Shown: positions 1-64,000 of the stretch, one piece after another | Numbering within the stretch: the stretch's first letter is position 1 | How the letters are laid out: each line of letters starts with the position of its first letter | Assembly: GCF_013122565.1 (NCBI RefSeq) | Contig: NZ_CP053258.1 | Strand: one strand, 5' to 3' | Origin: Escherichia coli | GTDB taxonomy: Bacteria; Pseudomonadota; Gammaproteobacteria; Enterobacterales; Enterobacteriaceae | Length of the DNA: 64,000 nucleotides | Position numbers and translations under genes: made by a program | The notes under the pieces: generated by a model | Told to the model about the DNA's origin: nothing | Databases searched by the model: none | What the model saw: the letters and a program-made list of their open reading frames with translations, nothing else

Positions 1-1201
1 AGTCCCAGTGCAGGGTTTCATTGTCCAGATACTGGAGTGCTTCACCAACGTTATTGAAATCCCTTTTCTTCAGTTTATAAGACATCCCCTTTATTGTTCC
101 GTTACTGGCTACATCTGCTCCGCCTCCCAGCCTGTCTGCTACCGACCGACTAATTTTGTAAAGCTGTGAACCGTTAATGGCTTCATTACTGTCCGTCGAG
201 ATGTCACCTGCCGCCATATTGACGATGCGACGCTGTTGTGAGTTTGAGCCGACCGACACAACGTTGTCTTCATCTGTTGTAGAGTTTGCACCAATCGCGA
301 CGGAATTACTCCCTCCTACATAGGACGAACTCCCCAATGCAAGACCGTTTGATCCAACCGCTGCACTACCAGTCCCGATCGCAATACCATTTGTGGCTGA
401 CGCAGCGCTATTCTGGCCTAATGCAATGGTATTTGTGTTTAATGCTTGCGCATTTTGCCCAAAGGCAAGAGCGTTTGCGCCAGTAGCCGCTGCTGTATAC
501 CCCAGAGCAACAGCGCTTTCTCCTGTTGAATTGCTGTTTGCGCCTAATGCGAGGCTATTTTGGCCTCTTGCCCTCGCTTGAGTACCTACAGCCGTCGCAT
601 TTTCAGCAGCTTCGGTCTCTGCGCCTATCGCGATGGCGTTTGCTTCGCTAGTCAGGGCTTTTCTTCCTAATGCCAGGCTTTGCTCGCCGGTTGCCTTGCT
701 TTCATTGCCGAAGGCTAACGCGTAATTACCTTTAGCAATTGCCATTACGCCCATTGCCATCGCGTAGTTGCCACTCGCATCGGCGGAGGCTCCCATTGCG
801 GTAGCCCTATCGCCGCTAGCATAAGCATTAACCCCCAATGCGGTTGACGCATCGCCGCCAGCAGAACTTCTTGCACCGATAGACGTGCTATATTTACCTA
901 AAGCGCTGGCGAGCTCCCCAATAGCCGTCGATGCTCCATCGGTACTTGTGTGCTGGCTCGCTGTAGAGTTCTTACCGATAGCAACCCATCCATCACCACT
1001 ATTATGTCCTGCAGGTACAACGGGATTACCCGCAACATTATCTGCATATGCAAATGTCGATAACATTCCGCTGGCTGCAATTAACGTCGATACGAGCAGC
1101 TTACTGCGTCCAGACTTCTTTCCTCGACTCTTCGCCGTTTCGCTGGCGACACGAAAATTGCCCGTCGCTGGATCCCAGATAACTTTAAAAATTTTATTCA
1201 T
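1..1201 (-). CDS. upaG: Trimeric autotransporter adhesin (UpaG/EhaG/SadA-like), N-terminal ~400 codons; partial, continues beyond window start
   Basis: Hand translation of reverse strand from ATG at 1201: [36 protein letters not shown]... (extended signal peptide typical of autotransporters), then Gly/Ala/Ser-rich YadA-like head repeats (NSxAxG). Frame checked open to position 1. Missing from ORF track because no stop lies in the window. Confidence 0.75.
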
Positions 1202-1244
1202 GGTTGATGTTCTCTATTTCTTGATTTAAGCGCAGCGAGCATAT

Positions 1245-1946
1245 TTATTTTTTGCTTTTCCGCTGTTGAGTTGCAGTGGGTTGAAGGTTGTCGAATTGAA
1301 TATTTGTCATATCGATAGCTAACTTCAGATAGCTAAGGTTGTTAGGCGAAATGCCTTTAAGTGTGAGATTGATGTCCTGCCATTGCCCCGGCATTAATTG
1401 CAATGAGGATTTCAGCGAGGTGCTGAAAAGCAGTTGTTGCCATTTATCATAAGCTTTTGGATCCGTAGGTCTCTCAGCACCCCATGTGGCGTGGAAGCCA
1501 ATGTTGGAGACAGGAACACTTAACAGATTGACCAACGAAATACGAATAACACTGCCGTTTTCAACCGCGTCGATGGATAGCACTCGTCCCGCCAAACCAA
1601 CTGAGCCGTTATTTAAAATGAAGTATTTAGTTTGCGCAGGGTTAAATTCTGTGAATAGAAACTCATTTTGTTGTTTTTTGATTTCCTTCACGGCATCGGT
1701 AAGTATTCTTGTACTTCCTGTGATAATGTTTTGTTGCTTTTCAATAAGTTCCGTTTTATTGATGTACTGTTCTTGCTGTTTCTCCAGGGCGTCTATTCTG
1801 TTTTTTTGTAATTCTTGCTGTTTGGTTAGATCATCTATTAATTTTGTTTTTTCAACATAGTCACACCCCGTCAACGTGTAGAGTGATACTAAAGCCAGTA
1901 CGCTTAAGAGTATTGCCTTGAAGTTAATCATTGAATTCCTTTTCAT
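1245..1946 (-). CDS. Lipoprotein with coiled-coil region, SadB-like (putative helper for the adjacent trimeric autotransporter)
   Basis: 233-aa ORF; signal peptide with lipobox LTGC; Q/E/K-rich heptad-like segment; ends 43 bp upstream of the adhesin start on the same strand. Confidence 0.6.
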   Translation of the reverse strand: MKRNSMINFKAILLSVLALVSLYTLTGCDYVEKTKLIDDLTKQQELQKNRIDALEKQQEQYINKTELIEKQQNIITGSTRILTDAVKEIKKQQNEFLFTEFNPAQTKYFILNNGSVGLAGRVLSIDAVENGSVIRISLVNLLSVPVSNIGFHATWGAERPTDPKAYDKWQQLLFSTSLKSSLQLMPGQWQDINLTLKGISPNNLSYLKLAIDMTNIQFDNLQPTATQQRKSKK

Positions 1947-2454
1947 TATCTTCCAATAAGGGTGAATTTTTTAGCGAATCATCTTTTAAATAAATAATTC
2001 ATTGCTTATGTATTTGTGGTAGGAATCATAAATAAGCGATCGGATTTTTAGCATCATTAATATATTATTAAGTATCAACTGATTTAAAATTATTTCAAAA
2101 GGTATTAAAGCGCGGGGATTCTAATTAACAATGTTAATTAATGTCAAATGTAAAGTAGCTAATGATTGGCACTCTGAGAACTGAATATTGCTGTAAGTGA
2201 AATTAGCGCAATAGTTTTTGTGATATTGATCGGGGCAATATCAGTATCGGTTATCAGTTAATCAATGAAATGCGATAATCTATTTGTTATATTTATATAA
2301 TATTTTTTTTGCTCAACACATTTTTCAGACAATAGTCCGCAGCAATGACTCAAGAGCTAGAGAGAAGGAGGGGATGGAACTTAGTTTTTTTGCCTCTGAA
2401 GCAAACTCCTGCATCTCTCTGCAGGAGCGATTTGTCATTTGAGATACTGTCTTC

Positions 2455-2817
2455 TTAAAACGCAGTCTTAGAGAATCCTGTCATCTCCTGCAGGCCCATT
2501 TCGCGGCCCAGCGCGGTCATTGGGTGCACAACCACCAGTCCGCGCACACTTTTCTTCAGCTTGCCCATGTCAGCCTGCTCTTTTTTGGTAATTGCGCGCT
2601 GAAACGGCATCTTCATCAGCTTCTGTGCTTCTTTACTCAGTTTCTGGCTGTGAACTTCACGCAGGCGGGCAATTTCTGCTTCCAGCGTGGCTTTCTCTTT
2701 TTCCAGCTCGGCATATTTGTCTGCGGCTTCAACCAGCGACAGATCGGCCTGCTGGTGGCGGATGGCGTCCAGACGATCGCTGAGACGTTTGATTTCGTTT
2801 TTTTCGACTTCTTTCAT
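2455..2817 (-). CDS. yibL: YibL, DUF2810 family protein
   Basis: 120-aa [34 protein letters not shown]... recognised as E. coli YibL. Confidence 0.85.
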
Positions 2818-3101
2818 GTGATGGCTTCTGATAAAGATAAATTTATAGCCCCTAGTATGCGCGACCAGGTGCTTTGTTCACAACTGATGACATTGCAATA
2901 GTTCTGTAATGTAATCATTAATATGCTTAAAAACTACGCAATTTATTGATTAATTAAGAAATCTATAGAAAAAAGATAATAAACAGCAGCGGATGATTAT
3001 TGAGGATTCAGCACGTTTTCCTTAATGTCATCTTTACCGGGAACCTAAACTAAAATAGGCGGCCGCGCATTCCCGGCGCGGGGTAATACGGAGATATCAT
3101 C

Positions 3102-3311
3102 ATGGGCAAATTAGGTGAAAACGTTCCGCTTCTTATCGATAAAGCCGTAGATTTCATGGCATCAAGCCAGGCGTTCCGGGAGTATCTGAAAAAACTTCCT
3201 CCCCGTAACGCGATTCCGTCCGGAATACCCGATGAAAGCGTGCCGTTATATCTACAACGTCTGGAGTATTATCGTCGGCTTTATCGGCCGAAGCAGGTAG
3301 AGGGGCAGTAA
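3102..3311 (+). CDS. yibT: Small protein YibT
   Basis: 69-aa [34 protein letters not shown]...; SD-like ACGGAG upstream; position between mtlR and yibL matches K-12 order. Confidence 0.7.
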
Positions 3312-3322
3312 GCAGACGTTGC

Positions 3323-3910
3323 TTACTTTTGGAAGGCTTTTTTTAAGCTGATTTTGGAAATCAGCTCTGTCAGTGAAAGGACCATTGTTGATCGCACAGC
3401 CTGTTGATAGCGCTGAATTTGCATTGCATACAAACTGGAGTCTGCAGGTTCAAACTGTGGCGGCGGTGGTAACGCCGCCACGCAATGCAGTTCACCAAAG
3501 GGTCCAAGGATTTCGTCGTCGGTAAACGCGTACTCGTTGCCGTCGTGATTTAGCTCTTCACGCAATGCCATCAGCAGTTCCGCATCTTCGTATTCCTGGC
3601 GGTTAATGACGCCCAACCCGTAAATGAGTTTTAAACGCACAGAAAGATCGCCCAGCGGACCATCGCCGTCGAGTAACGGTTCTACAGCATACTTCACCGC
3701 GTAATCGTCTTTGCGGAATACCTGAAGCACCAGAAGATTTACCGCTTCGGTCAGGAGCTCGACGGCGGTGATCAGAAAGCTTCGCACGGTTTTGCCAGCA
3801 TTCAGACGCTCAAGCACACGGTTTTCAAAGGCCTGGGTTTGTTCCATTATTGCCTGCATATCTGACAATCTGTTATTCGGGCGCAGGGTGTCCTGCGCCT
3901 GGTCCACCAT
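3323..3910 (-). CDS. mtlR: Mannitol operon repressor MtlR
   Basis: 195-aa [39 protein letters not shown]...; immediately downstream of mtlD. Confidence 0.9.
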   Translation of the reverse strand: MVDQAQDTLRPNNRLSDMQAIMEQTQAFENRVLERLNAGKTVRSFLITAVELLTEAVNLLVLQVFRKDDYAVKYAVEPLLDGDGPLGDLSVRLKLIYGLGVINRQEYEDAELLMALREELNHDGNEYAFTDDEILGPFGELHCVAALPPPPQFEPADSSLYAMQIQRYQQAVRSTMVLSLTELISKISLKKAFQK

Positions 3911-5058
3911 TATTGCATTGCTTTATAAGCGGTTACCGCCTCGGATACAACCTCGCTGTTGGCATCAAGACCGGAAATCTGTGCCAGCGCTGCCTGCGGA
4001 CCTTTGTCAGCGATCAGTGCTGCCAGTTCCTGAGCCTGCGGATCATCTTCACTGCGGAAGTGCATTGCAGCGGCAATACCTTCAATCAGGTTTTTATGTG
4101 GCAGACCATATTCCAGCGTACCGAGCAGTGGCTTGATCAGACGGTCGCCAGCACTCAGTTTACGCAGCGGCTGACGGCCTACGCGCTCAACATCATCTTT
4201 CAGATACGGGTTCTCAAAACGACCGAGGATTTTCTGGATGTACGCCGCATGTTTGTCTGCGTCAAAGCCGTAACGCTTGATCAGTACCGCGCCGCTTTCT
4301 TCCATCGCACCTTTTACCACCGCGCGGATTTTCTCGTCGAGAATCGCGTCACGAATGGTCTGATGACCCGCCAGTTTTCCGAGGTACGCGGTTATAGCAT
4401 GACCTGTGTTCAGGGTGAAGAGTTTACGTTCGACAAATGCCATCAGGTTGTCGGTTAACTCCATGCCTGGGATGTTCGGCAGTGCGCCTTTGAACTGCGT
4501 TTTATCGACAATCCATTCGCTGAAGGTTTCTACCGTCACTTCCAGAGGATCGTTAGTTGCCGAAGCCGAAGGCGGCACGATGCGGTCAACGGCGGAATCG
4601 ACAAAGCCAACGTGTTCTTCTACCCACGTTTTGGCGTCTTCTGGCAGGGCGTTCATCACATGGCCTTTCAGCTGCGTGGTACCGCGTACCATGTTTTCAC
4701 AGGCGATGATGTTCAGCGGGGATTCATTACCTTGTTCTTTACGTTTCACCAGCCCTTTGGCGATAGCCGGAGCAATACGTTCCAGCACAACCGGGCCAAC
4801 GGCGGTAGTGACTAAATCGACCTGAGCAATCAGATCAACGACATCATCACCAATGCTGCTGACAGCATTGACGCCGGAAACGGTATCAACCTGCTCGGTT
4901 TCACCAACCACATGAACCTGATAGCTATGACGGGCATTCAGGGCATCAAGTACCACCTGATTGACATCGGCAAACGTCAGTTGGATACCCGCGTCTGCCA
5001 GCAGTTTACCGATAAAGCCACGACCGATATTACCTGCGCCAAAATGTAATGCTTTCAT
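3910..5058 (-). CDS. mtlD: Mannitol-1-phosphate 5-dehydrogenase
   Basis: ORF track gives 3910..5376 (488 aa); true start taken as [17 protein letters not shown] (382 aa, Rossmann GxGxxG). The upstream extension runs through REP sequences. Confidence 0.9.
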
Positions 5059-5084
5059 AGTATTAACCTTCATCAATGTTTTTA

Positions 5085-5285
<201 letters not shown>

Positions 5286-5287
5286 GA

Positions 5288-7201
5288 TTACTTATGACCT
5301 GCCAGCAGTTCCAGCACTTCATCCACGCTGGTGGTGTGTGCCAGACGCTCGATGACGGACTCATCATCCAGTGCATTGGTCAGGCTGGTGATAACCTGAA
5401 TGTGCTCGTTGTTGCGGGCAGCAATACCAATCACCAGACGGGCAATGTCATCTTCTTCTTCACCGAAGCGCACGCCTTCCGGGTACTGGCAGAACACGAC
5501 GCCCGTTTTCAGTACGCGATCTTTCGCTTCAACCGTACCGTGTGGCACCGCGATAGACTCACCCAGATAAGTCGGGGTCAGTTTTTCACGATCCAACATC
5601 GCCTGAACGTATTCCGGCTCAACGTAACCGCCTTTCACCAGCTGCTCGCCAGCAAAACGAATCGCTTCTTCTTTGGTTGCCGCTTTGCGACCGAGGAAGA
5701 TGTTCTCCGCGCCCAGTTTGAATAGGTTAGCACTGGAATCGTCAAAGCTGTCTTTCAGACTGTCTTTCACTTTCACTTCGTTTTCAGTATGGCGCTGGGC
5801 AGCAACCAGACGTTCGGTCAGGCTGGTGTACAGGCCACTGTCGAGGAAGTTGGTCAGCGAAATATGCTGCGCCTGCGGAACCTGGCGCATAGCGCGTTCG
5901 GTCAGGTCACGGTGAGTGATGACGAGGTCCACATCTGGCGGCAGGTTGTTGATCGCGCTGTTAGTGACCGAAATCTGCGACAGACCTGCATCCTGAATTT
6001 TCTTACGCAGCACGCCTGCGCCCATCGCACTTGAACCCATACCGGCGTCACAGGCAACGATGATTTTACGTACGTGGCTCAGGTCGTTAGTCACATCACC
6101 CGCAGACAGCGGAGATGCGCCTTTAGACTCAGCTTTCATGTCCTGCATACGACGAGTTGCTGCTTCAATATCATCTTCTTCTTTCACTTTGCTGGTTTTC
6201 AGCAAAATAGCAGAGACAACGAAGGAGACAGCCATCGCCGCACACACACCCGCGATGTTAGCGAAATAAGCACCTTTTGGTGTCATCGCCAGTACCGCAA
6301 GGATAGAACCCGGAGATGCCGGAGAAACCAGACCACCGCCCAGGATAGTCAGCGTGAACACGCCAGTCATACCGCCGAGGATAACGGCCAGGATCAGACG
6401 CGGATTCATCAGCACATACGGGAAGTAGATTTCGTGGATACCACCCAGGAAGTGGATGATTGCCGCACCACCCGCAGACTGTTTAGCACTACCACGACCA
6501 AAGAACATGTACGCCAGCAGCACGCCCATACCTGGACCTGGGTTAGCTTCAATCAGGAAGAAGATGGATTTACCCAGTTCATGGGACTGCTGAATACCCA
6601 GCGGCGAGAAGATACCGTGGTTAATGGCGTTGTTGAGGAACAGGATTTTCGCCGGTTCAACAAAGATAGATGCCAGCGGCAGCATGTCATGGACAACCAT
6701 GAAGTTAACGCCCGCAGCCAGCATTTTGGACAGGGCTTCAACAATCGGGCCAATGCCGAGGAATGCCAGAATGGCGAGGATCATCCCGATGATGCCTGCG
6801 GAGAAGTTATTCACCAGCATCTCAAAACCGGATTTGATCTTACCGTCTACCCAGCGGTCGAAGTGCTTAATGCACCAGCCGCCCAGCGGACCTGCAATCA
6901 TAGAGCCGAGGAACATCGGCATGTCTGCGCCGACGATAACGCCCATGGTGGTGATGGCACCGACTACGCCGCCACGTTCGCCGCCTACCAGCTTACCACC
7001 GGTATAACCGATCAGCAGCGGCAGGAGGTAAGTGATCATCGGTCCGACTAGCTTCGCCAGCGTCTCGTTCGGTAACCACCCTGTTGGAATAAATAATGCG
7101 GTGATGATACCCCACGCGATAAACGCGCCGATATTTGGCATCACCATGTTGCTGAGGAAACGACCAAAGCTTTGCACTTTGATCTTAATATCGGATGACA
7201 T
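5288..7201 (-). CDS. mtlA: PTS mannitol-specific EIICBA component
   Basis: 637-aa [40 protein letters not shown]...; recognised as MtlA. Confidence 0.95.
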
Positions 7202-7344
7202 AAAAACACCCCTTCTTATGTTTGCTGTCGCGCAGGCTGGAAGCCCGAGGTTTTTTGTTAATGTGGCGGCAGAGGTAGCCGGACCTTGTGGATAGTGCGA
7301 AATCTGGCACTGAATCGGTTAACTGTCCAGTCGTCGGCCTTTTG

Positions 7345-7521
7345 TGTGATATTAGTCACATAAATATAGGGGGTAGAGAGGTAATTGACGTGATGTCCAT
7401 CACAAAACACTTGTGTAAAAAAGCAACAAGCCGGCTGTTTTCGCTAAAAATGGCATTTAAATGTGAGTAATGTCACATTTTTGTTTTGATGGTTTGTTGA
7501 ATCTTTGTGATCTGAATCACA
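7345..7521. promoter_or_regulatory. mtlA promoter region with CRP-consensus sites
   Basis: TGTGA-N6-TCACA matches at 7345..7360 (tgtgatattagtcaca) and 7506..7521 (tgtgatctgaatcaca); near-match at 7389..7404 (cgtgatgtccatcaca). The mtl operon is known to be CRP-dependent with several CRP sites. Confidence 0.7.
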
Positions 7522-7737
7522 AGATATTTTCTTACGGCGTTCAGCTGATGTGATCTACAGCATGTTATGCCTTCGTCATAAAATCGTTATGTAACTAAGC
7601 AACTCATCACCTCTAAAAATTATTCTTTGGTGTTATGGCGAGAATCGCGAACCCGGATTATTGTCAAAATATCAGCCTGACTCCCTTCTGGCTGCCAGCC
7701 AAAAAACAACACTGATAAACGTGAATCCGAGGCAGAT

Positions 7738-8100
7738 ATGTTTCTAAACTATTTCGCGTTAGGAGTGCTGATCTTCGTCTTTCTGGTGATTTTTTATGGA
7801 ATCATCGCGATACATGACATCCCTTATCTGATTGCCAAAAAGCGCAACCATCCCCATGCCGACGCTATTCATACGGCGGGCTGGGTGAGCCTGTTTACTC
7901 TGCATGTTATCTGGCCGTTTCTGTGGATTTGGGCGACGCTCTATCAACCGGAGCGCGGGTGGGGCATGCAGTCACATGTTGCGTCGCAGGAGAAAGCGAC
8001 TGACCCGGAAATCGCCGCACTTTCTGACCGAATTTCCCGGCTGGAGCACCAACTCGCCGCCGAGAAAAAGACTGACTATTCCACGTTCCCGGAGATCTAA
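7738..8100 (+). CDS. yibI: DUF3302 small inner-membrane protein YibI
   Basis: 120-aa [48 protein letters not shown]...; stop is 2 nt before the yibH start. Confidence 0.85.
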
Positions 8101-8102
8101 TT

Positions 8103-9239
8103 ATGGATCTATTGATTGTTTTAACTTACGTGGCGCTGGCGTGGGCGGTCTTTAAAATCTTCCGCATTCCAGTAAATCAGTGGACGCTGGCGACGGCGGC
8201 GCTGGGAGGCGTGTTTCTGGTGAGTGGTTTGATTTTGTTGATGAACTACAACCACCCTTACACTTTTACCGCGCAAAAGGCTGTGATAGCGATCCCCATC
8301 ACGCCACAGGTGACGGGAATTGTTACTGAAGTCACTGACAAGAATAATCAGCTTATTCAAAAGGGCGAGGTACTTTTTAAGCTCGACCCGGTTCGTTACC
8401 AGGCGCGAGTTGACAGACTTCAGGCTGACCTGATGACGGCGACGCATAATATAAAGACGCTGCGCGCCCAGCTCACTGAAGCGCAGGCCAACACCACCCA
8501 GGTTTCAGCGGAGCGCGACCGTCTGTTTAAAAATTATCAACGTTATCTGAAAGGCAGCCAGGCGGCGGTGAATCCGTTCTCGGAACGTGACATCGACGAT
8601 GCGCGGCAAAATTTCCTCGCGCAGGATGCGCTGGTGAAAGGCTCGGTGGCGGAGCAGGCGCAGATCCAGAGCCAGCTCGACAGTATGGTTAACGGCGAGC
8701 AATCGCAGATTGTGAGCTTAAGAGCGCAACTTACTGAAGCAAAATATAATCTTGAGCAGACTGTCATTCGCGCGCCGAGCAATGGCTACGTTACTCAGGT
8801 ACTGATCCGCCCAGGCACATACGCAGCTGCCTTGCCGCTGCGTCCGGTGATGGTCTTCATCCCCGAGCAAAAACGGCAAATTGTCGCCCAATTTCGGCAA
8901 AACTCGCTGTTACGTCTGAAACCCGGCGATGATGCGGAAGTGGTGTTTAACGCGCTACCTGGGCAGGTGTTTCACGGCAAACTGACCAGTATTTTACCTG
9001 TCGTGCCAGGCGGTTCTTATCAGGCGCAGGGGGTATTGCAATCATTAACGGTCGTGCCCGGCACGGACGGTGTGCTGGGAACCATTGAACTGGACCCTAA
9101 CGATGATATCGATGCCTTACCCGACGGCATCTACGCCCAGGTGGCAGTTTACTCCGACCATTTCAGCCATGTTTCGGTGATGCGTAAGGTGCTGCTAAGA
9201 ATGACCAGTTGGATGCATTATCTTTATTTGGATCATTGA
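8103..9239 (+). CDS. yibH: HlyD-family membrane-fusion-like protein YibH
   Basis: 378-aa ORF; N-terminal TM segment, central coiled coil, C-terminal beta domain; paralog of the ORF at 16271..17407. Confidence 0.85.
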
Positions 9240-9309
9240 GACTTATATCACCTGTGTTTTGCGTGAGCCTGAGCCATACTGATATTTTTCCTCGCACAAA
9301 GGACTCGGC

Positions 9310-9918
9310 ATGAAACTCGTCGGTAGCTACACCAGCCCGTTTGTACGCAAACTTTCTATTCTGTTGTTAGAAAAGGGCATAACTTTCGAATTTATTAATG
9401 AACTGCCCTATAACGCGGACAACGGCGTGGCGCAATTTAACCCGTTAGGAAAAGTGCCGGTGCTGGTGACCGAAGAGGGCGAATGCTGGTTTGATTCGCC
9501 GATCATCGCTGAATATATTGAGTTAATGAATGTCGCTCCGGCGATGTTGCCGCGCGATCCGCTGGAGTCGTTGCGGGTGCGCAAAATTGAGGCGCTGGCG
9601 GATGGCATCATGGATGCCGGGCTGGTATCGGTGCGTGAACAGGCGCGTCCGGCGGCGCAGCAGTCTGAAGATGAATTGTTACGTCAGCGTGAGAAAATCA
9701 ACCGTAGCCTTGATGTGCTGGAAGGATATCTGGTCGATGGCACACTCAAAACCGATACGGTCAATCTGGCGACTATCGCCATTGCCTGTGCCGTTGGATA
9801 TCTCAATTTCCGCCGCGTTGCGCCAGGCTGGTGTGTCGACCGCCCACACTTAATCAAACTGGTCGAAAACCTGTTTAGCCGCGAAAGTTTTGCTCGCACC
9901 GAACCGCCAAAGGCTTGA
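9310..9918 (+). CDS. yibF: Glutathione S-transferase family protein YibF
   Basis: 202-aa [31 protein letters not shown]... (GST N-terminal thioredoxin-like fold). Confidence 0.85.
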
Positions 9919-10015
9919 TGCGCGATATGTCCTCCTGACCCATCTCACGTTACAATCCGTGGTTATGTTAAACGCCCTTCTCCGTGTGAGAGGGCCTTGA
10001 TCAGCCAGGTTTCCT

Positions 10016-11407
10016 ATGACAACCGAAACGCGTTCCCTCTATAGTCAACTTCCGGCTATTGATCGCTTATTGCGCGATAGCTCCTTCCTTTCTTTGCGTG
10101 ATACTTATGGTCACACCCGCGTAGTGGAATTGCTGCGTCAGATGCTTGACGAAGCGCGAGAAGTGATTCGTGACAGCCAGACGCTGCCTGCGTGGTGTGA
10201 AAACTGGGCGCAAGAAGTCGATGCCCGGTTGACGAAAGAGGCGCAGAGCGCGCTGCGTCCGGTGATCAACCTGACGGGAACCGTGCTGCATACCAACCTT
10301 GGTCGAGCTTTACAGGCGGAAGCCGCGGTGGAAGCCGTTGCGCAGGCTATGCGTTCGCCAGTGACCCTCGAGTACGATCTGGACGACGCCGGACGCGGAC
10401 ATCGCGATCGGGCGCTGGCGCAGTTGCTGTGCCGCATTACGGGGGCGGAAGATGCCTGTATCGTTAATAACAATGCGGCGGCGGTGTTATTGATGTTGGC
10501 GGCCACTGCCAGCGGGAAAGAGGTGGTGGTATCTCGCGGCGAACTGGTGGAGATTGGCGGCGCGTTTCGTATTCCCGATGTTATGCGTCAGGCAGGCTGC
10601 ACCCTACACGAAGTAGGGACCACCAACCGCACGCACGCGAATGATTATCGTCAGGCGGTGAATGAAAATACCGCGCTGTTGATGAAAGTACATACCAGTA
10701 ACTACAGCATTCAGGGGTTCACCAAAGCGATAGACGAAGCGGAACTGGTGGCGCTCGGCAAAGAACTGGATATTCCCGTAGTGACTGATTTAGGCAGTGG
10801 CTCGCTGGTCGATCTTAGCCAGTACGGTTTGCCGAAAGAGCCAATGCCGCAGGAGTTGATTGCGGCGGGCGTCAGTCTGGTGAGCTTCTCCGGCGACAAG
10901 CTGTTAGGCGGGCCGCAGGCAGGAATTATTGTTGGTAAAAAAGAGATGATCGCCCGCCTGCAAAGCCACCCGCTGAAGCGTGCATTACGCGCGGATAAAA
11001 TGACCCTTGCGGCGCTGGAAGCTACGTTGCGTCTTTATTTACACCCTGAAGCTCTGAGTAAAAAATTACCGACCCTGCGCCTGCTTACCCGCAGCGCAGA
11101 GGTCATTCAAATCCAGGCACAACGTTTACAGGCTCCCCTTGCCGCACATTACGGCGCGGAGTTTGCAGTCCAGGTTATGCCATGTCTTTCGCAGATTGGC
11201 AGTGGTTCGCTGCCGGTTGATCGCCTGCCGAGCGCGGCATTAACGTTTACACCCCATGATGGACGCGGTAGCCACCTTGAGTCATTAGCCGCCCGCTGGC
11301 GTGAATTGCCAGTGCCGGTGATTGGTCGTATTTATGACGGACGATTGTGGCTGGATTTACGCTGCCTTGAAGATGAGCAACGGTTTTTGGAGATGTTGTT
11401 GAAATGA
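10016..11407 (+). CDS. selA: L-seryl-tRNA(Sec) selenium transferase
   Basis: 463-aa [45 protein letters not shown]...; ATGA overlap with selB. Confidence 0.95.
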
Positions 11408-13248
11408 TTATTGCGACTGCCGGACACGTTGACCACGGCAAAACAACCTTATTGCAGGCGATTACTGGCGTAAATGCCGATCGTCTGCCGGAAGAAAAAA
11501 AGCGCGGCATGACTATCGATCTCGGCTATGCCTACTGGCCGCAGCCGGATGGCCGCGTGCCTGGTTTTATCGACGTGCCCGGTCATGAAAAGTTTCTTTC
11601 CAACATGCTGGCGGGCGTTGGTGGTATCGATCACGCGCTGTTGGTGGTGGCGTGCGATGACGGCGTGATGGCACAGACCCGTGAGCATCTGGCGATTTTG
11701 CAGCTGACCGGTAACCCGATGCTGACAGTGGCGCTGACCAAGGCCGATCGCGTGGACGAAGCGCGTGTTGATGAGGTTGAACGTCAGGTAAAGGAGGTGC
11801 TGCGGGAATACGGTTTTGCTGAGGCAAAACTGTTTATCACCGCAGCAACCGAAGGTCGGGGAATTGATGCCCTGCGCGAGCATCTGCTTCAGTTACCAGA
11901 ACGTGAGCACGCCAGCCAACATAGTTTCCGCCTCGCGATCGACCGCGCATTTACCGTAAAAGGTGCCGGGCTGGTCGTCACCGGTACGGCGTTAAGCGGG
12001 GAAGTGAAGGTAGGCGATTCACTCTGGCTGACTGGTGTAAATAAACCGATGCGTGTACGTGCACTGCATGCACAAAACCAGCCAACAGAAACCGCTCATG
12101 CCGGCCAGCGTATCGCGCTTAACATCGCGGGGGATGCGGAAAAAGAGCAGATTAACCGTGGCGACTGGCTGCTTGCCGATGTGCCGCCAGAGCCGTTCAC
12201 GCGGGTGATTGTCGAGCTTCAAACCCATACGCCGCTGACCCAGTGGCAGCCGCTGCATATTCACCACGCCGCCAGCCACGTTACGGGACGCGTTTCGCTG
12301 CTGGAAGATAACCTTGCCGAGCTGGTGTTCGACACGCCGCTGTGGCTGGCGGATAACGATCGCTTAGTGTTGCGCGATATCTCGGCCCGCAATACGCTCG
12401 CGGGGGCGCGTGTGGTGATGCTTAACCCGCCGCGTCGCGGTAAACGTAAGCCGGAATATCTGCAATGGCTGGCGTCACTGGCACGGGCGCAGAGCGATGC
12501 CGATGCGTTATCTGTTCATCTGGAACGCGGCGCGGTTAACCTTGCGGATTTCGCCTGGGCGCGCCAGCTCAACGGCGAAGGGATGCGCGAATTGCTGCAA
12601 CAGCCGGGCTATATTCAGGCTGGTTATAGCTTGTTGAATGCGCCGGTTGCCGCCCGCTGGCAGCGGAAAATTCTCGACACATTAGCGACTTATCATGAGC
12701 AACATCGCGATGAACCTGGCCCTGGGCGCGAACGTCTGCGACGTATGGCGTTGCCAATGGAAGATGAAGCGCTGGTACTGTTGCTGATTGAAAAGATGCG
12801 CGAAAGCGGCGACATCCTCAGTCATCACGGTTGGCTGCATCTGCCAGATCACAAAGCGGGCTTCAGCGAAGAGCAGCAGGCCATCTGGCAAAAAGCAGAG
12901 CCGCTGTTTGGTGACGAGCCGTGGTGGGTGCGTGATCTGGCAAAAGAGACGGGTACCGACGAGCAGGCAATGCGCCTGACTCTACGCCAGGCGGCGCAGC
13001 AAGGAATAATTACCGCGATCGTTAAAGATCGTTATTACCGTAACGATCGGATTGTCGAATTTGCCAATATGATCCGCGATCTCGATCAGGAATGTGGCTC
13101 GACCTGCGCGGCGGATTTCCGCGATCGCTTAGGCGTAGGCCGAAAGCTGGCAATTCAGATTCTGGAATATTTTGACCGCATTGGCTTTACACGTCGTCGT
13201 GGAAATGATCATTTATTGCGCGACGCATTATTATTTCCGGAAAAATAA
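11404..13248 (+). CDS. selB: Selenocysteine-specific translation elongation factor
   Basis: 614-aa [25 protein letters not shown]... (GTPase G1 motif), length matches SelB. Confidence 0.95.
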
Positions 13249-13303
13249 GGCGTTGATTAATTCAAATTAAACGAGAAGTAGATAAAAATTGTTATAAATA
13301 AAA

Positions 13304-13328
13304 AAGCACATTTCAATGTGCTTTTTTA
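13304..13328 (+). terminator. Rho-independent terminator downstream of selB
   Basis: Stem aagcacat (13304..13311) / atgtgctt (13316..13323), loop ttca, followed by T-run. Confidence 0.7.
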
Positions 13329-13419
13329 TTGCGAATGATTAAAAGAGTAATAGCGCTCATATTTTAAATTAAAATATTTTGTAAGCTTCGCGTCATTTTA
13401 TACTCGTTCAGGGTGTTTT

Positions 13420-13696
13420 ATGGCAGCCTCCATCTTTTTTATCCCTTCAGATAATGCCTTTGGCGTAGATTCTTTAAAAGATGCAATGAATATGATGATA
13501 TGGAATATGGCTTTCACCGTACATGGATGAACTGACGAAGAAAGTGGATATCCCGGCAGGCCTACGCGACCTGAACGTGAAAGAAGAAGATTTCGCGGTA
13601 CTGGCGACTAATGCCCTGAAAGATGCCTGTGGCTTTACTAACCCGATCCAGGCAACTCACGAAGAAATTGTGGCGATTTATCGCGCCGCAATGTAA
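13420..13696 (+). pseudogene. yiaY: Remnant of Fe-dependent alcohol dehydrogenase gene yiaY (N-terminal ~35 codons and C-terminal 56 codons, internal deletion with frame change)
   Basis: 13420..13530 encodes MAASIFFIPSDNAFGVDSLKDAMNMM...HG then stop; from 13526 in the +1 frame [56 protein letters not shown] to the stop at 13694..13696. Both ends resemble YiaY termini as I recall them; the ~300 central codons are missing. Confidence 0.7.
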
Positions 13697-13860
13697 TCAT
13701 CATTCCCACAACGGCTGGCAAATTGTCAGCCGCTTTTTCAACTATCTCTGTAATCCTTGCCCGTAAATTCGTGATAGCTGTCGTAAAGCTGTTACCGACT
13801 GGCGAAGATTTCGCCAGTCACGTCTACCCTTGTTATACCTCACACCGCAAGGAGACGATC

Positions 13861-15399
13861 ATGACCAATAATCCCCCTTCAGCACAGATTAAGCCCGGCG
13901 AGTATGGTTTCCCCCTCAAGTTAAAAGCTCGCTATGACAACTTTATTGGCGGCGAATGGGTAGCCCCTGCCGACGGCGAGTATTACCAGAATCTGACGCC
14001 GGTGACCGGGCAGCTGCTGTGCGAAGTGGCGTCTTCGGGCAAACGAGACATCGATCTGGCGCTGGATGCTGCGCACAAAGTGAAAGATAAATGGGCGCAC
14101 ACCTCGGTGCAGGATCGCGCGGCGATTCTGTTTAAGATTGCCGATCGAATGGAACAAAACCTTGAGCTGTTAGCGACGGCTGAAACCTGGGATAACGGCA
14201 AACCCATTCGCGAAACCAGTGCTGCCGACGTGCCGCTGGCGATTGACCATTTTCGCTATTTCGCCTCGTGTATTCGGGCGCAGGAAGGTGGGATCAGTGA
14301 AGTTGATAGCGAAACCGTGGCCTATCATTTCCATGAACCGTTAGGCGTGGTGGGGCAGATTATCCCGTGGAACTTCCCGCTGCTGATGGCGAGCTGGAAA
14401 ATGGCTCCCGCGCTGGCGGCGGGCAACTGTGTGGTGCTGAAACCCGCACGTCTTACCCCGCTTTCTGTACTGCTGCTAATGGAAATCGTCGGTGATTTAC
14501 TGCCGCCGGGCGTGGTGAACGTGGTCAACGGCGCAGGTGGGGAAATTGGCGAATATCTGGCGACCTCGAAACGCATCGCCAAAGTGGCGTTTACCGGCTC
14601 AACGGAAGTGGGCCAACAAATTATGCAATACGCCACGCAAAACATTATTCCGGTGACGCTGGAGCTGGGCGGCAAATCGCCAAATATCTTCTTTGCTGAC
14701 GTGATGGATGAAGAAGATGCCTTTTTCGATAAAGCGCTGGAAGGCTTTGCACTGTTTGCCTTTAACCAGGGCGAAGTTTGCACCTGTCCAAGCCGTGCTT
14801 TAGTGCAGGAATCTATCTACGAACGCTTTATGGAACGCGCCATCCGCCGTGTCGAAAGCATTCGTAGCGGTAACCCGCTCGACAGCGTGACGCAAATGGG
14901 CGCGCAGGTATCTCACGGGCAACTGGAAACCATCCTCAATTACATTGATATCGGCAAAAAAGAGGGCGCAGATGTGCTTACCGGCGGGCGGCGCAAGCTG
15001 CTGGAAGGCGAACTGAAAGATGGCTACTACCTCGAACCGACGATTTTGTTTGGTCAGAACAATATGCGCGTGTTCCAGGAGGAGATTTTTGGCCCGGTGC
15101 TGGCGGTGACCACCTTTAAAACGATGGATGAGGCGCTGGAGCTGGCGAACGACACGCAATATGGCCTGGGCGCGGGCGTCTGGAGCCGCAACGGTAATCT
15201 GGCCTATAAGATGGGGCGCGGCATTCAGGCCGGGCGCGTGTGGACCAACTGCTATCACGCTTACCCGGCACATGCTGCGTTTGGTGGCTACAAACAATCA
15301 GGTATCGGTCGCGAAACCCACAAGATGATGCTGGAGCATTACCAGCAAACCAAGTGCCTGCTGGTGAGCTACTCAGATAAACCGTTGGGGCTGTTCTGA
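13861..15399 (+). CDS. aldB: Aldehyde dehydrogenase B
   Basis: ORF track 13723..15399; start trimmed to [34 protein letters not shown] (512 aa); ALDH family with catalytic Cys context. Confidence 0.95.
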
Positions 15400-15427
15400 T
15401 ATAAGAAGCTGGTCGCATTGGGTATTC

Positions 15428-15518
15428 ATTGCCTGATGCGACGCTTACGCGTCTTATCATGCCTACGGGAACCTGACCGTAGGCCGGATAAGGCGTACAC
15501 GCCGCATCCGGCATAAAC
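15428..15518. repeat. REP elements downstream of aldB
   Basis: gcctgatgcgacgcttacgcgtcttatcatgcctac and gtaggccggataaggcgtacacgccgcatccggc REP-type palindromes. Confidence 0.8.
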
Positions 15519-15941
15519 AAAGCGCACGTTGTTACAATTTACGTTTTAAACCTACGTGCGCAATAACCCAGACTACGCCAACAGAAGTGCGTTTCTGGGG
15601 CGTGTTTTGTCAGGAGTTTAATCTCGCGTTTCGATGGTGAGCGGGCGAACCAGGCCGTAAATCACCATTGGCGTTCCGAGGCCAATCAGCAATAAACGGT
15701 AGATAATTGAAGGTTTAATACGCTTAATCTGTATTGTGGATGTTTTACTGGAGTTATTCATTAGTTTGGCCAATAGTTCTATTATTTCAATATGATAAGT
15801 CTCAGTCTGTTGAAAATCCACGCAGTACACTTCAGAAAGTATATAAAAAACAATATGTCGTTATATAAATAAGGAAATTGCACTGCATCATGGCATTTCA
15901 TAATATGCGTTAATTGTTTTTTTATATTCTTTGAGGAAAAT

Positions 15942-16265
15942 ATGTTCCTGGACTATTTTGCACTGGGAGTGCTTATTTTTGTATTTCTGGTGATATTCTA
16001 TGGGATTATTATTTTACATGATATTCCCTACCTGATTGCTAAAAAACGTAATCATCCACATGCCGACGCCATTCATGTTGCTGGTTGGGTGAGTCTTTTT
16101 ACGCTGCATGTTATCTGGCCATTTTTGTGGATTTGGGCCACGCTTTACCGCCCGGAGCGGGGATGGGGAATGCAAAACCATGACTCCTCCGTTGTGCAAC
16201 TACAACAGCGTATTGCCGGGCTGGAGAAACAGCTCGCTGACATCAAATCCTCTTCTGCCGAGTAA
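15942..16265 (+). CDS. yiaW: DUF3302 small inner-membrane protein YiaW (paralog of YibI)
   Basis: 107-aa [48 protein letters not shown]..., nearly identical N-terminus to the ORF at 7738. Confidence 0.85.
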
Positions 16266-16270
16266 TACTT

Positions 16271-17407
16271 ATGGATTTACTGATTATTTTGACCTATGTG
16301 GCTTTCGCATGGGCAATGTTTAAGATCTTCAAAATTCCTGTAAATAAATGGACCATTCCCACCGCGGCCCTGGGTGGAATATTTATTGTCAGCGGTTTAA
16401 TTCTGTTAATGAACTATAACCATCCGTATACCTTTAAAGCGCAAAAAGCGGTTATTTCTATTCCTGTTGTCCCACAGGTGACAGGCGTGGTGATCGAAGT
16501 GACGGATAAGAAAAATACGCTGATTAAAAAAGGTGAGGTGCTATTTCGACTGGACCCGACGCGTTATCAGGCGCGGGTGGATCGGCTGATGGCGGATATC
16601 GTTACCGCAGAACATAAACAGCGGGCGTTGGGCGCAGAGTTAGATGAGATGGCGGCGAATACTCAGCAGGCAAAGGCCACGCGGGATAAATTCGCTAAAG
16701 AGTATCAGCGTTACGCACGCGGCAGCCAGGCGAAAGTAAACCCGTTTTCAGAACGCGATATTGATGTGGCGCGGCAAAATTATCTGGCGCAGGAAGCCTC
16801 CGTAAAGTCATCGGCGGCGGAACAAAAACAGATCCAGAGCCAGCTGGATAGCCTGGTGTTGGGTGAACATTCTCAAATCGCCAGCCTGAAAGCGCAGCTC
16901 GCGGAAGCAAAATATAACCTTGAGCAGACGATAGTGCGTGCGCCGAGCGATGGTTATGTGACCCAGGTGCTGATTCGTCCGGGTACCTATGCCGCGTCGC
17001 TGCCGCTACGTCCGGTGATGGTGTTTATACCCGATCAGAAACGACAAATTGTGGCGCAGTTCCGTCAGAACTCCTTGCTGCGACTGGCTCCTGGCGACGA
17101 TGCGGAAGTGGTGTTTAATGCTCTGCCAGGTAAGGTATTCAGCGGTAAGCTGGCAGCCATTAGTCCAGCCGTTCCCGGCGGAGCTTATCAGTCGACCGGC
17201 ACCTTACAGACGTTAAACACAGCGCCGGGTTCAGATGGCGTTATCGCGACCATTGAACTGGATGAGCATACTGATTTGAGCGCATTACCAGACGGTATTT
17301 ACGCCCAGGTGGCGGTCTACTCTGATCATTTCAGCCATGTCTCGGTGATGCGCAAAGTACTGTTACGCATGACCAGCTGGGTGCATTACCTTTATCTCGA
17401 TCATTAA
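16271..17407 (+). CDS. yiaV: HlyD-family membrane-fusion-like protein YiaV (paralog of YibH)
   Basis: 378-aa [39 protein letters not shown]...; same length and architecture as the ORF at 8103. Confidence 0.85.
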
Positions 17408-18378
17408 TCTTCGCTTTCCGCCGCTTGTTCAGGCCGCAGTTGCTGCGACTGAGCAAGCTGGTGGCGAATTTCACGCAGCATTTCATCCAGCACATACTGG
17501 ACCCGCCAGGGCTGGTATTCCCGTTTACGGAAGATAGCCACCAGATCCAGCCACCATTCATACGGGTGCTGAAAGCAGGGCACCAGCGTGCCGTCTTGCA
17601 GGTCGCTCTGCACACTTTTGTCTGGCGCAAACACAATCCCCAGGTGATTTCGTGCCAGCTCCAGCGCAGATTGCGTGTTGTCGCAAACGTAATTTCCCTT
17701 CACGCGATAATCCCGCACATCTTTACTCCCGGCGACGTTGAAGCGCCAGATATTCGCGTCGTCGATCATCATCGAGTCGATCAAAATACAGGAGTGATGT
17801 TCGAGTTCGTCAGGACGGCTAATGGGATGTTTCGCAAGATAGCGCTGGCTGGCATAAGCGGTTACGGCATATTGTGTAATAAAACTGGCAACCAGCGATT
17901 CATCTTTTGGTGGGGCGTAGCTGATTAAAACATCACAATCATCGGGAAATTCGACGCCTTCATAAAAGGCATTACGCTCAAGATTGCAGGTTTTTAGCGA
18001 TAAGGTGATATCACCGATATCTTTAATTTTATCGATAACATGTTTGGATAAATAGGTAATTATGCCGGTTGGGGCGTAGATGGTGACCCGACCACGTTTC
18101 TCATGCTTATAATCTGCAATAAAATTATTAAGCTGCTCGTTTCTGTCCAGCATGTCGTTGATGTACGGTAATAGCGCGGTGCCAAAAGGTGTGAGCATCA
18201 GCTGCCGGGTGGTGCGGTCAAAGACTTTTAAACCCACTTTTGATTCAAAATCAGCAAGATATTTGCTGACGTTGGCCTGTGCGATGCCAAGTACAGTCGC
18301 GGCATGGCTGATATTTTCACTGGCAGCGATTACCGAGATAATTTTTAACTCCCGGTACTTAAGTTGTAATTTTGTCAT
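17404..18378 (-). CDS. yiaU: LysR-family transcriptional regulator YiaU
   Basis: 324-aa [48 protein letters not shown]... (N-terminal HTH); 4-nt convergent overlap with yiaV. Confidence 0.85.
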
Positions 18379-18500
18379 CGCAACAGCCCAATTATATATA
18401 ATTTTATATATTACTATATAAATATGAATCTTGCACCGGAGAAATTGTAAGCATTACTATGCCGACTCTTTTTATCTTATTTTAAAATGGAATACCGGAC

Positions 18501-19241
18501 ATGTTAATTAACCGCAATATTGTGGCGTTATTTGCGTTGCCTTTTATGGCAAGCGCAACTGCTTCTGAATTATCCATTGGTGCTGGTGCGGCTTATAATG
18601 AATCGCCTTATCGCGGTTATAATGAAAATACAAAGGCAATTCCGCTGATTAGTTATGAAGGTGATTCTTTTTATGTTCGTCAGACCACGTTAGGTTTTAT
18701 TCTGTCGCAAAGTGAAAAAAATGAACTTAGCCTGACCGCATCCTGGATGCCGCTGGAATTTGACCCTGCCGATAATGACGATTATGCCATGCAACAGCTT
18801 GATAAGCGTGATAGTACGGCTATGGCGGGGGTTGCCTGGTATCACCACGAGCGTTGGGGAACCGTGAAAGCCTCTGCGGCTGCGGACGTTCTGGATAACA
18901 GCAACGGCTGGGTGGGGGAGCTATCGGTTTTCCACAAAATGCAGATAGGTCACCTGTCGCTGACACCTGCGCTGGGCGTTATCTATTATGACGAGAATTT
19001 CAGTGACTATTACTATGGCATTTCAGAGAGTGAGTCCCGTCGTAGCGGTCTGGCAAGTTATTCCGCGCAGGATGCATGGGTGCCCTATGTCAGCCTGACG
19101 GCAAAATACCCGATAGGAGAGCACGTCGTATTGATGGCGAGCGCCGGATACAGCGAGCTGCCGGAAGAGATTACCGACAGCCCGATGATTGATCGTAATG
19201 AGAGTTTTACCTTTGTCACCGGCGTGAGCTGGCGTTTTTAA
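18501..19241 (+). CDS. yiaT: MipA/OmpV-family outer-membrane protein YiaT
   Basis: 246-aa ORF with signal peptide MLINRNIVALFALPFMASATASE and C-terminal ...SWRF beta-barrel terminus. Confidence 0.85.
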   Translation: MLINRNIVALFALPFMASATASELSIGAGAAYNESPYRGYNENTKAIPLISYEGDSFYVRQTTLGFILSQSEKNELSLTASWMPLEFDPADNDDYAMQQLDKRDSTAMAGVAWYHHERWGTVKASAAADVLDNSNGWVGELSVFHKMQIGHLSLTPALGVIYYDENFSDYYYGISESESRRSGLASYSAQDAWVPYVSLTAKYPIGEHVVLMASAGYSELPEEITDSPMIDRNESFTFVTGVSWRF

Positions 19242-19244
19242 TTC

Positions 19245-19375
19245 ACCGATGGATGTCGGTGCGGCTGGCCTACGCTCTCGCACCGACTCGTATGCCTGAT
19301 AAGACGTTTTAAGCGTCGCATTAGGCAATGTACTCCCTACGTTGGATGCGGCGCGAGCGCCTTATCCAACCTCCG
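19245..19375. repeat. REP elements between yiaT and the GH127 gene
   Basis: REP-type palindromes (gcctgataagacg...cgtcgcattaggc; ggatgcggcgcgagcgccttatcc); overlaps the 3' end of the GH127 ORF. Confidence 0.7.
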
Positions 19376-21341
19376 GATGGCGATGCTTTTCCTCATTCAC
19401 CCAGATCCGCATTTCACCTTCACCCCGGTTAGCCCAGCTAAACCACGGGATAAATGTCAGAGTTTGCGGCTGGCGTTTGGCTGGGGCATAGTCGTAATGC
19501 CACAACGGTTGTTGTTCTGGATTGCTCTGTTCATACCGGTAACCCGGTGCCTGGATTAAGATCTTATGGCTGAACAATCCCTTACCTTCAAATGTCGTAA
19601 ATGGCGCATCGGCGGGCAGCCACAGATTATGCAGTGACTCGCCGTTGTCAGCCTGTTCCAGGCAATACACCAGCGGGCCGCGCTGAATCGCCACTTTTCC
19701 GGCGACGTGACGCACCAGCGGGTTACCGTAAACGCGGCGTACCGGCATCGGCAAAGTCAGATTCAGCGTATCGCCCTCCTGCCATTCGCGGGTAATGTGC
19801 AAATACCCTTTACGAATATCCTGCTCGACCTCTTCCCCATTCAATATGATCTGCGGCTGTGTGCACCAGTCCGGCAGACGTAAAGCCAGCGTATGACGTA
19901 CCGGCTGGGGCGATTCAACCGCAATCGTCACCTGCTCCTGCCACGGATAGTTCCCGCTAACCCGCAGGCGCAGCGTGCCATTTTCTACCGGCACTTCCAT
20001 GCTGTTTCCTGCGTATATGTTGATATACAACGCATCTTCACGCGGCGTGTAGAGATAATGACCGATTGAGGTCAGCACGCGGGCGATATTTGGCGGACAA
20101 CAAGCGCAGCCAAACCAACGCTGGCGGATCGGCTTAATGTGATCGTAGATATGGTTGAATTTCAGCGATTTTGGATGTACTTCCAGCGGATTCACATAGA
20201 AGAAATGTTTGCCATCCAGCGCCATGCCGCCGAGCACAGTGTTGTACAGTGCGCGCTCCATCACATCGGCATATTGACTGTCGCCTTCCATTTCCAGCAT
20301 TCGTCGGGCGAACATCATCAGGCCGATGGAAGCACAGCTTTCGGCGTAAACCGTGTCATTCGGCAGATCGTAATCGCTGCTGAACGCTTCGCCGCTACTC
20401 TGTGAGCCAATGCCACCGGTAATATATAACTGACGCTGGGCCATATTGTTCCACAGCCGCAGGCAGTCCTGACGCTTGCTGTCATCGTGACTTAAACGCG
20501 CGAGATGCGCGACGCCGGTCATCAGGTAGACAAAACGTACCGCGTGACCGATGGCGGTTTGCTGTTGCGCAAGGGGCAAATGTGCCTGGCTGTAGGCTTT
20601 GTCTTTCACCATCCACGCCGGGCCGTAGGTGTGCCAGTGCGAGGTCTGCCCGCGCTTTTCATATTCCTGGTCGTAATAGTGCGGTTGCGCACCACGCTGT
20701 TCGACAAAATAGTTCGTCAATGCCAGGTAGCGCGGCTCTTCGGTCACTTCATACAGACGCATCAGTGCCAGTTCAATTTCCGGGTGACCAGGGTAACCGT
20801 GTAACTTACTTTCATCTGGACCAAATACGCTGTCGATATGATCGGCCAGACGGCAAACCACTTCCAGCAAGCGCCGCTTGCCCGTGGCCTGGAAGAAGGC
20901 GACTCCAGCTTCAATCAGATGACCGGCGCAGTAAAGTTCATGACACTCCGCCAGATTGCTCCAGCGTTCTTCGGGCGCTTTTACCGTAAAGTAAGTATTG
21001 AGATAGCCGTCTTCGCACTGGGCGGAGGCGATCAGTTCGATTACCTCGTCGGCGGTTTTTTCCAGTTCGGCGTCCGGCTTCTGGCACAGCGACCAGGCTA
21101 CCGCTTCCAGCCATTTGGCGACGTCGCTGTCCTGAAACACCATCCCGTAAAATTCACCCTCCTGAAGTCCGGCGGCAATGCGAAAGTTTTCAATCGCATG
21201 GCTGGGTTCCGCTTCTGGGATACGATCGTTCAAGGCATCCCACTGATAAGGAATCACCACGTCGCGGACCAGTTGTTGGTACTGACCGAGGAACGGATCG
21301 CTGACCGTCAGTTTATGCAGATCGACTTCCGAAATGTTCAT
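19362..21341 (-). CDS. Glycoside hydrolase family 127 (DUF1680; beta-L-arabinofuranosidase-like)
   Basis: ORF track 19362..21365; start trimmed to MNISEVD (ATG at 21341) because AAGGAG lies 6 nt upstream. Contains YAESCASIG and WFGCACCPPNIAR motifs, matching the Glu/Cys and Cys-Cys signatures I associate with GH127. Confidence 0.75.
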   Translation of the reverse strand: MNISEVDLHKLTVSDPFLGQYQQLVRDVVIPYQWDALNDRIPEAEPSHAIENFRIAAGLQEGEFYGMVFQDSDVAKWLEAVAWSLCQKPDAELEKTADEVIELIASAQCEDGYLNTYFTVKAPEERWSNLAECHELYCAGHLIEAGVAFFQATGKRRLLEVVCRLADHIDSVFGPDESKLHGYPGHPEIELALMRLYEVTEEPRYLALTNYFVEQRGAQPHYYDQEYEKRGQTSHWHTYGPAWMVKDKAYSQAHLPLAQQQTAIGHAVRFVYLMTGVAHLARLSHDDSKRQDCLRLWNNMAQRQLYITGGIGSQSSGEAFSSDYDLPNDTVYAESCASIGLMMFARRMLEMEGDSQYADVMERALYNTVLGGMALDGKHFFYVNPLEVHPKSLKFNHIYDHIKPIRQRWFGCACCPPNIARVLTSIGHYLYTPREDALYINIYAGNSMEVPVENGTLRLRVSGNYPWQEQVTIAVESPQPVRHTLALRLPDWCTQPQIILNGEEVEQDIRKGYLHITREWQEGDTLNLTLPMPVRRVYGNPLVRHVAGKVAIQRGPLVYCLEQADNGESLHNLWLPADAPFTTFEGKGLFSHKILIQAPGYRYEQSNPEQQPLWHYDYAPAKRQPQTLTFIPWFSWANRGEGEMRIWVNEEKHRHPEVG

Positions 21342-21351
21342 CTTGTGCTCC

Positions 21352-22752
21352 TTAAGGCTGTACATGACGCTGACGCAGGTCGGTAGCTATGCGTGACATC
21401 ATAGGATTATTGAGTTTGCAAAAGCGGATCGCCCCTGCCAGCAGCAGGTGAAATAGCGCAGGCAGTAATGTTTCCATCGCCGCGATCCCGCCAAGCGAAC
21501 TGGCGGTCTGGTTTTCCATGCCTGGCTGGTAGGCGACAAAAATAAACAGCAGGCTGATGATCCCGGCGCTGGAGGCCCAGGCCAGCTTGATGAAAAACAG
21601 ATTGAAGGCGAAGTTCATGCCGGAAGAACGTACGCGGGTTTTCCACTCGCCGTAGTCATCGGCAAAGGCCATCAATGAGAAGTGCAGTGGCAATGTGAAG
21701 CCAAGAATTACGCCATTACCGAGGATCACCGCCAGCCACAGCGTTTGATAAGCCGGGCCGGAGGGCAGGAACCACATCAACACCGCCAGCGCAGCGAGGA
21801 GCAGGTTGGTGTAGTAGTAAATTTTGACGGTATCGAAACGCCGCGTTAACGGGCTGACAATCACCGAGCCGATAATGGAGGCGAAGGTGACCATGGTGAA
21901 GAACAGCGACGTGTAGCCCGTACTGCCTTGTAAGACGTAGGTAATGAAGTACATATACCCACCGCCGCGAATATTAAAGACGTTAATCAGCAGGAAAGAC
22001 ATGACCAGCATCAGCAGCAGTTGGTCGTTGTTCCGCAGCCCGGCAAGATGTTCGCGCAGGGTAAATTTCCCCATTGTGGAGAGCGGCACCCGTTCACGAA
22101 CCCAGAAAAAACAGCACAGGAACATCACCACGGCAATGGCGCACAATACGCCGACGCCCAGTTGATAGCCGCGTGCAGCGTTGCCCTGACCGAAGAGATC
22201 TACCATCCACGGTAAGCCTACCGAAACCAGAAATCCCGCTACGCCGCAGAGAACGAATCGCCAGGACTGGCAGGAGATCACTTCATTGTGGCGGGTGGTC
22301 ATGGTGTTGATCAGCGCGCAGTACGGTACGTTGATGGCGGTATAACCGACTGAAAGGAGCAGGTAAGTACCGAACGCCCAGGCGATTTTTACTCCCATGC
22401 TGGCATCTGGCACGGTGAACGTCAGGATGCCGATAATGCCGATGGGAATGGCAATCCATAGCTGCCACGGACGAAAGCGCCCCCAGCGACTTTGCGTCCG
22501 GTCGGCAATGACGCCCATCACCGGGTCGGAGATGGCATCAAACACGCGCAGTGCAATAAACAGCGTGCCAACCAGCGCCGGAGTTAATCCAAAAACGTCG
22601 GTGTAGAAAAAGGTGAGAAAATTCATGATCAGGCAAGTTATTACGGTGCCGCCTGCGTCACCCAGGCCGTAGCCTATTTTTTCCCGTACAGATAACGCAT
22701 CGTCAATTTTACCTTTAGCGATATCAGCGGTAGTAATCGGTGTAGAGGTCAT
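21352..22752 (-). CDS. MFS transporter, glycoside-pentoside-hexuronide (GPH):cation symporter family
   Basis: 466-aa ORF; N-terminal [10 protein letters not shown]...[20 protein letters not shown] motif typical of MelB/UidB-type symporters; about 12 TM segments; stop overlaps the SD of the downstream hydrolase. Confidence 0.8.
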
Positions 22753-22884
22753 AGATATTCCTCGTGAATAGGGAGCAATTTTTAGTTTTATTGCAATGAC
22801 CTGATTAATTCTGCCGTGAACGGGAATATCAACAAGGCGAGAAAAGAGTAAAAAAAGGTGACGATTCCGACCTGTATTTAAAAG

Positions 22885-22900
22885 TGTGAAATGGATCAGG
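22885..22900. promoter_or_regulatory. CRP-like half-consensus site in divergent promoter region between GPH transporter and AraC regulator
   Basis: tgtgaaatggatcagg (TGTGA-N6-TCAGG) in an AT-rich intergenic region; weaker than the mtl sites. Confidence 0.35.
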
Positions 22901-22977
22901 TGAAATTAATGTTTTTGATTAATAATCAAAAGGTAATGTGTTTAATCCTTAATAAATAAGCGGGAAATTACATATCA

Positions 22978-23793
22978 ATGCTCGAATTATCCATGACGTT
23001 ACCGATTAAAGTGCAAAATGGTGGATTATTTATTTCCCGTGGCGTAGGGAGGCATCCGGCAAGGCGGCTGGAGTCATGGGAAATTATCTTTGTCGAAAAA
23101 GGTCGATTAACGATTCAGGAAGAAGAACGGATATTTCTGGTCGATGCGGGAGAGAGTTTATTACTCTGGCCGAACCGACAGCATGTTGGGGTGGAGGATT
23201 TTCCCGCCGATCTCAAATTTTACTGGCTGCATTTTGAGGTTAAAGCGCCGGACAACGACCCTCGCTGGCTTACTCATCTTAGCGTGCCGCAACAAACGAA
23301 GGTTGCCGATCCGCAGGCGCTGGTGGCCCTGTTTCGCCAGTTCTTAAGCGAACAGGAAAAGCATCAACGCACTCCGGCGCTGGAGTTTATTGTGCTGCTC
23401 ATTTTGCAGCAGCTCACCCGTGACGCGCGTCTTGATGAACAGGCCGATGGCGCAGGCACCACCCTTGCCTGGAAGGCGCAGAAACTGATTCGCACGCAAT
23501 ATCACCGCCCGCTTTCCACGGCGCTTCTGGCCCGCGAGCTGTACTGCAATGCCGATTATCTTGGGCGTGTCTATCGGCGAGTGTTTCATCTGACGCTTAC
23601 AGAAGCAATCCACCGCCAGCGGGTGCGCGAAGCCGAAAAGCTGTTAATTAGCGAAGCTCGATCGCTCACGGAAGTGGCGGCGTTGTGCGGGTTTAATGAC
23701 GTTGGCTATTTCCGGCAGATTTTTCGCAAGCACACCGGTTTAACGCCAGCAGCGTGGAAGCGGCGTTACAGCAAGGAACATATCAATTCGTAG
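22978..23793 (+). CDS. AraC/XylS-family transcriptional regulator
   Basis: 271-aa ORF (true start may be M6 at 22993); N-terminal cupin-like effector domain, C-terminal double HTH (...LTEVAALCGFNDVGYFRQIFRKHTGLTPAAWKRR); divergent from the transporter-hydrolase pair. Confidence 0.8.
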   Translation: MLELSMTLPIKVQNGGLFISRGVGRHPARRLESWEIIFVEKGRLTIQEEERIFLVDAGESLLLWPNRQHVGVEDFPADLKFYWLHFEVKAPDNDPRWLTHLSVPQQTKVADPQALVALFRQFLSEQEKHQRTPALEFIVLLILQQLTRDARLDEQADGAGTTLAWKAQKLIRTQYHRPLSTALLARELYCNADYLGRVYRRVFHLTLTEAIHRQRVREAEKLLISEARSLTEVAALCGFNDVGYFRQIFRKHTGLTPAAWKRRYSKEHINS

Positions 23794-23794
23794 T

Positions 23795-23816
23795 GCCGGG
23801 GCGATGAAGCCCCGGC
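23795..23816. terminator. GC-rich hairpin between convergent AraC-regulator gene and sgbE
   Basis: Stem gccgggg (23795..23801) / ccccggc (23810..23816), 8-nt loop; no clear U-tract, so terminator function is tentative. Confidence 0.4.
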
Positions 23817-23824
23817 GTGAGGGA

Positions 23825-24520
23825 TTACTGCCCGTAATAGGCATTGTCTCCATGCTTACGCAGGTAGTGCTTATCCAGCAGTTCGTTTTGCATGGCAGGG
23901 AGCTGCGGCGCAAGCTGGCGCGAGAACAGGCCCATATAGGCGCACTCTTCCAGCACCACGGCGTTATGCACCGCATCGGCGGCGTTTTTTCCCCAGGCGA
24001 ACGGGCCGTGAGAATGTACCAGTACCGCAGGGATTTGTGCCGGGTTCAGCCCACGCTCTTCGAAGGTTTCAATGATCACTTCGCCGGTCTGGTATTCATA
24101 CTCGCCGTTGATCTCCTCTGCGGTCATCAGGCGCGTGCAGGGGATGGCACCATAGAAATAATCGGCGTGCGTGGTGCCCCAGGCGGGGAGATCCAGCCCG
24201 GCCTGCGACCAGATGGTAGCGTGGCGCGAGTGGGTATGCACAATGCCACCGATTTCGGCATAGCGACGGTAAAGTGCCAGATGCGTTGGCGTATCGGAAG
24301 AGGGCTTTTTGCTACCTTCCACCACCTTGCCGCTGGCTAACTCAACCACCACCATATCGTCGGCGGTCATCACGTCATACTCGACACCGGAAGGTTTAAT
24401 CACCATCCATTGCCGCGTTTCGTCTACCGCGCTGACATTGCCCCAGGTAAACGTCACCAGATGTTGAGCGGGAAGCGCCAGGTTAGCCGCCAGCACGTCG
24501 TTTTTCAGTTGCTCTAACAT
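23825..24520 (-). CDS. sgbE: L-ribulose-5-phosphate 4-epimerase
   Basis: 231-aa [49 protein letters not shown]... (class II aldolase/AraD fold). Confidence 0.9.
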
Positions 24521-25374
24521 ATAAAACCTGCCTCCTGCATACGCGCTTCAATCCAGCGCCGCGCCTGAATGATCTCCAGCACCGGCTCTTTGGCTTTTTC
24601 GGTCCACATCTCAATCAGGAAAGAACCGCGATAGTTCAGTTCATGCAGCGTTTTGAAGATGCCAACGAAATCGACGCAGCCTTCGCCAAACGGCACATCA
24701 CGGAACTGTCCGGGGCTTTGTTCGGTCACTGGCTGGGTGTCTTTCAGGTGGATCGCGGCGATACGGTCAATGCCCAGTTTCAGTTCGGCGGGAACATCAT
24801 TGCCCCAGGCGCTGAGGTTGCCGACGTCCGGGTAGACGGTGAACCACGGCGAGGCGAGCATCTCGTCCCACTTTTTCCATTTACTGATGGAGTTCATAAA
24901 CGCGGTATCCATAATCTCCACCGCCAGCATTACTTGTGATGCCGCCGCCTGTTCGACCGCCCACGCCAGCCCTTCAGCAAAACGTTGTTGGGTGCCTTCG
25001 TCGTGGTCTTCGTAATAGACGTCATAACCTGCCAGTTGAATGGTGCGAATGCCGAGATCGCGCGCCAGGCGAATTGCTTTACTCATGATCTCCCGCGCCC
25101 GTTCGCGCACCGCTTCGTCCCGGCTGCCAAAAGGAAAACGACGGTGGGCAGACAGGCACATTGACGGAATGGCAACACCCGTTTCGATCATCGCAGTGAC
25201 CAGCGAAGCACGTTGTGCGGCGCTCCAGTCAAGACGTGAGAGCCGTTCGTCGGTTTCATCCACCGACATTTCGACAAAATCAAAGCCACAGCTTTTTGCC
25301 AGCACCAGCCGCTCCGGCCAGGAGAGATCTTTCGCCAGCGCTTTTTCATAAATCCCTAACGGATGATTACGCAC
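24514..25374 (-). CDS. sgbU: L-xylulose-5-phosphate 3-epimerase
   Basis: ORF track 24514..25464; start trimmed to [23 protein letters not shown] (286 aa, TIM-barrel sugar isomerase-like). Confidence 0.85.
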
Positions 25375-26029
25375 GCGCACCTCCCCAGATGGCATCAATT
25401 TGTGCATGGAAATCGCCAGCCACCTGCACCGGATTTGCTGCGCCTGCCAGTGCTCGCCCGGCAATAAACGCTTTCACGCGAATATCTTTAAACAGCGGCA
25501 GGTCAGCAGGGGTAATCCCGCCGGTAATGGAAAGCTCAAGGCCGATATCGGAAAGCGCCTTCATGCGTGCCAGATCGGCCTCGCCCCACTGTTGCCCGCT
25601 GGCCTGTGCATCACGACCGCGATGATAAATGGCCTGCCGCACGCCAATACGATGCCAGTCGCGGGCGTCGTCCAGCGTCCAGTTACCGAACAGCTCTATC
25701 TGAATTTCACCCCCGCAGCGTTGCGCCATTGCGTGGCCTTTTTCTACCGTCGCGAGCGGCGCGGCGCAGATGATGGTCATCCAGTTAGCGCCTGCGCCAA
25801 ACGCCTGTTGCGCGAGCGTTTCACCAGCGTCGGCGACCTTCCAGTCAGCAACGATGATTTTGTCCGGGCACTGTTCGCGCAAGGCTTTCACCGCGCCAAG
25901 CCCTTCGTTTAAACAGAGAATGGTGCCCGCTTCGACGATATCGACGCTGTCTTTTAACAGCGTCACGTCGCGCTGTGCGTCTTCAAGTGATGAGTGGTCG
26001 AGGGCCAGTTGCAGAAGTGGTCGGCTCAT
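25367..26029 (-). CDS. sgbH: 3-keto-L-gulonate-6-phosphate decarboxylase
   Basis: 220-aa [39 protein letters not shown]... (OMP-decarboxylase-like). Confidence 0.9.
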
Positions 26030-27522
26030 AATGTGTGCTCCTTGATGCGGGCGTGATAACCCTGAAGTGCGGCAATGAAATGCTGATAGCGTTGGTATTT
26101 TTGTTGGTAAAGCTGATGGGCGGTCATATCCGGCAGCAGGGTGCGTACCGGGTGCTGTAAATCACGTTGGGCTTCGCTGAAATCGCGATAAACTCCGGTG
26201 CCGACGCGGGCGGCAAGTGCTGCACCAAAGCAGCCGGTTTCTTCCACCTGCGGCAGCTCGATACGCAGACCGCTGACGTCCGCCAGCATTTGCATCCAGA
26301 CATCGGAATGCGCCGGGCCGCCAGTGACGCGCAGGGTGTGCACATCAGTAAAACGTTCGCGCATCCGGTTGAGATGGGTCATATGGCTGAACACCACGCC
26401 TTCATAAATGGCCTGCAACAGGTGTGCGCGGGTGTGAATGGCCTGCATCCCGTAGAAACCGCTGGTCATCTCGAGTCCGGCGTTGCTGCCGTACAGGAAC
26501 GGCAGGAAAAAGAGGTCGCCCCCGGCCTTCGGCAAGCTGGCTACGGCCTGGTTAATCTCATCAAACGAGATTTCTCCCCACTGTGCGGTAAACCATTCGA
26601 GGTTGCCGGAAGAGGTGGGGCTGGCTTCGTGAACGATAAATTGACCATCGTTAACGTAGCGACCATAGACATACGGATGCGCTTCACCGTCACGTAAACC
26701 GCGGGTTATGCCGCTGGTCACCGCCCAGGTGCCCATCACCGCATTAAGGGTAAATTCGTCTTCGATCCCGGCACAGAGTGCGGTGGAAACCACATCAAAC
26801 AGGCCGCCGACAACGGGCGTACCCGCTTTCAGACCGGTCAGTGCGGCTGTCTGAGCGGTGATTTCCCCGCAGATTTCGGCAGATCCCACAACCGGCGGCA
26901 GGGCGTGGTTGATTTCAGCGATCCCCAGCCAGTCGGTGAGACACGGGTCATATTTCCCGCGACTCATGTTGTAGAGATTGGACTCGGAAATATTGCTCTC
27001 TTCACAGCCTTTGACGCCAGTTAAACACCAGCGCAGGTAGTCGTGCGTCATCATCACGCAGCCAATTTGCGTGTAGCGTTCCGGTTCGTGCTCTTTCAGC
27101 CAGCGTAACAGCGACACCGGATGCCCGGTCCACAAGGTTTGTCGGGTCAGCGGGTAGAGTTTTTCCGGGATGCCATCTTCCTGCCAGCGGCGAACGATTT
27201 CCATCGCCCGGCGATCCGAGGACAAAATGGCGTTACCGAGCGGCTTGTTGTTTTTATCCAGCAAAAACAAGCCTTTTCCTTGTGCGGAGATACCGATACC
27301 CACTATTTGCTCCCCGCTAACGCCGGAATGGGTAAGCAGGGCGCGAATGACAGCCATGCAGCATTGCCACAGTTCTGCCATATCGCGCTCTGCCCAGCCT
27401 GGCTGCGGGCTTAATGCGCACAGCGGCAGGCGCTGCACGCCTGCCTCCCGGCCTTCGCGGTCATACAGCCCGGCTTTCAGCCAGCTACCGCCACAATCTA
27501 ACCCCAGCCAGTATTGCGTCAT
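26026..27522 (-). CDS. lyxK: L-xylulose/3-keto-L-gulonate kinase
   Basis: 498-aa ORF MTQYWLGLDCGGSWLKAGLYDREGREAG... (FGGY carbohydrate kinase). Confidence 0.9.
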   Translation of the reverse strand: MTQYWLGLDCGGSWLKAGLYDREGREAGVQRLPLCALSPQPGWAERDMAELWQCCMAVIRALLTHSGVSGEQIVGIGISAQGKGLFLLDKNNKPLGNAILSSDRRAMEIVRRWQEDGIPEKLYPLTRQTLWTGHPVSLLRWLKEHEPERYTQIGCVMMTHDYLRWCLTGVKGCEESNISESNLYNMSRGKYDPCLTDWLGIAEINHALPPVVGSAEICGEITAQTAALTGLKAGTPVVGGLFDVVSTALCAGIEDEFTLNAVMGTWAVTSGITRGLRDGEAHPYVYGRYVNDGQFIVHEASPTSSGNLEWFTAQWGEISFDEINQAVASLPKAGGDLFFLPFLYGSNAGLEMTSGFYGMQAIHTRAHLLQAIYEGVVFSHMTHLNRMRERFTDVHTLRVTGGPAHSDVWMQMLADVSGLRIELPQVEETGCFGAALAARVGTGVYRDFSEAQRDLQHPVRTLLPDMTAHQLYQQKYQRYQHFIAALQGYHARIKEHTL

Positions 27523-27525
27523 GGT

Positions 27526-28512
27526 TTATTGCACCTCATCCACGGCTTTCAGCAGATCAGCGCCCTGCGGCACATCTTTAACAAACATGTCGCGAACCTG
27601 ATTCCCCAGCGCGTCGCTAAAGGCTTTGCGGTCGAGATCGGTGATGACTTCCACGCCCGCTTCTTTCATGCCGTCGATGATTTTTTGCTGATCTTCGGCA
27701 ACCAGTTTGCGCTGGTAGTTACCCGCTTCCTGCGCAGATGAAATTAGCGCTTGCTGGAACTCCGGGCTTAAGCCATCAAACTTCGCTTTGTTGATCACCA
27801 CCAGAAGTGGCGAATAGGCGTGGTGCGTCAGAGAAAGGTACTTCTGTACTTCGAAAAATTTTGCTGACCAGACGACGTTGATCGGGTGTTCCTGAGCGTC
27901 GATAGTGCGCGTTTCCAGCCCGGTATAGACTTCGGCAAACGGCATCGGGATTGGGTTAGCGCCAAAGACTTTGAATGCTGCGATATTCATCGGACTATTG
28001 TTGGTGCGGATTTTCAGCCCTTTCAGGTCGGCGGGGGTTTTAACCGGTGCGCGCGAGTTGGTGACATCGCGCCAGCCGTTTTCCCAGTAGGCCAGTACTT
28101 TTAGTCCTTTACCTTCAAGTGAGGCTTTCAGATCATCACCGACTTTGCCGTCGAGCGTTTTATGCGCGTGAGCGGTATCGCGGAACAGGAAAGGGACATC
28201 AAGCAAGTTCATCACTGGTGATAACCCGGCAAAGTTATTCGAGCCGGACATTTCCATATCGATGGTGCCGCCACGTACGCCGCTGATCATCGCCTGCGCG
28301 TTACCGAGAGTGCTGTCCGGGAACAGTTTTAATTTCAGCTCGCCTTTGGTTCTCTCCTGCAATAAATCATTGAATTTTTTCGCCGCAATATGTTGCGAGT
28401 CGGTTTGTGAGGTTTCATAACCGAAACGTAAAGATTGCGCCGCCAGTGAAGGTGTACTGAATGCAGCCAGGCCAGCAATGAATAATGCGTAGGTTACAGA
28501 GCGTAATTTCAT
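27526..28512 (-). CDS. yiaO: TRAP transporter periplasmic solute-binding protein (2,3-diketo-L-gulonate)
   Basis: 328-aa ORF with signal peptide MKLRSVTYALFIAGLAAFSTPSLA; DctP family. Confidence 0.9.
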   Translation of the reverse strand: MKLRSVTYALFIAGLAAFSTPSLAAQSLRFGYETSQTDSQHIAAKKFNDLLQERTKGELKLKLFPDSTLGNAQAMISGVRGGTIDMEMSGSNNFAGLSPVMNLLDVPFLFRDTAHAHKTLDGKVGDDLKASLEGKGLKVLAYWENGWRDVTNSRAPVKTPADLKGLKIRTNNSPMNIAAFKVFGANPIPMPFAEVYTGLETRTIDAQEHPINVVWSAKFFEVQKYLSLTHHAYSPLLVVINKAKFDGLSPEFQQALISSAQEAGNYQRKLVAEDQQKIIDGMKEAGVEVITDLDRKAFSDALGNQVRDMFVKDVPQGADLLKAVDEVQ

Positions 28513-28524
28513 AATATTTTCCTT

Positions 28525-29802
28525 TTAATTAATCCATTTCAAAGGGAGGATGATGAGATCGGGAATAAAAATAAATACGACTAATAATGAATATAAAACC
28601 AGGACGTAAGGGAAAACGCCTCTGACTGCATCATCGAATTTGAGTTTTGCCACCCCTGAAATAACGTTAAGCACATTACCGATAGGCGGTGTAATTAAGC
28701 CGATTGAGCAGTTAATGATAAACATGACACCGAAATAAATCGGATCGATTCCTGCCTCTTTAACTAAAGGCATTAATACCGGGGTAAGAATTAATACCGT
28801 CGGCGTTAAATCCATGACCATGCCGACAATCAGGATAGCCACCATAATGACGATAAACAGCAGACGCGGTGAATCGACTAGCGGTTGCAGTAAATCAGAA
28901 ACCATCATCGGCAGTTCAGCAATGGTGATCAGCCAGGCGGAAACTTGTGCCGAGGCCACCAGAAACATCACCACTGAGGTCGTTTTCGCTGCGCCAATGA
29001 GCACATGCCAAAGTGTGGCGAAGGTCATTTCACGGTAAATAACTGTGGCGACAAACAACGCATAGAAAGCAGCAACGGCCCCGGCTTCGGTAGGGGTAAA
29101 CAGACCGGAGCGAAAACCCCCAATAATGATGACCGGAAGAAACAGCGCCCAGATACCGGAGACAAAAGAGTGCCAGATTTCCTGCATCGTCGCTTTTTGC
29201 TGGCGGGGTAAGTTAAGACGACTGGCCTGCCACCACCAGGTAAGCATCAGCGTTGCGCCCATCATCATGCCAGGGGCAATGCCCGCCATAAACAGCTTAC
29301 TGATGGATAATCCGCTGGAAACGCCGAAGATAATAAACGGAATGGAAGGGGGAATAATTGGCGCGATAATGCCGCCAGAGGCAATCAGCCCCGCAGCCCG
29401 GTTGACCGGGTAGTTGGCGCTGCGCATCATCGGCACCAGTAGTGCGGCAACGGCGGCGGTATCCGCAACGGCAGAACCAGAAAGGCTCGCCATAATCATA
29501 GCCGCCAGCACGCCGACGTAGCCCAGCCCGCCTGGTTTATGCCCCACCAGTTTCATCGGCAGGTCAACAATGCGTTTTGACAAGCCGCCCGCATTCATGA
29601 TTTCACCCGCCAGCACAAAGAACGGAATCGCCAGCAGGGAGAAACTGTCGGCTCCGTTCACCAGCGTTTGTGCCATGATCTGGACATCAAACATCTCCAG
29701 CCAGAACATCAACGCTGCGCCGCATAACAAAAGTGCCCAGGCAATAGGCAAACCGATAGCAATGCCACCTAACAGGCAGCCCAGAAAAATCAGCACAGCC
29801 AT
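28525..29802 (-). CDS. yiaN: TRAP transporter large permease
   Basis: 425-aa polytopic membrane ORF, DctM family. Confidence 0.9.
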   Translation of the reverse strand: MAVLIFLGCLLGGIAIGLPIAWALLLCGAALMFWLEMFDVQIMAQTLVNGADSFSLLAIPFFVLAGEIMNAGGLSKRIVDLPMKLVGHKPGGLGYVGVLAAMIMASLSGSAVADTAAVAALLVPMMRSANYPVNRAAGLIASGGIIAPIIPPSIPFIIFGVSSGLSISKLFMAGIAPGMMMGATLMLTWWWQASRLNLPRQQKATMQEIWHSFVSGIWALFLPVIIIGGFRSGLFTPTEAGAVAAFYALFVATVIYREMTFATLWHVLIGAAKTTSVVMFLVASAQVSAWLITIAELPMMVSDLLQPLVDSPRLLFIVIMVAILIVGMVMDLTPTVLILTPVLMPLVKEAGIDPIYFGVMFIINCSIGLITPPIGNVLNVISGVAKLKFDDAVRGVFPYVLVLYSLLVVFIFIPDLIILPLKWIN

Positions 29803-29804
29803 GA

Positions 29805-30278
29805 TTAAGCTCCTTGCGGTGGCGGCGTTAGAGAATTGCTACGCGTGATGAGTTGATATAAATGACGCAGTTCAAAGAATGCGATAACGAGGCTGGTGGG
29901 CAGACAAGCGGCATACATCAGGCCGATGGGCAAACCGAGGATCGGTGAATAATCGCTCCAGTCCTGAATTGTTTTTAGCGTTGCGCCCCAGGCCAGTGCG
30001 CCACAAATAAATAAGATTAAGGAATGGGTAACCAGAGCGACTCGTCGCTGCCATGCGGGGGAGAGTTTCTCCACCAGAAAGGTGACCTGAACGTGGGCGT
30101 TATCCATAAAAGCCACAATCGCGCCAATAAATGTTAACCAGACAAATAAATAACGCGACAATTCATCTACAGATAAAATACTTGTTTGAAAACCATATCT
30201 TAAAATAATGTTTATAAACACAATACAGGAAAGTACGGCGAGATTAATCGCCAGTATTGCTTCAAGTATTTTTTTCAT
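29805..30278 (-). CDS. yiaM: TRAP transporter small permease
   Basis: 157-aa ORF with 4 TM segments, DctQ family. Confidence 0.9.
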
Positions 30279-30395
30279 AGCTATTCCTTGAGGCTATGTT
30301 TGTCATAATTCAAGTTGCATGTGCAGCAACCTGAATTATTAATATGGTTAGAGTAATAACATTACCCTGGCGTTCTGGCGTAGACGATTATTTGA

Positions 30396-30866
<471 letters not shown>

Positions 30867-30874
30867 TTATCTCC

Positions 30875-31873
30875 TTATAACGCCTGGATTTTGGCCCACA
30901 CGCTGTCATCAACGGTAATACCGTTACGGCGGTTTTCGGCCAGCAGGGTAGTAAATTCGTGGCCGGGTAAGCGGATGGCCTGGTTTTCGTCAGCGCGTTC
31001 AGCGGTAGTAACGTAATCCATGATACGTTGCAGCTTGGCATCGCGGGTGGGACCGTCGATAAGCTTATCTACTTCAATGGCAATAAAAATTTGTGAAATG
31101 CCGTATTCGTCGCTGTTGTCCTGGGTGACTTCGGCAACCGATGCGCCGTCGGAAAGGAGAGTAGCGATCATATCCAGCACAATCGACATGCCAGAACCTT
31201 TCCAGTAGCCCATCGGCAAAATGCGGCGATTCTTCTCGATAACGCCAGGTTCTTTGGTCAAATTGCCCTCATCATCAAAGCCACCATCGACCGGGAGCTG
31301 ACGACCTGCCAGACGGTTAACTTCTAACATGCCGTAAGAGAACATCGACATCGACATATCGACCATGGTGATCGGCGTGGAAGGAATGGCGACGATCAGC
31401 GGGTTAGTGCCGATGCGACACTCTTTTGCGCCCCACGGCGGCATTACGGCGATGGAGTTGGTCCAGCAAATGCCAATATAGCCTTTTTCCGCCGCCTGCC
31501 AGCCGTAGCTGCCGCCGCGCATCCAGTGGTTGGCATTACGAAGTGCCACCAGACCAATACCGTGATCGGCAGCCAGTTCAATGGCGCGATCCATCATCTT
31601 TTTCGCCGTCAGGTTGCCGATCGAACGCTGGGCATCCCACTGTTCAATTGCGCCGAGGCTGGTTATACGTTTGGGTTGGGCATCAGGAATGATATCGCCG
31701 TTTTCCAGTTGTTGAATGAAACGAGGGAAACGATTAACGCCGTGAGAATAAACGCCGGATTCGGTGGTGCGGGCGAACATCTCTGCACAGGCGTCAGCCG
31801 TTTCGCTGTCAACGCCGCGTGAAATTAAGACCCGATTAAAGGCTGCTTTTAACTGCTCAAATGTCACTTTCAT
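30875..31873 (-). CDS. yiaK: 2,3-diketo-L-gulonate reductase
   Basis: 332-aa [52 protein letters not shown]... (Ldh_2 family). Confidence 0.9.
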
Positions 31874-32073
31874 CCCAGGCTTCCTTGTTTTTTTGATCGC
31901 TTTTTTGGCTTAAAATTTCAATATGCGAAACTTGATTTCAAATATATCGATCACTTTTTAACAAAGCAATCTGATTGATGAATTTCAAAAGACATAAAAA
32001 TCAAGTGGTTATAAATTATCTGTCGAGATCGTGAACTACGGCACACTTTGCGCTACCATCAGGACGCGACAAA

Positions 32074-32922
32074 ATGGGGAAAGAAGTGATGGGAAAAAAA
32101 GAGAACGAGATGGCGCAGGAAAAAGAGCGTCCAGCCGGAAGCCAGAGTCTGTTTCGCGGGTTGATGCTGATTGAGATTTTGAGCAACTATCCAAACGGTT
32201 GTCCGTTGGCGCATCTTTCGGAGCTGGCTGGTTTAAATAAGAGTACCGTCCATCGCTTATTGCAGGGATTACAGTCCTGCGGCTATGTGACCACCGCGCC
32301 CGCCGCAGGGAGTTACCGCCTGACTACCAAATTTATTGCCGTCGGGCAGAAGGCGCTGTCTTCGCTGAATATCATTCATATCGCCGCTCCGCATCTTGAG
32401 GCACTGAACATCGCCACTGGTGAAACCATTAACTTCTCCAGCCGCGAAGACGATCACGCTATTTTGATTTATAAGCTGGAGCCCACAACCGGGATGCTGC
32501 GAACCCGTGCCTATATTGGCCAGCATATGCCGCTCTACTGTTCCGCAATGGGCAAGATCTACATGGCGTTTGGTCACCCGGACTACGTGAAGTCATACTG
32601 GGAAAGCCATCAGCATGAGATCCAGCCGTTAACCCGCAATACCATTACCGAGCTGCCCGCGATGTTCGACGAACTGGCGCACATTCGTGAAAGCGGAGCG
32701 GCGATGGACAGAGAAGAAAACGAACTCGGCGTCTCCTGTATTGCTGTTCCGGTGTTTGATATTCATGGGCGGGTGCCGTACGCCGTGTCGATTTCGCTTT
32801 CGACATCACGTCTGAAACAGGTGGGGGAGAAAAATCTCCTGAAACCACTGCGTGAAACCGCGCAGGCTATTTCTAATGAACTGGGATTTACTGTCAGGGA
32901 CGACCAGGGCGCGATCACATAA
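32074..32922 (+). CDS. yiaJ: IclR-family repressor of the yiaK-sgbE operon
   Basis: 282-aa ORF MGKEVMGKKENEMAQEKERPAGSQSLFRGLMLIEIL...; divergent from yiaK. Confidence 0.9.
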   Translation: MGKEVMGKKENEMAQEKERPAGSQSLFRGLMLIEILSNYPNGCPLAHLSELAGLNKSTVHRLLQGLQSCGYVTTAPAAGSYRLTTKFIAVGQKALSSLNIIHIAAPHLEALNIATGETINFSSREDDHAILIYKLEPTTGMLRTRAYIGQHMPLYCSAMGKIYMAFGHPDYVKSYWESHQHEIQPLTRNTITELPAMFDELAHIRESGAAMDREENELGVSCIAVPVFDIHGRVPYAVSISLSTSRLKQVGEKNLLKPLRETAQAISNELGFTVRDDQGAIT

Positions 32923-33023
32923 CGCTTTGGACAAGTGCCAAAACTTTAACATTTCCTTCGTTGGATCAAAGCAGTAGGGACGCGCTCTCTGGCACTCTGC
33001 TGTTTTAGTGCAAAGGAGTGATC

Positions 33024-33497
33024 ATGAACCGGTTTATTATTGCGGATGCGACGAAATGTATCGGTTGCCGTACCTGTGAAGTGGCTTGCGCAGTGTCGCA
33101 TCAGGAGAATCAGGATTGCGCTGCGTTGCTACCAGACGAGTTTATTTCCCGTATTCGTGTCATTAAAGACCACACCTGGACCACGGCAGTAGCCTGTCAT
33201 CAGTGTGAAGATGCACCGTGCGCGAATGTCTGCCCTGTTGACGCGATAAGCCGCGAACATGGGCATATTTTCGTTGAACAATCACGTTGTATTGGCTGTA
33301 AAAGCTGTATGCTGGCTTGTCCGTTTGGTGCGATGGAGGTCGTTTCTTCGCGCAAAAAGGCGAGGGCGATTAAGTGCGATCTGTGCTGGCATCGGGCGAC
33401 GGGACCGGCCTGTGTTGAAGCCTGTCCGACAAAGGCGTTGCAGTGCATGGATGTCGAGAAAGTGCAGCGGCATCGGCTACGGCAGCAGCCTGTTTGA
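33024..33497 (+). CDS. ysaA: 4Fe-4S ferredoxin-type protein YsaA
   Basis: ORF track 33018..33497; start taken at MNRFIIADATKCIGCRTCEVACAVSHQ (CxxCxxCxxxC cluster motifs). Confidence 0.85.
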   Translation: MNRFIIADATKCIGCRTCEVACAVSHQENQDCAALLPDEFISRIRVIKDHTWTTAVACHQCEDAPCANVCPVDAISREHGHIFVEQSRCIGCKSCMLACPFGAMEVVSSRKKARAIKCDLCWHRATGPACVEACPTKALQCMDVEKVQRHRLRQQPV

Positions 33498-33539
33498 AAC
33501 GTTTTTCCGGCGTTTCTCAACGCAGGGATAGTGCGCTTT

Positions 33540-33648
33540 GTTTATGCCGGATGCGGCTAAAACGCCTTATCCGGCCTACAAATTCTACCAAATTCAATAT
33601 ATTGCAGAAATCATGTAGGCCTGATAAGCGTAGCGCATCAGGCAATTT
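33540..33648. repeat. REP/BIME elements between ysaA and avtA
   Basis: gccggatgcggctaaaacgccttatccggcctac and gtaggcctgataagcgtagcgcatcaggc palindromes. Confidence 0.8.
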
Positions 33649-34902
33649 TTAGTGACTTTCAGCCCAGGCTCTTTCTATCTCTTCTGCCAGAATCTTCACA
33701 CCCGCCTCAATTTTATCCGGCTCCGGCACGTAGTTCATGCGCATACATTGATGCGTATGCGGCCACGGTTTATCCAGTCCCGGGAAGAAGTTGTGCCCCG
33801 GCACCATCAGCACGCCGCGTGCTTTCAGGCGCTGATAGAGCTGCTCGGTCGTAATGGGCAAATCCTTAAACCATAGCCAGAGGAAAATGGCTCCTTCCGG
33901 TTTATGAATCAGGCAGCGATTTTCCGGTAAATAGCGGCGAATGATGGCGATAGTTTCCTGAACACGCTGGTAGTAAAACGGTTTGATGACTGTTTCAGAC
34001 AGGCGCAGCAGATCGTTACGCTTAATCATTTCACACATCATCGCCGGACCAATACCGCCAGGTGCCAGGCTGATAATGCCGTTCATATTGGTGATGGCGG
34101 TGATGATTTTTTCATTGGCGATGATAATGCCGCAGCGGGAGCCTGGTAGACCCAGCTTGGAAAGACTCATGCACAGTACGATATTCGGATTCCACAGCGG
34201 GCGCGCTTCGCTGAAGATGATACCCGGGAACGGGACGCCATAAGCGTTATCAATCACCAGCGGAATGCCGTGTTGATTCGCCAGCGCGTCAAGCTTCAGC
34301 AACTCTTCGTCAGTAATCACATTGCCTGTTGGATTCGTCGGCCGGGAGACGCAAATCATCCCGGTTTCTTCGCCAATATGCAGATGCTCAAAATCGACGT
34401 GATATTTAAACTGGCCTTCCGGCAGCAGTTCAATATTCGGACGCGCAGAGACAAACAGATCTTCTTCCAGTCCGGCGTCAGCGTAGCCAATGTATTCCGG
34501 TGCCAGCGGGAACAGCACTTTTTTGACCCGACCATCGGCACGGCGTCCGGCAAACAGATTAAATAAGTAGAAAAACGCGCTCTGGCTGCCGTTTGTTAGT
34601 GCAATATTCTGTGCTTCGATATCCCAACCCAACTTCTCGCGCAGCATTCCGGCAAGCAGTGTGAGTAGCTCCGTTTTCCCCTGTGGACCGTCGTAATTGC
34701 ACAGTGCATCAGTCGCTTTGCCACTTTCCAGCATGTCGGTCAGTAGCGTCTGGAAGTAGTCCTGCATTTCCGGGATCTGCGCCGGATTACCGCCGCCGAG
34801 CATAATCGCGCCAGGCGTGCGTAAACCGTCGTTCAGATCTTCCATCAGCAGCGTAATGCCGGAGTGGCGGGTAAATTTGTCACCAAAAAGGGAGAATGTC
34901 AT
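33649..34902 (-). CDS. avtA: Valine-pyruvate aminotransferase
   Basis: ORF track 33649..35007; start trimmed to MTFSLFGDKFTRHSGITLLMEDL (417 aa, class I aminotransferase). Confidence 0.9.
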   Translation of the reverse strand: MTFSLFGDKFTRHSGITLLMEDLNDGLRTPGAIMLGGGNPAQIPEMQDYFQTLLTDMLESGKATDALCNYDGPQGKTELLTLLAGMLREKLGWDIEAQNIALTNGSQSAFFYLFNLFAGRRADGRVKKVLFPLAPEYIGYADAGLEEDLFVSARPNIELLPEGQFKYHVDFEHLHIGEETGMICVSRPTNPTGNVITDEELLKLDALANQHGIPLVIDNAYGVPFPGIIFSEARPLWNPNIVLCMSLSKLGLPGSRCGIIIANEKIITAITNMNGIISLAPGGIGPAMMCEMIKRNDLLRLSETVIKPFYYQRVQETIAIIRRYLPENRCLIHKPEGAIFLWLWFKDLPITTEQLYQRLKARGVLMVPGHNFFPGLDKPWPHTHQCMRMNYVPEPDKIEAGVKILAEEIERAWAESH

Positions 34903-35079
34903 AGCGGGATATCTGTCGAACTCTGTAGCAAGGAAGGTAACAATAACGCTACATTTGCTGGGGTGCAAATCGGTCTGTTGAAGAGTGAGCGGTGCTTTAT
35001 CCTGCAACGCTGATTAGGGCTGACATTTTATCCTGGTTGGTGGCTTCCCGAGGTCCTGACGAACGGGAAGCCGGAAAAG

Positions 35080-37110
35080 TCACTGTTGCCCAGCCCAGAT
35101 GACCAGCACTTTATCGTCGCCATGCTCACGAACAAAGCCGTAGCCCTGCTTCAGCGAAAGTGTCGTTTGTTTGCCCGCGCCAATTGCGGGATGGCGGGCG
35201 CGGAACTGGCTGATTTTCTGCCAGTGCGCGACGCTGGCGGCAGATTTACCGCTAACATCCTGCCAGTTCATATCCGAACGTGTACCTTGCAGCGGATCAG
35301 AACCGGTAGGACCGAACGGACGCGAGGATTCATCACCATAAAAGATTTGTACCGCGCCTGGCGCTAATAGTAATAACTCTGCTGCTTTGTCGCCCCCTTC
35401 ACGGAACAGGCGGGTATCATGCGACGAGAGGTAGCTCAACACGTTGAAACCCTGCAATTTCTCCGCCATTTGCTGCCAGGTCGTATCCATCTGCGCCAGA
35501 CAATCGACTGCTTTCGCCGCCTGCTCCTGATAATCGAAATTGATCATCGCATCGAAGCCGTGGCGATAGTAGTCACTTTGCATCACGCCGTGGCCCCAGG
35601 CTTCACCGGTCATCCAGAAAGGTTTGTCATCTAATGCTTTGTCGGGGTTAGCTTTTTTCCATTCGCGAAGCGCGGCGCTGGCTTCGGTTTTCAGTTGCTG
35701 CCAGGCGGGCAACTCAACATGTTTGGCGGTATCGACCCGAAAACCATCAATCCCATAGTCGCGGACCCACTGACTTAACCAGTGGGTTAAGTAATCGCGA
35801 GGTGTAAAGCCTTCGATGACTTTAGCGTGAGTATCCGTTTTGTTTTTATAGAACACCGGCAGACCAGAAGCGGTAGTTGATTCGGTTTTGATATCCGGCA
35901 AAAAGGCCAGCGACATAGTGAGATCGTCAAACCCAGGATTGTCGTAATCGCCGATATCCGTTCTGATCCAGTTTTTTCCCCACCATTTATCCCAGCCTGT
36001 TTTGTCGCTGAAATTAATGTAATCGTTAAAGCTATGCCAGGTTTGCCCGGCGGCAGGTTTCCAGTCGCTCCAGCGTTCACCCAGCGTTTTTTTCACTTCG
36101 TCACCAGAAAGATATAACGCGCCAAACTGATACTCCTGCATATCCGCCAGCGTGGCATAGCCGGTGTGGTTCATCACGACATCAAAGAGAATACGAATAC
36201 CGCGCTGATGTGCGCTATCAACCAGCGTCCGTAGATCGGCTTCGTTGCCCATATTGGCATCAAGATTCGTCCAGTCCTGTGTGTAATAACCGTGGTAGGC
36301 ATAATGCGGGAAATCACCTTTTGTACCGCCGCCGACCCAGCCGTGAATTTGCTCAAATGGGGCGCTTATCCATAAAGCATTGATGCCCAGCTGCTGGAGA
36401 TAATCCAGTTTGTTGGTCAGGCCGCGTAAATCGCCGCCGTGAAAAGTACCAATTTCTGCCATACCGTCTTTATGACGTCCGTAACTCTGGTCATTACTGG
36501 GATCGCCGTTTTCGAAACGATCTGTCAGCACAAAGTAAACCGTGGCGTTATGCCAGTCGAAAGGGGCAGGGGCGTCAGTTTCTGCCCGTTCCAGCAGGAG
36601 TAAACCGTTGCTGGTGGCAGCGGGTTGTAACGTTATTTGACCGTTCTTCACTATCGCAATTTGCTGGCTGTAATAATCCCGTACGGCGGCTCCTTCCGGA
36701 AAAGTGGCGCTGACATCCAGCGTGAGCGGTAATCCATCCCATTTCGGGCATACACGGACCTGGCTTGCTACCGGTTCGGCGGCGTTCTGGATGGAAATCA
36801 TCAATGTTGGCGTGCCGGAGCGGGTGTCTATTTGCAGCGTATATTCGCCGTCCCTGAACAATCGCCATTGCGGCGGCGTGTTGCTACAAGGTTGCAGGGA
36901 AAGCATCTGATTGAGTTTTATCGCATCCGCAGGCTGCCAGCACTGTTGGTCAAAATTTAGCGTTAGTGGACGCGTACCTTTGGGCAACTGTGCGTGGCTG
37001 ACAAATGTTCCCGTTCCCTGTTCGCTAAAGGCGGGAAAGCCCGGAGAAGTCCAGCTGGCGGCAACGGCGAAGCCAGGAAGGAGTGTCAGAAAACAGGCGG
37101 CGAGTTTCAT
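35080..37110 (-). CDS. malS: Periplasmic alpha-amylase
   Basis: 676-aa ORF with signal peptide MKLAACFLTLLPGFAVAAS; GH13 motifs (GFRVDTAKH, FLPDIKTE). Confidence 0.9.
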   Translation of the reverse strand: MKLAACFLTLLPGFAVAASWTSPGFPAFSEQGTGTFVSHAQLPKGTRPLTLNFDQQCWQPADAIKLNQMLSLQPCSNTPPQWRLFRDGEYTLQIDTRSGTPTLMISIQNAAEPVASQVRVCPKWDGLPLTLDVSATFPEGAAVRDYYSQQIAIVKNGQITLQPAATSNGLLLLERAETDAPAPFDWHNATVYFVLTDRFENGDPSNDQSYGRHKDGMAEIGTFHGGDLRGLTNKLDYLQQLGINALWISAPFEQIHGWVGGGTKGDFPHYAYHGYYTQDWTNLDANMGNEADLRTLVDSAHQRGIRILFDVVMNHTGYATLADMQEYQFGALYLSGDEVKKTLGERWSDWKPAAGQTWHSFNDYINFSDKTGWDKWWGKNWIRTDIGDYDNPGFDDLTMSLAFLPDIKTESTTASGLPVFYKNKTDTHAKVIEGFTPRDYLTHWLSQWVRDYGIDGFRVDTAKHVELPAWQQLKTEASAALREWKKANPDKALDDKPFWMTGEAWGHGVMQSDYYRHGFDAMINFDYQEQAAKAVDCLAQMDTTWQQMAEKLQGFNVLSYLSSHDTRLFREGGDKAAELLLLAPGAVQIFYGDESSRPFGPTGSDPLQGTRSDMNWQDVSGKSAASVAHWQKISQFRARHPAIGAGKQTTLSLKQGYGFVREHGDDKVLVIWAGQQ

Positions 37111-37429
37111 GGCGGATGAGTCCTTATTGCTGCGATTTCAGACAGTTTGCCAGCGATAAGCCAGACAAAACTCATCCCTGAGCGGTAAGTCCACAGGATG
37201 AGAAGCAAGGGTGAGCGATCTCGCGCAAAAAACGGCTGAATTTTGCGATAAACCCCACATTTTCTGCGATTTAGCGCCAATCTGAATCGTTAACACGTGA
37301 CATAGTTTCAGATTTGGACTATTCCTTGGGGTGCTCTTGACAGCTATTTTTGATATGATTTGAGATTCAACTCTCAAATTTGTGAAAAATATAAGGTGTT
37401 GGAATGATTAAATCCGACCAGGAGACCTG

Positions 37430-38254
37430 ATGATTTTGACTCCCATACGACGATATGGGGCGATGATTCTTATGTTACTCACTCTGGTGTTTTCGAGTGA
37501 GGTGTTAGCGAAGACGCACACAACAACAGCGAGTCAAAAGTCCCACTTAACTAAAGCTAGTAATAAACAGGTAAGCAGTAAACAAGAGTATTCTCGCAAT
37601 AGTGCAAAGAGTAGTTCACTTCCTGATTTGCGAAAATACCCTTCCGGAACACCAAGGAAAAAGGCGTTTCTCCGGACCGTAATGCCTTACATTACCAGCC
37701 AAAATGCAGCCATTACTGCAGAACGTAACTGGCTGATTTCAAAACAGTATCAGGGCCAATGGTCACCTGCTGAGCGTGCGCGTCTGAAAGACATCGCCAA
37801 ACGCTACAAGGTGAAGTGGTCTGGTAATACGCGAAAAATCCCGTGGAATACCTTGCTTGAACGCGTAGACATTATCCCCACCAGTATGGTGGCGACGATG
37901 GCTGCAGCAGAAAGCGGTTGGGGAACGTCAAAGCTGGCGCGCAACAACAACAATCTTTTCGGCATGAAATGCATGAAAGGACGTTGTACCAATGCGCCGG
38001 GTAAAGTGAAAGGGTACTCACAGTTTAGTTCTGTCAAAGAATCGGTGAGCGCCTATGTCACTAACCTCAATACGCATCCGGCTTACTCTTCGTTCCGTAA
38101 ATCGCGTGCACAGCTGCGTAAAGCGGATCAGGAAGTGACTGCCACAGCGATGATTCACAAGCTGAAGGGCTACTCGACCAAAGGGAAGAGTTATAACAAC
38201 TACCTGTTCGCAATGTACCAGGATAACCAACGGTTAATCGCGGCGCATATGTAA
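37430..38254 (+). CDS. bax: Bax protein (glucosaminidase-domain protein)
   Basis: 274-aa ORF MILTPIRRYGAMILMLLTLVFSSEVLA... Confidence 0.85.
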   Translation: MILTPIRRYGAMILMLLTLVFSSEVLAKTHTTTASQKSHLTKASNKQVSSKQEYSRNSAKSSSLPDLRKYPSGTPRKKAFLRTVMPYITSQNAAITAERNWLISKQYQGQWSPAERARLKDIAKRYKVKWSGNTRKIPWNTLLERVDIIPTSMVATMAAAESGWGTSKLARNNNNLFGMKCMKGRCTNAPGKVKGYSQFSSVKESVSAYVTNLNTHPAYSSFRKSRAQLRKADQEVTATAMIHKLKGYSTKGKSYNNYLFAMYQDNQRLIAAHM

Positions 38255-38267
38255 TTGTATTTCCTCG

Positions 38268-38350
38268 AGCCTTATCCGAATTGTCGGTCGGATAAGGCTT
38301 TTGATCGCATCAGGTGGTTGTGCTGAGTTACCTGATGCGACGCCGACAAT
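38268..38350. repeat. REP-type palindromic elements between bax and xylR
   Basis: gccttatccgaattgtcggtcggataaggc and gcatcaggtg...cctgatgcgacgc inverted repeats. Confidence 0.7.
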
Positions 38351-38361
38351 TCTCATCATCG

Positions 38362-39540
38362 CTACAACATGACCTCGCTATTTACATCGCGATACTCTTT
38401 TGGCGTCGTGTCATATGCTTTTTTAAAAACAGAGTAGAAATATTGCAGCGATGGATAACCGCACATTTGCGATATCTCATTGATCGACAAGGTGGTTGAA
38501 ATCAGCAGACTGCGCGCTTTCTCCAGCTTCTCGGCATGAATCATGGCATGGATGGTTTCACCCACCTCTTCTTTAAAACGCTTCTCAAGATTGGAGCGCG
38601 AGATCCCGACCGCATCGAGTACCTGATCCACTTTAATCCCTTTACAGGCGTGATTACGAATGTAATGCATGGCCTGAATAACGGCGGGATCGGTCAGCGA
38701 ACGGTAATCTGTTGAGCGCCGTTCAATGACGCGAACTGGAGGGACCAAAATCCGCTGTAGCGGCATTTCTTCTTTATCTAATAATCGATGCAACAGTTTT
38801 GCCGCCTGATAGCCCATTTGCCGCGCGCCCTGAGCGACCGAAGAAAGGGCGACACGCGACAGATAGCGGGTCAGTTCTTCGTTGTCGATGCCAATCACGC
38901 ATAATTTTTCCGGTACGGGAATGTGTAGATGTTCACATACTTGCAGAATATGCCGCGCCCGGGCGTCAGTAACGGCAATAATCCCGGTTTGCGGTGGCAG
39001 CGTTTGTAGCCAGTCTGCCAGCCGATTTTGCGCGTGTTGCCAGTTCTCTGGTGCGGTTTCTAACCCCTGATAAACCACTCCGCGATACTTTTCTTCGGCG
39101 ACAAGCTGACGAAATGCATATTCGCGTTCAGTGGCCCAACGTTTGCCGCTTGATTCCGGAAGACCATAAAAAGCAAAGCGGTTAACGCCTTTCTCTTTTA
39201 AATGCAAAAATGCGCTTTCAACCAGCGCATAGTTATCGGTGGCAATGTAATGAACGGGTGGGTAACTTTCTGCAAGGTGATACGAGCCGCCAACCCCAAC
39301 AATGGGGACGTCGACATCAGCCAGCGCTTGCTCGATTTGTTTGTCGTCGAAGTCGGCAATGACGCCATCTCCTAACCAGTCCTTGATTTTATCAATGCGG
39401 GCGCGGAAATCTTCTTCAATGAAAATATCCCATTCTGATTGTGATGCCTGTAAATATTCCCCTACGCCTTCTACTACCTGCCGGTCATAGGCTTTATTGG
39501 CATTGAACAGTAATGTGATGCGGTGACGTTTAGTAAACAT
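38362..39540 (-). CDS. xylR: Xylose operon transcriptional activator
   Basis: 392-aa ORF MFTKRHRITLLFNANKAYDRQVVEGVGEYLQ...; C-terminal AraC-type HTH. Confidence 0.95.
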   Translation of the reverse strand: MFTKRHRITLLFNANKAYDRQVVEGVGEYLQASQSEWDIFIEEDFRARIDKIKDWLGDGVIADFDDKQIEQALADVDVPIVGVGGSYHLAESYPPVHYIATDNYALVESAFLHLKEKGVNRFAFYGLPESSGKRWATEREYAFRQLVAEEKYRGVVYQGLETAPENWQHAQNRLADWLQTLPPQTGIIAVTDARARHILQVCEHLHIPVPEKLCVIGIDNEELTRYLSRVALSSVAQGARQMGYQAAKLLHRLLDKEEMPLQRILVPPVRVIERRSTDYRSLTDPAVIQAMHYIRNHACKGIKVDQVLDAVGISRSNLEKRFKEEVGETIHAMIHAEKLEKARSLLISTTLSINEISQMCGYPSLQYFYSVFKKAYDTTPKEYRDVNSEVML

Positions 39541-39617
39541 GGTTCTTTTCCTGCTGAATCATGCAAAAACTCAAAACCGGTAATACGTAACCGGCTTTGA
39601 GAAAATTTTTATCAAAA

Positions 39618-40799
39618 TCAAGAACGGCGTTTGGTTGCGGAGTCCATCCATACTGCCAGCAACAGAATCGCACCTTTAACGATATACTGCCAGAAGGTCG
39701 GTACATCCATCATACTCATACCGTTATCCAGTGAAGCCATGATGAATGCCCCCATTACCGCTCCAGCCACGCTCCCGACGCCGCCTGCCAGACTGGTGCC
39801 GCCAATCACGCATGCTGCAATTGCGTCCAGCTCGGCGATATTCCCCGCAGAAGGTGAACCAGCGCCAAGTCGAGAACTGAGGATTAATCCGGCGATGGCT
39901 ACCATTAATCCGTTAATAGCGAACACGGCAAGTTTGGTGCGTTCAACGTTAATGCCGGAGAGACGTGCTGCTTCCAGATTGCCGCCGATGGCATAAATGC
40001 GTCGTCCAAATGCCGTCCGCGTTGCCATAAACATTCCGCCGAGTAACAGCAACGTCAGCAGCAGAACAGGAGTGGGAACGCCACGATAATCATTCAACAG
40101 CCAGATTGCGCCTAATACGATGATAGCGGTTAAAGCCTGGCGACCGACTACTGCGGTAGAGGCCGGAGACTGCAAACCCAAAGCCTGACGGCGCATTCTT
40201 CCGCGCCATTGCCAGCCAACAAAAGCCATTAAGCCAAGCGCGCCAATGATGAAGCCGGTGCTGGCAGGTAGATAGCTTTGCCCAATTTGTGACATCGCGG
40301 CGCTGGTGGGGGAAACAGTCGTGCCGTTGGTAATGCCAATGAGTATGCCGCGAAATGCCAACATGCCCGCGAGGGTGACAATAAATGAAGGGACTTTGCG
40401 GTACGCGACCCACCATCCGTTCCAGGCACCGAGAAGCAGTCCCAGAACCAGCGTTACAATGATGGTAAGTGGCAAAGGCCAGCCTAACCAGACGTCGCAA
40501 ATCGCCGCGACGCCACCTAACAGCCCCATCATTGAGCCGACGGAAAGGTCGATTTCAGCAGAAATTATGACGAACACCATTCCTACCGCGAGGATGCCGG
40601 TAATCGCGGTCTGGCGTAACAGGTTGGAGACGTTACGGGCGCTTAAGTAGGCACCCTCGGTGGTCCAGGTAAAGAACAGCATGATTGCGATGATAGCTGC
40701 AATCATCACGAAGACCTGCAAATTTAGTGACTTCAGCCCGGAAAAGCCACCGGATGTCGGTACGGCCAATTTCACTTCAGACGGATTGCTTTTCGACAT
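39618..40799 (-). CDS. xylH: Xylose ABC transporter permease
   Basis: 393-aa polytopic membrane ORF; overlaps xylG end by 23 nt. Confidence 0.9.
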
Positions 40800-42318
40800 G
40801 ATGTTCGCTCCTCAATGCGGCTTCCATCACCTGCTCCTGAGTCAGGTTATGATTTATCAGGTTGGCTTTTAGTTTCCCTTCATGCATCACCAGTACACGA
40901 TCGCTAAGGCCGAGCACTTCAGGTAATTCGGAAGAGATGACAATAACGGCAATACCCTGCTGGACGAGTTGGTTAATTAATTTGTAGATCTCATATTTCG
41001 CGCCAATATCAATACCCCTGGTAGGTTCATCAAGAATGAGAATGCGCGGGTTGAGTAACAGACAGCGGGCGAGGATCGCTTTTTGCTGATTGCCGCCGCT
41101 CAAACGTCCAATAGCAAGGTCGGGGGACGACGTTTTAACTTTGAGTTGCTGGATTGATTCCAGAATACATTTTTGCTCTGCCGCGTCATCAAGCTGGCTA
41201 ATGCCACCGGTAAATTTATTGAGTGCGGCGAGGGTAATATTTTTACCAACCGCCATTACCGGAACGATGCCGTCGCGCTTTCTGTCTTCGGGGACCATCG
41301 CAATCCCCTGGGCGATGGCTTGCTGACAGTTACGAATATCTACCTGTTTGCCATCAATATAAATTTTTCCTTCCCATTGTCCGGGCCACACACCAAACAG
41401 GCACTGAATGGTCTCGGTACGTCCGGCACCAACGAGTCCGGCAATACCCAGTATTTCGCCACGTTTCAGGGAAAACGAGACATCATTAACTCGTTTAATA
41501 TGACGATTAACCGGATGCCATGCCGTCAGATGTTCAATACGTAATATTTCATCTCCGGTGGTATGTGGTTCATTAGGGTAAAGCGCGGTTAACTCTCGCC
41601 CGACCATCATGGTGATAATATCGTCTTCACTCATTCCGGCAGCATCACGCGTACCAATGTGCTGTCCGTCGCGAATAACGCAAATCGTATCGGAAATCGC
41701 TTTGACTTCGTTGAGTTTGTGCGAAATATAAATACAGGCGATACCGTGCTGTTGTAGATCGCGAATAATATCCAGTAAAACCGACGTTTCCTGCTCAGTT
41801 AATGAGGCTGTCGGTTCATCGAGAATTAACAAGCGCACCTGTTTATTAAGTGCCTTGGCTATTTCAACCAGTTGTTGTTGCCCAAGCCCTAAATCTCCCA
41901 CGCGGGTATCTGGTGAAATGGATAAACTGACCTGTGCGAGCAGCTTCTGACAGCGTAGCGTCATCAGGTCATAATCCATAATACCATTGTGGGTTATTTC
42001 GTTACCCAGGAAGATATTTTCCAGTACGGTCAATTCTTTCACCAGGGCCAATTCCTGGTGAATGATGGCGATACCTTTGCGTTCGGTATCGCGGATGTGA
42101 CTCGCCTGAATCTCTTCTCCCGCAAAAATAATTTCGCCTTCGTAGGAGCCATGGGGATAAATACCACACAGCACTTTCATCAGCGTTGATTTACCAGACC
42201 CATTTTCCCCACAGAGTGAGACGATTTCGCCAGCATTCAACCGCAAGCTGACGTTATCAATCGCCTTCACACTGCCGAAGGTTTTGGTAATGTTCTTCAT
42301 TTCAAGTAGATAAGGCAT
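40777..42318 (-). CDS. xylG: Xylose ABC transporter ATP-binding protein
   Basis: 513-aa ORF with two ABC domains (GENGSGKST; LSGGNQQK). Confidence 0.95.
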
Positions 42319-42395
42319 AACGACTCCACCTAAGCCAATTCATTCACGCGGCATGGAGAGAAATCACGCCCCCGCTCCTCGCCGGGGCGTAACGC

Positions 42396-43388
42396 TTACA
42401 GCTCGCTCTCTTTGTGGAATCCGTCTTTGACTACCGTATCTTTGATGTTGTTTTTATTCACATCGATCGGTGTCAGCAGGCGGGAGGGAACATCTTTCAG
42501 GCCATTATTCAGTGTGGTATCTGCTTTTGGTTCCTGACCATTGCCCAACTCAACGGCAATTTCTGCGGCAGTATTTGCCAGCAATGTAATAGGTTTATAC
42601 ACCGTCATAGTTTGCGTACCGGCAGCAATACGTTTAATACCTGCGAGATCCGCATCCTGGCCAGAAATTGCTACTTTCCCTGATAAACCTTGCGCGCTTA
42701 ATGCCTGAATTGCCCCACCTGCGGTGGCATCATTTGAGGCAACTACAGCATCAATTTTGTTATTATTGGCGGTTAGCGCGTTTTCCATAATTTTCAATGC
42801 GTTTTCCGGTAACCAGCCATCAACCCATTGGTCACCAACGACTTTAATTTTTCCGGAATCAACGTAAGGTTGTAACACTTTCATTTGTCCGGCGCGGAAC
42901 AGCTTGGCGTTGTTATCTACCGGAGAGCCGCCCATCAGGAAGTAATTACCTTGTGGAACAATATCGACCAGGGCTTTTGCCTGCAGTTCACCGACTTTTT
43001 CGTTATCGAAAGAAATATAAAAATCGATATCCGCATCGTTAATCATACGGTCGTAAGCTAATACTTTAATACCTTCTTGTTTGGCTTCTTTTACAACGTT
43101 ACTTAATACCTGACCGTTATACGGAATAATGACAAGAACATCGACACCCCGGTTAATCATGTTTTCAATCTGCGACATTTGTGTTTCTTCATTGCCATTT
43201 GCAGACTGTACAAATACTTTCGCGCCGAGAGATTCTGCCTTTTTCACAAAGATATCTCGATCTTTTTGCCAGCGTTCAAGACGGAGATCATCAATCGCCA
43301 TACCTATTTTGACTTCTTTGGCGTGTGCCGCAACGTTGGTAAGCAGAAGTGAGGTGCAAAGGGTGAGTAGAATGTTCTTTATTTTCAT
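42396..43388 (-). CDS. xylF: D-xylose ABC transporter periplasmic binding protein
   Basis: ORF track 42396..43466; start trimmed to MKIKNILLTLCTSLLLTNVAAHA (330 aa). Confidence 0.9.
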   Translation of the reverse strand: MKIKNILLTLCTSLLLTNVAAHAKEVKIGMAIDDLRLERWQKDRDIFVKKAESLGAKVFVQSANGNEETQMSQIENMINRGVDVLVIIPYNGQVLSNVVKEAKQEGIKVLAYDRMINDADIDFYISFDNEKVGELQAKALVDIVPQGNYFLMGGSPVDNNAKLFRAGQMKVLQPYVDSGKIKVVGDQWVDGWLPENALKIMENALTANNNKIDAVVASNDATAGGAIQALSAQGLSGKVAISGQDADLAGIKRIAAGTQTMTVYKPITLLANTAAEIAVELGNGQEPKADTTLNNGLKDVPSRLLTPIDVNKNNIKDTVVKDGFHKESEL

Positions 43389-43753
43389 GGTGTAGGGCCT
43401 TCTGTAGTTAGAGGACAGCTTTAATAAGTAACAATCACCGCGATAAACGTAACCAATTTTTAGCAACTAAACAGGGGAAAACAATTACAGATTTTTATCT
43501 TTCGATTACGATTTTTGGTTTATTTCTTGATTTATGACCGAGATCTTACTTTTGTTGCGCAATTGTACTTATTGCATTTTTCTCTTCGAGGAATTACCCA
43601 GTTTCATCATTCCATTTTATTTTGCGAGCGAGCGCACACTTGTGAATTATCTCAATAGCAGTGTGAAATAACATAATTGAGCAACTGAAAGGGAGTGCCC
43701 AATATTACAACATCATCCATCACCCGCGGCATTACCTGATTATGGAGTTCAAT
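43389..43753. promoter_or_regulatory. Divergent xylA / xylF promoter region (expected XylR and CRP control)
   Basis: AT-rich intergenic region between divergent xylF and xylA; contains a TGTGA half-site (cttgtgaattatctcaat). Exact operator positions not resolved by eye. Confidence 0.5.
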
Positions 43754-45076
43754 ATGCAAGCCTATTTTGACCAGCTCGATCGCGTTCGTTATGAAGGCTC
43801 AAAATCCTCAAACCCGTTAGCATTCCGTCACTACAATCCCGACGAACTGGTGTTGGGCAAGCGTATGGAAGAGCACTTGCGTTTTGCCGCCTGCTACTGG
43901 CACACCTTCTGCTGGAACGGGGCGGATATGTTTGGTGTGGGGGCGTTTAATCGTCCGTGGCAGCAGCCTGGTGAGGCACTGGCGTTGGCGAAGCGTAAAG
44001 CAGATGTCGCATTTGAGTTTTTCCACAAGTTACATGTGCCATTTTATTGCTTCCACGATGTGGATGTTTCCCCTGAGGGCGCGTCGTTAAAAGAGTACAT
44101 CAATAATTTTGCGCAAATGGTTGATGTCCTGGCAGGCAAGCAAGAAGAGAGCGGCGTGAAGCTGCTGTGGGGAACCGCTAACTGCTTTACAAACCCTCGC
44201 TATGGCGCGGGTGCGGCGACGAACCCAGATCCTGAAGTCTTCAGTTGGGCGGCAACGCAAGTTGTTACAGCGATGGAAGCAACCCATAAATTGGGCGGTG
44301 AAAACTATGTCCTGTGGGGCGGTCGTGAAGGTTACGAAACTCTGTTAAATACCGACCTGCGTCAGGAGCGTGAACAACTGGGCCGCTTTATGCAAATGGT
44401 GGTTGAGCATAAACATAAAATCGGCTTCCAGGGCACGTTGCTTATCGAACCGAAACCGCAAGAACCGACCAAACATCAATATGATTACGATGCTGCGACA
44501 GTCTATGGCTTCCTGAAACAGTTTGGTCTGGAAAAAGAGATTAAACTGAACATTGAAGCTAACCATGCGACGCTGGCAGGTCACTCTTTCCATCATGAAA
44601 TAGCCACCGCCATTGCGCTTGGCCTGTTCGGTTCTGTCGACGCCAACCGTGGTGATGCACAACTGGGCTGGGACACCGACCAGTTCCCGAACAGTGTGGA
44701 AGAGAATGCGCTGGTGATGTATGAAATTCTCAAAGCAGGCGGTTTCACCACCGGCGGTCTGAACTTCGATGCCAAAGTACGTCGTCAAAGTACTGATAAA
44801 TATGATCTGTTTTACGGTCATATCGGCGCGATGGATACGATGGCACTGGCGCTGAAAATTGCAGCGCGCATGATTGAAGATGGCGAGCTGGATAAACGCA
44901 TCGCGCAGCGTTATTCCGGCTGGAATAGCGAATTAGGCCAGCAAATCCTGAAAGGCCAAATGTCACTGGCAGATTTAGCCAAATATGCTCAGGAACATAA
45001 TTTGTCTCCGGTGCATCAGAGTGGTCGCCAGGAACAACTGGAAAATCTGGTAAATCATTATCTGTTCGACAAATAA
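43754..45076 (+). CDS. xylA: Xylose isomerase
   Basis: ORF track 43742..45076; start taken at [31 protein letters not shown] (440 aa). Confidence 0.95.
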
Positions 45077-45147
45077 CGGCTAACTGTGCAGTCCGTTGGC
45101 CCGGTTATCGGTAGCGATACCGGGCATTTTTTTAAGGAACGATCGAT

Positions 45148-46602
45148 ATGTATATCGGGATAGATCTTGGCACCTCGGGCGTAAAAGTTATTTTGCTCAA
45201 CGAGCAGGGTGAGGTGGTTGCTGCGCAAACGGAAAAGCTGACCGTTTCGCGCCCGCATCCACTCTGGTCGGAACAAGACCCGGAACAGTGGTGGCAGGCA
45301 ACTGATCGCGCAATGAAAGCTCTGGGCGATCAGCATTCTCTGCAGGACGTTAAAGCATTGGGTATTGCCGGCCAGATGCACGGAGCAACCTTACTGGATG
45401 CTCAACAACGGGTATTGCGCCCTGCCATTTTGTGGAACGACGGGCGCTGTGCGCAAGAGTGCGCTTTGCTGGAAGCGCGAGTTCCGCAATCGCGGGTGAT
45501 TACCGGTAACCTGATGATGCCCGGATTTACTGCGCCTAAATTGCTATGGATTCAGCGGCATGAGCCGGAGATATTCCGTCAAATCGACAAAGTATTATTA
45601 CCGAAAGATTACTTGCGTCTGCGTATGACGGGGGAGTTTGCCAGCGATATGTCTGACGCAGCTGGCACCATGTGGCTGGATGTCGCAAAGCGTGACTGGA
45701 GTGACGTCATGCTGCAGGCTTGCAACTTATCTCGTGACCAGATGCCCGCATTATACGAAGGCAGCGAAATTACTGGTGCTTTGTTACCTGAAGTTGCGAA
45801 AGCGTGGGGTATGGCGACGGTGCCAGTTGTCGCAGGCGGTGGCGATAATGCAGCTGGTGCGGTTGGTGTGGGAATGGTTGATGCTAATCAGGCAATGTTA
45901 TCGCTGGGGACGTCGGGGGTCTATTTTGCTGTCAGCGAAGGGTTCTTAAGCAAGCCAGAAAGCGCCGTACATAGCTTTTGCCATGCGCTACCGCAACGTT
46001 GGCATTTAATGTCTGTGATGCTGAGTGCAGCGTCGTGTCTGGATTGGGCCGCGAAATTAACCGGCCTGAGCAATGTCCCAGCTTTAATCGCTGCAGCTCA
46101 ACAGGCTGATGAAAGTGCCGAGCCAGTTTGGTTTCTGCCTTATCTTTCCGGCGAGCGTACGCCACACAATAATCCCCAGGCGAAGGGGGTTTTCTTTGGT
46201 TTGACTCATCAACATGGCCCCAATGAACTGGCGCGAGCAGTGCTGGAAGGCGTGGGTTATGCGCTGGCAGATGGCATGGATGTCGTGCATGCCTGCGGTA
46301 TTAAACCGCAAAGTGTTACGTTGATTGGGGGCGGGGCGCGTAGTGAGTACTGGCGTCAGATGCTGGCGGATATCAGCGGTCAGCAGCTCGATTACCGTAC
46401 GGGGGGGGATGTGGGGCCAGCACTGGGCGCAGCAAGGCTGGCGCAGATTGCGGCGAATCCAGAGAGAGCGCTCATTGAGTTGTTGCCGCAACTACCGTTA
46501 GAACAGTCGCATCTACCAGATGCGCAGCGTTATGCCGCTTATCAGCCACGACGTGAAACGTTCCGTCGCCTCTATCAGCAACTTCTGCCATTAATGGCGT
46601 AA
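45148..46602 (+). CDS. xylB: Xylulokinase
   Basis: 484-aa ORF MYIGIDLGTSGVKVILLNEQGEVVAAQTEKL... (FGGY kinase). Confidence 0.95.
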   Translation: MYIGIDLGTSGVKVILLNEQGEVVAAQTEKLTVSRPHPLWSEQDPEQWWQATDRAMKALGDQHSLQDVKALGIAGQMHGATLLDAQQRVLRPAILWNDGRCAQECALLEARVPQSRVITGNLMMPGFTAPKLLWIQRHEPEIFRQIDKVLLPKDYLRLRMTGEFASDMSDAAGTMWLDVAKRDWSDVMLQACNLSRDQMPALYEGSEITGALLPEVAKAWGMATVPVVAGGGDNAAGAVGVGMVDANQAMLSLGTSGVYFAVSEGFLSKPESAVHSFCHALPQRWHLMSVMLSAASCLDWAAKLTGLSNVPALIAAAQQADESAEPVWFLPYLSGERTPHNNPQAKGVFFGLTHQHGPNELARAVLEGVGYALADGMDVVHACGIKPQSVTLIGGGARSEYWRQMLADISGQQLDYRTGGDVGPALGAARLAQIAANPERALIELLPQLPLEQSHLPDAQRYAAYQPRRETFRRLYQQLLPLMA

Positions 46603-46770
46603 ACGTTATCCCCTGCCTGACCGGGTGGGGGATAATTCGCATCTATATATATCGGTAATTAATTAATATTTAGTATGAATTTATTCTGAAAATCATTTGT
46701 TAATGGCATTTTTCAGTTTTGTCTTTCGTTGGTTACTCGTAATGTATCGCTGGTAGATATGGAGATCGTT

Positions 46771-47112
46771 ATGAAAACCTCAAAGACTGTGGCAAAACTA
46801 TTATTTGTTGTCGGGGCGCTGGTTTATCTGGTTGGGCTATGGATCTCATGCCCATTGTTAAGTGGAAAAGGCTATTTTCTTGGCGTGTTAATGACAGCAA
46901 CTTTTGGCAACTATGCATATCTTCGCGCAGAAAAACTTGGGCAACTGGATGATTTTTTTATCCGCGTCTGCCAGTTGCTAGCGTTAATCACTATCGGTCT
47001 CTTGTTTATCGGTGTTTTAAACGCACCTATCAATGCTTATGAAATGGTGATCTACCCCATCGCCTTTTTTGTCTGCTTGTTTGGTGAAATGCGTTTGTTT
47101 CGCTCGGCATGA
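46771..47112 (+). CDS. yiaB: Inner-membrane protein YiaB
   Basis: ORF track 46729..47112; start taken at MKTSKTVAKLLFVVGALVYLVGLW (113 aa). Gene name assigned by position next to xylB. Confidence 0.7.
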   Translation: MKTSKTVAKLLFVVGALVYLVGLWISCPLLSGKGYFLGVLMTATFGNYAYLRAEKLGQLDDFFIRVCQLLALITIGLLFIGVLNAPINAYEMVIYPIAFFVCLFGEMRLFRSA

Positions 47113-47157
47113 GCAACATAAAGCTCTTACACATTCAGGAATGAAAGGAATACTGTG

Positions 47158-47595
47158 ATGGACAACAAAATATCAACCTATTCTCCGGCATTCAGTATTG
47201 TGTCATGGATAGCTCTCGTTGGTGGTATCGTTACCTATCTGTTAGGGCTATGGAATGCAGAGATGCAGTTAAATGAAAAAGGGTATTATTTTGCCGTACT
47301 GGTGTTAGGACTGTTTTCTGCGGCGTCTTATCAAAAGACCGTTCGGGACAAGTATGAAGGCATACCGACCACCTCCATTTATTATATGACCTGCCTGACT
47401 GTCTTTATTATCTCTGTTGCATTACTGATGGTAGGTCTGTGGAATGCGACATTATTACTCAGCGAAAAAGGTTTTTATGGACTGGCTTTCTTCTTAAGCT
47501 TGTTTGGAGCAGTAGCGGTGCAGAAGAATATTCGTGATGCCGGAATAAACCCACCAAAAGAAACACAGGTTACCCAGGAAGAATACAGCGAATAA
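47158..47595 (+). CDS. yiaA: Inner-membrane protein YiaA (internally duplicated YiaAB-type two-TM domain)
   Basis: ORF track 47155..47595; 145 aa from [10 protein letters not shown]; two repeated modules resembling the upstream yiaB product ([14 protein letters not shown]... / [20 protein letters not shown]). Confidence 0.7.
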
Positions 47596-47603
47596 TTCAC
47601 GTA

Positions 47604-47635
47604 AGCCCGGTCAGTCCAATGTGACCGGGCTTTTA
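47604..47635. terminator. Bidirectional rho-independent terminator between convergent yiaA and wecH
   Basis: Stem agcccggtca (47604..47613) / tgaccgggct (47622..47631), loop gtccaatg, T-run after. Confidence 0.7.
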
Positions 47636-47636
47636 C

Positions 47637-48632
47637 TTAACTCACTAATCTGTTTCTGTCGATTCGTTGTACCAACATAGAAAGTAACAAACTCGCTGCC
47701 AACGTCGCGCAAAATATCCAAATAATATCCAGTATTGGCCAGTTTTTAAGCTCAATCCCCCGGGTGCGCAGCGCATGGATAATCAAGGCGTGGAATCCGT
47801 ATATACCCAACGAATGGCGTGAGATTAAGCCAAGTCCGCGAATGGTACACGTATCCAGCGTGTTTTTAACCAGAGTCAATAGCGCGATTGCGCAGATAAA
47901 AACCATCGGCCCACAGTAAAGATACCAGGTGTCGGCAAAATTTCCGCGCCACTGCAATTCATATAATGTCCCGCGAGAGATAATAAAAACACCCGTCGCA
48001 AACAGTGCGGCACTCACCCACGACAGTGCTTTATGCTGTGTGTCCATCATCCCTATAGCGCGGCCCAACATGCCATACAGGATGTAGTAAAAAGTATCGC
48101 CATTGATATATAAGTTAATTGGCAGCCATTCAAAACCGTCGATTTTCTGCGGCACGGTGTTTGGGTTAGCGATGATACCAATCACCACCATTAGCACCAG
48201 CAACATTTTTCCGCCGACGTTCTTCACCTGAATCAGCGGTGAAACCAGATAAATCACCGCAATCGCGAAGAAAAACCATAGGTGGTAAAACACTGGCTTT
48301 TGCAGCAGGTTTTTCAGCGCTAACTCCACATTAATGGAGGTAAACAGTGCAATGTAGAGCAGCGCGATTGCGCTATAAAAAAACAGACATAAGCCGATAC
48401 GCAAGAAATGGCGCGGCTGGGCGCTGCGTTCGCCAAAAAAGAGATAGCCGGAAATCATGAAAAATAGCGGCACGCTGACACGAGAGGCAGAGTTCAGAAT
48501 ATTGGCGATATCCCAGGTGACGGGGCTAACACTATGAGCATTGGTCACATACCAGGTAGTAGTGTGAATCATCACCACCATTAAACACGCTATCCCTCGC
48601 AGGTTATCAATCCAGTAAATTTTGGGCTGCAT
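47637..48632 (-). CDS. wecH: O-acetyltransferase WecH (acyltransferase family 3)
   Basis: 331-aa polytopic [32 protein letters not shown]... Confidence 0.9.
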
Positions 48633-48806
48633 CTGTGTCTCTGTATCTGGTTAAAAAAAGTCTGACCGATAAATCATTCAGTTGGCGCACTGGAATAATC
48701 TGAGTTTTATCACTACAGCTTATAGAGGCTTAAGGAAATTCGTAAGATATCAGCCACTATACCGATATAAATAATAAGACTCACCTGCAAACCAGACGGT
48801 AATTTA

Positions 48807-49106
48807 ATGATGATGAACTCTTTCTTTCCGGCAATGGCACTTATGGTGCTAGTAGGTTGTTCAACACCGCCACCCGTGCAGAAAGCACAACGGGTAAAGG
48901 TTGATCCTCTGCGTTCGTTGAATATGGAAGCGTTATGCAAGGATCAGGCGGCAAAACGTTATAACACCGGCGAACAAAAAATCGACGTCACCGCCTTCGA
49001 ACAGTTCCAGGGAAGCTATGAAATGCGCGGTTATACCTTCCGTAAAGAGCAGTTTGTCTGTTCTTTTGACGCAGATGGCCATTTTTTGCATCTTTCCATG
49101 CGTTAA
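48807..49106 (+). CDS. ysaB: Putative lipoprotein YsaB
   Basis: 99-aa ORF MMMNSFFPAMALMVLVGCSTPPPV... (lipobox LVGC). Confidence 0.8.
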   Translation: MMMNSFFPAMALMVLVGCSTPPPVQKAQRVKVDPLRSLNMEALCKDQAAKRYNTGEQKIDVTAFEQFQGSYEMRGYTFRKEQFVCSFDADGHFLHLSMR

Positions 49107-49200
49107 GCCCTGCTTTTTCCCGTTTCATACTGTATATCTTCCATCCAGCGGGTATACTGATCCCTTCCTTTAAATCCACACGTATCCAGCACGAAATAAT

Positions 49201-50112
49201 ATGCAAAAGTTTGATACCAGGACCTTCCAGGGCTTGATCCTGACCTTACAGGATTACTGGGCTCGCCAGGGCTGCACCATTGTTCAACCATTGGACATGG
49301 AAGTCGGCGCGGGAACCTCTCACCCAATGACCTGTCTGCGCGCGCTGGGGCCAGAACCGATGGCGGCTGCTTATGTTCAGCCTTCTCGTCGCCCGACCGA
49401 TGGTCGCTACGGCGAAAACCCCAACCGTTTACAGCACTACTATCAGTTCCAGGTGGTCATTAAGCCATCGCCGGACAATATTCAGGAGCTGTACCTCGGT
49501 TCTCTGAAAGAGCTGGGCATGGACCCGACTATTCACGACATCCGTTTCGTGGAAGATAACTGGGAAAACCCGACGCTGGGTGCCTGGGGGCTGGGCTGGG
49601 AAGTGTGGCTGAACGGCATGGAAGTGACGCAGTTCACTTACTTCCAGCAGGTTGGTGGTCTGGAGTGTAAACCGGTTACCGGCGAGATCACCTACGGTCT
49701 GGAACGTCTGGCCATGTACATTCAGGGCGTAGACAGCGTTTACGACCTGGTCTGGAGCGACGGCCCGCTGGGTAAAACCACCTATGGCGACGTGTTCCAT
49801 CAGAACGAAGTGGAGCAGTCCACTTACAACTTTGAGTACGCGGATGTGGACTTCCTGTTCACCTGCTTTGAGCAGTACGAGAAAGAAGCGCAGCAGCTGC
49901 TGGCGCTGGAAAATCCGCTGCCGCTGCCAGCCTACGAGCGTATTCTGAAAGCCGCCCACAGCTTCAACCTGCTGGATGCGCGTAAAGCCATCTCCGTCAC
50001 CGAGCGTCAGCGCTACATTCTGCGCATTCGCACCCTGACCAAAGCAGTGGCAGAAGCATACTACGCTTCCCGTGAAGCCCTCGGCTTCCCGATGTGCAAC
50101 AAAGATAAGTAA
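49201..50112 (+). CDS. glyQ: Glycine--tRNA ligase alpha subunit
   Basis: 303-aa [47 protein letters not shown]... Confidence 0.97.
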
Positions 50113-50121
50113 GAGGCGGCC

Positions 50122-52191
50122 ATGTCTGAGAAAACTTTTCTGGTGGAAATCGGCACTGAAGAGCTGCCACCAAAAGCACTGCGCAGCCTGGCAGAGTCCT
50201 TTGCTGCGAACTTTACTGCGGAGCTGGATAACGCCGGCCTCGCACACGGCACCGTTCAATGGTTTGCTGCTCCGCGTCGTCTGGCGCTGAAAGTAGCTAA
50301 CCTGGCGGAAGCGCAACCGGATCGTGAAATCGAAAAACGCGGCCCGGCGATTGCCCAGGCGTTCGACGCTGAAGGCAAACCGAGCAAAGCGGCAGAAGGT
50401 TGGGCGCGTGGTTGCGGTATTACCGTTGACCAGGCTGAGCGTCTGACTACCGATAAAGGCGAATGGCTGCTGTATCGCGCCCATGTGAAGGGCGAAAGCA
50501 CTGAAGCACTGCTGCCGAATATGGTTGCGACTTCGCTGGCGAAGCTGCCGATCCCGAAACTGATGCGTTGGGGCGCAAGCGACGTGCACTTCGTGCGTCC
50601 GGTGCACACCGTGACCCTGCTGCTGGGCGACAAAGTCATTCCGGCAACCATTCTGGGCATTCAGTCCGATCGCGTGATTCGCGGCCACCGCTTTATGGGC
50701 GAGCCGGAATTCACCATCGATAACGCCGATCAGTATCCGGAAATTCTGCGTGAGCGCGGGAAAGTCATCGCCGATTACGAAGAACGTAAGGCGAAGATTA
50801 AAGCCGATGCCGAAGAAGCAGCACGGAAGATTGGCGGTAACGCTGACTTAAGCGAAAGTCTGCTGGAAGAAGTGGCTTCGCTGGTGGAGTGGCCGGTTGT
50901 GCTGACCGCAAAATTCGAAGAGAAATTCCTCGCGGTGCCGTCTGAAGCGCTGGTTTACACCATGAAAGGTGACCAGAAATACTTCCCGGTGTATGCGAAC
51001 GATGGCAAACTGCTGCCGAACTTCATCTTCGTTGCCAACATCGAATCGAAAGATCCGCAGCAAATTATCTCTGGTAACGAGAAAGTCGTTCGTCCACGTC
51101 TGGCGGATGCCGAGTTCTTCTTCAATACCGACCGTAAAAAACGTCTGGAAGATAACCTGCCGCGCCTGCAAACCGTGCTGTTCCAGCAACAGCTGGGTAC
51201 GCTGCGTGACAAAACTGACCGCATCCAGGCGCTGGCTGGCTGGATTGCTGAACAGATTGGCGCTGACGTTAACCACGCAACCCGTGCGGGCCTGCTGTCT
51301 AAGTGTGACCTGATGACCAACATGGTCTTCGAGTTCACCGACACCCAAGGCGTTATGGGGATGCACTACGCGCGTCACGATGGCGAAGCGGAAGATGTCG
51401 CGGTGGCGCTGAATGAGCAGTATCAGCCGCGCTTTGCCGGTGATGACCTGCCGTCCAACCCGGTAGCTTGTGCGCTGGCGATTGCTGATAAGATGGATAC
51501 TCTGGCGGGTATCTTCGGTATCGGTCAGCATCCGAAAGGCGACAAAGACCCGTTTGCGTTGCGTCGTGCCGCACTTGGCGTACTGCGTATTATCGTTGAG
51601 AAGAACCTCAACCTTGATCTGCAAACGCTGACCGAAGAAGCAGTGCGTCTGTATGGCGATAAGCTGACTAATGCCAACGTGGTTGATGATGTTATCGACT
51701 TTATGCTCGGTCGCTTCCGCGCCTGGTATCAGGACGAAGGTTACACCGTTGATACCATCCAGGCGGTACTGGCGCGTCGTCCGACTCGTCCGGCTGATTT
51801 CGATGCCCGTATGAAAGCGGTATCGCACTTCCGTACCCTGGAAGCAGCTGCAGCACTGGCGGCGGCGAACAAACGTGTATCTAACATCCTGGCGAAATCT
51901 GACGAAGTGCTGAGCGATCGCGTGAATGCCTCTACTCTGAAAGAGCCAGAAGAAATTAAACTGGCGATGCAGGTTGTGGTGCTACGTGACAAGCTGGAGC
52001 CGTACTTTGCGGAAGGTCGTTACCAGGATGCGCTGGTCGAACTGGCAGAGCTGCGTGAGCCGGTTGATGCTTTCTTCGATAAAGTGATGGTCATGGTTGA
52101 TGACAAAGAATTGCGAATCAACCGTCTTACCATGCTGGAGAAACTGCGCGAATTATTCCTGCGCGTTGCAGATATTTCGCTGTTGCAGTAA
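50122..52191 (+). CDS. glyS: Glycine--tRNA ligase beta subunit
   Basis: 689-aa [39 protein letters not shown]... Confidence 0.97.
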
Positions 52192-52205
52192 TCGATAAGT
52201 AATGG

Positions 52206-52241
52206 AAAAACCGACATTCATTTTGGGTGTCGGTTTTTTTT
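52206..52241 (+). terminator. Rho-independent terminator of glyQS
   Basis: Stem aaaaaccgaca / tgtcggttttt with 11-nt loop, followed by T-run (52234..52241). Confidence 0.8.
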
Positions 52242-52259
52242 AATCTTAAGGAATGAGAT

Positions 52260-52619
52260 TTGGCAAAGTTACGAAAGATAGTGGTGGCTGGTCGCACCTG
52301 GTTTTGGGTTTATCGTTACTACTATGCAGATGAGCGAGATTGTTATTTAAGGATAATAAGCGAAGATAAAAAAGCACAGTTTGTAATCTATTTCAGAACT
52401 CCTACTTACCATTACGGTTGTCACCCATTAAATGATGGCCTGCCAGCTTTATACAATAATGTAAAAATCAATATTAATTTGAATCAACCTCGCTTTGTGG
52501 CTCAGTTACTGACTTATGTGTTGGAGAATATTCTTCAAGGTACACCATCAGATGTAATCGAGTACGAGAACGGTAATGAGATGTTACAGCAGCTTGGGTA
52601 TGAGTTTGATTATAAATAA
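52260..52619 (+). CDS. Hypothetical protein, 119 aa, TTG start, AT-rich orphan ORF
   Basis: ORF track 52260..52619 (MAKLRKIVVAGRTWFWVYRYYYADERDCYLRIISEDKK...); AGGA 9 nt upstream of TTG; visibly AT-rich compared with flanking glyS; no family recognised. Confidence 0.4.
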   Translation: MAKLRKIVVAGRTWFWVYRYYYADERDCYLRIISEDKKAQFVIYFRTPTYHYGCHPLNDGLPALYNNVKININLNQPRFVAQLLTYVLENILQGTPSDVIEYENGNEMLQQLGYEFDYK

Positions 52620-52894
52620 TAAAATCCTCATGCCCCATAAATCCTGGTTAATACGATTGTGTTTAATAATCACCTGTTGAATATAATATTATTTATCTAT
52701 TCATTAAGTGAAATTTTTTTTCGGAATTTATCAACAAGAGTGAAATCAGAATTTACGCTAGAATAGCTGCGGGTGCTTGAGACTGTTTGTCTCAGGTATT
52801 CACCGAAAGGCAGACAGAGAAAAGCCCCACCTGACTATAAATCAAAGTGTACTGCACCCATTTTGTTGGACGATGAAATGGAATAGCCCCTGAT

Positions 52895-53416
52895 ATGTCA
52901 AAGCCAAAATACCCTTTTGAAAAGCGCCTTGAAGTCGTGAATCACTACTTCACTACTGATGATGGTTACAGGATCATCTCGGCACGTTTTGGTGTCCCCC
53001 GAACCCAGGTCAGGACATGGGTTGCCCTCTATGAAAAACATGGAGAAAAAGGTTTAATTCCCAAACCTAAAGGTGTTAGTGCTGATCCAGAGTTGCGTAT
53101 TAAGGTCGTGAAAGCTGTGATCGAGCAGCACATGTCCCTTAATCAGGCTGCTGCTCACTTTATGCTTGCTGGTAGTGGTTCTGTAGCCAGGTGGCTGAAG
53201 GTTTATGAAGAGCGCGGAGAAGCTGGTTTACGCGCGCTCAAGATTGGCACCAAAAGAAACATTGCAATATCAGTTGATCCAGAAAAAGCGGCATCAGCAT
53301 TGGAGCTGTCAAAAGACCGACGCATTGAGGATCTTGAAAGGCAAGTTCGATTTCTTGAAACGCGGCTTGTGTATCTAAAAAAGCTGAAAGCCTTAGCTCA
53401 TCCCACGAAAAAGTGA
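52895..53416 (+). CDS. insJ: IS150 OrfA (HTH DNA-binding protein)
   Basis: 173-aa ORF MSKPKYPFEKRLEVVNHYFTTDDGYRIISARFGVPRTQVRTWVALYEKHGEKGL... Confidence 0.95.
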   Translation: MSKPKYPFEKRLEVVNHYFTTDDGYRIISARFGVPRTQVRTWVALYEKHGEKGLIPKPKGVSADPELRIKVVKAVIEQHMSLNQAAAHFMLAGSGSVARWLKVYEERGEAGLRALKIGTKRNIAISVDPEKAASALELSKDRRIEDLERQVRFLETRLVYLKKLKALAHPTKK

Positions 53417-54264
53417 AAGTACTCAACGAGCTAAGGCAGTTTTATCCTCTTGATGAGCTTCTCAGGGCTGCGGAGATACCGCGCAGTACGTTTTATTACC
53501 ATCTAAAGGCTCTCAGCAAGCCTGACAAGTATGCGGACGTTAAAAAGCGTATTGGTGAGATTTATCATGAGAATAGAGGCCGATACGGATACCGTAGGGT
53601 AACGCTGTCTCTTCATCGAGAAGGGAAACAGATTAACCATAAAGCTGTTCAGCGCCTGATGGGAACCCTCTCACTTAAGGCAGCGATTAAGGTCAAGCGA
53701 TACCGCTCTTACAGAGGAGAGGTAGGGCAAACCGCCCCCAATGTTCTCCAAAGAGATTTCAAGGCTACGCGGCCAAACGAGAAGTGGGTTACCGATGTTA
53801 CTGAATTTGCAGTCAATGGGCGCAAGCTGTATTTGTCTCCAGTAATAGATCTCTTCAACAATGAAGTTATTTCTTACAGCCTTTCGGAAAGACCTGTGAT
53901 GAACATGGTTGAGAATATGCTCGATCAGGCATTCAAAAAGCTTAATCCTCACGAGCATCCTGTTCTGCACTCTGACCAGGGATGGCAGTATCGTATGAGA
54001 AGATATCAAAATATCCTTAAAGAACATGGTATTAAACAAAGCATGTCCAGAAAAGGCAATTGTCTGGATAATGCTGTGGTGGAGTGTTTCTTTGGAACCT
54101 TAAAGTCGGAGTGTTTTTATCTTGATGAGTTCAGTAATATAAGCGAACTGAAGGATGCTGTTACGGAATATATTGAATACTACAACAGAAGAAGAATTAG
54201 CCTGAAATTAAAAGGTCTGACTCCAATTGAATATCGGAATCAGACCTATATGCCTCGTGTTTAA
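53413..54264 (+). CDS. insK: IS150 OrfB (DDE integrase/transposase catalytic domain)
   Basis: 283-aa ORF overlapping insJ; DDE region (WVTDVTEF..., HSDQGWQY...); OrfAB fusion expected by -1 frameshift at the heptamer. Confidence 0.95.
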
Positions 54265-54306
54265 CTGTCCAACTTTTTGGGGTCAGTACAAAGTGAGGCT
54301 GCCTCT

Positions 54307-54520
54307 ATGCTTCAACAACATAAGGTTAGCCTCTTACTCGTTGGAAATCAACACAGGAGGCTGGGAATGCCGCAGAAATACGGATTACTATTCGTTAATA
54401 GTGATTTGTTTCACGCTTTTATTTTTCACCTGGATGATAAGAGATTCACTGTGTGAATTGCATATTAAACAGGAGAGTTATGAGCTGGCGGCGTTTTTAG
54501 CCTGCAAATTGAAAGAGTAA
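54307..54520 (+). pseudogene. hokA: hokA locus (Hok-family membrane toxin), apparently frameshifted and separated from its upstream region by IS150
   Basis: Hok C-terminal domain SLIVICFTLLFFTWMIRDSLCELHIKQESYELAAFLACKLKE is encoded to the stop at 54518..54520, but the Hok-type start MPQKY (ATG 54367) is in the +1 frame and reads MPQKYGLLFVNSDLF... to a stop at 54454. An overlapping mok-like frame starts at ATG 54307. Confidence 0.55.
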
Positions 54521-54679
54521 GAGTCTTCGGCGGGAAATTATTCCCGCCTTTCTTACGGTGTTGGGTATTCTCAATGCACCCTAATTTATTTCTTTAATGA
54601 ATGTTTTTTTTAAAAAATACGCATGGATTTGGCTATTAGATAAGTTTTTAATCGGGAACAGGAATGGTTCGGAGCCTTC

Positions 54680-55051
54680 ATGAATAAACTGCTTTTACTG
54701 TTGATAATGCTTTATCAACGACATCTTTCTCCTCGCAAAGGATACCGCTGTGCTTACAGTGTGTTGTACCAAACGCAGGGATGTTCGGGAGCAGTCAAAG
54801 AGATTATTCAACAGAAAGGTGTTATTGCAGGCTGGGGCGATATACGTCAGCGTTTTGCAGATTGCCGACTTGCGGCAAAGACAATCAGGCAGAAGCAACA
54901 CCTGAACGAGGTAATACGTAAAAAGAAGAATAATGATTGTGATTGTTCCGGGTGTGATGGTGCGGTCTGTCGTGATTGCGACATTCCGGTGCCGGATCTG
55001 GATTGTTCCTGGGACTGTTCTTCTCTACATTTAAAGCGGTTTTTCCAATAA
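54680..55051 (+). CDS. YidD-like (DUF37-like) protein with cysteine-rich C-terminal tail
   Basis: 123-aa ORF MNKLLLLLIMLYQRHLSPRKGYRCAYSVLYQTQGCSGAVKEIIQQKGVIAGWGDIRQRF... resembles the YidD core as I recall it (YQxxISP..G..CRF.P.CS...G.IKG.W); tail NNDCDCSGCDGAVCRDCDIPVPDLDCSWDCSS holds 8 Cys; GGAG 8 nt upstream. Confidence 0.5.
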   Translation: MNKLLLLLIMLYQRHLSPRKGYRCAYSVLYQTQGCSGAVKEIIQQKGVIAGWGDIRQRFADCRLAAKTIRQKQHLNEVIRKKKNNDCDCSGCDGAVCRDCDIPVPDLDCSWDCSSLHLKRFFQ

Positions 55052-55055
55052 AAAA

Positions 55056-55092
55056 ATCCCCGCCAAATGGCAGGGATCTTAGATTCTGTGCT
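55056..55092 (-). terminator. Rho-independent terminator of cspA
   Basis: On the minus strand, stem atccctgcc / ggcggggat (one G-U pair) followed by a U-run; directly 3' of the cspA stop. Confidence 0.7.
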
Positions 55093-55104
55093 TTTAAGCA
55101 GAGA

Positions 55105-55317
55105 TTACAGGCTGGTTACGTTACCAGCTGCCGGGCCTTTAGCGCCGCTTTCGATGGTGAAGGACACTTTCTGACCTTCGTCCAGAGATTTGTAACCATC
55201 GTTCTGGATAGCAGAGAAGTGTACAAACACGTCTTTAGAGCCATCGTCAGGAGTGATGAAGCCGAAGCCTTTGTCAGCGTTGAACCATTTTACGATACCA
55301 GTCATTTTACCGGACAT
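55105..55317 (-). CDS. cspA: Major cold-shock protein CspA
   Basis: 70-aa [73 protein letters not shown]. Confidence 0.98.
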
Positions 55318-55480
55318 AGTGTATTACCTTTAATAATTAATTGTGCCTTTCGGCGATATGGCGTGCTTTACAGATTTTTGAAGCGTTAAAGGAAATGCAC
55401 TACGAGGGGTATCAACGATAACTCTTGAAGAGGACTTGCCTTACTACACTGCTTTAATGGTCTGTACGTCAAACCGTTGA
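55318..55480 (-). promoter_or_regulatory. cspA long 5' UTR (cold-box / thermosensing leader) region
   Basis: cspA is known to carry a ~160-nt structured 5' UTR; extent assigned from that knowledge, not resolved base by base here. Confidence 0.5.
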
Positions 55481-55598
55481 TGTGCATTAAGCCACGCATT
55501 GGCGGGTGATGCAACAATTATTTTTCATATTTATGATTAATCGGTTGGAAAACGGTCCTGTCATCAGGACCGTAAACAGCAATAAAGTGGATAAAAGT

Positions 55599-55889
55599 CT
55601 ATTCCATCAACTGCTTACTTAATGCCGGGTTGGCTTGAATCAAACGCATCAATTTTAGTTCGGCACTTGAAGGCTTCACGCGTCTGGATTCCCATTCCTT
55701 TACCATGGCGACGGATACGCCCAAAACCCGGGCGAAATCATCGATTTTTAATCCTGTCCCTTTTCGTAACTGCTCAATTTCGGTACAGGACGTTGTTCTG
55801 TGCGTCAGGGTAATTTTCTGCGTTTCATCTTTAAAAACAATCTGTTCCAGGCTGCTCAACAGCTCATGCATTGGATCTTTATATTCCAT
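55599..55889 (-). CDS. yiaG: XRE-family HTH protein YiaG
   Basis: 96-aa ORF MEYKDPMHELLSSLEQIVFKDETQKITLTHRTTSCTEIEQLRKGTGLKIDDFARVLGVSVAMVKEWESRR... Confidence 0.85.
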   Translation of the reverse strand: MEYKDPMHELLSSLEQIVFKDETQKITLTHRTTSCTEIEQLRKGTGLKIDDFARVLGVSVAMVKEWESRRVKPSSAELKLMRLIQANPALSKQLME

Positions 55890-56321
55890 TGAAAACTCCT
55901 CAAATCACACTGCGGGATCGTGAATTGCATCGAAGCTCATTAAGAATAGTCGGGAAAAGCAGACTCAGCGGGTGAAGTCAGGGCATGCTCTGGCTTTGAT
56001 TCGATTCAGCCTGTCATTTAGCGTGACTTATAGCCACCTAACGATCTGATAAATGCCGATATATCTCTTACCACTCCTGTTTTGTAAAGATTTCGAAAAT
56101 CTAACCTTCTGCGAAGGCGTAAATCGCTGGCTACAAAAAAGGCAACGGCAATATCATTTTTTAACAATGAAACAACAAATTAACCTTGTTTCATTTTCTC
56201 CATGATTTTACCAGGAAGATTACGTAGAAAGGGTATCCTGCAAGCCTGTCCTGGACTATCCTTGTCACGTCAGACACGCGTGTGTCGTTGTGCGCTTTTT
56301 TTGGGTGAAAGGAGTAAGAAA

Positions 56322-57032
56322 ATGGCGACAGGAAAGTCCTGCTCTCGCTGGTTTGCGCCTCTTGCGGCGTTATTAATGGTAGTTAGCCTGAGTGGGTGTT
56401 TTGATAAAGAAGGCGATCAGCGTAAAGCGTTTATCGACTTCCTGCAGAATACAGTGATGCGTAGCGGTGAACGTCTACCAACCCTGACTGCCGATCAGAA
56501 AAAACAGTTTGGTCCTTTTGTCTCTGATTACGCGATTCTGTATGGTTATTCTCAGCAGGTGAATCAGGCGATGGATTCCGGTCTGCGCCCGGTCGTAGAC
56601 AGCGTTAACGCAATTCGCGTACCGCAGGATTACGTTACGCAAAGCGGTCCGCTGCGTGAAATGAACGGTTCTCTGGGCGTACTGGCGCAACAGCTGCAAA
56701 ATGCGAAGTTGCAGGCCGATGCTGCGCACTCTGCGCTAAAACAGAGCGATGACCTGAAACCGGTCTTTGATCAGGCATTCACCAAAGTGGTGACGACGCC
56801 AGCTGATGCATTGCAACCGTTGATTCCGGCGGCACAAACTTTCACGCAACAACTGGTGATGGTTGGAGACTACATTGCTCAGCAAGGTACTCAGGTGAGC
56901 TTTGTAGCAAATGGCATCCAGTTCCCGACTTCACAGCAGGCAAGTGAATATAACAAACTGATTGCGCCATTACCGGCACAACATCAGGCGTTTAATCAGG
57001 CCTGGACTACAGCAGTTACTGCAACCCAATAA
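56322..57032 (+). CDS. yiaF: DUF3053 lipoprotein YiaF
   Basis: ORF track 56202..57032; start trimmed to MATGKSCSRWFAPLAALLMVVSLSGC (lipobox LSGC), 236 aa. Confidence 0.85.
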   Translation: MATGKSCSRWFAPLAALLMVVSLSGCFDKEGDQRKAFIDFLQNTVMRSGERLPTLTADQKKQFGPFVSDYAILYGYSQQVNQAMDSGLRPVVDSVNAIRVPQDYVTQSGPLREMNGSLGVLAQQLQNAKLQADAAHSALKQSDDLKPVFDQAFTKVVTTPADALQPLIPAAQTFTQQLVMVGDYIAQQGTQVSFVANGIQFPTSQQASEYNKLIAPLPAQHQAFNQAWTTAVTATQ

Positions 57033-57037
57033 AGAGT

Positions 57038-57062
57038 AAAGCCCGAGCGATTATCGGGCTTT
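57038..57062. terminator. Bidirectional terminator between convergent yiaF and ghrB
   Basis: Stem aaagcccga (57038..57046) / tcgggcttt (57054..57062), loop gcgatta. Confidence 0.7.
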
Positions 57063-57080
57063 ACTCCACGCAGTCGCGGC

Positions 57081-58055
57081 TTAGTCCGCGACGTGCGGAT
57101 TCACACAGTTCTTCTCAACCTTTCCTTGTAACGCTTCAATCAAATTATCCACGGCACAGGCGGCCATGCCATAACGCGTCTCATGGGTGGCAGATCCAAT
57201 ATGCGGTACTGCGACGACGTTGGCCATTGAGAGCAACGGCGAATCTACGGACAGTGGCTCTTGTTCGAAAACATCCAGCCCGGCGGCGTGAATTTCGCCT
57301 TTCTGCAATGCAGCAATCAGTGCATTTTCATCAACCACCGGGCCACGTCCGGCATTAATGAAAATGGCGGAGGATTTCATTTTGGCGAATTGTTCTGCGC
57401 CAAACAGATGATGCGTCTCATCCGTTAACGGCAGGATCAGGCAAACGAAATCTGACTCTTGTAACAGAGTATCCAAATCGCAGTAGCGGGCGTTGAAGCG
57501 TTCTTCGGCTTCTTTATGGTGGCGGCGCGCGTTATAGAGGATGGGCATGTTGAAGCCAAAGTGCGCACGTTGTGCCAGCGCCATACCGATCCGTCCCATC
57601 CCGACAATGCCCAGTGTTTTATGGTGAACGTCAGTGCCGTACCAGTCCGGGCCTATGCTCGCGGTCCATTCGCCTGCTTTTACCCGTTCTGCTACCTCCA
57701 CAACCCGACGAGCGGTAGACAACACCAACGCCATCAGCGTATCGGCGACGGTTTCTGTTAATATAGTTGGCGTGTGCATCAGCAGAATTTTTCGGGCGGT
57801 AAGCGCATCGACATCAAAATTGTCATAGCCGACGGAGATCGTTGATGTGGCACGCAGTTTAGGCATTTTTTCCAGCAATGCGGCATCAACATTCTCGTTT
57901 GAACCCAGTAAACCTTCAGCTTCTGCAAAAATTGCTGCATTTTGTTCGACGGTGTGTGGGCTGAGGTTTGCCACCTGGTGAACGGTGAAATGCTCTTGCA
58001 GGCGTTGCAGTAAATCATCAGGTAAGGCTTTGTAGAGGATAACGGACGGCTTCAT
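57081..58055 (-). CDS. ghrB: Glyoxylate/hydroxypyruvate reductase B (2-ketogluconate reductase)
   Basis: ORF track 57081..58067; start taken at [19 protein letters not shown] (324 aa); D-isomer 2-hydroxyacid dehydrogenase motifs (GIVGMGRIG). Confidence 0.9.
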
Positions 58056-58158
58056 GCTTCTCTCCATTCACAGATAAGGCGATCACCTTAGCCTGAAATA
58101 TGATGAAGGAAAACTGAAGAATGCCAGGTGATTTCTGCATCACCTGGCATGAAAGGAA

Positions 58159-58818
58159 TTACAGCGGGCTTAAGGTAATTTCTACACGGCGGTTTTGCGC
58201 CTTACCTTCTGCGGTGCTGTTGCTGGCGATTGGGTTAGCCGGGCCAAGGCCCTGAGTACGGATGCGGCTGGCGTCCACGCCCTGGGTGATCAACGCGCTG
58301 GCAACGGAATCCGCACGTTGCTGGGAGAGACGCATGTTCAGGTCGTGACCACCCGTGCTGTCGGTATAACCAATCACGTTAACCGCCGTTTTCGGATACT
58401 CTTTCAGTACCATTGCCACGCCGGTCAGGGTGTTAGCGCCCGCCGGTTTCAGGGTCGCGCTGCTGCTGTCGAAGGTCACATTGTTCGGCATATTGAGGAT
58501 AATGTTATCCCCGCTGCGGGTTACGCTAACACCAGTGCCGCGCATTTTGTCACGCAGCTTCGCTTCCTGCACATCCATGTAATAACCCACGCCGCCGCCC
58601 AGAGCTGCACCTGCTGCTGCGCCAATCAGCGCGCCTTTACCGCGATCTTTCTTCGAAGAAGAGAGCGCACCAATACCCGCGCCCACGAGAGAGCCCAGAC
58701 CTGCGCCAATAGCAGATTTACCTGCTTCGCGTTCACCGGTGTAAGGGTTAGTTGTGCAGCCAGATACCGCCAGAGCGCCACTCACTACGGCGGCAATAAG
58801 ATAAACACGTTTCTTCAT
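58159..58818 (-). CDS. yiaD: OmpA-family lipoprotein YiaD
   Basis: 219-aa ORF MKKRVYLIAAVVSGALAVSGC...; C-terminal OmpA-like domain (NRRVEITL). Confidence 0.9.
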   Translation of the reverse strand: MKKRVYLIAAVVSGALAVSGCTTNPYTGEREAGKSAIGAGLGSLVGAGIGALSSSKKDRGKGALIGAAAGAALGGGVGYYMDVQEAKLRDKMRGTGVSVTRSGDNIILNMPNNVTFDSSSATLKPAGANTLTGVAMVLKEYPKTAVNVIGYTDSTGGHDLNMRLSQQRADSVASALITQGVDASRIRTQGLGPANPIASNSTAEGKAQNRRVEITLSPL

Positions 58819-58970
58819 TGTTAATCCTTAATAACCTTTTTATTCTTTGCCACGGGTTCCGTGGCGGCAGATTATGCCGCGTGAACATGAAGATTATTCC
58901 TGGGAATACTCGGAAATTTGTAAGTAATATTTAACTGCTCAATACATCTAACCTTTCAGGAGTCTTCGGT

Positions 58971-61304
58971 TTGGCCAACTCATCCTCACGATATTCCGTT
59001 CTGACTGCCGCCCACTGGGGGCCCATGCTGGTTGAAACCGACGGCGAAACCGTGTTTAGCTCACGTGGCGCGTTAGCCACAGGAATGGAAAATTCCTTGC
59101 AGAGCGCGGTTCGCGACCAGGTTCACAGCAATACGCGGGTACGATTTCCAATGGTGCGCAAAGGCTTTCTCGCGTCACCGGAAAACCCGCAAGGCATTCC
59201 TGGGCAGGATGAATTTGTTCGCGTGAGTTGGGATGAGGCGCTGGATCTTATTCACCAACAACATAAACGCATTCGTGAGGCTTATGGTCCGGCATCGATT
59301 TTTGCTGGTTCCTACGGCTGGCGTTCAAACGGCGTGCTGCATAAGGCCTCGACATTATTACAACGCTATATGGCGCTGGCAGGCGGTTATACCGGGCATC
59401 TGGGGGATTATTCGACCGGTGCGGCACAGGCGATCATGCCGTATGTCGTGGGTGGCAGCGAAGTTTATCAACAGCAAACCAGTTGGCCGCTGGTGCTGGA
59501 ACATAGCGATGTCGTGGTGTTGTGGAGTGCTAACCCACTCAATACGCTGAAAATTGCGTGGAATGCATCTGATGAGCAGGGGCTTTCTTACTTTTCCGCA
59601 CTGCGTGACAGCGGGAAAAAGCTGATCTGCATTGATCCAATGCGATCGGAAACCGTCGATTTCTTTGGCGATAAAATGGAGTGGGTGGCACCGCACATGG
59701 GCACCGATGTTGCGCTGATGCTGGGGATCGCCCATACGCTGGTGGAAAATGGTTGGCACGACGAAGCGTTTCTGGCGCGTTGCACCACGGGTTATGCCGT
59801 CTTCGCCTCTTATTTGCTGGGCGAGTGTGATGGAATAGCGAAAAACGCCGAATGGGCGGCAGGGATTTGTGGGGTTAACGCAGAGAAAATCCGCGAGCTG
59901 GCGGCTCTTTTCCACCAAAACACGACCATGCTGATGGCTGGCTGGGGAATGCAGCGCCAACAGTTTGGTGAGCAAAAACACTGGATGATCGTCACGCTGG
60001 CGGCAATGTTGGGGCAAATCGGCACACCCGGCGGCGGTTTTGGTCTTTCTTATCATTTTGCCAATGGTGGTAACCCCACGCGGCGTTCTGCAGTGCTCTC
60101 TTCCATGCAGGGCAGCTTGCCTGGCGGCACCGATGCGGTAGATAAAATCCCTGTTGCCCGCATTGTTGAAGCACTGGAAAACCCTGGTGGCGCATATCAA
60201 CACAACGGTATGAACCGACATTTCCCGGATATTCGTTTTATCTGGTGGGCGGGCGGTGCCAACTTTACTCATCATCAGGATACCAATCGCCTGATCCGTG
60301 CCTGGCAAAAACCGGAACTGGTGGTTATCTCCGAATGCTTCTGGACGGCGGCGGCAAAACACGCGGATATCGTTCTGCCTGCGACCACCTCGTTTGAGCG
60401 TAATGATCTCACCATGACCGGTGATTACAGTAATCAGCATCTGGTGCCGATGAAGCAAGTGGTGCCGCCACGCTATGAAGCGCGTAATGATTTTGATGTT
60501 TTTGCCGAGTTAAGTGAACGCTGGGAGAAGGGCGGTTATGCACGTTTTACGGAAGGAAAAAGTGAGCTGCAATGGCTGGAAACGTTTTATAACGTTGCCC
60601 GGCAGCGCGGGGCAAGCCTGCAGATTGAATTGCCGCCATTTACGGAGTTCTGGCAAGCCAACCAGTTAATTGAGATGCCGGAAAACCCGGACAGCGAGCG
60701 GTTTATTCGCTTCGCTGATTTTTGCCGGGATCCGCAGGCGCATCCATTAAAAACTGCCAGCGGTAAGATTGAAATCTTCTCGCAGCGTATTGCCGATTAC
60801 GCTTATCCGGATTGCCCGGGGCATCCAATGTGGCTGGAGCCGGACGAATGGCAGGGCAATGCCGAACCGGAACAGTTGCAGGTACTTTCTGCTCATCCGG
60901 CGCATCGTCTGCACAGCCAGCTGAATTACAGTTCTCTGCGCGAATTGTACGCGGTGGCAAATCGTGAGCCTGTCACCATTCATCCTGACGATGCCCAGGC
61001 GCGCGGCATACAAGATGGCGATACTGTTCGGCTGTGGAACTCACGCGGGCAAATTCTTGCCGGAGCGGTCATTAGTGAGGGAATTAAACCTGGCGTGATT
61101 TGCATTCACGAAGGGGCATGGCCGGATCTGGATTTAACCGCTGACGGTATTTGTAAAAACGGCGCAGTGAACGTGCTGACCAAAGATCTCCCCAGCTCGC
61201 GGCTGGGGAATGGCTGTGCGGGTAATACGGCGCTGGCATGGCTGGAAAAATACAACGGTCCGGAACTGACACTTACAGCGTTTGAACCACCGGCCAGCTC
61301 ATAA
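58971..61304 (+). CDS. bisC: Biotin sulfoxide reductase (molybdopterin oxidoreductase)
   Basis: 777-aa ORF with non-ATG (TTG) start in the track; DMSO-reductase-family motifs. Confidence 0.9.
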
Positions 61305-61713
61305 TCCAGGTGGGTAGTTGGGTTTCATCCTGCCATGCACAATCGACAATGTGAAAACCCTGCGCCTGGTAAAAATCTATCGCCGGTTGATTTTTTTGAT
61401 AAACCTCCAGCATCAGATGGGGATGGCGCTGCTGCACATACTGCATCAGCGCCTTACCAATACCGCGCCTGACGGCCTTCGGTGCGACAAACATCGCTGC
61501 CAGAAATCGGCCTTCCATAATGCTGACAAAACCGAGAAGCTTACCGTCTTCTTCCCAGACCCAGTTTTGCGCGTTGGCAAGATAGGCATCCCGCACCAGT
61601 GGAATGCAATCGCGCCAGTAATGCGCTTTTATAAAGGGATGCCCCCAGGTTGTACTTTCCAGCCACAGTTCGAGGATCGCGGGGAGTTCTGAACGTTGCG
61701 CTTCCCGAATCAT
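61273..61713 (-). CDS. yiaC: GNAT-family N-acetyltransferase YiaC
   Basis: 146-aa [38 protein letters not shown]...; 32-nt convergent overlap with bisC 3' end. Confidence 0.85.
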
Positions 61714-62273
61714 GGTTTATTTCCCGGATAGCAACAGCAGCCAACCACATGATCATTCACCAGCCCACATGCCTGCATAAAGGAGTAACAGATTGTGGTA
61801 CCGACAAACTTAAAACCACGTTTTTTCAGTGCCTTAGATAGGGCGTCGGAGGCGGGCGTAGATGTGGGGATTTCGCTCAATGTTGTGGCTTGTGTCACCT
61901 GTGGCTGATGATTTACGAACGACCAGACAAAGTCGGCAAATGGTTCGCCGTTCCGTTCCATTTGCAGGTACGCCCGCGCATTACCAATAATTGCCTGAAT
62001 TTTCCCTCGATGGCGGATAATCCCGGCGTCCTGTACCAGTCTTTCGACATCCTCTTCCTGCATTGCTGCGACCTTCACCGGATCGAACTGATGAAAGCTG
62101 GCGCGATAGTTTTCGCGTTTTTTGAGAACGGTGATCCACGATAACCCAGCCTGCTGCCCTTCAAGGCAGATCATTTCGAACAGTTTTTTACTGTCAGTTT
62201 CAGGCACGCCCCATTCATTATCATGGTAGGCAATATAAAGCGGGTCCTGACTCACCCAGCCGCAACGTTCCAT
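61710..62273 (-). CDS. tag: DNA-3-methyladenine glycosylase I
   Basis: ORF track 61710..62381; start trimmed to MERCGWVSQDPLYIAYHDNEWGVPETDSKKLFEM (187 aa). Confidence 0.9.
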   Translation of the reverse strand: MERCGWVSQDPLYIAYHDNEWGVPETDSKKLFEMICLEGQQAGLSWITVLKKRENYRASFHQFDPVKVAAMQEEDVERLVQDAGIIRHRGKIQAIIGNARAYLQMERNGEPFADFVWSFVNHQPQVTQATTLSEIPTSTPASDALSKALKKRGFKFVGTTICYSFMQACGLVNDHVVGCCCYPGNKP

Positions 62274-62429
62274 ACTTTCCCTCGCTATGTACCCGATCGT
62301 AAAAATTTCAGCCGCTTTTCTTGACGCATCGGTGAAAAAGTCAATATTTAATACAGGGCTACTATGCCCGATATCCTTCATACAATGACAATAATATTGC
62401 CGAATTCGGCTCTCCCTGGAGTCGTGTTA

Positions 62430-63128
62430 ATGATCATAAAAAAAAGCGGTGGTCGCTGGCAGCTAAGCCTGCTGGCGAGTGTGGTAATCAGTGCCTTTTT
62501 TCTCAACACAGCTTACGCCTGGCAACAAGAATATATCGTTGATACGCAACCCGGACATTCCACAGAGCGTTACACCTGGGATAGTGATCATCAACCTGAT
62601 TACAACGATATTTTGTCGCAACGTATTCAAAGTAGCCAAAGGGCGCTGGGACTGGAAGTCAATCTGGCGGAAGAAACCCCTGTGGATGTGACCAGCAGTA
62701 TGAGTATGGGCTGGAATTTTCCTTTATATGAGCAGGTTACAACCGGCCCGGTCGCGGCATTACATTACGATGGCACAACCACCTCGATGTATAACGAGTT
62801 TGGAGACAGTACTACCACGCTGACCGATCCGTTATGGCATGCCAGCGTGAGTACCTTAGGCTGGCGTGTTGACTCCCGGCTTGGCGATCTCCGTCCCTGG
62901 GCGCAAATTAGCTATAACCAGCAATTTGGCGAGAATATCTGGAAGGCGCAATCAGGCCTGAGCCGGATGACGGCGACAAACCAGAACGGCAACTGGCTGG
63001 ATGTCACCGTCGGCGCTGATATGTTGCTCAATCAAAATATTGCCGCCTATGCCGCGCTAACTCAGGCAGAAAATACCACTAACAATAGCGACTATCTGTA
63101 TACGATGGGGGTTAGTGCCAGATTTTAA
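62430..63128 (+). CDS. yhjY: Autotransporter-beta-domain-like outer-membrane protein YhjY
   Basis: ORF track 62364..63128; start tentatively at MIIKKSGGRWQLSLLASVVISAFFLNTAYA (signal peptide), 232 aa, ends ...GVSARF. Confidence 0.7.
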   Translation: MIIKKSGGRWQLSLLASVVISAFFLNTAYAWQQEYIVDTQPGHSTERYTWDSDHQPDYNDILSQRIQSSQRALGLEVNLAEETPVDVTSSMSMGWNFPLYEQVTTGPVAALHYDGTTTSMYNEFGDSTTTLTDPLWHASVSTLGWRVDSRLGDLRPWAQISYNQQFGENIWKAQSGLSRMTATNQNGNWLDVTVGADMLLNQNIAAYAALTQAENTTNNSDYLYTMGVSARF

Positions 63129-63242
63129 CGTAACAATCACAATTGAAACCATTGAATAACAATAGTTATGGCGATAGTGGGTGCTAACTTACCAAATAAT
63201 AAATTTGGTGAATAATTGTCGCGTCATTCATTCCTGAACTAA

Positions 63243-63273
63243 GGCATTTCATTCCGTTCTGATGGCATTTCAT
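63243..63273 (+). promoter_or_regulatory. Tandem direct repeat GGCATTTCAT-N11-GGCATTTCAT in yhjX promoter (YpdB/LytTR-type response-regulator site)
   Basis: Exact 10-bp direct repeats at 63243..63252 and 63264..63273 separated by 11 bp, about 85 bp upstream of the yhjX ATG; matches the YpdB site described for yhjX as I recall it. Confidence 0.7.
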
Positions 63274-63356
63274 GCCGTTTTTCCCCAGGCATAAAGTGCA
63301 CTTCGTTATGGTTGTCGGCAGAGATTTTTCCTTTTTATTACTGCAGGAATACTGCC

Positions 63357-64000
63357 ATGACACCTTCAAATTATCAGCGTACCCGCTGGCTGACACTCAT
63401 CGGTACTATCATTACCCAGTTTGCGCTGGGGTCGGTTTATACCTGGAGCCTGTTTAATGGCGCGCTTTCCGCCAAGCTGGATGCGCCGGTAAGCCAGGTC
63501 GCTTTCTCTTTCGGCTTGTTAAGTCTGGGGCTGGCAATTTCATCTTCTGTTGCGGGCAAATTACAGGAGCGTTTTGGCGTTAAACGCGTCACCATGGCTT
63601 CCGGCATTTTGCTGGGATTAGGCTTCTTCCTGACCGCGCATTCTGACAACCTGATGATGCTGTGGTTAAGCGCCGGTGTACTGGTCGGTCTGGCAGATGG
63701 CGCGGGTTACCTGCTGACGCTCTCTAACTGCGTGAAGTGGTTCCCGGAGCGTAAAGGTCTGATCTCCGCGTTCGCTATCGGTTCTTATGGTCTGGGTAGC
63801 CTGGGTTTCAAATTTATCGACACGCAGCTGCTGGAAACGGTCGGTCTGGAAAAAACCTTTGTGATTTGGGGAGCGATTGCGCTGGTGATGATTGTTTTCG
63901 GCGCAACGTTAATGAAAGACGCACCAAAACAGGAAGTGAAAACCAGCAATGGTGTGGTGGAGAAAGATTACACGCTGGCAGAGTCGATGCGTAAACCGCA
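63357..64000 (+). CDS. yhjX: MFS transporter YhjX (oxalate/formate antiporter family), 5' portion; partial at window end
   Basis: Hand translation from ATG 63357: MTPSNYQRTRWLTLIGTIITQFALGSVYTWSLFNGALSAKLDAPVSQVAFSFGLLSLG...; not in ORF track because it runs off the window. Confidence 0.85.
   Translation, partial: MTPSNYQRTRWLTLIGTIITQFALGSVYTWSLFNGALSAKLDAPVSQVAFSFGLLSLGLAISSSVAGKLQERFGVKRVTMASGILLGLGFFLTAHSDNLMMLWLSAGVLVGLADGAGYLLTLSNCVKWFPERKGLISAFAIGSYGLGSLGFKFIDTQLLETVGLEKTFVIWGAIALVMIVFGATLMKDAPKQEVKTSNGVVEKDYTLAESMRKP

Follow-up and report, generated by a model that had tools for sequence, protein, structure and literature searches.

An inverted repeat upstream of Escherichia coli yiaF as a candidate leader stem-loop separate from the adjacent T-run

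Introduction

The 5′ UTR hairpin of ompA, reportedly described by Emory, Bouvet and Belasco in 1992, is said to typify the stabilising stem-loop located at the 5′ terminus of an mRNA. The inverted repeat upstream of yiaF in Escherichia coli resembles this type in that a stem is predicted near the 5′ end, with a single-stranded U-rich segment and the ribosome-binding site following it, and in that structure is kept better than sequence. It differs in having a stem of only 5 bp, about 3-8 unpaired 5′ nucleotides and a 5′ end that is itself predicted, and the stem has been lost in several genera. Intrinsic terminators and attenuators share with the yiaF element an inverted repeat and a run of seven Ts (T7) on one strand, flagged by a consensus scan, but the conserved yiaF stem is located 9 nt before the T-run, and the stems that do abut the run are weak and rich in G·U pairs. 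The palindromic operators of helix-turn-helix (HTH) dimers are comparable as regards a 14-bp dyad just past a -10-like element with a divergent HTH gene, yiaG, nearby, whereas the arms of the yiaF dyad are asymmetric, their spacing varies in distant relatives and the site is single. FourU RNA thermometers are known from the Salmonella agsA type. A U run at yiaF is likewise predicted to pair with the AGGA of the Shine-Dalgarno sequence, but, unlike in that system, the run is not conserved where the Shine-Dalgarno is, and the pairing is at the level of low-complexity background.

Here we report the sequence, conservation, pairing and genomic context of this element in a 64,000-nucleotide stretch of E. 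coli DNA, called the window, to which all coordinates refer unless K-12 is named.

Materials and Methods

The comparative sample consisted of 80 species-level yiaF loci from Enterobacteriaceae, which gave an alignment of 64 distinct sequences. Eleven more divergent loci were added via protein homologues; ten of them had a recognisable leader, and in the remaining one (L095) the upstream sequence differs. For the count of stems and T-runs over the 91 loci, any short G+C-rich stem near the block was accepted, and not hairpin A specifically.

Results

Gene order in the window is cspA, yiaG, yiaF and ghrB, an Escherichia-type arrangement, with the following genes around the element:

55105-55317, minus strand: cspA, from the open reading frames of the window
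55599-55889, minus strand: yiaG, annotated as an HTH regulator gene, divergent from yiaF
56322-57032, plus strand: yiaF coding sequence, 236 amino acids, a DUF3053 lipoprotein (PGAP in four strains, Pfam PF11254 and the translation)
57081-58067, minus strand: ghrB, convergent with yiaF

In the RefSeq annotation of four diverse E. coli strains, yiaF is a 711-nt gene encoding a DUF3053 protein of 236 amino acids, with an ATG equivalent to 56322. The yiaG-yiaF spacer (432 bp, 55890-56321) is present in 5,422 of the 5,426 complete RefSeq E. coli genomes, among which identity to the window over 55880-56340 was at most 98.9%, and the mismatches consist of one 1-nt indel and SNPs, all in the yiaG-proximal half. 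A comparison of five diverse E. coli strains likewise placed all spacer SNPs in that half; 56152-56340 was invariant and the element identical. The gene has been treated as a single-gene operon whose mRNA is visible by northern blot (Kasari et al., PMC3598666). It is also the second strongest CpxR-modulated gene, with a 5.9-fold effect (7.7 by qRT-PCR; Bury-Moné et al., PMC2731931), and therefore yiaF has a regulated promoter of its own. The lipoprotein YiaF has been implicated in colonisation resistance (PMC3646849).

Several features of the surrounding genes were also recorded. The gene at 55105-55317 is labelled cspE by PGAP in all four RefSeq records; it was assigned here to cspA because its leader matches the Rfam cspA thermoregulator at 481 bits. 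Between hokA and cspA, a 123-amino-acid open reading frame (54680-55051, plus strand) resembles YidD at its N-terminus and is rich in Cys at its C-terminus; strain ST2747 has it annotated as yidD, and a K-12 derivative carries IS150 and a truncated hokA at this place. A strong 13-bp hairpin at 57034-57066 (-22.9 kcal/mol), located between the convergent stop codons of yiaF and ghrB, is a likely bidirectional terminator; it lacks a long T-run and is missed by the consensus scan. A Rho-dependent termination region has been mapped antisense to yiaF, at about window position 56689 on the minus strand (K-12 3718677, plus strand; Adams et al.), and probably stops read-through from ghrB. On the other side, Term-seq placed a 3′ end 18 nt upstream of the yiaG open reading frame (about 55907, minus strand; U00096.3 3719460, plus strand), and further ends inside yiaG (3719662) and just downstream of it (3719819) (PMC7815308), which suggests premature termination or processing in a long yiaG leader. 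No copy of yiaG was found within 1.5 kb upstream of yiaF in 28 of the 80 loci, belonging to Klebsiella, Raoultella, Kluyvera, Pseudocitrobacter, Atlantibacter and some Citrobacter (including L010, L011, L014, L020 and L025), and these loci carry upstream of yiaF a TTGTGA-N6-TTAACA motif that appears CRP-like by eye.

An open reading frame of 276 amino acids, starting at ATG 56202, runs through the element, and the earlier note had argued that this extended yiaF start is not real. The comparison agrees with it. PGAP uses the short start, the sequence upstream of the yiaF ATG is read in three different frames across genera, an in-frame stop is found four codons upstream of the ATG in 15 of the 80 loci, and the 236-amino-acid product has a lipoprotein signal peptide at its very N-terminus, with the lipobox LSGC at the end of that peptide. 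Judged by these sequence comparisons, the extension is not conserved as coding sequence and the short start is confirmed.

The palindrome is located 36-49 nt, and the T-run 20-26 nt, upstream of the yiaF ATG, as had been described earlier. All features of the leader are on the plus strand:

56231-56241: upstream block GGGTATCCTGC, with the first TATCCT copy at 56234-56239
56250-56265: block CCTGGACTATCCTTGT, the most conserved piece, with the -10-like TATCCT at 56257-56262
56268-56271: predicted yiaF transcription start, 6-9 nt downstream of the -10-like hexamer
56273-56286: hairpin A, GACACGCGTGTGTC, with arms GACAC (56273-56277) and GTGTC (56282-56286) and loop GCGT
56289-56295: conserved TGTGCGC spacer between hairpin and T-run
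56292-56295: GCGC, as read from the sequence
56296-56302: T7 run, the U-rich tract of the leader
56310-56314: Shine-Dalgarno AGGAG, 7 nt before the ATG, within the nearly invariant GAAAGGAG

As a bare pattern the palindrome is only mildly unusual: the window has a single copy of the perfect 10-mer ACACGCGTGT, against 0.11 expected and with at least one copy in 11 of 100 shuffles, and GRCAC-N4-GTGYC occurs twice against 0.25 expected. Terminator-like matches in 55500-57300 numbered four versus 2.1 ± 1.4 expected, i.e., chance level. The folding of the region, which the earlier note had proposed as a check, gave energies equal to those of shuffled sequences (z from -0.5 to +0.5). A covariance-model search of 54500-57500 against Rfam found nothing at 56200-56330, even at E values up to 1, and its sole significant match was the cspA thermoregulator at 55050-55478. 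On the comparative evidence, it is conservation and not the rarity of the pattern that makes the element real as a feature.

Alignment of the 80 loci revealed a conserved block of about 105 bp, from about 56216 to the ATG, with a sharp boundary beyond which the spacer is unalignable. Within it, the inverted repeat is kept in 74 of the 80 loci and GGTATCYTGC (56232-56241) in nearly all of them, as well as in most of the divergent loci. The -10-like block ACTATCCTTGT is invariant or nearly so in the 64 distinct sequences; in divergent genera it reads ACTATYCTT, with TATACT in a 60%-identity homologue, and its distance to the ATG is 58-70 nt across loci. In the TGTGCGC spacer, the 64-sequence alignment shows no change at T55, G56 and G58 and hardly any at C57 and C59 (positions numbered on the first sequence), and GTGCGC is also kept in Shimwellia and ESL0689, both of which are without hairpin A. 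Outside the block, about 100 bp (56089-56195) are Escherichia-specific, shared in part with Salmonella and gapped in most other genera. At 56166-56195 this stretch contains a perfect 10-bp inverted repeat, AATGAAACAA/TTGTTTCATT, with TTTCT after it, and its palindrome at 56104-56118, ACCTTCTGCGAAGGC, is picked up by the scan as a terminator-like minus-strand element. The stretch may be an insertion restricted to the lineage, or it may act as an operator or encode a small RNA.

Pairing in the inverted repeat was analysed over the alignment. The register conserved among species is a 5-bp stem, GRCAC-N4-GTGYC, represented in E. coli by GACAC/GTGTC with a 4-nt loop; the perfect palindrome ACACGCGTGT is specific to Escherichia and, on this comparison, is a coincidence beside the conserved register. 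In hairpin A, 96.3% of the cells were paired, compared with 24-73% when the partner was slid by 1-3 columns, and none of 500 shuffles reached the observed value. The predicted energy is -6.2 kcal/mol and the median ensemble probability in the predicted leaders is 0.80. At the second pair, 42 loci have G-C, 26 have G·U and 8 have A-U, and A·C never occurs. According to the yiaF gene tree, the left-arm change from G to A has three origins (Escherichia, Klebsiella grimontii and Phytobacter massiliensis), and in all three the right arm already had T. The occurrence of GC, GU and AU without A·C is the strand-asymmetric pattern that would be expected of an RNA stem on the plus strand. This covariation support is modest, as it comes essentially from one base pair.

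Stem-loops of other sequence were found at the same place in more distant genera. Hairpin A starts 10-12 nt after ACTATCCTTGT. In its place, Cronobacter has a different stem, GCACAC-N8-GTGTGC; Mangrovibacter a CGCG-CUUG-CGCG tetraloop hairpin; Entomohabitans the stem CGGCAC/GUGCCG; and P0102 the stem ACAUA/UAUGU, which is A+U-rich and below the rule of at least three G-C pairs. That a stem-loop recurs while its sequence and loop size change points to an RNA structure and away from a DNA operator of fixed spacing. Hairpin A is absent from Shimwellia, ESL0689, JGM124, Atlantibacter and two Citrobacter species; since these lineages keep yiaF, it is not essential.

The same losses, together with folding that equals shuffles, a pattern only mildly rarer than chance and a GT repeat that yields many alternative weak pairings (controls slid by ±2 reach 73-86% paired), would be accounted for if the element had no dedicated function, the dyad being a by-product of a GT/CA-rich initial transcribed region kept for promoter escape or for another promoter-proximal reason, and the T-run an AU-rich spacer that favours ribosome binding. 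The three origins of A-U, each with the partner T present beforehand and never passing through A·C, and the stem-loops of different sequence at the same site in divergent genera stand against this explanation and make it unlikely.

An operator was considered for the same dyad. The earlier note had listed a protein-binding site among its options, and this part of the proposal still has a dyad at fixed distance in its favour, with half-sites that are unequal and kept without an adjacent yiaG on the other side. The proposal would be that GRCAC-N4-GTGYC, at about +10 of the yiaF promoter, binds a dimeric factor that represses or modulates yiaF, the candidates being the divergent HTH protein YiaG or an envelope-stress regulator. 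It is consistent with the location of the 14-bp dyad right after the -10-like block (spacing varying by 0-2 nt in the 64 close sequences), with an almost invariant left arm, with a GCAC...GTGC core in several divergent loci, with the presence of yiaG (an XRE/HTH_3 regulator) as divergent neighbour in 52 of the 80 loci, and with the response of yiaF to CpxR levels. The half-sites, however, were not equally constrained (3 changes in the left arm versus at least 12 in the right), one-sided changes were always G·U-compatible, and the spacing of the arms was not fixed, being altered in Cronobacter (8 nt) and Mangrovibacter. Nor did the dyad co-occur with YiaG as the adjacent candidate regulator: it is intact in 51 of the 52 loci with adjacent yiaG and in 23 of the 28 without it (adjacency being what was scored), and this retention weakens the idea of a YiaG operator. 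The yiaG-yiaF spacer contains no second copy of the dyad. The CpxR consensus is GTAAA-N5-GTAAA, which the dyad does not resemble, and no cognate factor for the dyad was found. An operator thus appears rather unlikely as the explanation of the element; the excess conservation of the left arm is nevertheless greater than RNA pairing alone predicts, and a DNA-level role for that arm is possible on the pattern of changes.

The T-run did not follow the hairpin among species. It starts 9 nt after the end of hairpin A, measures 3-8 nt in the 80 close loci and 2 to 8 nt across all loci, and is interrupted in Citrobacter and Kosakonia. Combinations found in other lineages were as follows:

Siccibacter and Entomohabitans: hairpin A kept, T-run lost or interrupted
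Cronobacter: different stem, no T-run
Mangrovibacter: CGCG tetraloop hairpin, T4
Shimwellia and ESL0689: hairpin lost, T7 or T8 kept
JGM124: no hairpin, no T-run
P0102: A+U-rich stem only, no T-run

Over the 91 loci, 68 had a stem and a T-run of at least 5, 19 a stem only, 2 a T-run only and 2 neither. The independent loss of hairpin and T-run argues against a terminator.

The terminator of an upstream transcript that the earlier note had suggested found no support: as yiaG is divergent, there is no upstream co-directional transcript to terminate, and the stems next to the T-run are weak and without covariation. Its alternative, an attenuator, would act as a weak intrinsic terminator or a pause site on transcripts starting further upstream, through a composite interrupted hairpin (56263-56294, -9.8 kcal/mol) that ends 1 nt before the T7. 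The consensus scan does flag the element, in E. coli the composite hairpin and U7 are arranged much as in a terminator, the CGU/GCG pairs on its outside are conserved, and 56 of the 91 loci qualify under a lenient rule with G·U pairs admitted. Watson-Crick stems, on the other hand, pass in only 6 of the 91 loci. Stem B (GCGUGUG/UGUGCGC, 56278-56295), which abuts the T-run with three G-C and four G·U pairs (-3.2 kcal/mol), was paired in 87.4% versus 87.3% in shuffles, and stem D (GCACGC/GUGUGC) in 85.2% versus 85.4%, being broken in Escherichia itself; neither stem shows covariation, a third of the species have them broken, and both were rejected. The outer CGU/GCG helix, which RNAalifold also proposes, never varies and is uninformative because it is invariant, and its 5′ strand overlaps the region just after the -10, so that it would be missing from a transcript starting at about 56269.

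In terms of the properties of a terminator, no stable G+C-rich stem was found (fold z-scores of about 0), hairpin and U-tract were not conserved together with covariation of the stem, and the element is neither downstream of a co-directional unit nor in a leader with premature 3′ ends. It is far weaker than true terminators such as those of the cspA region (-18.4 kcal/mol, two hairpins) and the 3′ hairpin of yiaF (-22.9 kcal/mol). Published Term-seq data, which the earlier note had named as a check, contain no 3′ end at K-12 3,718,900-3,719,399 in three conditions, at low sensitivity, and none assigned to yiaF from 200 nt upstream of the open reading frame to the stop codon (PMC7815308). This negative is weak because the 3′ end of the yiaF terminator is itself absent from the list. 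Taken with the failure of the abutting stems in the covariation tests, an attenuator or pause site is very unlikely.

A further role for the T-run would be to mask the Shine-Dalgarno through pairing of CUUUUUUU with GAAAGGAG, as a fourU-like thermometer or a site of sRNA/Hfq control, with hairpin A as a neighbouring module. This pairing appears in the minimum-free-energy folds of E. coli and many other genera, the median probability of an unpaired Shine-Dalgarno is 0.43, and Hfq typically binds where a U-tract follows a hairpin. Pair counts were, however, at the low-complexity background (90.1% versus 89.7% in shuffles, 64-81% in slid controls), the T-run is broken or absent in Citrobacter, Kosakonia, Cronobacter, Siccibacter and Entomohabitans with the Shine-Dalgarno unchanged, and the Rfam search gave no thermometer match, all of which makes masking quite improbable. 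The RNAalifold consensus of the leader was very weak (-3.2 kcal/mol); it pairs UCCUU of the invariant block with AAGGA, as an anti-Shine-Dalgarno, and neither side varies.

The position of the yiaF promoter was also considered. Bacterial transcription generally starts 6-9 nt downstream of the -10 hexamer, and with TATCCT at 56257-56262 as a putative -10 element this gives the predicted start at 56268-56271. The conserved 56231-56241 then occupies the -35 region of this putative promoter but has no match to the sigma-70 consensus for that element; it may be a contact site for an activator or RNA polymerase. A sigma-70 promoter scan found nothing at the yiaF leader. No entry for yiaF or its coordinates was found in the published start data of ROSE, SMRT-Cappable-seq, Kim 2012, Romero 2014 and Conway 2014, nor a yiaF start among the Cappable-seq rows listed. 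Compared by eye with consensus sequences, the region had no convincing match to sigma-E, sigma-32, sigma-28, CpxR, RcsB, OxyR or NarL sites, and the GG and GC elements of a sigma-54 promoter were one base too close. The best resemblance seen by eye was to a sigma-S-like -10 (CTATCCTT versus CTAYRCTT).

TATCCT occurs twice, at 56234-56239 and 56257-56262, 23 bp apart and both times in conserved blocks. This duplication in the absence of a recognisable -35 is unusual and may reflect tandem promoters or an activator site. A candidate BaeR box at 56194-56211 (TTTTCTCCATGATTTTAC versus the published TTTTTCTCCATDATTGGC) was rejected for its four mismatches and is probably due to chance, its 12-nt core being found in E. 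coli proper only; an RpoH SELEX peak reported between yiaF and yiaG (PMC5493296) is weak, and too poorly resolved to be of use.

Discussion

The reading that we favour, at a probability of about 0.45, is that the element represents a small conserved stem-loop close to the 5′ end of the yiaF mRNA, which is monocistronic and Cpx-inducible, with a U-rich spacer and then the ribosome-binding site after it. Transcription would start at about 56268-56271, just after the TATCCT at 56257-56262, and the inverted repeat would fold as a 5-bp stem-loop (56273-56286) a few nucleotides from the mRNA 5′ end, to be followed by the GUGCGC spacer, the U-rich single-stranded tract and the Shine-Dalgarno. The stem-loop would probably tune the stability of the mRNA 5′ end or the initiation of translation, and the U-tract would serve as a ribosome-friendly spacer; the two would not form one functional unit and would not terminate transcription. 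We infer the yiaF transcription start from the sequence, and with it the existence of the stem as RNA and its physiological role.

Against this leader model stand the lack of a recognisable -35 at the proposed promoter and the failure of the consensus scan there, as well as the shortness of the stem, in a region whose folding energies equal those of shuffles. A stem preceded by 3-8 unpaired 5′ nucleotides would offer at best partial protection from RppH or RNase E. The structure was kept by compensatory change, as for an ompA-type leader, which lends the model modest support.

A more elaborate version would make the yiaF leader a post-transcriptional switch in envelope stress, in which hairpin A alternates with competing pairings, namely that of the right arm and GUCGUUGU with the start region AUGGCGAC and that of the U-tract with the Shine-Dalgarno. 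How much of the Cpx-induced lipoprotein is made would then be set by temperature, by a protein or by an sRNA acting with Hfq. Such a switch is highly improbable.

A palindrome and a T-run seen together by eye are insufficient to call a terminator, and at yiaF the two evolve independently, the conserved stem being one feature and the T-run another. The element alone matters little, and the comparison tidies the annotation of one poorly characterised gene. The analysis also locates the likely promoter of a Cpx-responsive gene, in the form of the -10-like TATCCT and the conserved upstream block, and yiaF appears to have a small conserved leader stem-loop that is cheaply testable.

Follow-up and report, generated by a model that had tools for sequence, protein, structure and literature searches.

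Tail-to-tail coding overlap of bisC and yiaC in Escherichia coli and across Enterobacteriaceae

In the 64,000-nt stretch of Escherichia coli DNA analysed here (contig NZ_CP053258.1, hereafter the window), the genes bisC and yiaC converge and each ends inside the other. This raises the question of whether both reading frames really extend to their annotated stops, where the two transcripts then finish, and whether the arrangement serves regulation. In our assessment, the locus is very probably an ordinary and ancient overlap in which two genuine protein-coding genes meet tail to tail, and for which no unusual mechanism is needed. Both frames are translated to their annotated stops, so that BisC and YiaC each have their last ~10 residues encoded in the overlap, and purifying selection on each tail has kept the arrangement across Enterobacteriaceae.

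Two protein ends in 32 shared nucleotides

On the + strand, bisC occupies 58971..61304 and encodes biotin sulfoxide reductase (777 aa, TTG start at 58971, TAA stop), with a RefSeq coding length that agrees in both K-12 and strain RM9387. On the − strand, yiaC occupies 61273..61713 and encodes a 146-aa protein that carries the RefSeq product name of a GNAT peptidyl-lysine N-acetyltransferase (TAA stop at 61275-61273). By the table of open reading frames (ORFs), the 32 nt from 61273 to 61304 are common to both genes, and in the sequence bisC stops with TAA at 61302-61304 and yiaC with TAA, which appears as tta on the + strand, at 61273-61275. Read on the + strand, the shared segment gives the BisC tail (L)TAFEPPASS plus its stop; read on the − strand, it gives the YiaC tail (I)MSWPVVQTL plus its stop. 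Codons pair as bisC1:yiaC1, bisC2:yiaC3 and bisC3:yiaC2, a phase reported to be the commonest among convergent overlaps of more than 4 nt. Together, the ORFs, the sequence and the per-site entropy described below mark 61273..61304 as a dual-coding overlap on both strands.

RefSeq carries the identical 32-nt overlap in K-12 MG1655 (yiaC at 3713652-3714092 (+), bisC at 3714061-3716394 (−)) and in RM9387, and it is therefore a long-standing reference annotation; the overlap is already known, as part of the standard E. coli K-12 annotation. The convergent overlap at 61273..61304 that the sequence-only reading had claimed is thus borne out by the ORFs, the stop codons and RefSeq. Of the 5426 complete E. 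coli genomes, 5422 match a 901-nt query spanning the junction, with identities of 96-99% and the genes always labelled bisC / yiaC / tag. As a 3'-3' overlap is set by stop codons alone, misannotation of a start codon is impossible as its cause.

Both protein tails have counterparts in their wider families. The C-terminal 170 aa of BisC align to the ends of DMSO/TMAO reductase structures (E = 1e-47 to 1e-49), and the tail LTAF(D/E)PP falls at the very C-terminus of these reductases. The last residues align to Rhodobacter sphaeroides DorA (1EU1, ..EKYAGAPVTVTVFDTPK) up to residue 778 of 780, as well as to the C-termini of R. capsulatus DMSO reductase and of TMAO reductases. On the strength of these alignments, we read the BisC tail as ancestral and family-typical, and so not as an extension. 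YiaC, a GNAT protein (Pfam PF00583/PF13673), aligns at equal length with its paralogue YjaB (2KCW, 147 aa). Its orthologues measure 146-148 aa and share a conserved C-terminus, PTWIMSWQADQTP, in which P134, T135, W136, M138, W140, Q144 and T145 are invariant across 20 YiaC orthologues. In its AlphaFold2 model (pLDDT of 94.6), the last β-strand spans residues 133-140, residues 141-146 are coil, and residues 144-146 have a pLDDT below 50. From the tail alignments and this model, what YiaC draws from the overlap is the end of its last strand plus a floppy tail, and what BisC draws from it is its C-terminal tail. An origin of the overlap by stop-codon loss and 3' extension appears to be excluded for bisC/yiaC, because both tails are ancestral family features.

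Conservation and dual-coding constraint across Enterobacteriaceae

We sampled 80 loci, one per species, across Enterobacteriaceae, with the genera Escherichia, Salmonella, Citrobacter, Klebsiella, Raoultella, Enterobacter, Lelliottia, Kosakonia, Kluyvera, Atlantibacter, Siccibacter and others represented. In all 80 species loci, a convergent bisC or a bisC remnant terminates within yiaC. The length of the overlap was scored by regex in 73 sequences, a set that takes in the window and two E. coli reference loci, and was 32 nt in 40 of them and 38 nt in 31, with 2 sequences at 23 nt; for loci outside this set, the coordinates of tblastn matches were consistent with an overlap. None of the 80 species loci carries a bisC or yiaC frame that ends ahead of the overlap, the kind of orthologue for which the sequence-only reading had suggested looking, and the shortest yiaC variant found still overlaps bisC by 23 nt. 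Ten stop-free antisense codons in a single genome are not improbable; their retention throughout the family exceeds chance.

The variation in length has a simple basis at the level of codons. The bisC stop, whether TAA or TGA, always faces the codons for Ile137-Met138 of YiaC (ATT/ATC ATG), which are invariant, and the yiaC stop faces a pair of Leu-Thr codons of BisC (CTT ACN). As BisC ends in ..L-T-L-T-A-F-D-P-P-x-x-x, two such Leu-Thr pairs are available. Where the second Leu is encoded by CTT, yiaC stops there, giving a YiaC of 146 aa and an overlap of 32 nt; where it is encoded by CTA or CTG, a change that leaves BisC as it is, yiaC runs on to the first pair, giving 148 aa and 38 nt. The yiaC stop thus shifts between the two pairs through synonymous changes of a bisC Leu codon, a coupling in which the choice among synonymous codons in one gene sets the end of the other. 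In the two species with a 23-nt overlap, a CAA>TAA change leaves YiaC 3 residues shorter and turns a BisC Asp into Asn.

Per-site entropy across 78 aligned species bears on whether both frames are translated. Third positions of yiaC, which face second positions of bisC, carry 0.22 bits in the overlap versus 1.22 bits outside it, and third positions of bisC, which face second positions of yiaC, carry 0.65 bits versus 1.32 bits. Variation at the wobble positions thus collapses within the overlap, which indicates that both frames are under purifying selection, and we take this collapse as the signature expected of two translated frames. BisC is the more constrained partner, and YiaC residues 139, 141, 142, 145 and 146 vary precisely at bisC wobble changes.

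These observations decide against an artefact of annotation or sequence, by which BisC or YiaC would truly terminate before the overlap. We found nothing that speaks for such a reading; the protein database does contain a few YiaC entries of unusual length, truncated or extended (135, 147 and others), and yiaC stops earlier in the two species with the 23-nt overlap. It is at odds with 3' ends that are fixed unambiguously by stop codons, with the retention of the ends of both frames over 80 species, with the homology of both tails to paralogue tails or solved structures, and with the dual-frame constraint seen within the overlap. The comparison with orthologues and paralogues rules it out, and we give it practically no credence.

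Some loci have departed from the common pattern. In Intestinirhabdus alba (locus L061, 3929..4093), an internal deletion leaves bisC as a 54-codon remnant of the BisC N-terminus that abuts yiaD; yiaC is intact, as are the nucleotides once common to it and the bisC tail. In GCA_002983575.1 (locus L085, 1019..3351), two ORFs of 667 aa and 116 aa are called in place of one bisC, probably owing to a frameshift or because it is a pseudogene; the synteny with tag is retained, as are the 32 nt of overlap with a GNAT gene of 146 aa. A search for distant orthologues with the C-terminal 110 aa of BisC returned mostly fragments; of two contexts examined from it, one is L085 and the other (L086) is a degraded TorZ-like paralogue without a GNAT neighbour.

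Probable transcript ends inside the partner gene

The sequence-only reading had claimed that the overlap leaves no room for terminators between bisC and yiaC, and this part stands. As no terminator fits between the genes, any bisC and tag-yiaC transcripts are complementary over at least 32 nt, and in the absence of intergenic space each transcript would end inside the other gene, as published data show for tag-yiaC. With this gene layout, the two mRNAs are bound to overlap as sense and antisense. The further claim of the sequence-only reading, that interference or antisense pairing is thereby implied, is not supported, as termination needs no intergenic site and a regulatory role for the mRNA overlap is not required.

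For tag-yiaC, a published experiment places termination inside the partner gene, via Rho (PMC7815308). In supplementary file 2 of Adams et al. 2021 (PMC7815308), MG1655 3714344 (+) is entered as a region of Rho termination and classed as antisense to bisC. Upstream/downstream reads there numbered 90/23 in the absence of the Rho inhibitor bicyclomycin and 60/112 in its presence (Rho score of 7.3, p of 5.5e-14). Mapped via RefSeq coordinates, this peak lies 252 nt beyond the yiaC stop, at ~61021 in the window on the − strand, a position that is approximate because the study used 800-nt windows and read counts were low (90 reads per 800 nt in LB at the yiaC region; PMC7815308). The tag-yiaC transcript would accordingly carry a 3' untranslated extension on the − strand, at 60900..61272, running antisense through the bisC 3' end.

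The composition of this RNA is in keeping with such a route. From +1 to +260 after the yiaC stop, the yiaC-sense RNA is C-rich and G-poor, with a C/G ratio of 1.15-1.80, where the window as a whole has a median of 1.00 and a 90th percentile of 1.54, and C-rich untranslated RNA of this kind fits the loading of Rho after ribosomes leave. Ribosomes would thus come off tag-yiaC mRNA at the yiaC stop, the untranslated C-rich RNA would recruit Rho, and transcription would stop ~250 nt into antisense bisC. In having a bicyclomycin-sensitive region in antisense bisC after C-rich, G-poor RNA, yiaC is like other cases in which Rho suppresses antisense read-through past stop codons (PMC7815308), with the qualification that its position is known at low resolution and for the yiaC-sense direction only.

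In the opposite direction, a terminator scan predicted no intrinsic terminator beyond the bisC stop on the + strand. A T7 run at ~61389-61397 (~85 nt past the bisC stop) was considered as a bisC terminator and rejected, being the antisense of the conserved YiaC YQKN codons and having no good stem. A stretch in which C exceeds G, at +120..+320 after the bisC stop, is compatible with Rho. Given that bisC is without a predicted intrinsic terminator, we infer that its transcript ends within antisense yiaC/tag, by Rho or by polymerase collision, and collision-driven bidirectional termination is a possible contributor at bisC/yiaC.

The junction itself shows little sign of RNA structure. Folds of 141-146 nt on both strands were no better than shuffles (z = −0.36 and +0.71), and no Rfam family was found in 60000..62600 at E ≤ 1. 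Adams et al. list no Term-seq 3' ends labelled yiaC, bisC or tag in supplementary files 1 and 3 (PMC7815308).

One element inside bisC deserves separate consideration. The palindrome CCCCAGC N5 GCTGGGG at 61188..61210 sits within the bisC codons DLPSSRLGN, and on the − strand it gives the hairpin UUCCCCAGC-CGCGA-GCUGGGGAG followed by AUCUUUGG, a perfect GC-rich stem of 8-9 bp located 63-85 nt past the yiaC stop. As read from its sequence, it is a candidate at which tag-yiaC transcription might pause or, as at a weak intrinsic terminator, end. It lies ~90 nt upstream of the bisC stop and so cannot be a terminator for bisC, and it is without a T-tract on the + strand. The stem has all 9 pairs in 46 of 78 species and 7 or more in 61, with a few compensatory synonymous changes (for example, in loci L024, L070, L075 and L058); in Klebsiella/Raoultella, the hairpin is lost and the overlap persists.

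If this hairpin were the real terminator or pause site of tag-yiaC, termination would be mainly intrinsic and not Rho-dependent, and the ordinary-overlap reading of the locus would have to accommodate termination or pausing that could be partly intrinsic, 63 nt past the yiaC stop. The site was flagged by the terminator scan, although the 7 sites of the scan are no excess over the 5.2 ± 2.5 of shuffled sequence. The stem is stable locally (~−15.7 kcal/mol), but the U-tract that follows it is weak, with 4 U in 8 nt, and in its 141-nt context the fold reaches only the z of −0.36 given above. Most genera keep the hairpin, and several lineages show synonymous changes that compensate one another within the stem. 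Its covariation is supported versus shuffles, but controls with slid partners score similarly. Further, no Term-seq 3' end is reported at the hairpin, strong read-through upon bicyclomycin treatment is seen farther downstream (PMC7815308), and transcription of bisC must itself cross the palindrome. We therefore regard a mainly intrinsic end at this hairpin as unlikely.

Bidirectional terminators between convergent genes have reportedly been described by Ju et al. in 2019. The bisC/yiaC locus is alike in being a convergent pair with a hairpin-forming palindrome in the zone of transcript overlap, and it differs in that the palindrome lies upstream of the bisC stop, with no intergenic A-tract, hairpin and U-tract. 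Indeed, with zero intergenic space, no GC-rich hairpin with an A-tract and a U-tract was found past both stops.

Antisense regulation and comparison with other junctions

The products of tag-yiaC act in alkylation repair and lysine acetylation, and that of bisC in the repair of oxidised biotin and methionine. Retention of the overlap throughout the family, which purifying selection on the two tails accounts for, is compatible also with selection for antisense regulation. That the retained overlap and the hairpin together reflect selection for a cis-antisense switch between tag-yiaC and bisC, by polymerase collision or duplex cleavage, seems to us highly improbable.

A functional excludon, in which the overlap and the transcript extension were selected for antagonism between BisC and Tag-YiaC through collision of RNA polymerases and/or cleavage of the duplex by RNase III, is the broader form of this proposal. 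In its favour, ExcludonFinder used 58 RNA-seq data sets to compile 165 convergent excludons for MG1655, and yiaC-bisC is among them, with detection in at least 50% of these transcriptomes (PMC12288877). Such a listing is, however, essentially automatic for transcribed pairs with overlapping coding sequences. The likeness of bisC/yiaC to excludons is one of transcript overlap (PMC12288877), whereas their defining trait is mutually exclusive expression through interference or RNase III; in the literature searched, we found no reciprocal-expression, double-stranded RNA or RNase III data for yiaC-bisC. A model of collision-driven termination has been published for convergent E. coli genes (bioRxiv 10.1101/2022.10.23.513370), the overlap is retained in 80 of 80 species, and a palindromic hairpin in the zone of transcript overlap is largely conserved, with some compensatory synonymous changes. 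Against this, purifying selection on the two protein tails fully explains the conservation, the hairpin is gone in Klebsiella/Raoultella despite the persisting overlap, and the antisense extension is curtailed by Rho in a region whose LB read counts are low (PMC7815308). We consider a functional excludon very unlikely, and if regulatory antagonism were true, it would add one further excludon case and no new principle.

The ordinary-overlap reading also agrees with what is known of similar pairs. Such pairs are common: E. coli has 75 convergent overlapping pairs (Huvet & Stumpf 2014, PMC4161906), and bisC/yiaC resembles them in having its genes on opposite strands, each stop within the last codons of the partner, a short overlap and the 1:1/2:3/3:2 phase. 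The overlap is more conserved than its flanks and, at 32 nt, longer than the modal convergent overlap of 4 nt; nothing essential differs. We see in bisC/yiaC a clean textbook case, with two conserved tails co-encoded on opposite strands throughout the history of Enterobacteriaceae. In the 50 kb of K-12 around the locus, 3 of ~10 convergent junctions overlap, namely yiaC/bisC (32 nt), ysaE/hokA (24 nt) and yiaU/yiaV (4 nt). The latter two (3720400-3720600 and 3752963-3752966 in NC_000913.3) are also in the ExcludonFinder list (PMC12288877).

Upstream of yiaC on the − strand lies tag (61710..62273), by the ORF table and RefSeq the gene for 3-methyladenine DNA glycosylase I. The tag stop and the yiaC ATG share 4 nt (ATGA, 61710..61713). 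An ATGA overlap of stop and start is a classic arrangement for translational coupling, and tag-yiaC is therefore likely to be an operon. In each of the 80 species loci, tag precedes yiaC, and the sequence of the tag/yiaC junction varies among them.

A same-strand junction elsewhere in the window, which the sequence-only reading had set beside bisC/yiaC as a related case, was confirmed by the ORFs and the K-12 annotation: xylH (39618..40799) and xylG (40777..42318), both on the − strand, share the 23 nt at 40777..40799. Inside xylG, AGGAG stands 8 nt before the xylH ATG as a good Shine-Dalgarno sequence, and given this spacing the long xylG/xylH overlap is probably genuine and not a miscalled start codon.

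Follow-up and report, generated by a model that had tools for sequence, protein, structure and literature searches.

The intergenic region upstream of yhjX in the stretch of Escherichia coli DNA analysed here (64,000 nucleotides, hereafter the window) carries the published binding site of the regulator YpdB. On the + strand, the 10-mer GGCATTTCAT occurs twice, at 63243-63252 and at 63264-63273, and the 58 nucleotides from 63220 to 63277 match exactly the core of the "yhjX YpdB bs" oligonucleotide (Table 1, PMC4847170), a DNA that has been experimentally bound by YpdB. Because of this identity we consider the interpretation to be supported, and nothing in the sequence examined argued against reading the repeats as a YpdB operator. 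The interpretation is one that is already known; our direct observations are the identity to the tested DNA, the location in front of yhjX and the conservation of the site. We are highly confident in the explanation as a whole, namely that the ordered binding of phosphorylated YpdB to the two GGCATTTCAT copies leads to a pulse of yhjX transcription triggered by pyruvate.

The two copies recur with a start-to-start period of 21 bp and are separated by an 11-bp spacer, TCCGTTCTGAT (63253-63263). They lie on the same strand as yhjX and upstream of its ATG at 63357, and 83 nt separate the second copy from the start codon. A sequence-only reading of the window had described exact tandem 10-bp repeats with an 11-bp spacer about 85 bp upstream of yhjX and had proposed that they match the motif of the YpdA/YpdB system at this gene. 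The coordinates agree with the first two statements, and the exact 58-nt identity to the fragment bound in surface plasmon resonance (SPR) experiments, with yhjX downstream, bears out the third. This arrangement, a GGCATTTCAT direct repeat with an 11-bp spacer, is that of the YpdB operator of the yhjX promoter, and it also fits the general geometry of LytTR sites, which consist of repeats of 9-11 nt separated by spacers of 11-13 nt (PMC4847170). The product of the downstream gene is 99.5% identical over 214 aa to the annotated YhjX of RefSeq E. coli, whose gene is labelled "L-lactate MFS transporter", and RefSeq E. coli genomes share the gene order bisC, yiaC, tag, yhjY, yhjX. The operator and promoter region can be divided into the following parts:

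63220-63277, + strand: published YpdB-bound fragment (core of the SPR oligonucleotide).
63223-63234, + strand: R0, a degenerate third copy, GTCATTCATTCC, sharing TTCATTCC with site A and placed 21 bp upstream of it in the same phase.
63243-63255, + strand: site A, GGCATTTCAT followed by the conserved extension TCC; the published high-affinity site.
63256-63263, + strand: variable part of the spacer between the 13-nt boxes, 8 nt (0.70 bits).
63264-63276, + strand: site B, GGCATTTCAT followed by the conserved extension GCC; the published low-affinity site.
63278-63282, + strand: T-run just after site B, recognised by its conservation.
63307-63312, + strand: putative -10 hexamer TATGGT, proposed from the conserved distance between TAnnnT and site B.
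63343-63355, + strand: small hairpin GCAG-GAATA-CTGC in front of the ATG, carrying the AGGA Shine-Dalgarno sequence (RNAalifold consensus).
63357-64000, + strand: yhjX coding sequence (MFS transporter), assigned by homology to annotated yhjX and running off the end of the window.
63184-63396, - strand: mechanical antisense open reading frame of 70 aa containing NGMKC, NGMKC and GMND (ORF translation).

The experimental description of this operator is that of Behr et al. (2016; PMC4847170), who, citing Fried et al. (2013), name the two copies of the 10-mer sites A and B and state that every nucleotide protected in the DNase I footprint is included in their SPR fragment of the yhjX promoter. Site A, the upstream one, binds with high affinity (KD of about 1.2 nM), and site B, downstream, binds with lower affinity (KD of about 21 nM), with rapid association and dissociation, and needs site A to be occupied first (PMC4847170). 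Transversions in site A abolish the binding of the phosphomimetic YpdB-D53E, and one binding event persists after transversions in site B (PMC4847170). LytTR regulators place one domain on each repeat, with the repeats on one face of the helix and the DNA bent (summarised in PMC4847170). In published work, extracellular pyruvate is the stimulus of YpdA/YpdB, and YpdB has no direct target other than yhjX. Binding, footprint, the effects of single-site mutations and induction by pyruvate have thus all been established in the literature.

Applied to the window, the mechanism would proceed as follows. Each copy of GGCATTTCAT would take one monomer of phosphorylated YpdB, and the 21-bp period, equal to two helical turns, would put both copies on the same face of the DNA. 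Site A (63243) would be bound first and tightly, which would allow a second monomer to occupy site B (63264) transiently and cooperatively. The bound complex would then activate a promoter devoid of a -35 box, with its probable -10 element at 63307-63312. According to the published model, RNA polymerase would be recruited and the promoter quickly cleared, starting at site B, so that expression would be pulsed. The outcome would be a pulse of transcription of yhjX, which encodes an MFS transporter, whenever extracellular pyruvate is sensed. No homologue of YpdA or YpdB is encoded within the 64-kb window; ypdA and ypdB are present in E. coli K-12 (positions 8078-10524 of locus L127), and we assume from K-12 that the source genome has them too.

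The operator resembles several known sites. Compared with the YpdB site of the K-12 yhjX promoter, it has the same sequence, the same spacing of A and B and yhjX downstream, without any difference in the site itself, although the lineage of the surrounding window differs from K-12. The BtsR (YehT) site in the yjiY/btsT promoter likewise belongs to a paralogous LytTR regulator of the same pyruvate network and consists of direct repeats in front of a transporter gene, but the yjiY fragment carries CCGCTCAACCGC and similar repeats, and the two regulators share only 32% identity. The LytT boxes upstream of pftAB in Bacillus subtilis also serve a pyruvate-responsive LytS/LytTR system at the promoter of a pyruvate transporter (PMC5626966) and, by their published description, comprise two 13-nt boxes 8 nt apart, with the same 21-bp period (PMC5626966). 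Charbonnier et al. (2017; PMC5626966) remarked on the resemblance of the YpdB and LytT sites. The B. subtilis system differs in that its target is a transporter of the LrgAB type and not of the MFS, and in that the region is described as palindromic (PMC5626966); no B. subtilis locus with the exact GCATTTCAT-N12-GCATTTCAT pattern was found among the matches listed in our scan (see below). In the window, site B (63264-63276) reads GGCAT-TTC-ATGCC, a perfect 5-3-5 palindrome that site A matches at four of five positions, and this internal dyad symmetry of the 13-nt boxes may be the reason why the LytT region was called palindromic. Finally, as summarised in the literature, the AgrA sites of the Staphylococcus aureus agr P2 and P3 promoters are also formed by two direct repeats of about 9 nt, about 12 nt apart, each bound by one LytTR domain with bending of the DNA, but their sequence is unrelated and the signal is a quorum-sensing peptide.

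One rival reading is that a different regulator, such as the paralogous LytTR protein BtsR or a global regulator, is the main ligand of the repeats, YpdB binding them only secondarily. Published work links BtsS/BtsR and YpdA/YpdB functionally, and in the uropathogenic (UPEC) strain UTI89 the induction of yhjX was reported to depend on BtsS and YpdB (PMC9765748). Even in UPEC, however, the regulator at the promoter is still YpdB and the kinase alone differs (PMC9765748). Moreover, the yjiY fragment bound by BtsR, used as a control in the SPR experiments (Table 1, PMC4847170), lacks GCATTTCAT, so that it shares no such core with the site in the window, and the distant operators described below accompany regulators that are 53-61% identical to YpdB as compared to about 30% identical to BtsR. 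We therefore regard a principal role of another regulator as very unlikely. The UPEC result nevertheless qualifies the attribution to YpdA/YpdB made by the sequence-only reading: its YpdB half stands for yhjX, whereas the kinase reported in UTI89 is BtsS and not YpdA (PMC9765748).

A further possibility is a functionless repeat that arose by chance duplication in intergenic DNA. It is indeed not rare for an exact 10-mer to recur within 40 nt. The window contains six pairs of exact direct repeats of at least 10 nt with spacings of 10-40 nt, as compared to 1.8 +/- 1.3 pairs (maximum 7) in 200 dinucleotide-preserving shuffles of the window used as the chance control, and a bare pair of exact 10-mers is weak evidence by itself. 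The repeat extends, however, to 16 nt, GGCATTTCATTCCGTT versus GGCATTTCATGCCGTT, with 15 of 16 positions identical (GGCATTTCAT[T/G]CCGTT), and this is the sole pair of such quality in the window, 0.02 being expected per shuffled window. The site is also conserved with invariant flanks in 29 enterobacterial species and is found in other phyla beside cognate regulator genes, and binding and mutation data are already in print. The probability that we would assign to a functionless duplication is consequently negligible.

Several other repeats were recorded in the window. Its short-spaced exact repeats are about three times as numerous as given by the shuffles, and the five exact pairs besides that of GGCATTTCAT, with units of 10-11 nt spaced by 12-34 nt, are located at 5748, 18593, 26407, 28772 and 39650. 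A solitary exact copy of GGCATTTCAT is present at 15892-15901, in an intergenic position about 50 nt upstream of the start (15942) of yiaW (DUF3302), with no second copy 21 bp upstream or downstream of it. A generic repeat finder missed the GGCATTTCAT pair and gave an out-of-register family instead. An inverted repeat, I1 (63230-63242 with 63338-63350), also turned up and is regarded as chance.

Within E. coli, the yhjX intergenic region was found in 5,422 of 5,426 complete genomes, with a median of one occurrence per genome and never on a plasmid. The 58-nt fragment 63220-63277 is 100% identical in K-12 and in 3,599 of these 5,422 genomes. A 41-mer that covers the two repeats is matched exactly in 3,608 of the 5,422 and with one mismatch in 1,812, indicating that the exact 10-mer repeat is specific to certain lineages. 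In the three variant genomes that were aligned (MS7163, A3 and S1-THA), the mismatch is G63243T, which changes site A to TGCATTTCAT. The genomes with one mismatch, about one third of the total, include ST131 EC958 and MS7163 (variant loci L002, L003 and L004). In an alignment of six full-length sequences, the variation between lineages is concentrated in the part upstream of 63222, and only three positions vary from 63223 to the ATG. Over positions 40000-64000 of the window, the best complete E. coli genome is 98.1% identical along 24 kb, and the matches include annotations of IS150-type transposases. The source would seem to be a Shigella-like or otherwise divergent Escherichia lineage, outside the complete genomes compared. 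In one strain, E. coli DX6, an IS1 copy is inserted inside site B, after GGCATTTC (L005, 3052-3075, corresponding to about position 63271 of the window). This insertion separates the operator from the core promoter of yhjX and, judging from its position, has probably abolished the control of yhjX by YpdB in that strain.

Conservation beyond the species was followed by scanning a single genome of each bacterial or archaeal species for the pattern GCATTTCAT-N12-GCATTTCAT, which returned at least 120 loci. A YhjX homologue lies directly downstream on the same strand in 33 of the 120 matches listed, about 27 of them from Enterobacteriaceae. The other 87 of the 120 matches listed have no YhjX homologue, more than estimated for an 18-base pattern, and this excess of unrelated matches is probably due to the AT-rich motif. 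Four loci, L066 (a "Klebsiella pneumoniae" metagenome-assembled genome), L092, L111 and L114, appear to be chance or loosely linked matches. It is to be noted that the motif served as the bait for this cross-species set, which therefore describes conservation where the motif exists and not the frequency of its loss, and that the search pattern preset the length of the spacer, so that the constant spacing is not an independent result.

The promoter of the window and 28 other enterobacterial promoters were stacked ungapped, giving an alignment of 29 sequences. TCC after the core of site A and GCC after the core of site B, both unconstrained by the search, are invariant in all 29. The base preceding the core, on the other hand, is variable, with 20 G and 9 T at site A and 10 G and 19 T at site B. 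The rest of the spacer contains 0.70 bits and the far upstream flank 0.30 bits, which is near random. From the invariant extensions and the variable first base we conclude that conservation applies to a box of 13 nt, K-GCATTTCAT-(T/G)CC, present twice with eight variable bases in between. The 10-mer proposed by the sequence-only reading is thus real and published, but the 13-nt box is the better description of what is conserved.

Outside the two boxes, the stretch 63222-63234 containing R0 averages 1.66 bits in the same 29 promoters, as compared to 0.30-0.48 bits in its flanks; it lies outside the search pattern and was therefore not selected by the scan. R0 also falls within the published footprint fragment (63220-63277). 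The Paenibacillus operators described below have no R0, and the 3' end of the regulator gene occupies its position. Taken together, these alignments make R0 a candidate for an additional YpdB binding site, and a contribution to regulation is possible. Immediately downstream of site B, positions 63277-63283 average 1.38 bits, with TTTT conserved in at least 90% of the 29 sequences.

A consensus promoter scan detected no -35/-10 pair at 63307-63312 and gave only a lone, unrelated weak match at 63189-63216. Nevertheless, the window and each of the 28 further enterobacterial promoters have TAnnnT 41-42 nt past the first base of GCATTTCAT in site B. This distance recurs in five Paenibacillus species (TATAAT or TATACT), in Chromobacterium (TATAGT), in Romboutsia (TAAGAT) and in a Spirochaeta genome (TATAAT). 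We infer that TATGGT at 63307-63312 is the -10 element, in which case transcription would start near 63318-63320 and the leader would measure about 38 nt. The lack of a recognisable -35 sequence beside TATGGT is what would be expected if the promoter depends on an activator. The distance between site B and the -10 element is the most rigid feature across lineages, and this rigidity fits a direct contact between the monomer bound at site B and the polymerase. CATAAA at 63290-63295 was considered as an alternative -10 element and rejected, as it is not conserved outside Escherichia. In the leader, an RNAalifold consensus obtained from 28 enterobacterial leader sequences contains the hairpin at 63343-63355. 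CsrA sites usually present a GGA in the loop of a hairpin. A longer stem of the 5' untranslated region, GGCAG/CTGCC, appears in the single-sequence fold only, and the fold of the alignment keeps just the hairpin of the ribosome binding site.

On the opposite strand, the antisense frame has a GTG start and 70 aa, with NGMKC appearing twice, seven residues apart, exactly over both copies of the repeat, and GMND across the degenerate third copy. The sequence-only reading had called this frame spurious and had explained its GMK repeat by the DNA repeats; the translation agrees with this explanation, and the epithet is reasonable since the frame is not conserved in other genera. The converse view, that the repeats exist because the frame encodes a real small protein with NGMKC repeats, can draw on the 70 open codons and on the two NGMKC translations, but it has next to no likelihood given that the frame is not annotated in the RefSeq genomes, that it overlaps the start codon and promoter of yhjX, and that the stops in the frame shift widely between genera (the open stretch measuring 2-45 codons on one side and 11-135 on the other in 27 genomes) while the DNA repeats stay in place. 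Moving stops together with fixed DNA boxes are the pattern of a DNA signal and not of a protein.

A comparative study has described the YpdB motif in several gamma-proteobacteria, and the likeness of the YpdB site to the LytT site of B. subtilis is the sole remark across phyla that we found in the literature. In our scan, several distant genomes carry the operator directly past the stop codon of an operon encoding a LytS-type kinase and a LytTR regulator, with the same 21-bp period. The genes that follow the operator are of different types:

Five Paenibacillus species (L026, L028, L032, L078 and L116): an MFS protein 43-45% identical to YhjX.
Chromobacterium subtsugae (L110): a YhjX-like gene, cut by the end of the locus.
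Romboutsia weinsteinii (L067): a CstA-like gene, judged by eye from the N-terminus, the locus being cut.
Spirochaeta genome (L051): a gene for a 588-aa protein, CstA-like by eye.
Two Limosilactobacillus species (L020 and L087): a gene for a 134-aa membrane protein, read as LrgA-like.

In Clostridium arbusti (L017, 5298-5327), the operator also follows a ypdA/ypdB orthologue pair, but no gene lies downstream on the same strand and the next ORFs are convergent; this operator is either orphaned or its target was not recognised. In Paenibacillus, Chromobacterium, C. arbusti and Romboutsia, the regulator shares 53-61% identity with E. coli YpdB versus 29-32% with BtsR, and the kinase shares 52-63% with YpdA. 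This high identity indicates that the pairs in question are YpdA/YpdB orthologues despite distances at the level of phyla. The Limosilactobacillus sites display the full GGCATTTCAT-N11-GGCATTTCAT sequence, and the Limosilactobacillus and Spirochaeta regulators show about 35% identity to YpdB and to BtsR alike.

These comparisons suggest a broader proposal, in which the enterobacterial promoter would carry three in-phase boxes, R0 aiding the loading of YpdB or the bending of the DNA, and in which the operator, with the same -10 distance, would be older or more mobile than the gamma-proteobacterial survey suggests. Its second part draws on the operators beside ypdAB orthologues and more distant LytS/LytTR pairs of Firmicutes, a spirochaete and a beta-proteobacterium. 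We consider the odds of this proposal to be evenly balanced. The occurrence of the operator across phyla is an extension of known facts and not a new kind of system.

The site carries little weight as a discovery, since its regulator, stimulus and binding kinetics are already in print, but it shows that a real, experimentally defined operator can be recovered from raw sequence by a first-pass reading. The comparisons describe the operator more sharply, as 13-nt boxes whose first base varies, with a third in-phase box and a fixed -10 distance. If the broader proposal is true, one recognition code would have been retained while the output gene was swapped, between the unrelated transporter-like classes MFS, CstA-like and apparently LrgA-like. 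An operator that travels with its two-component system could help to predict the targets of uncharacterised LytS/LytTR systems.
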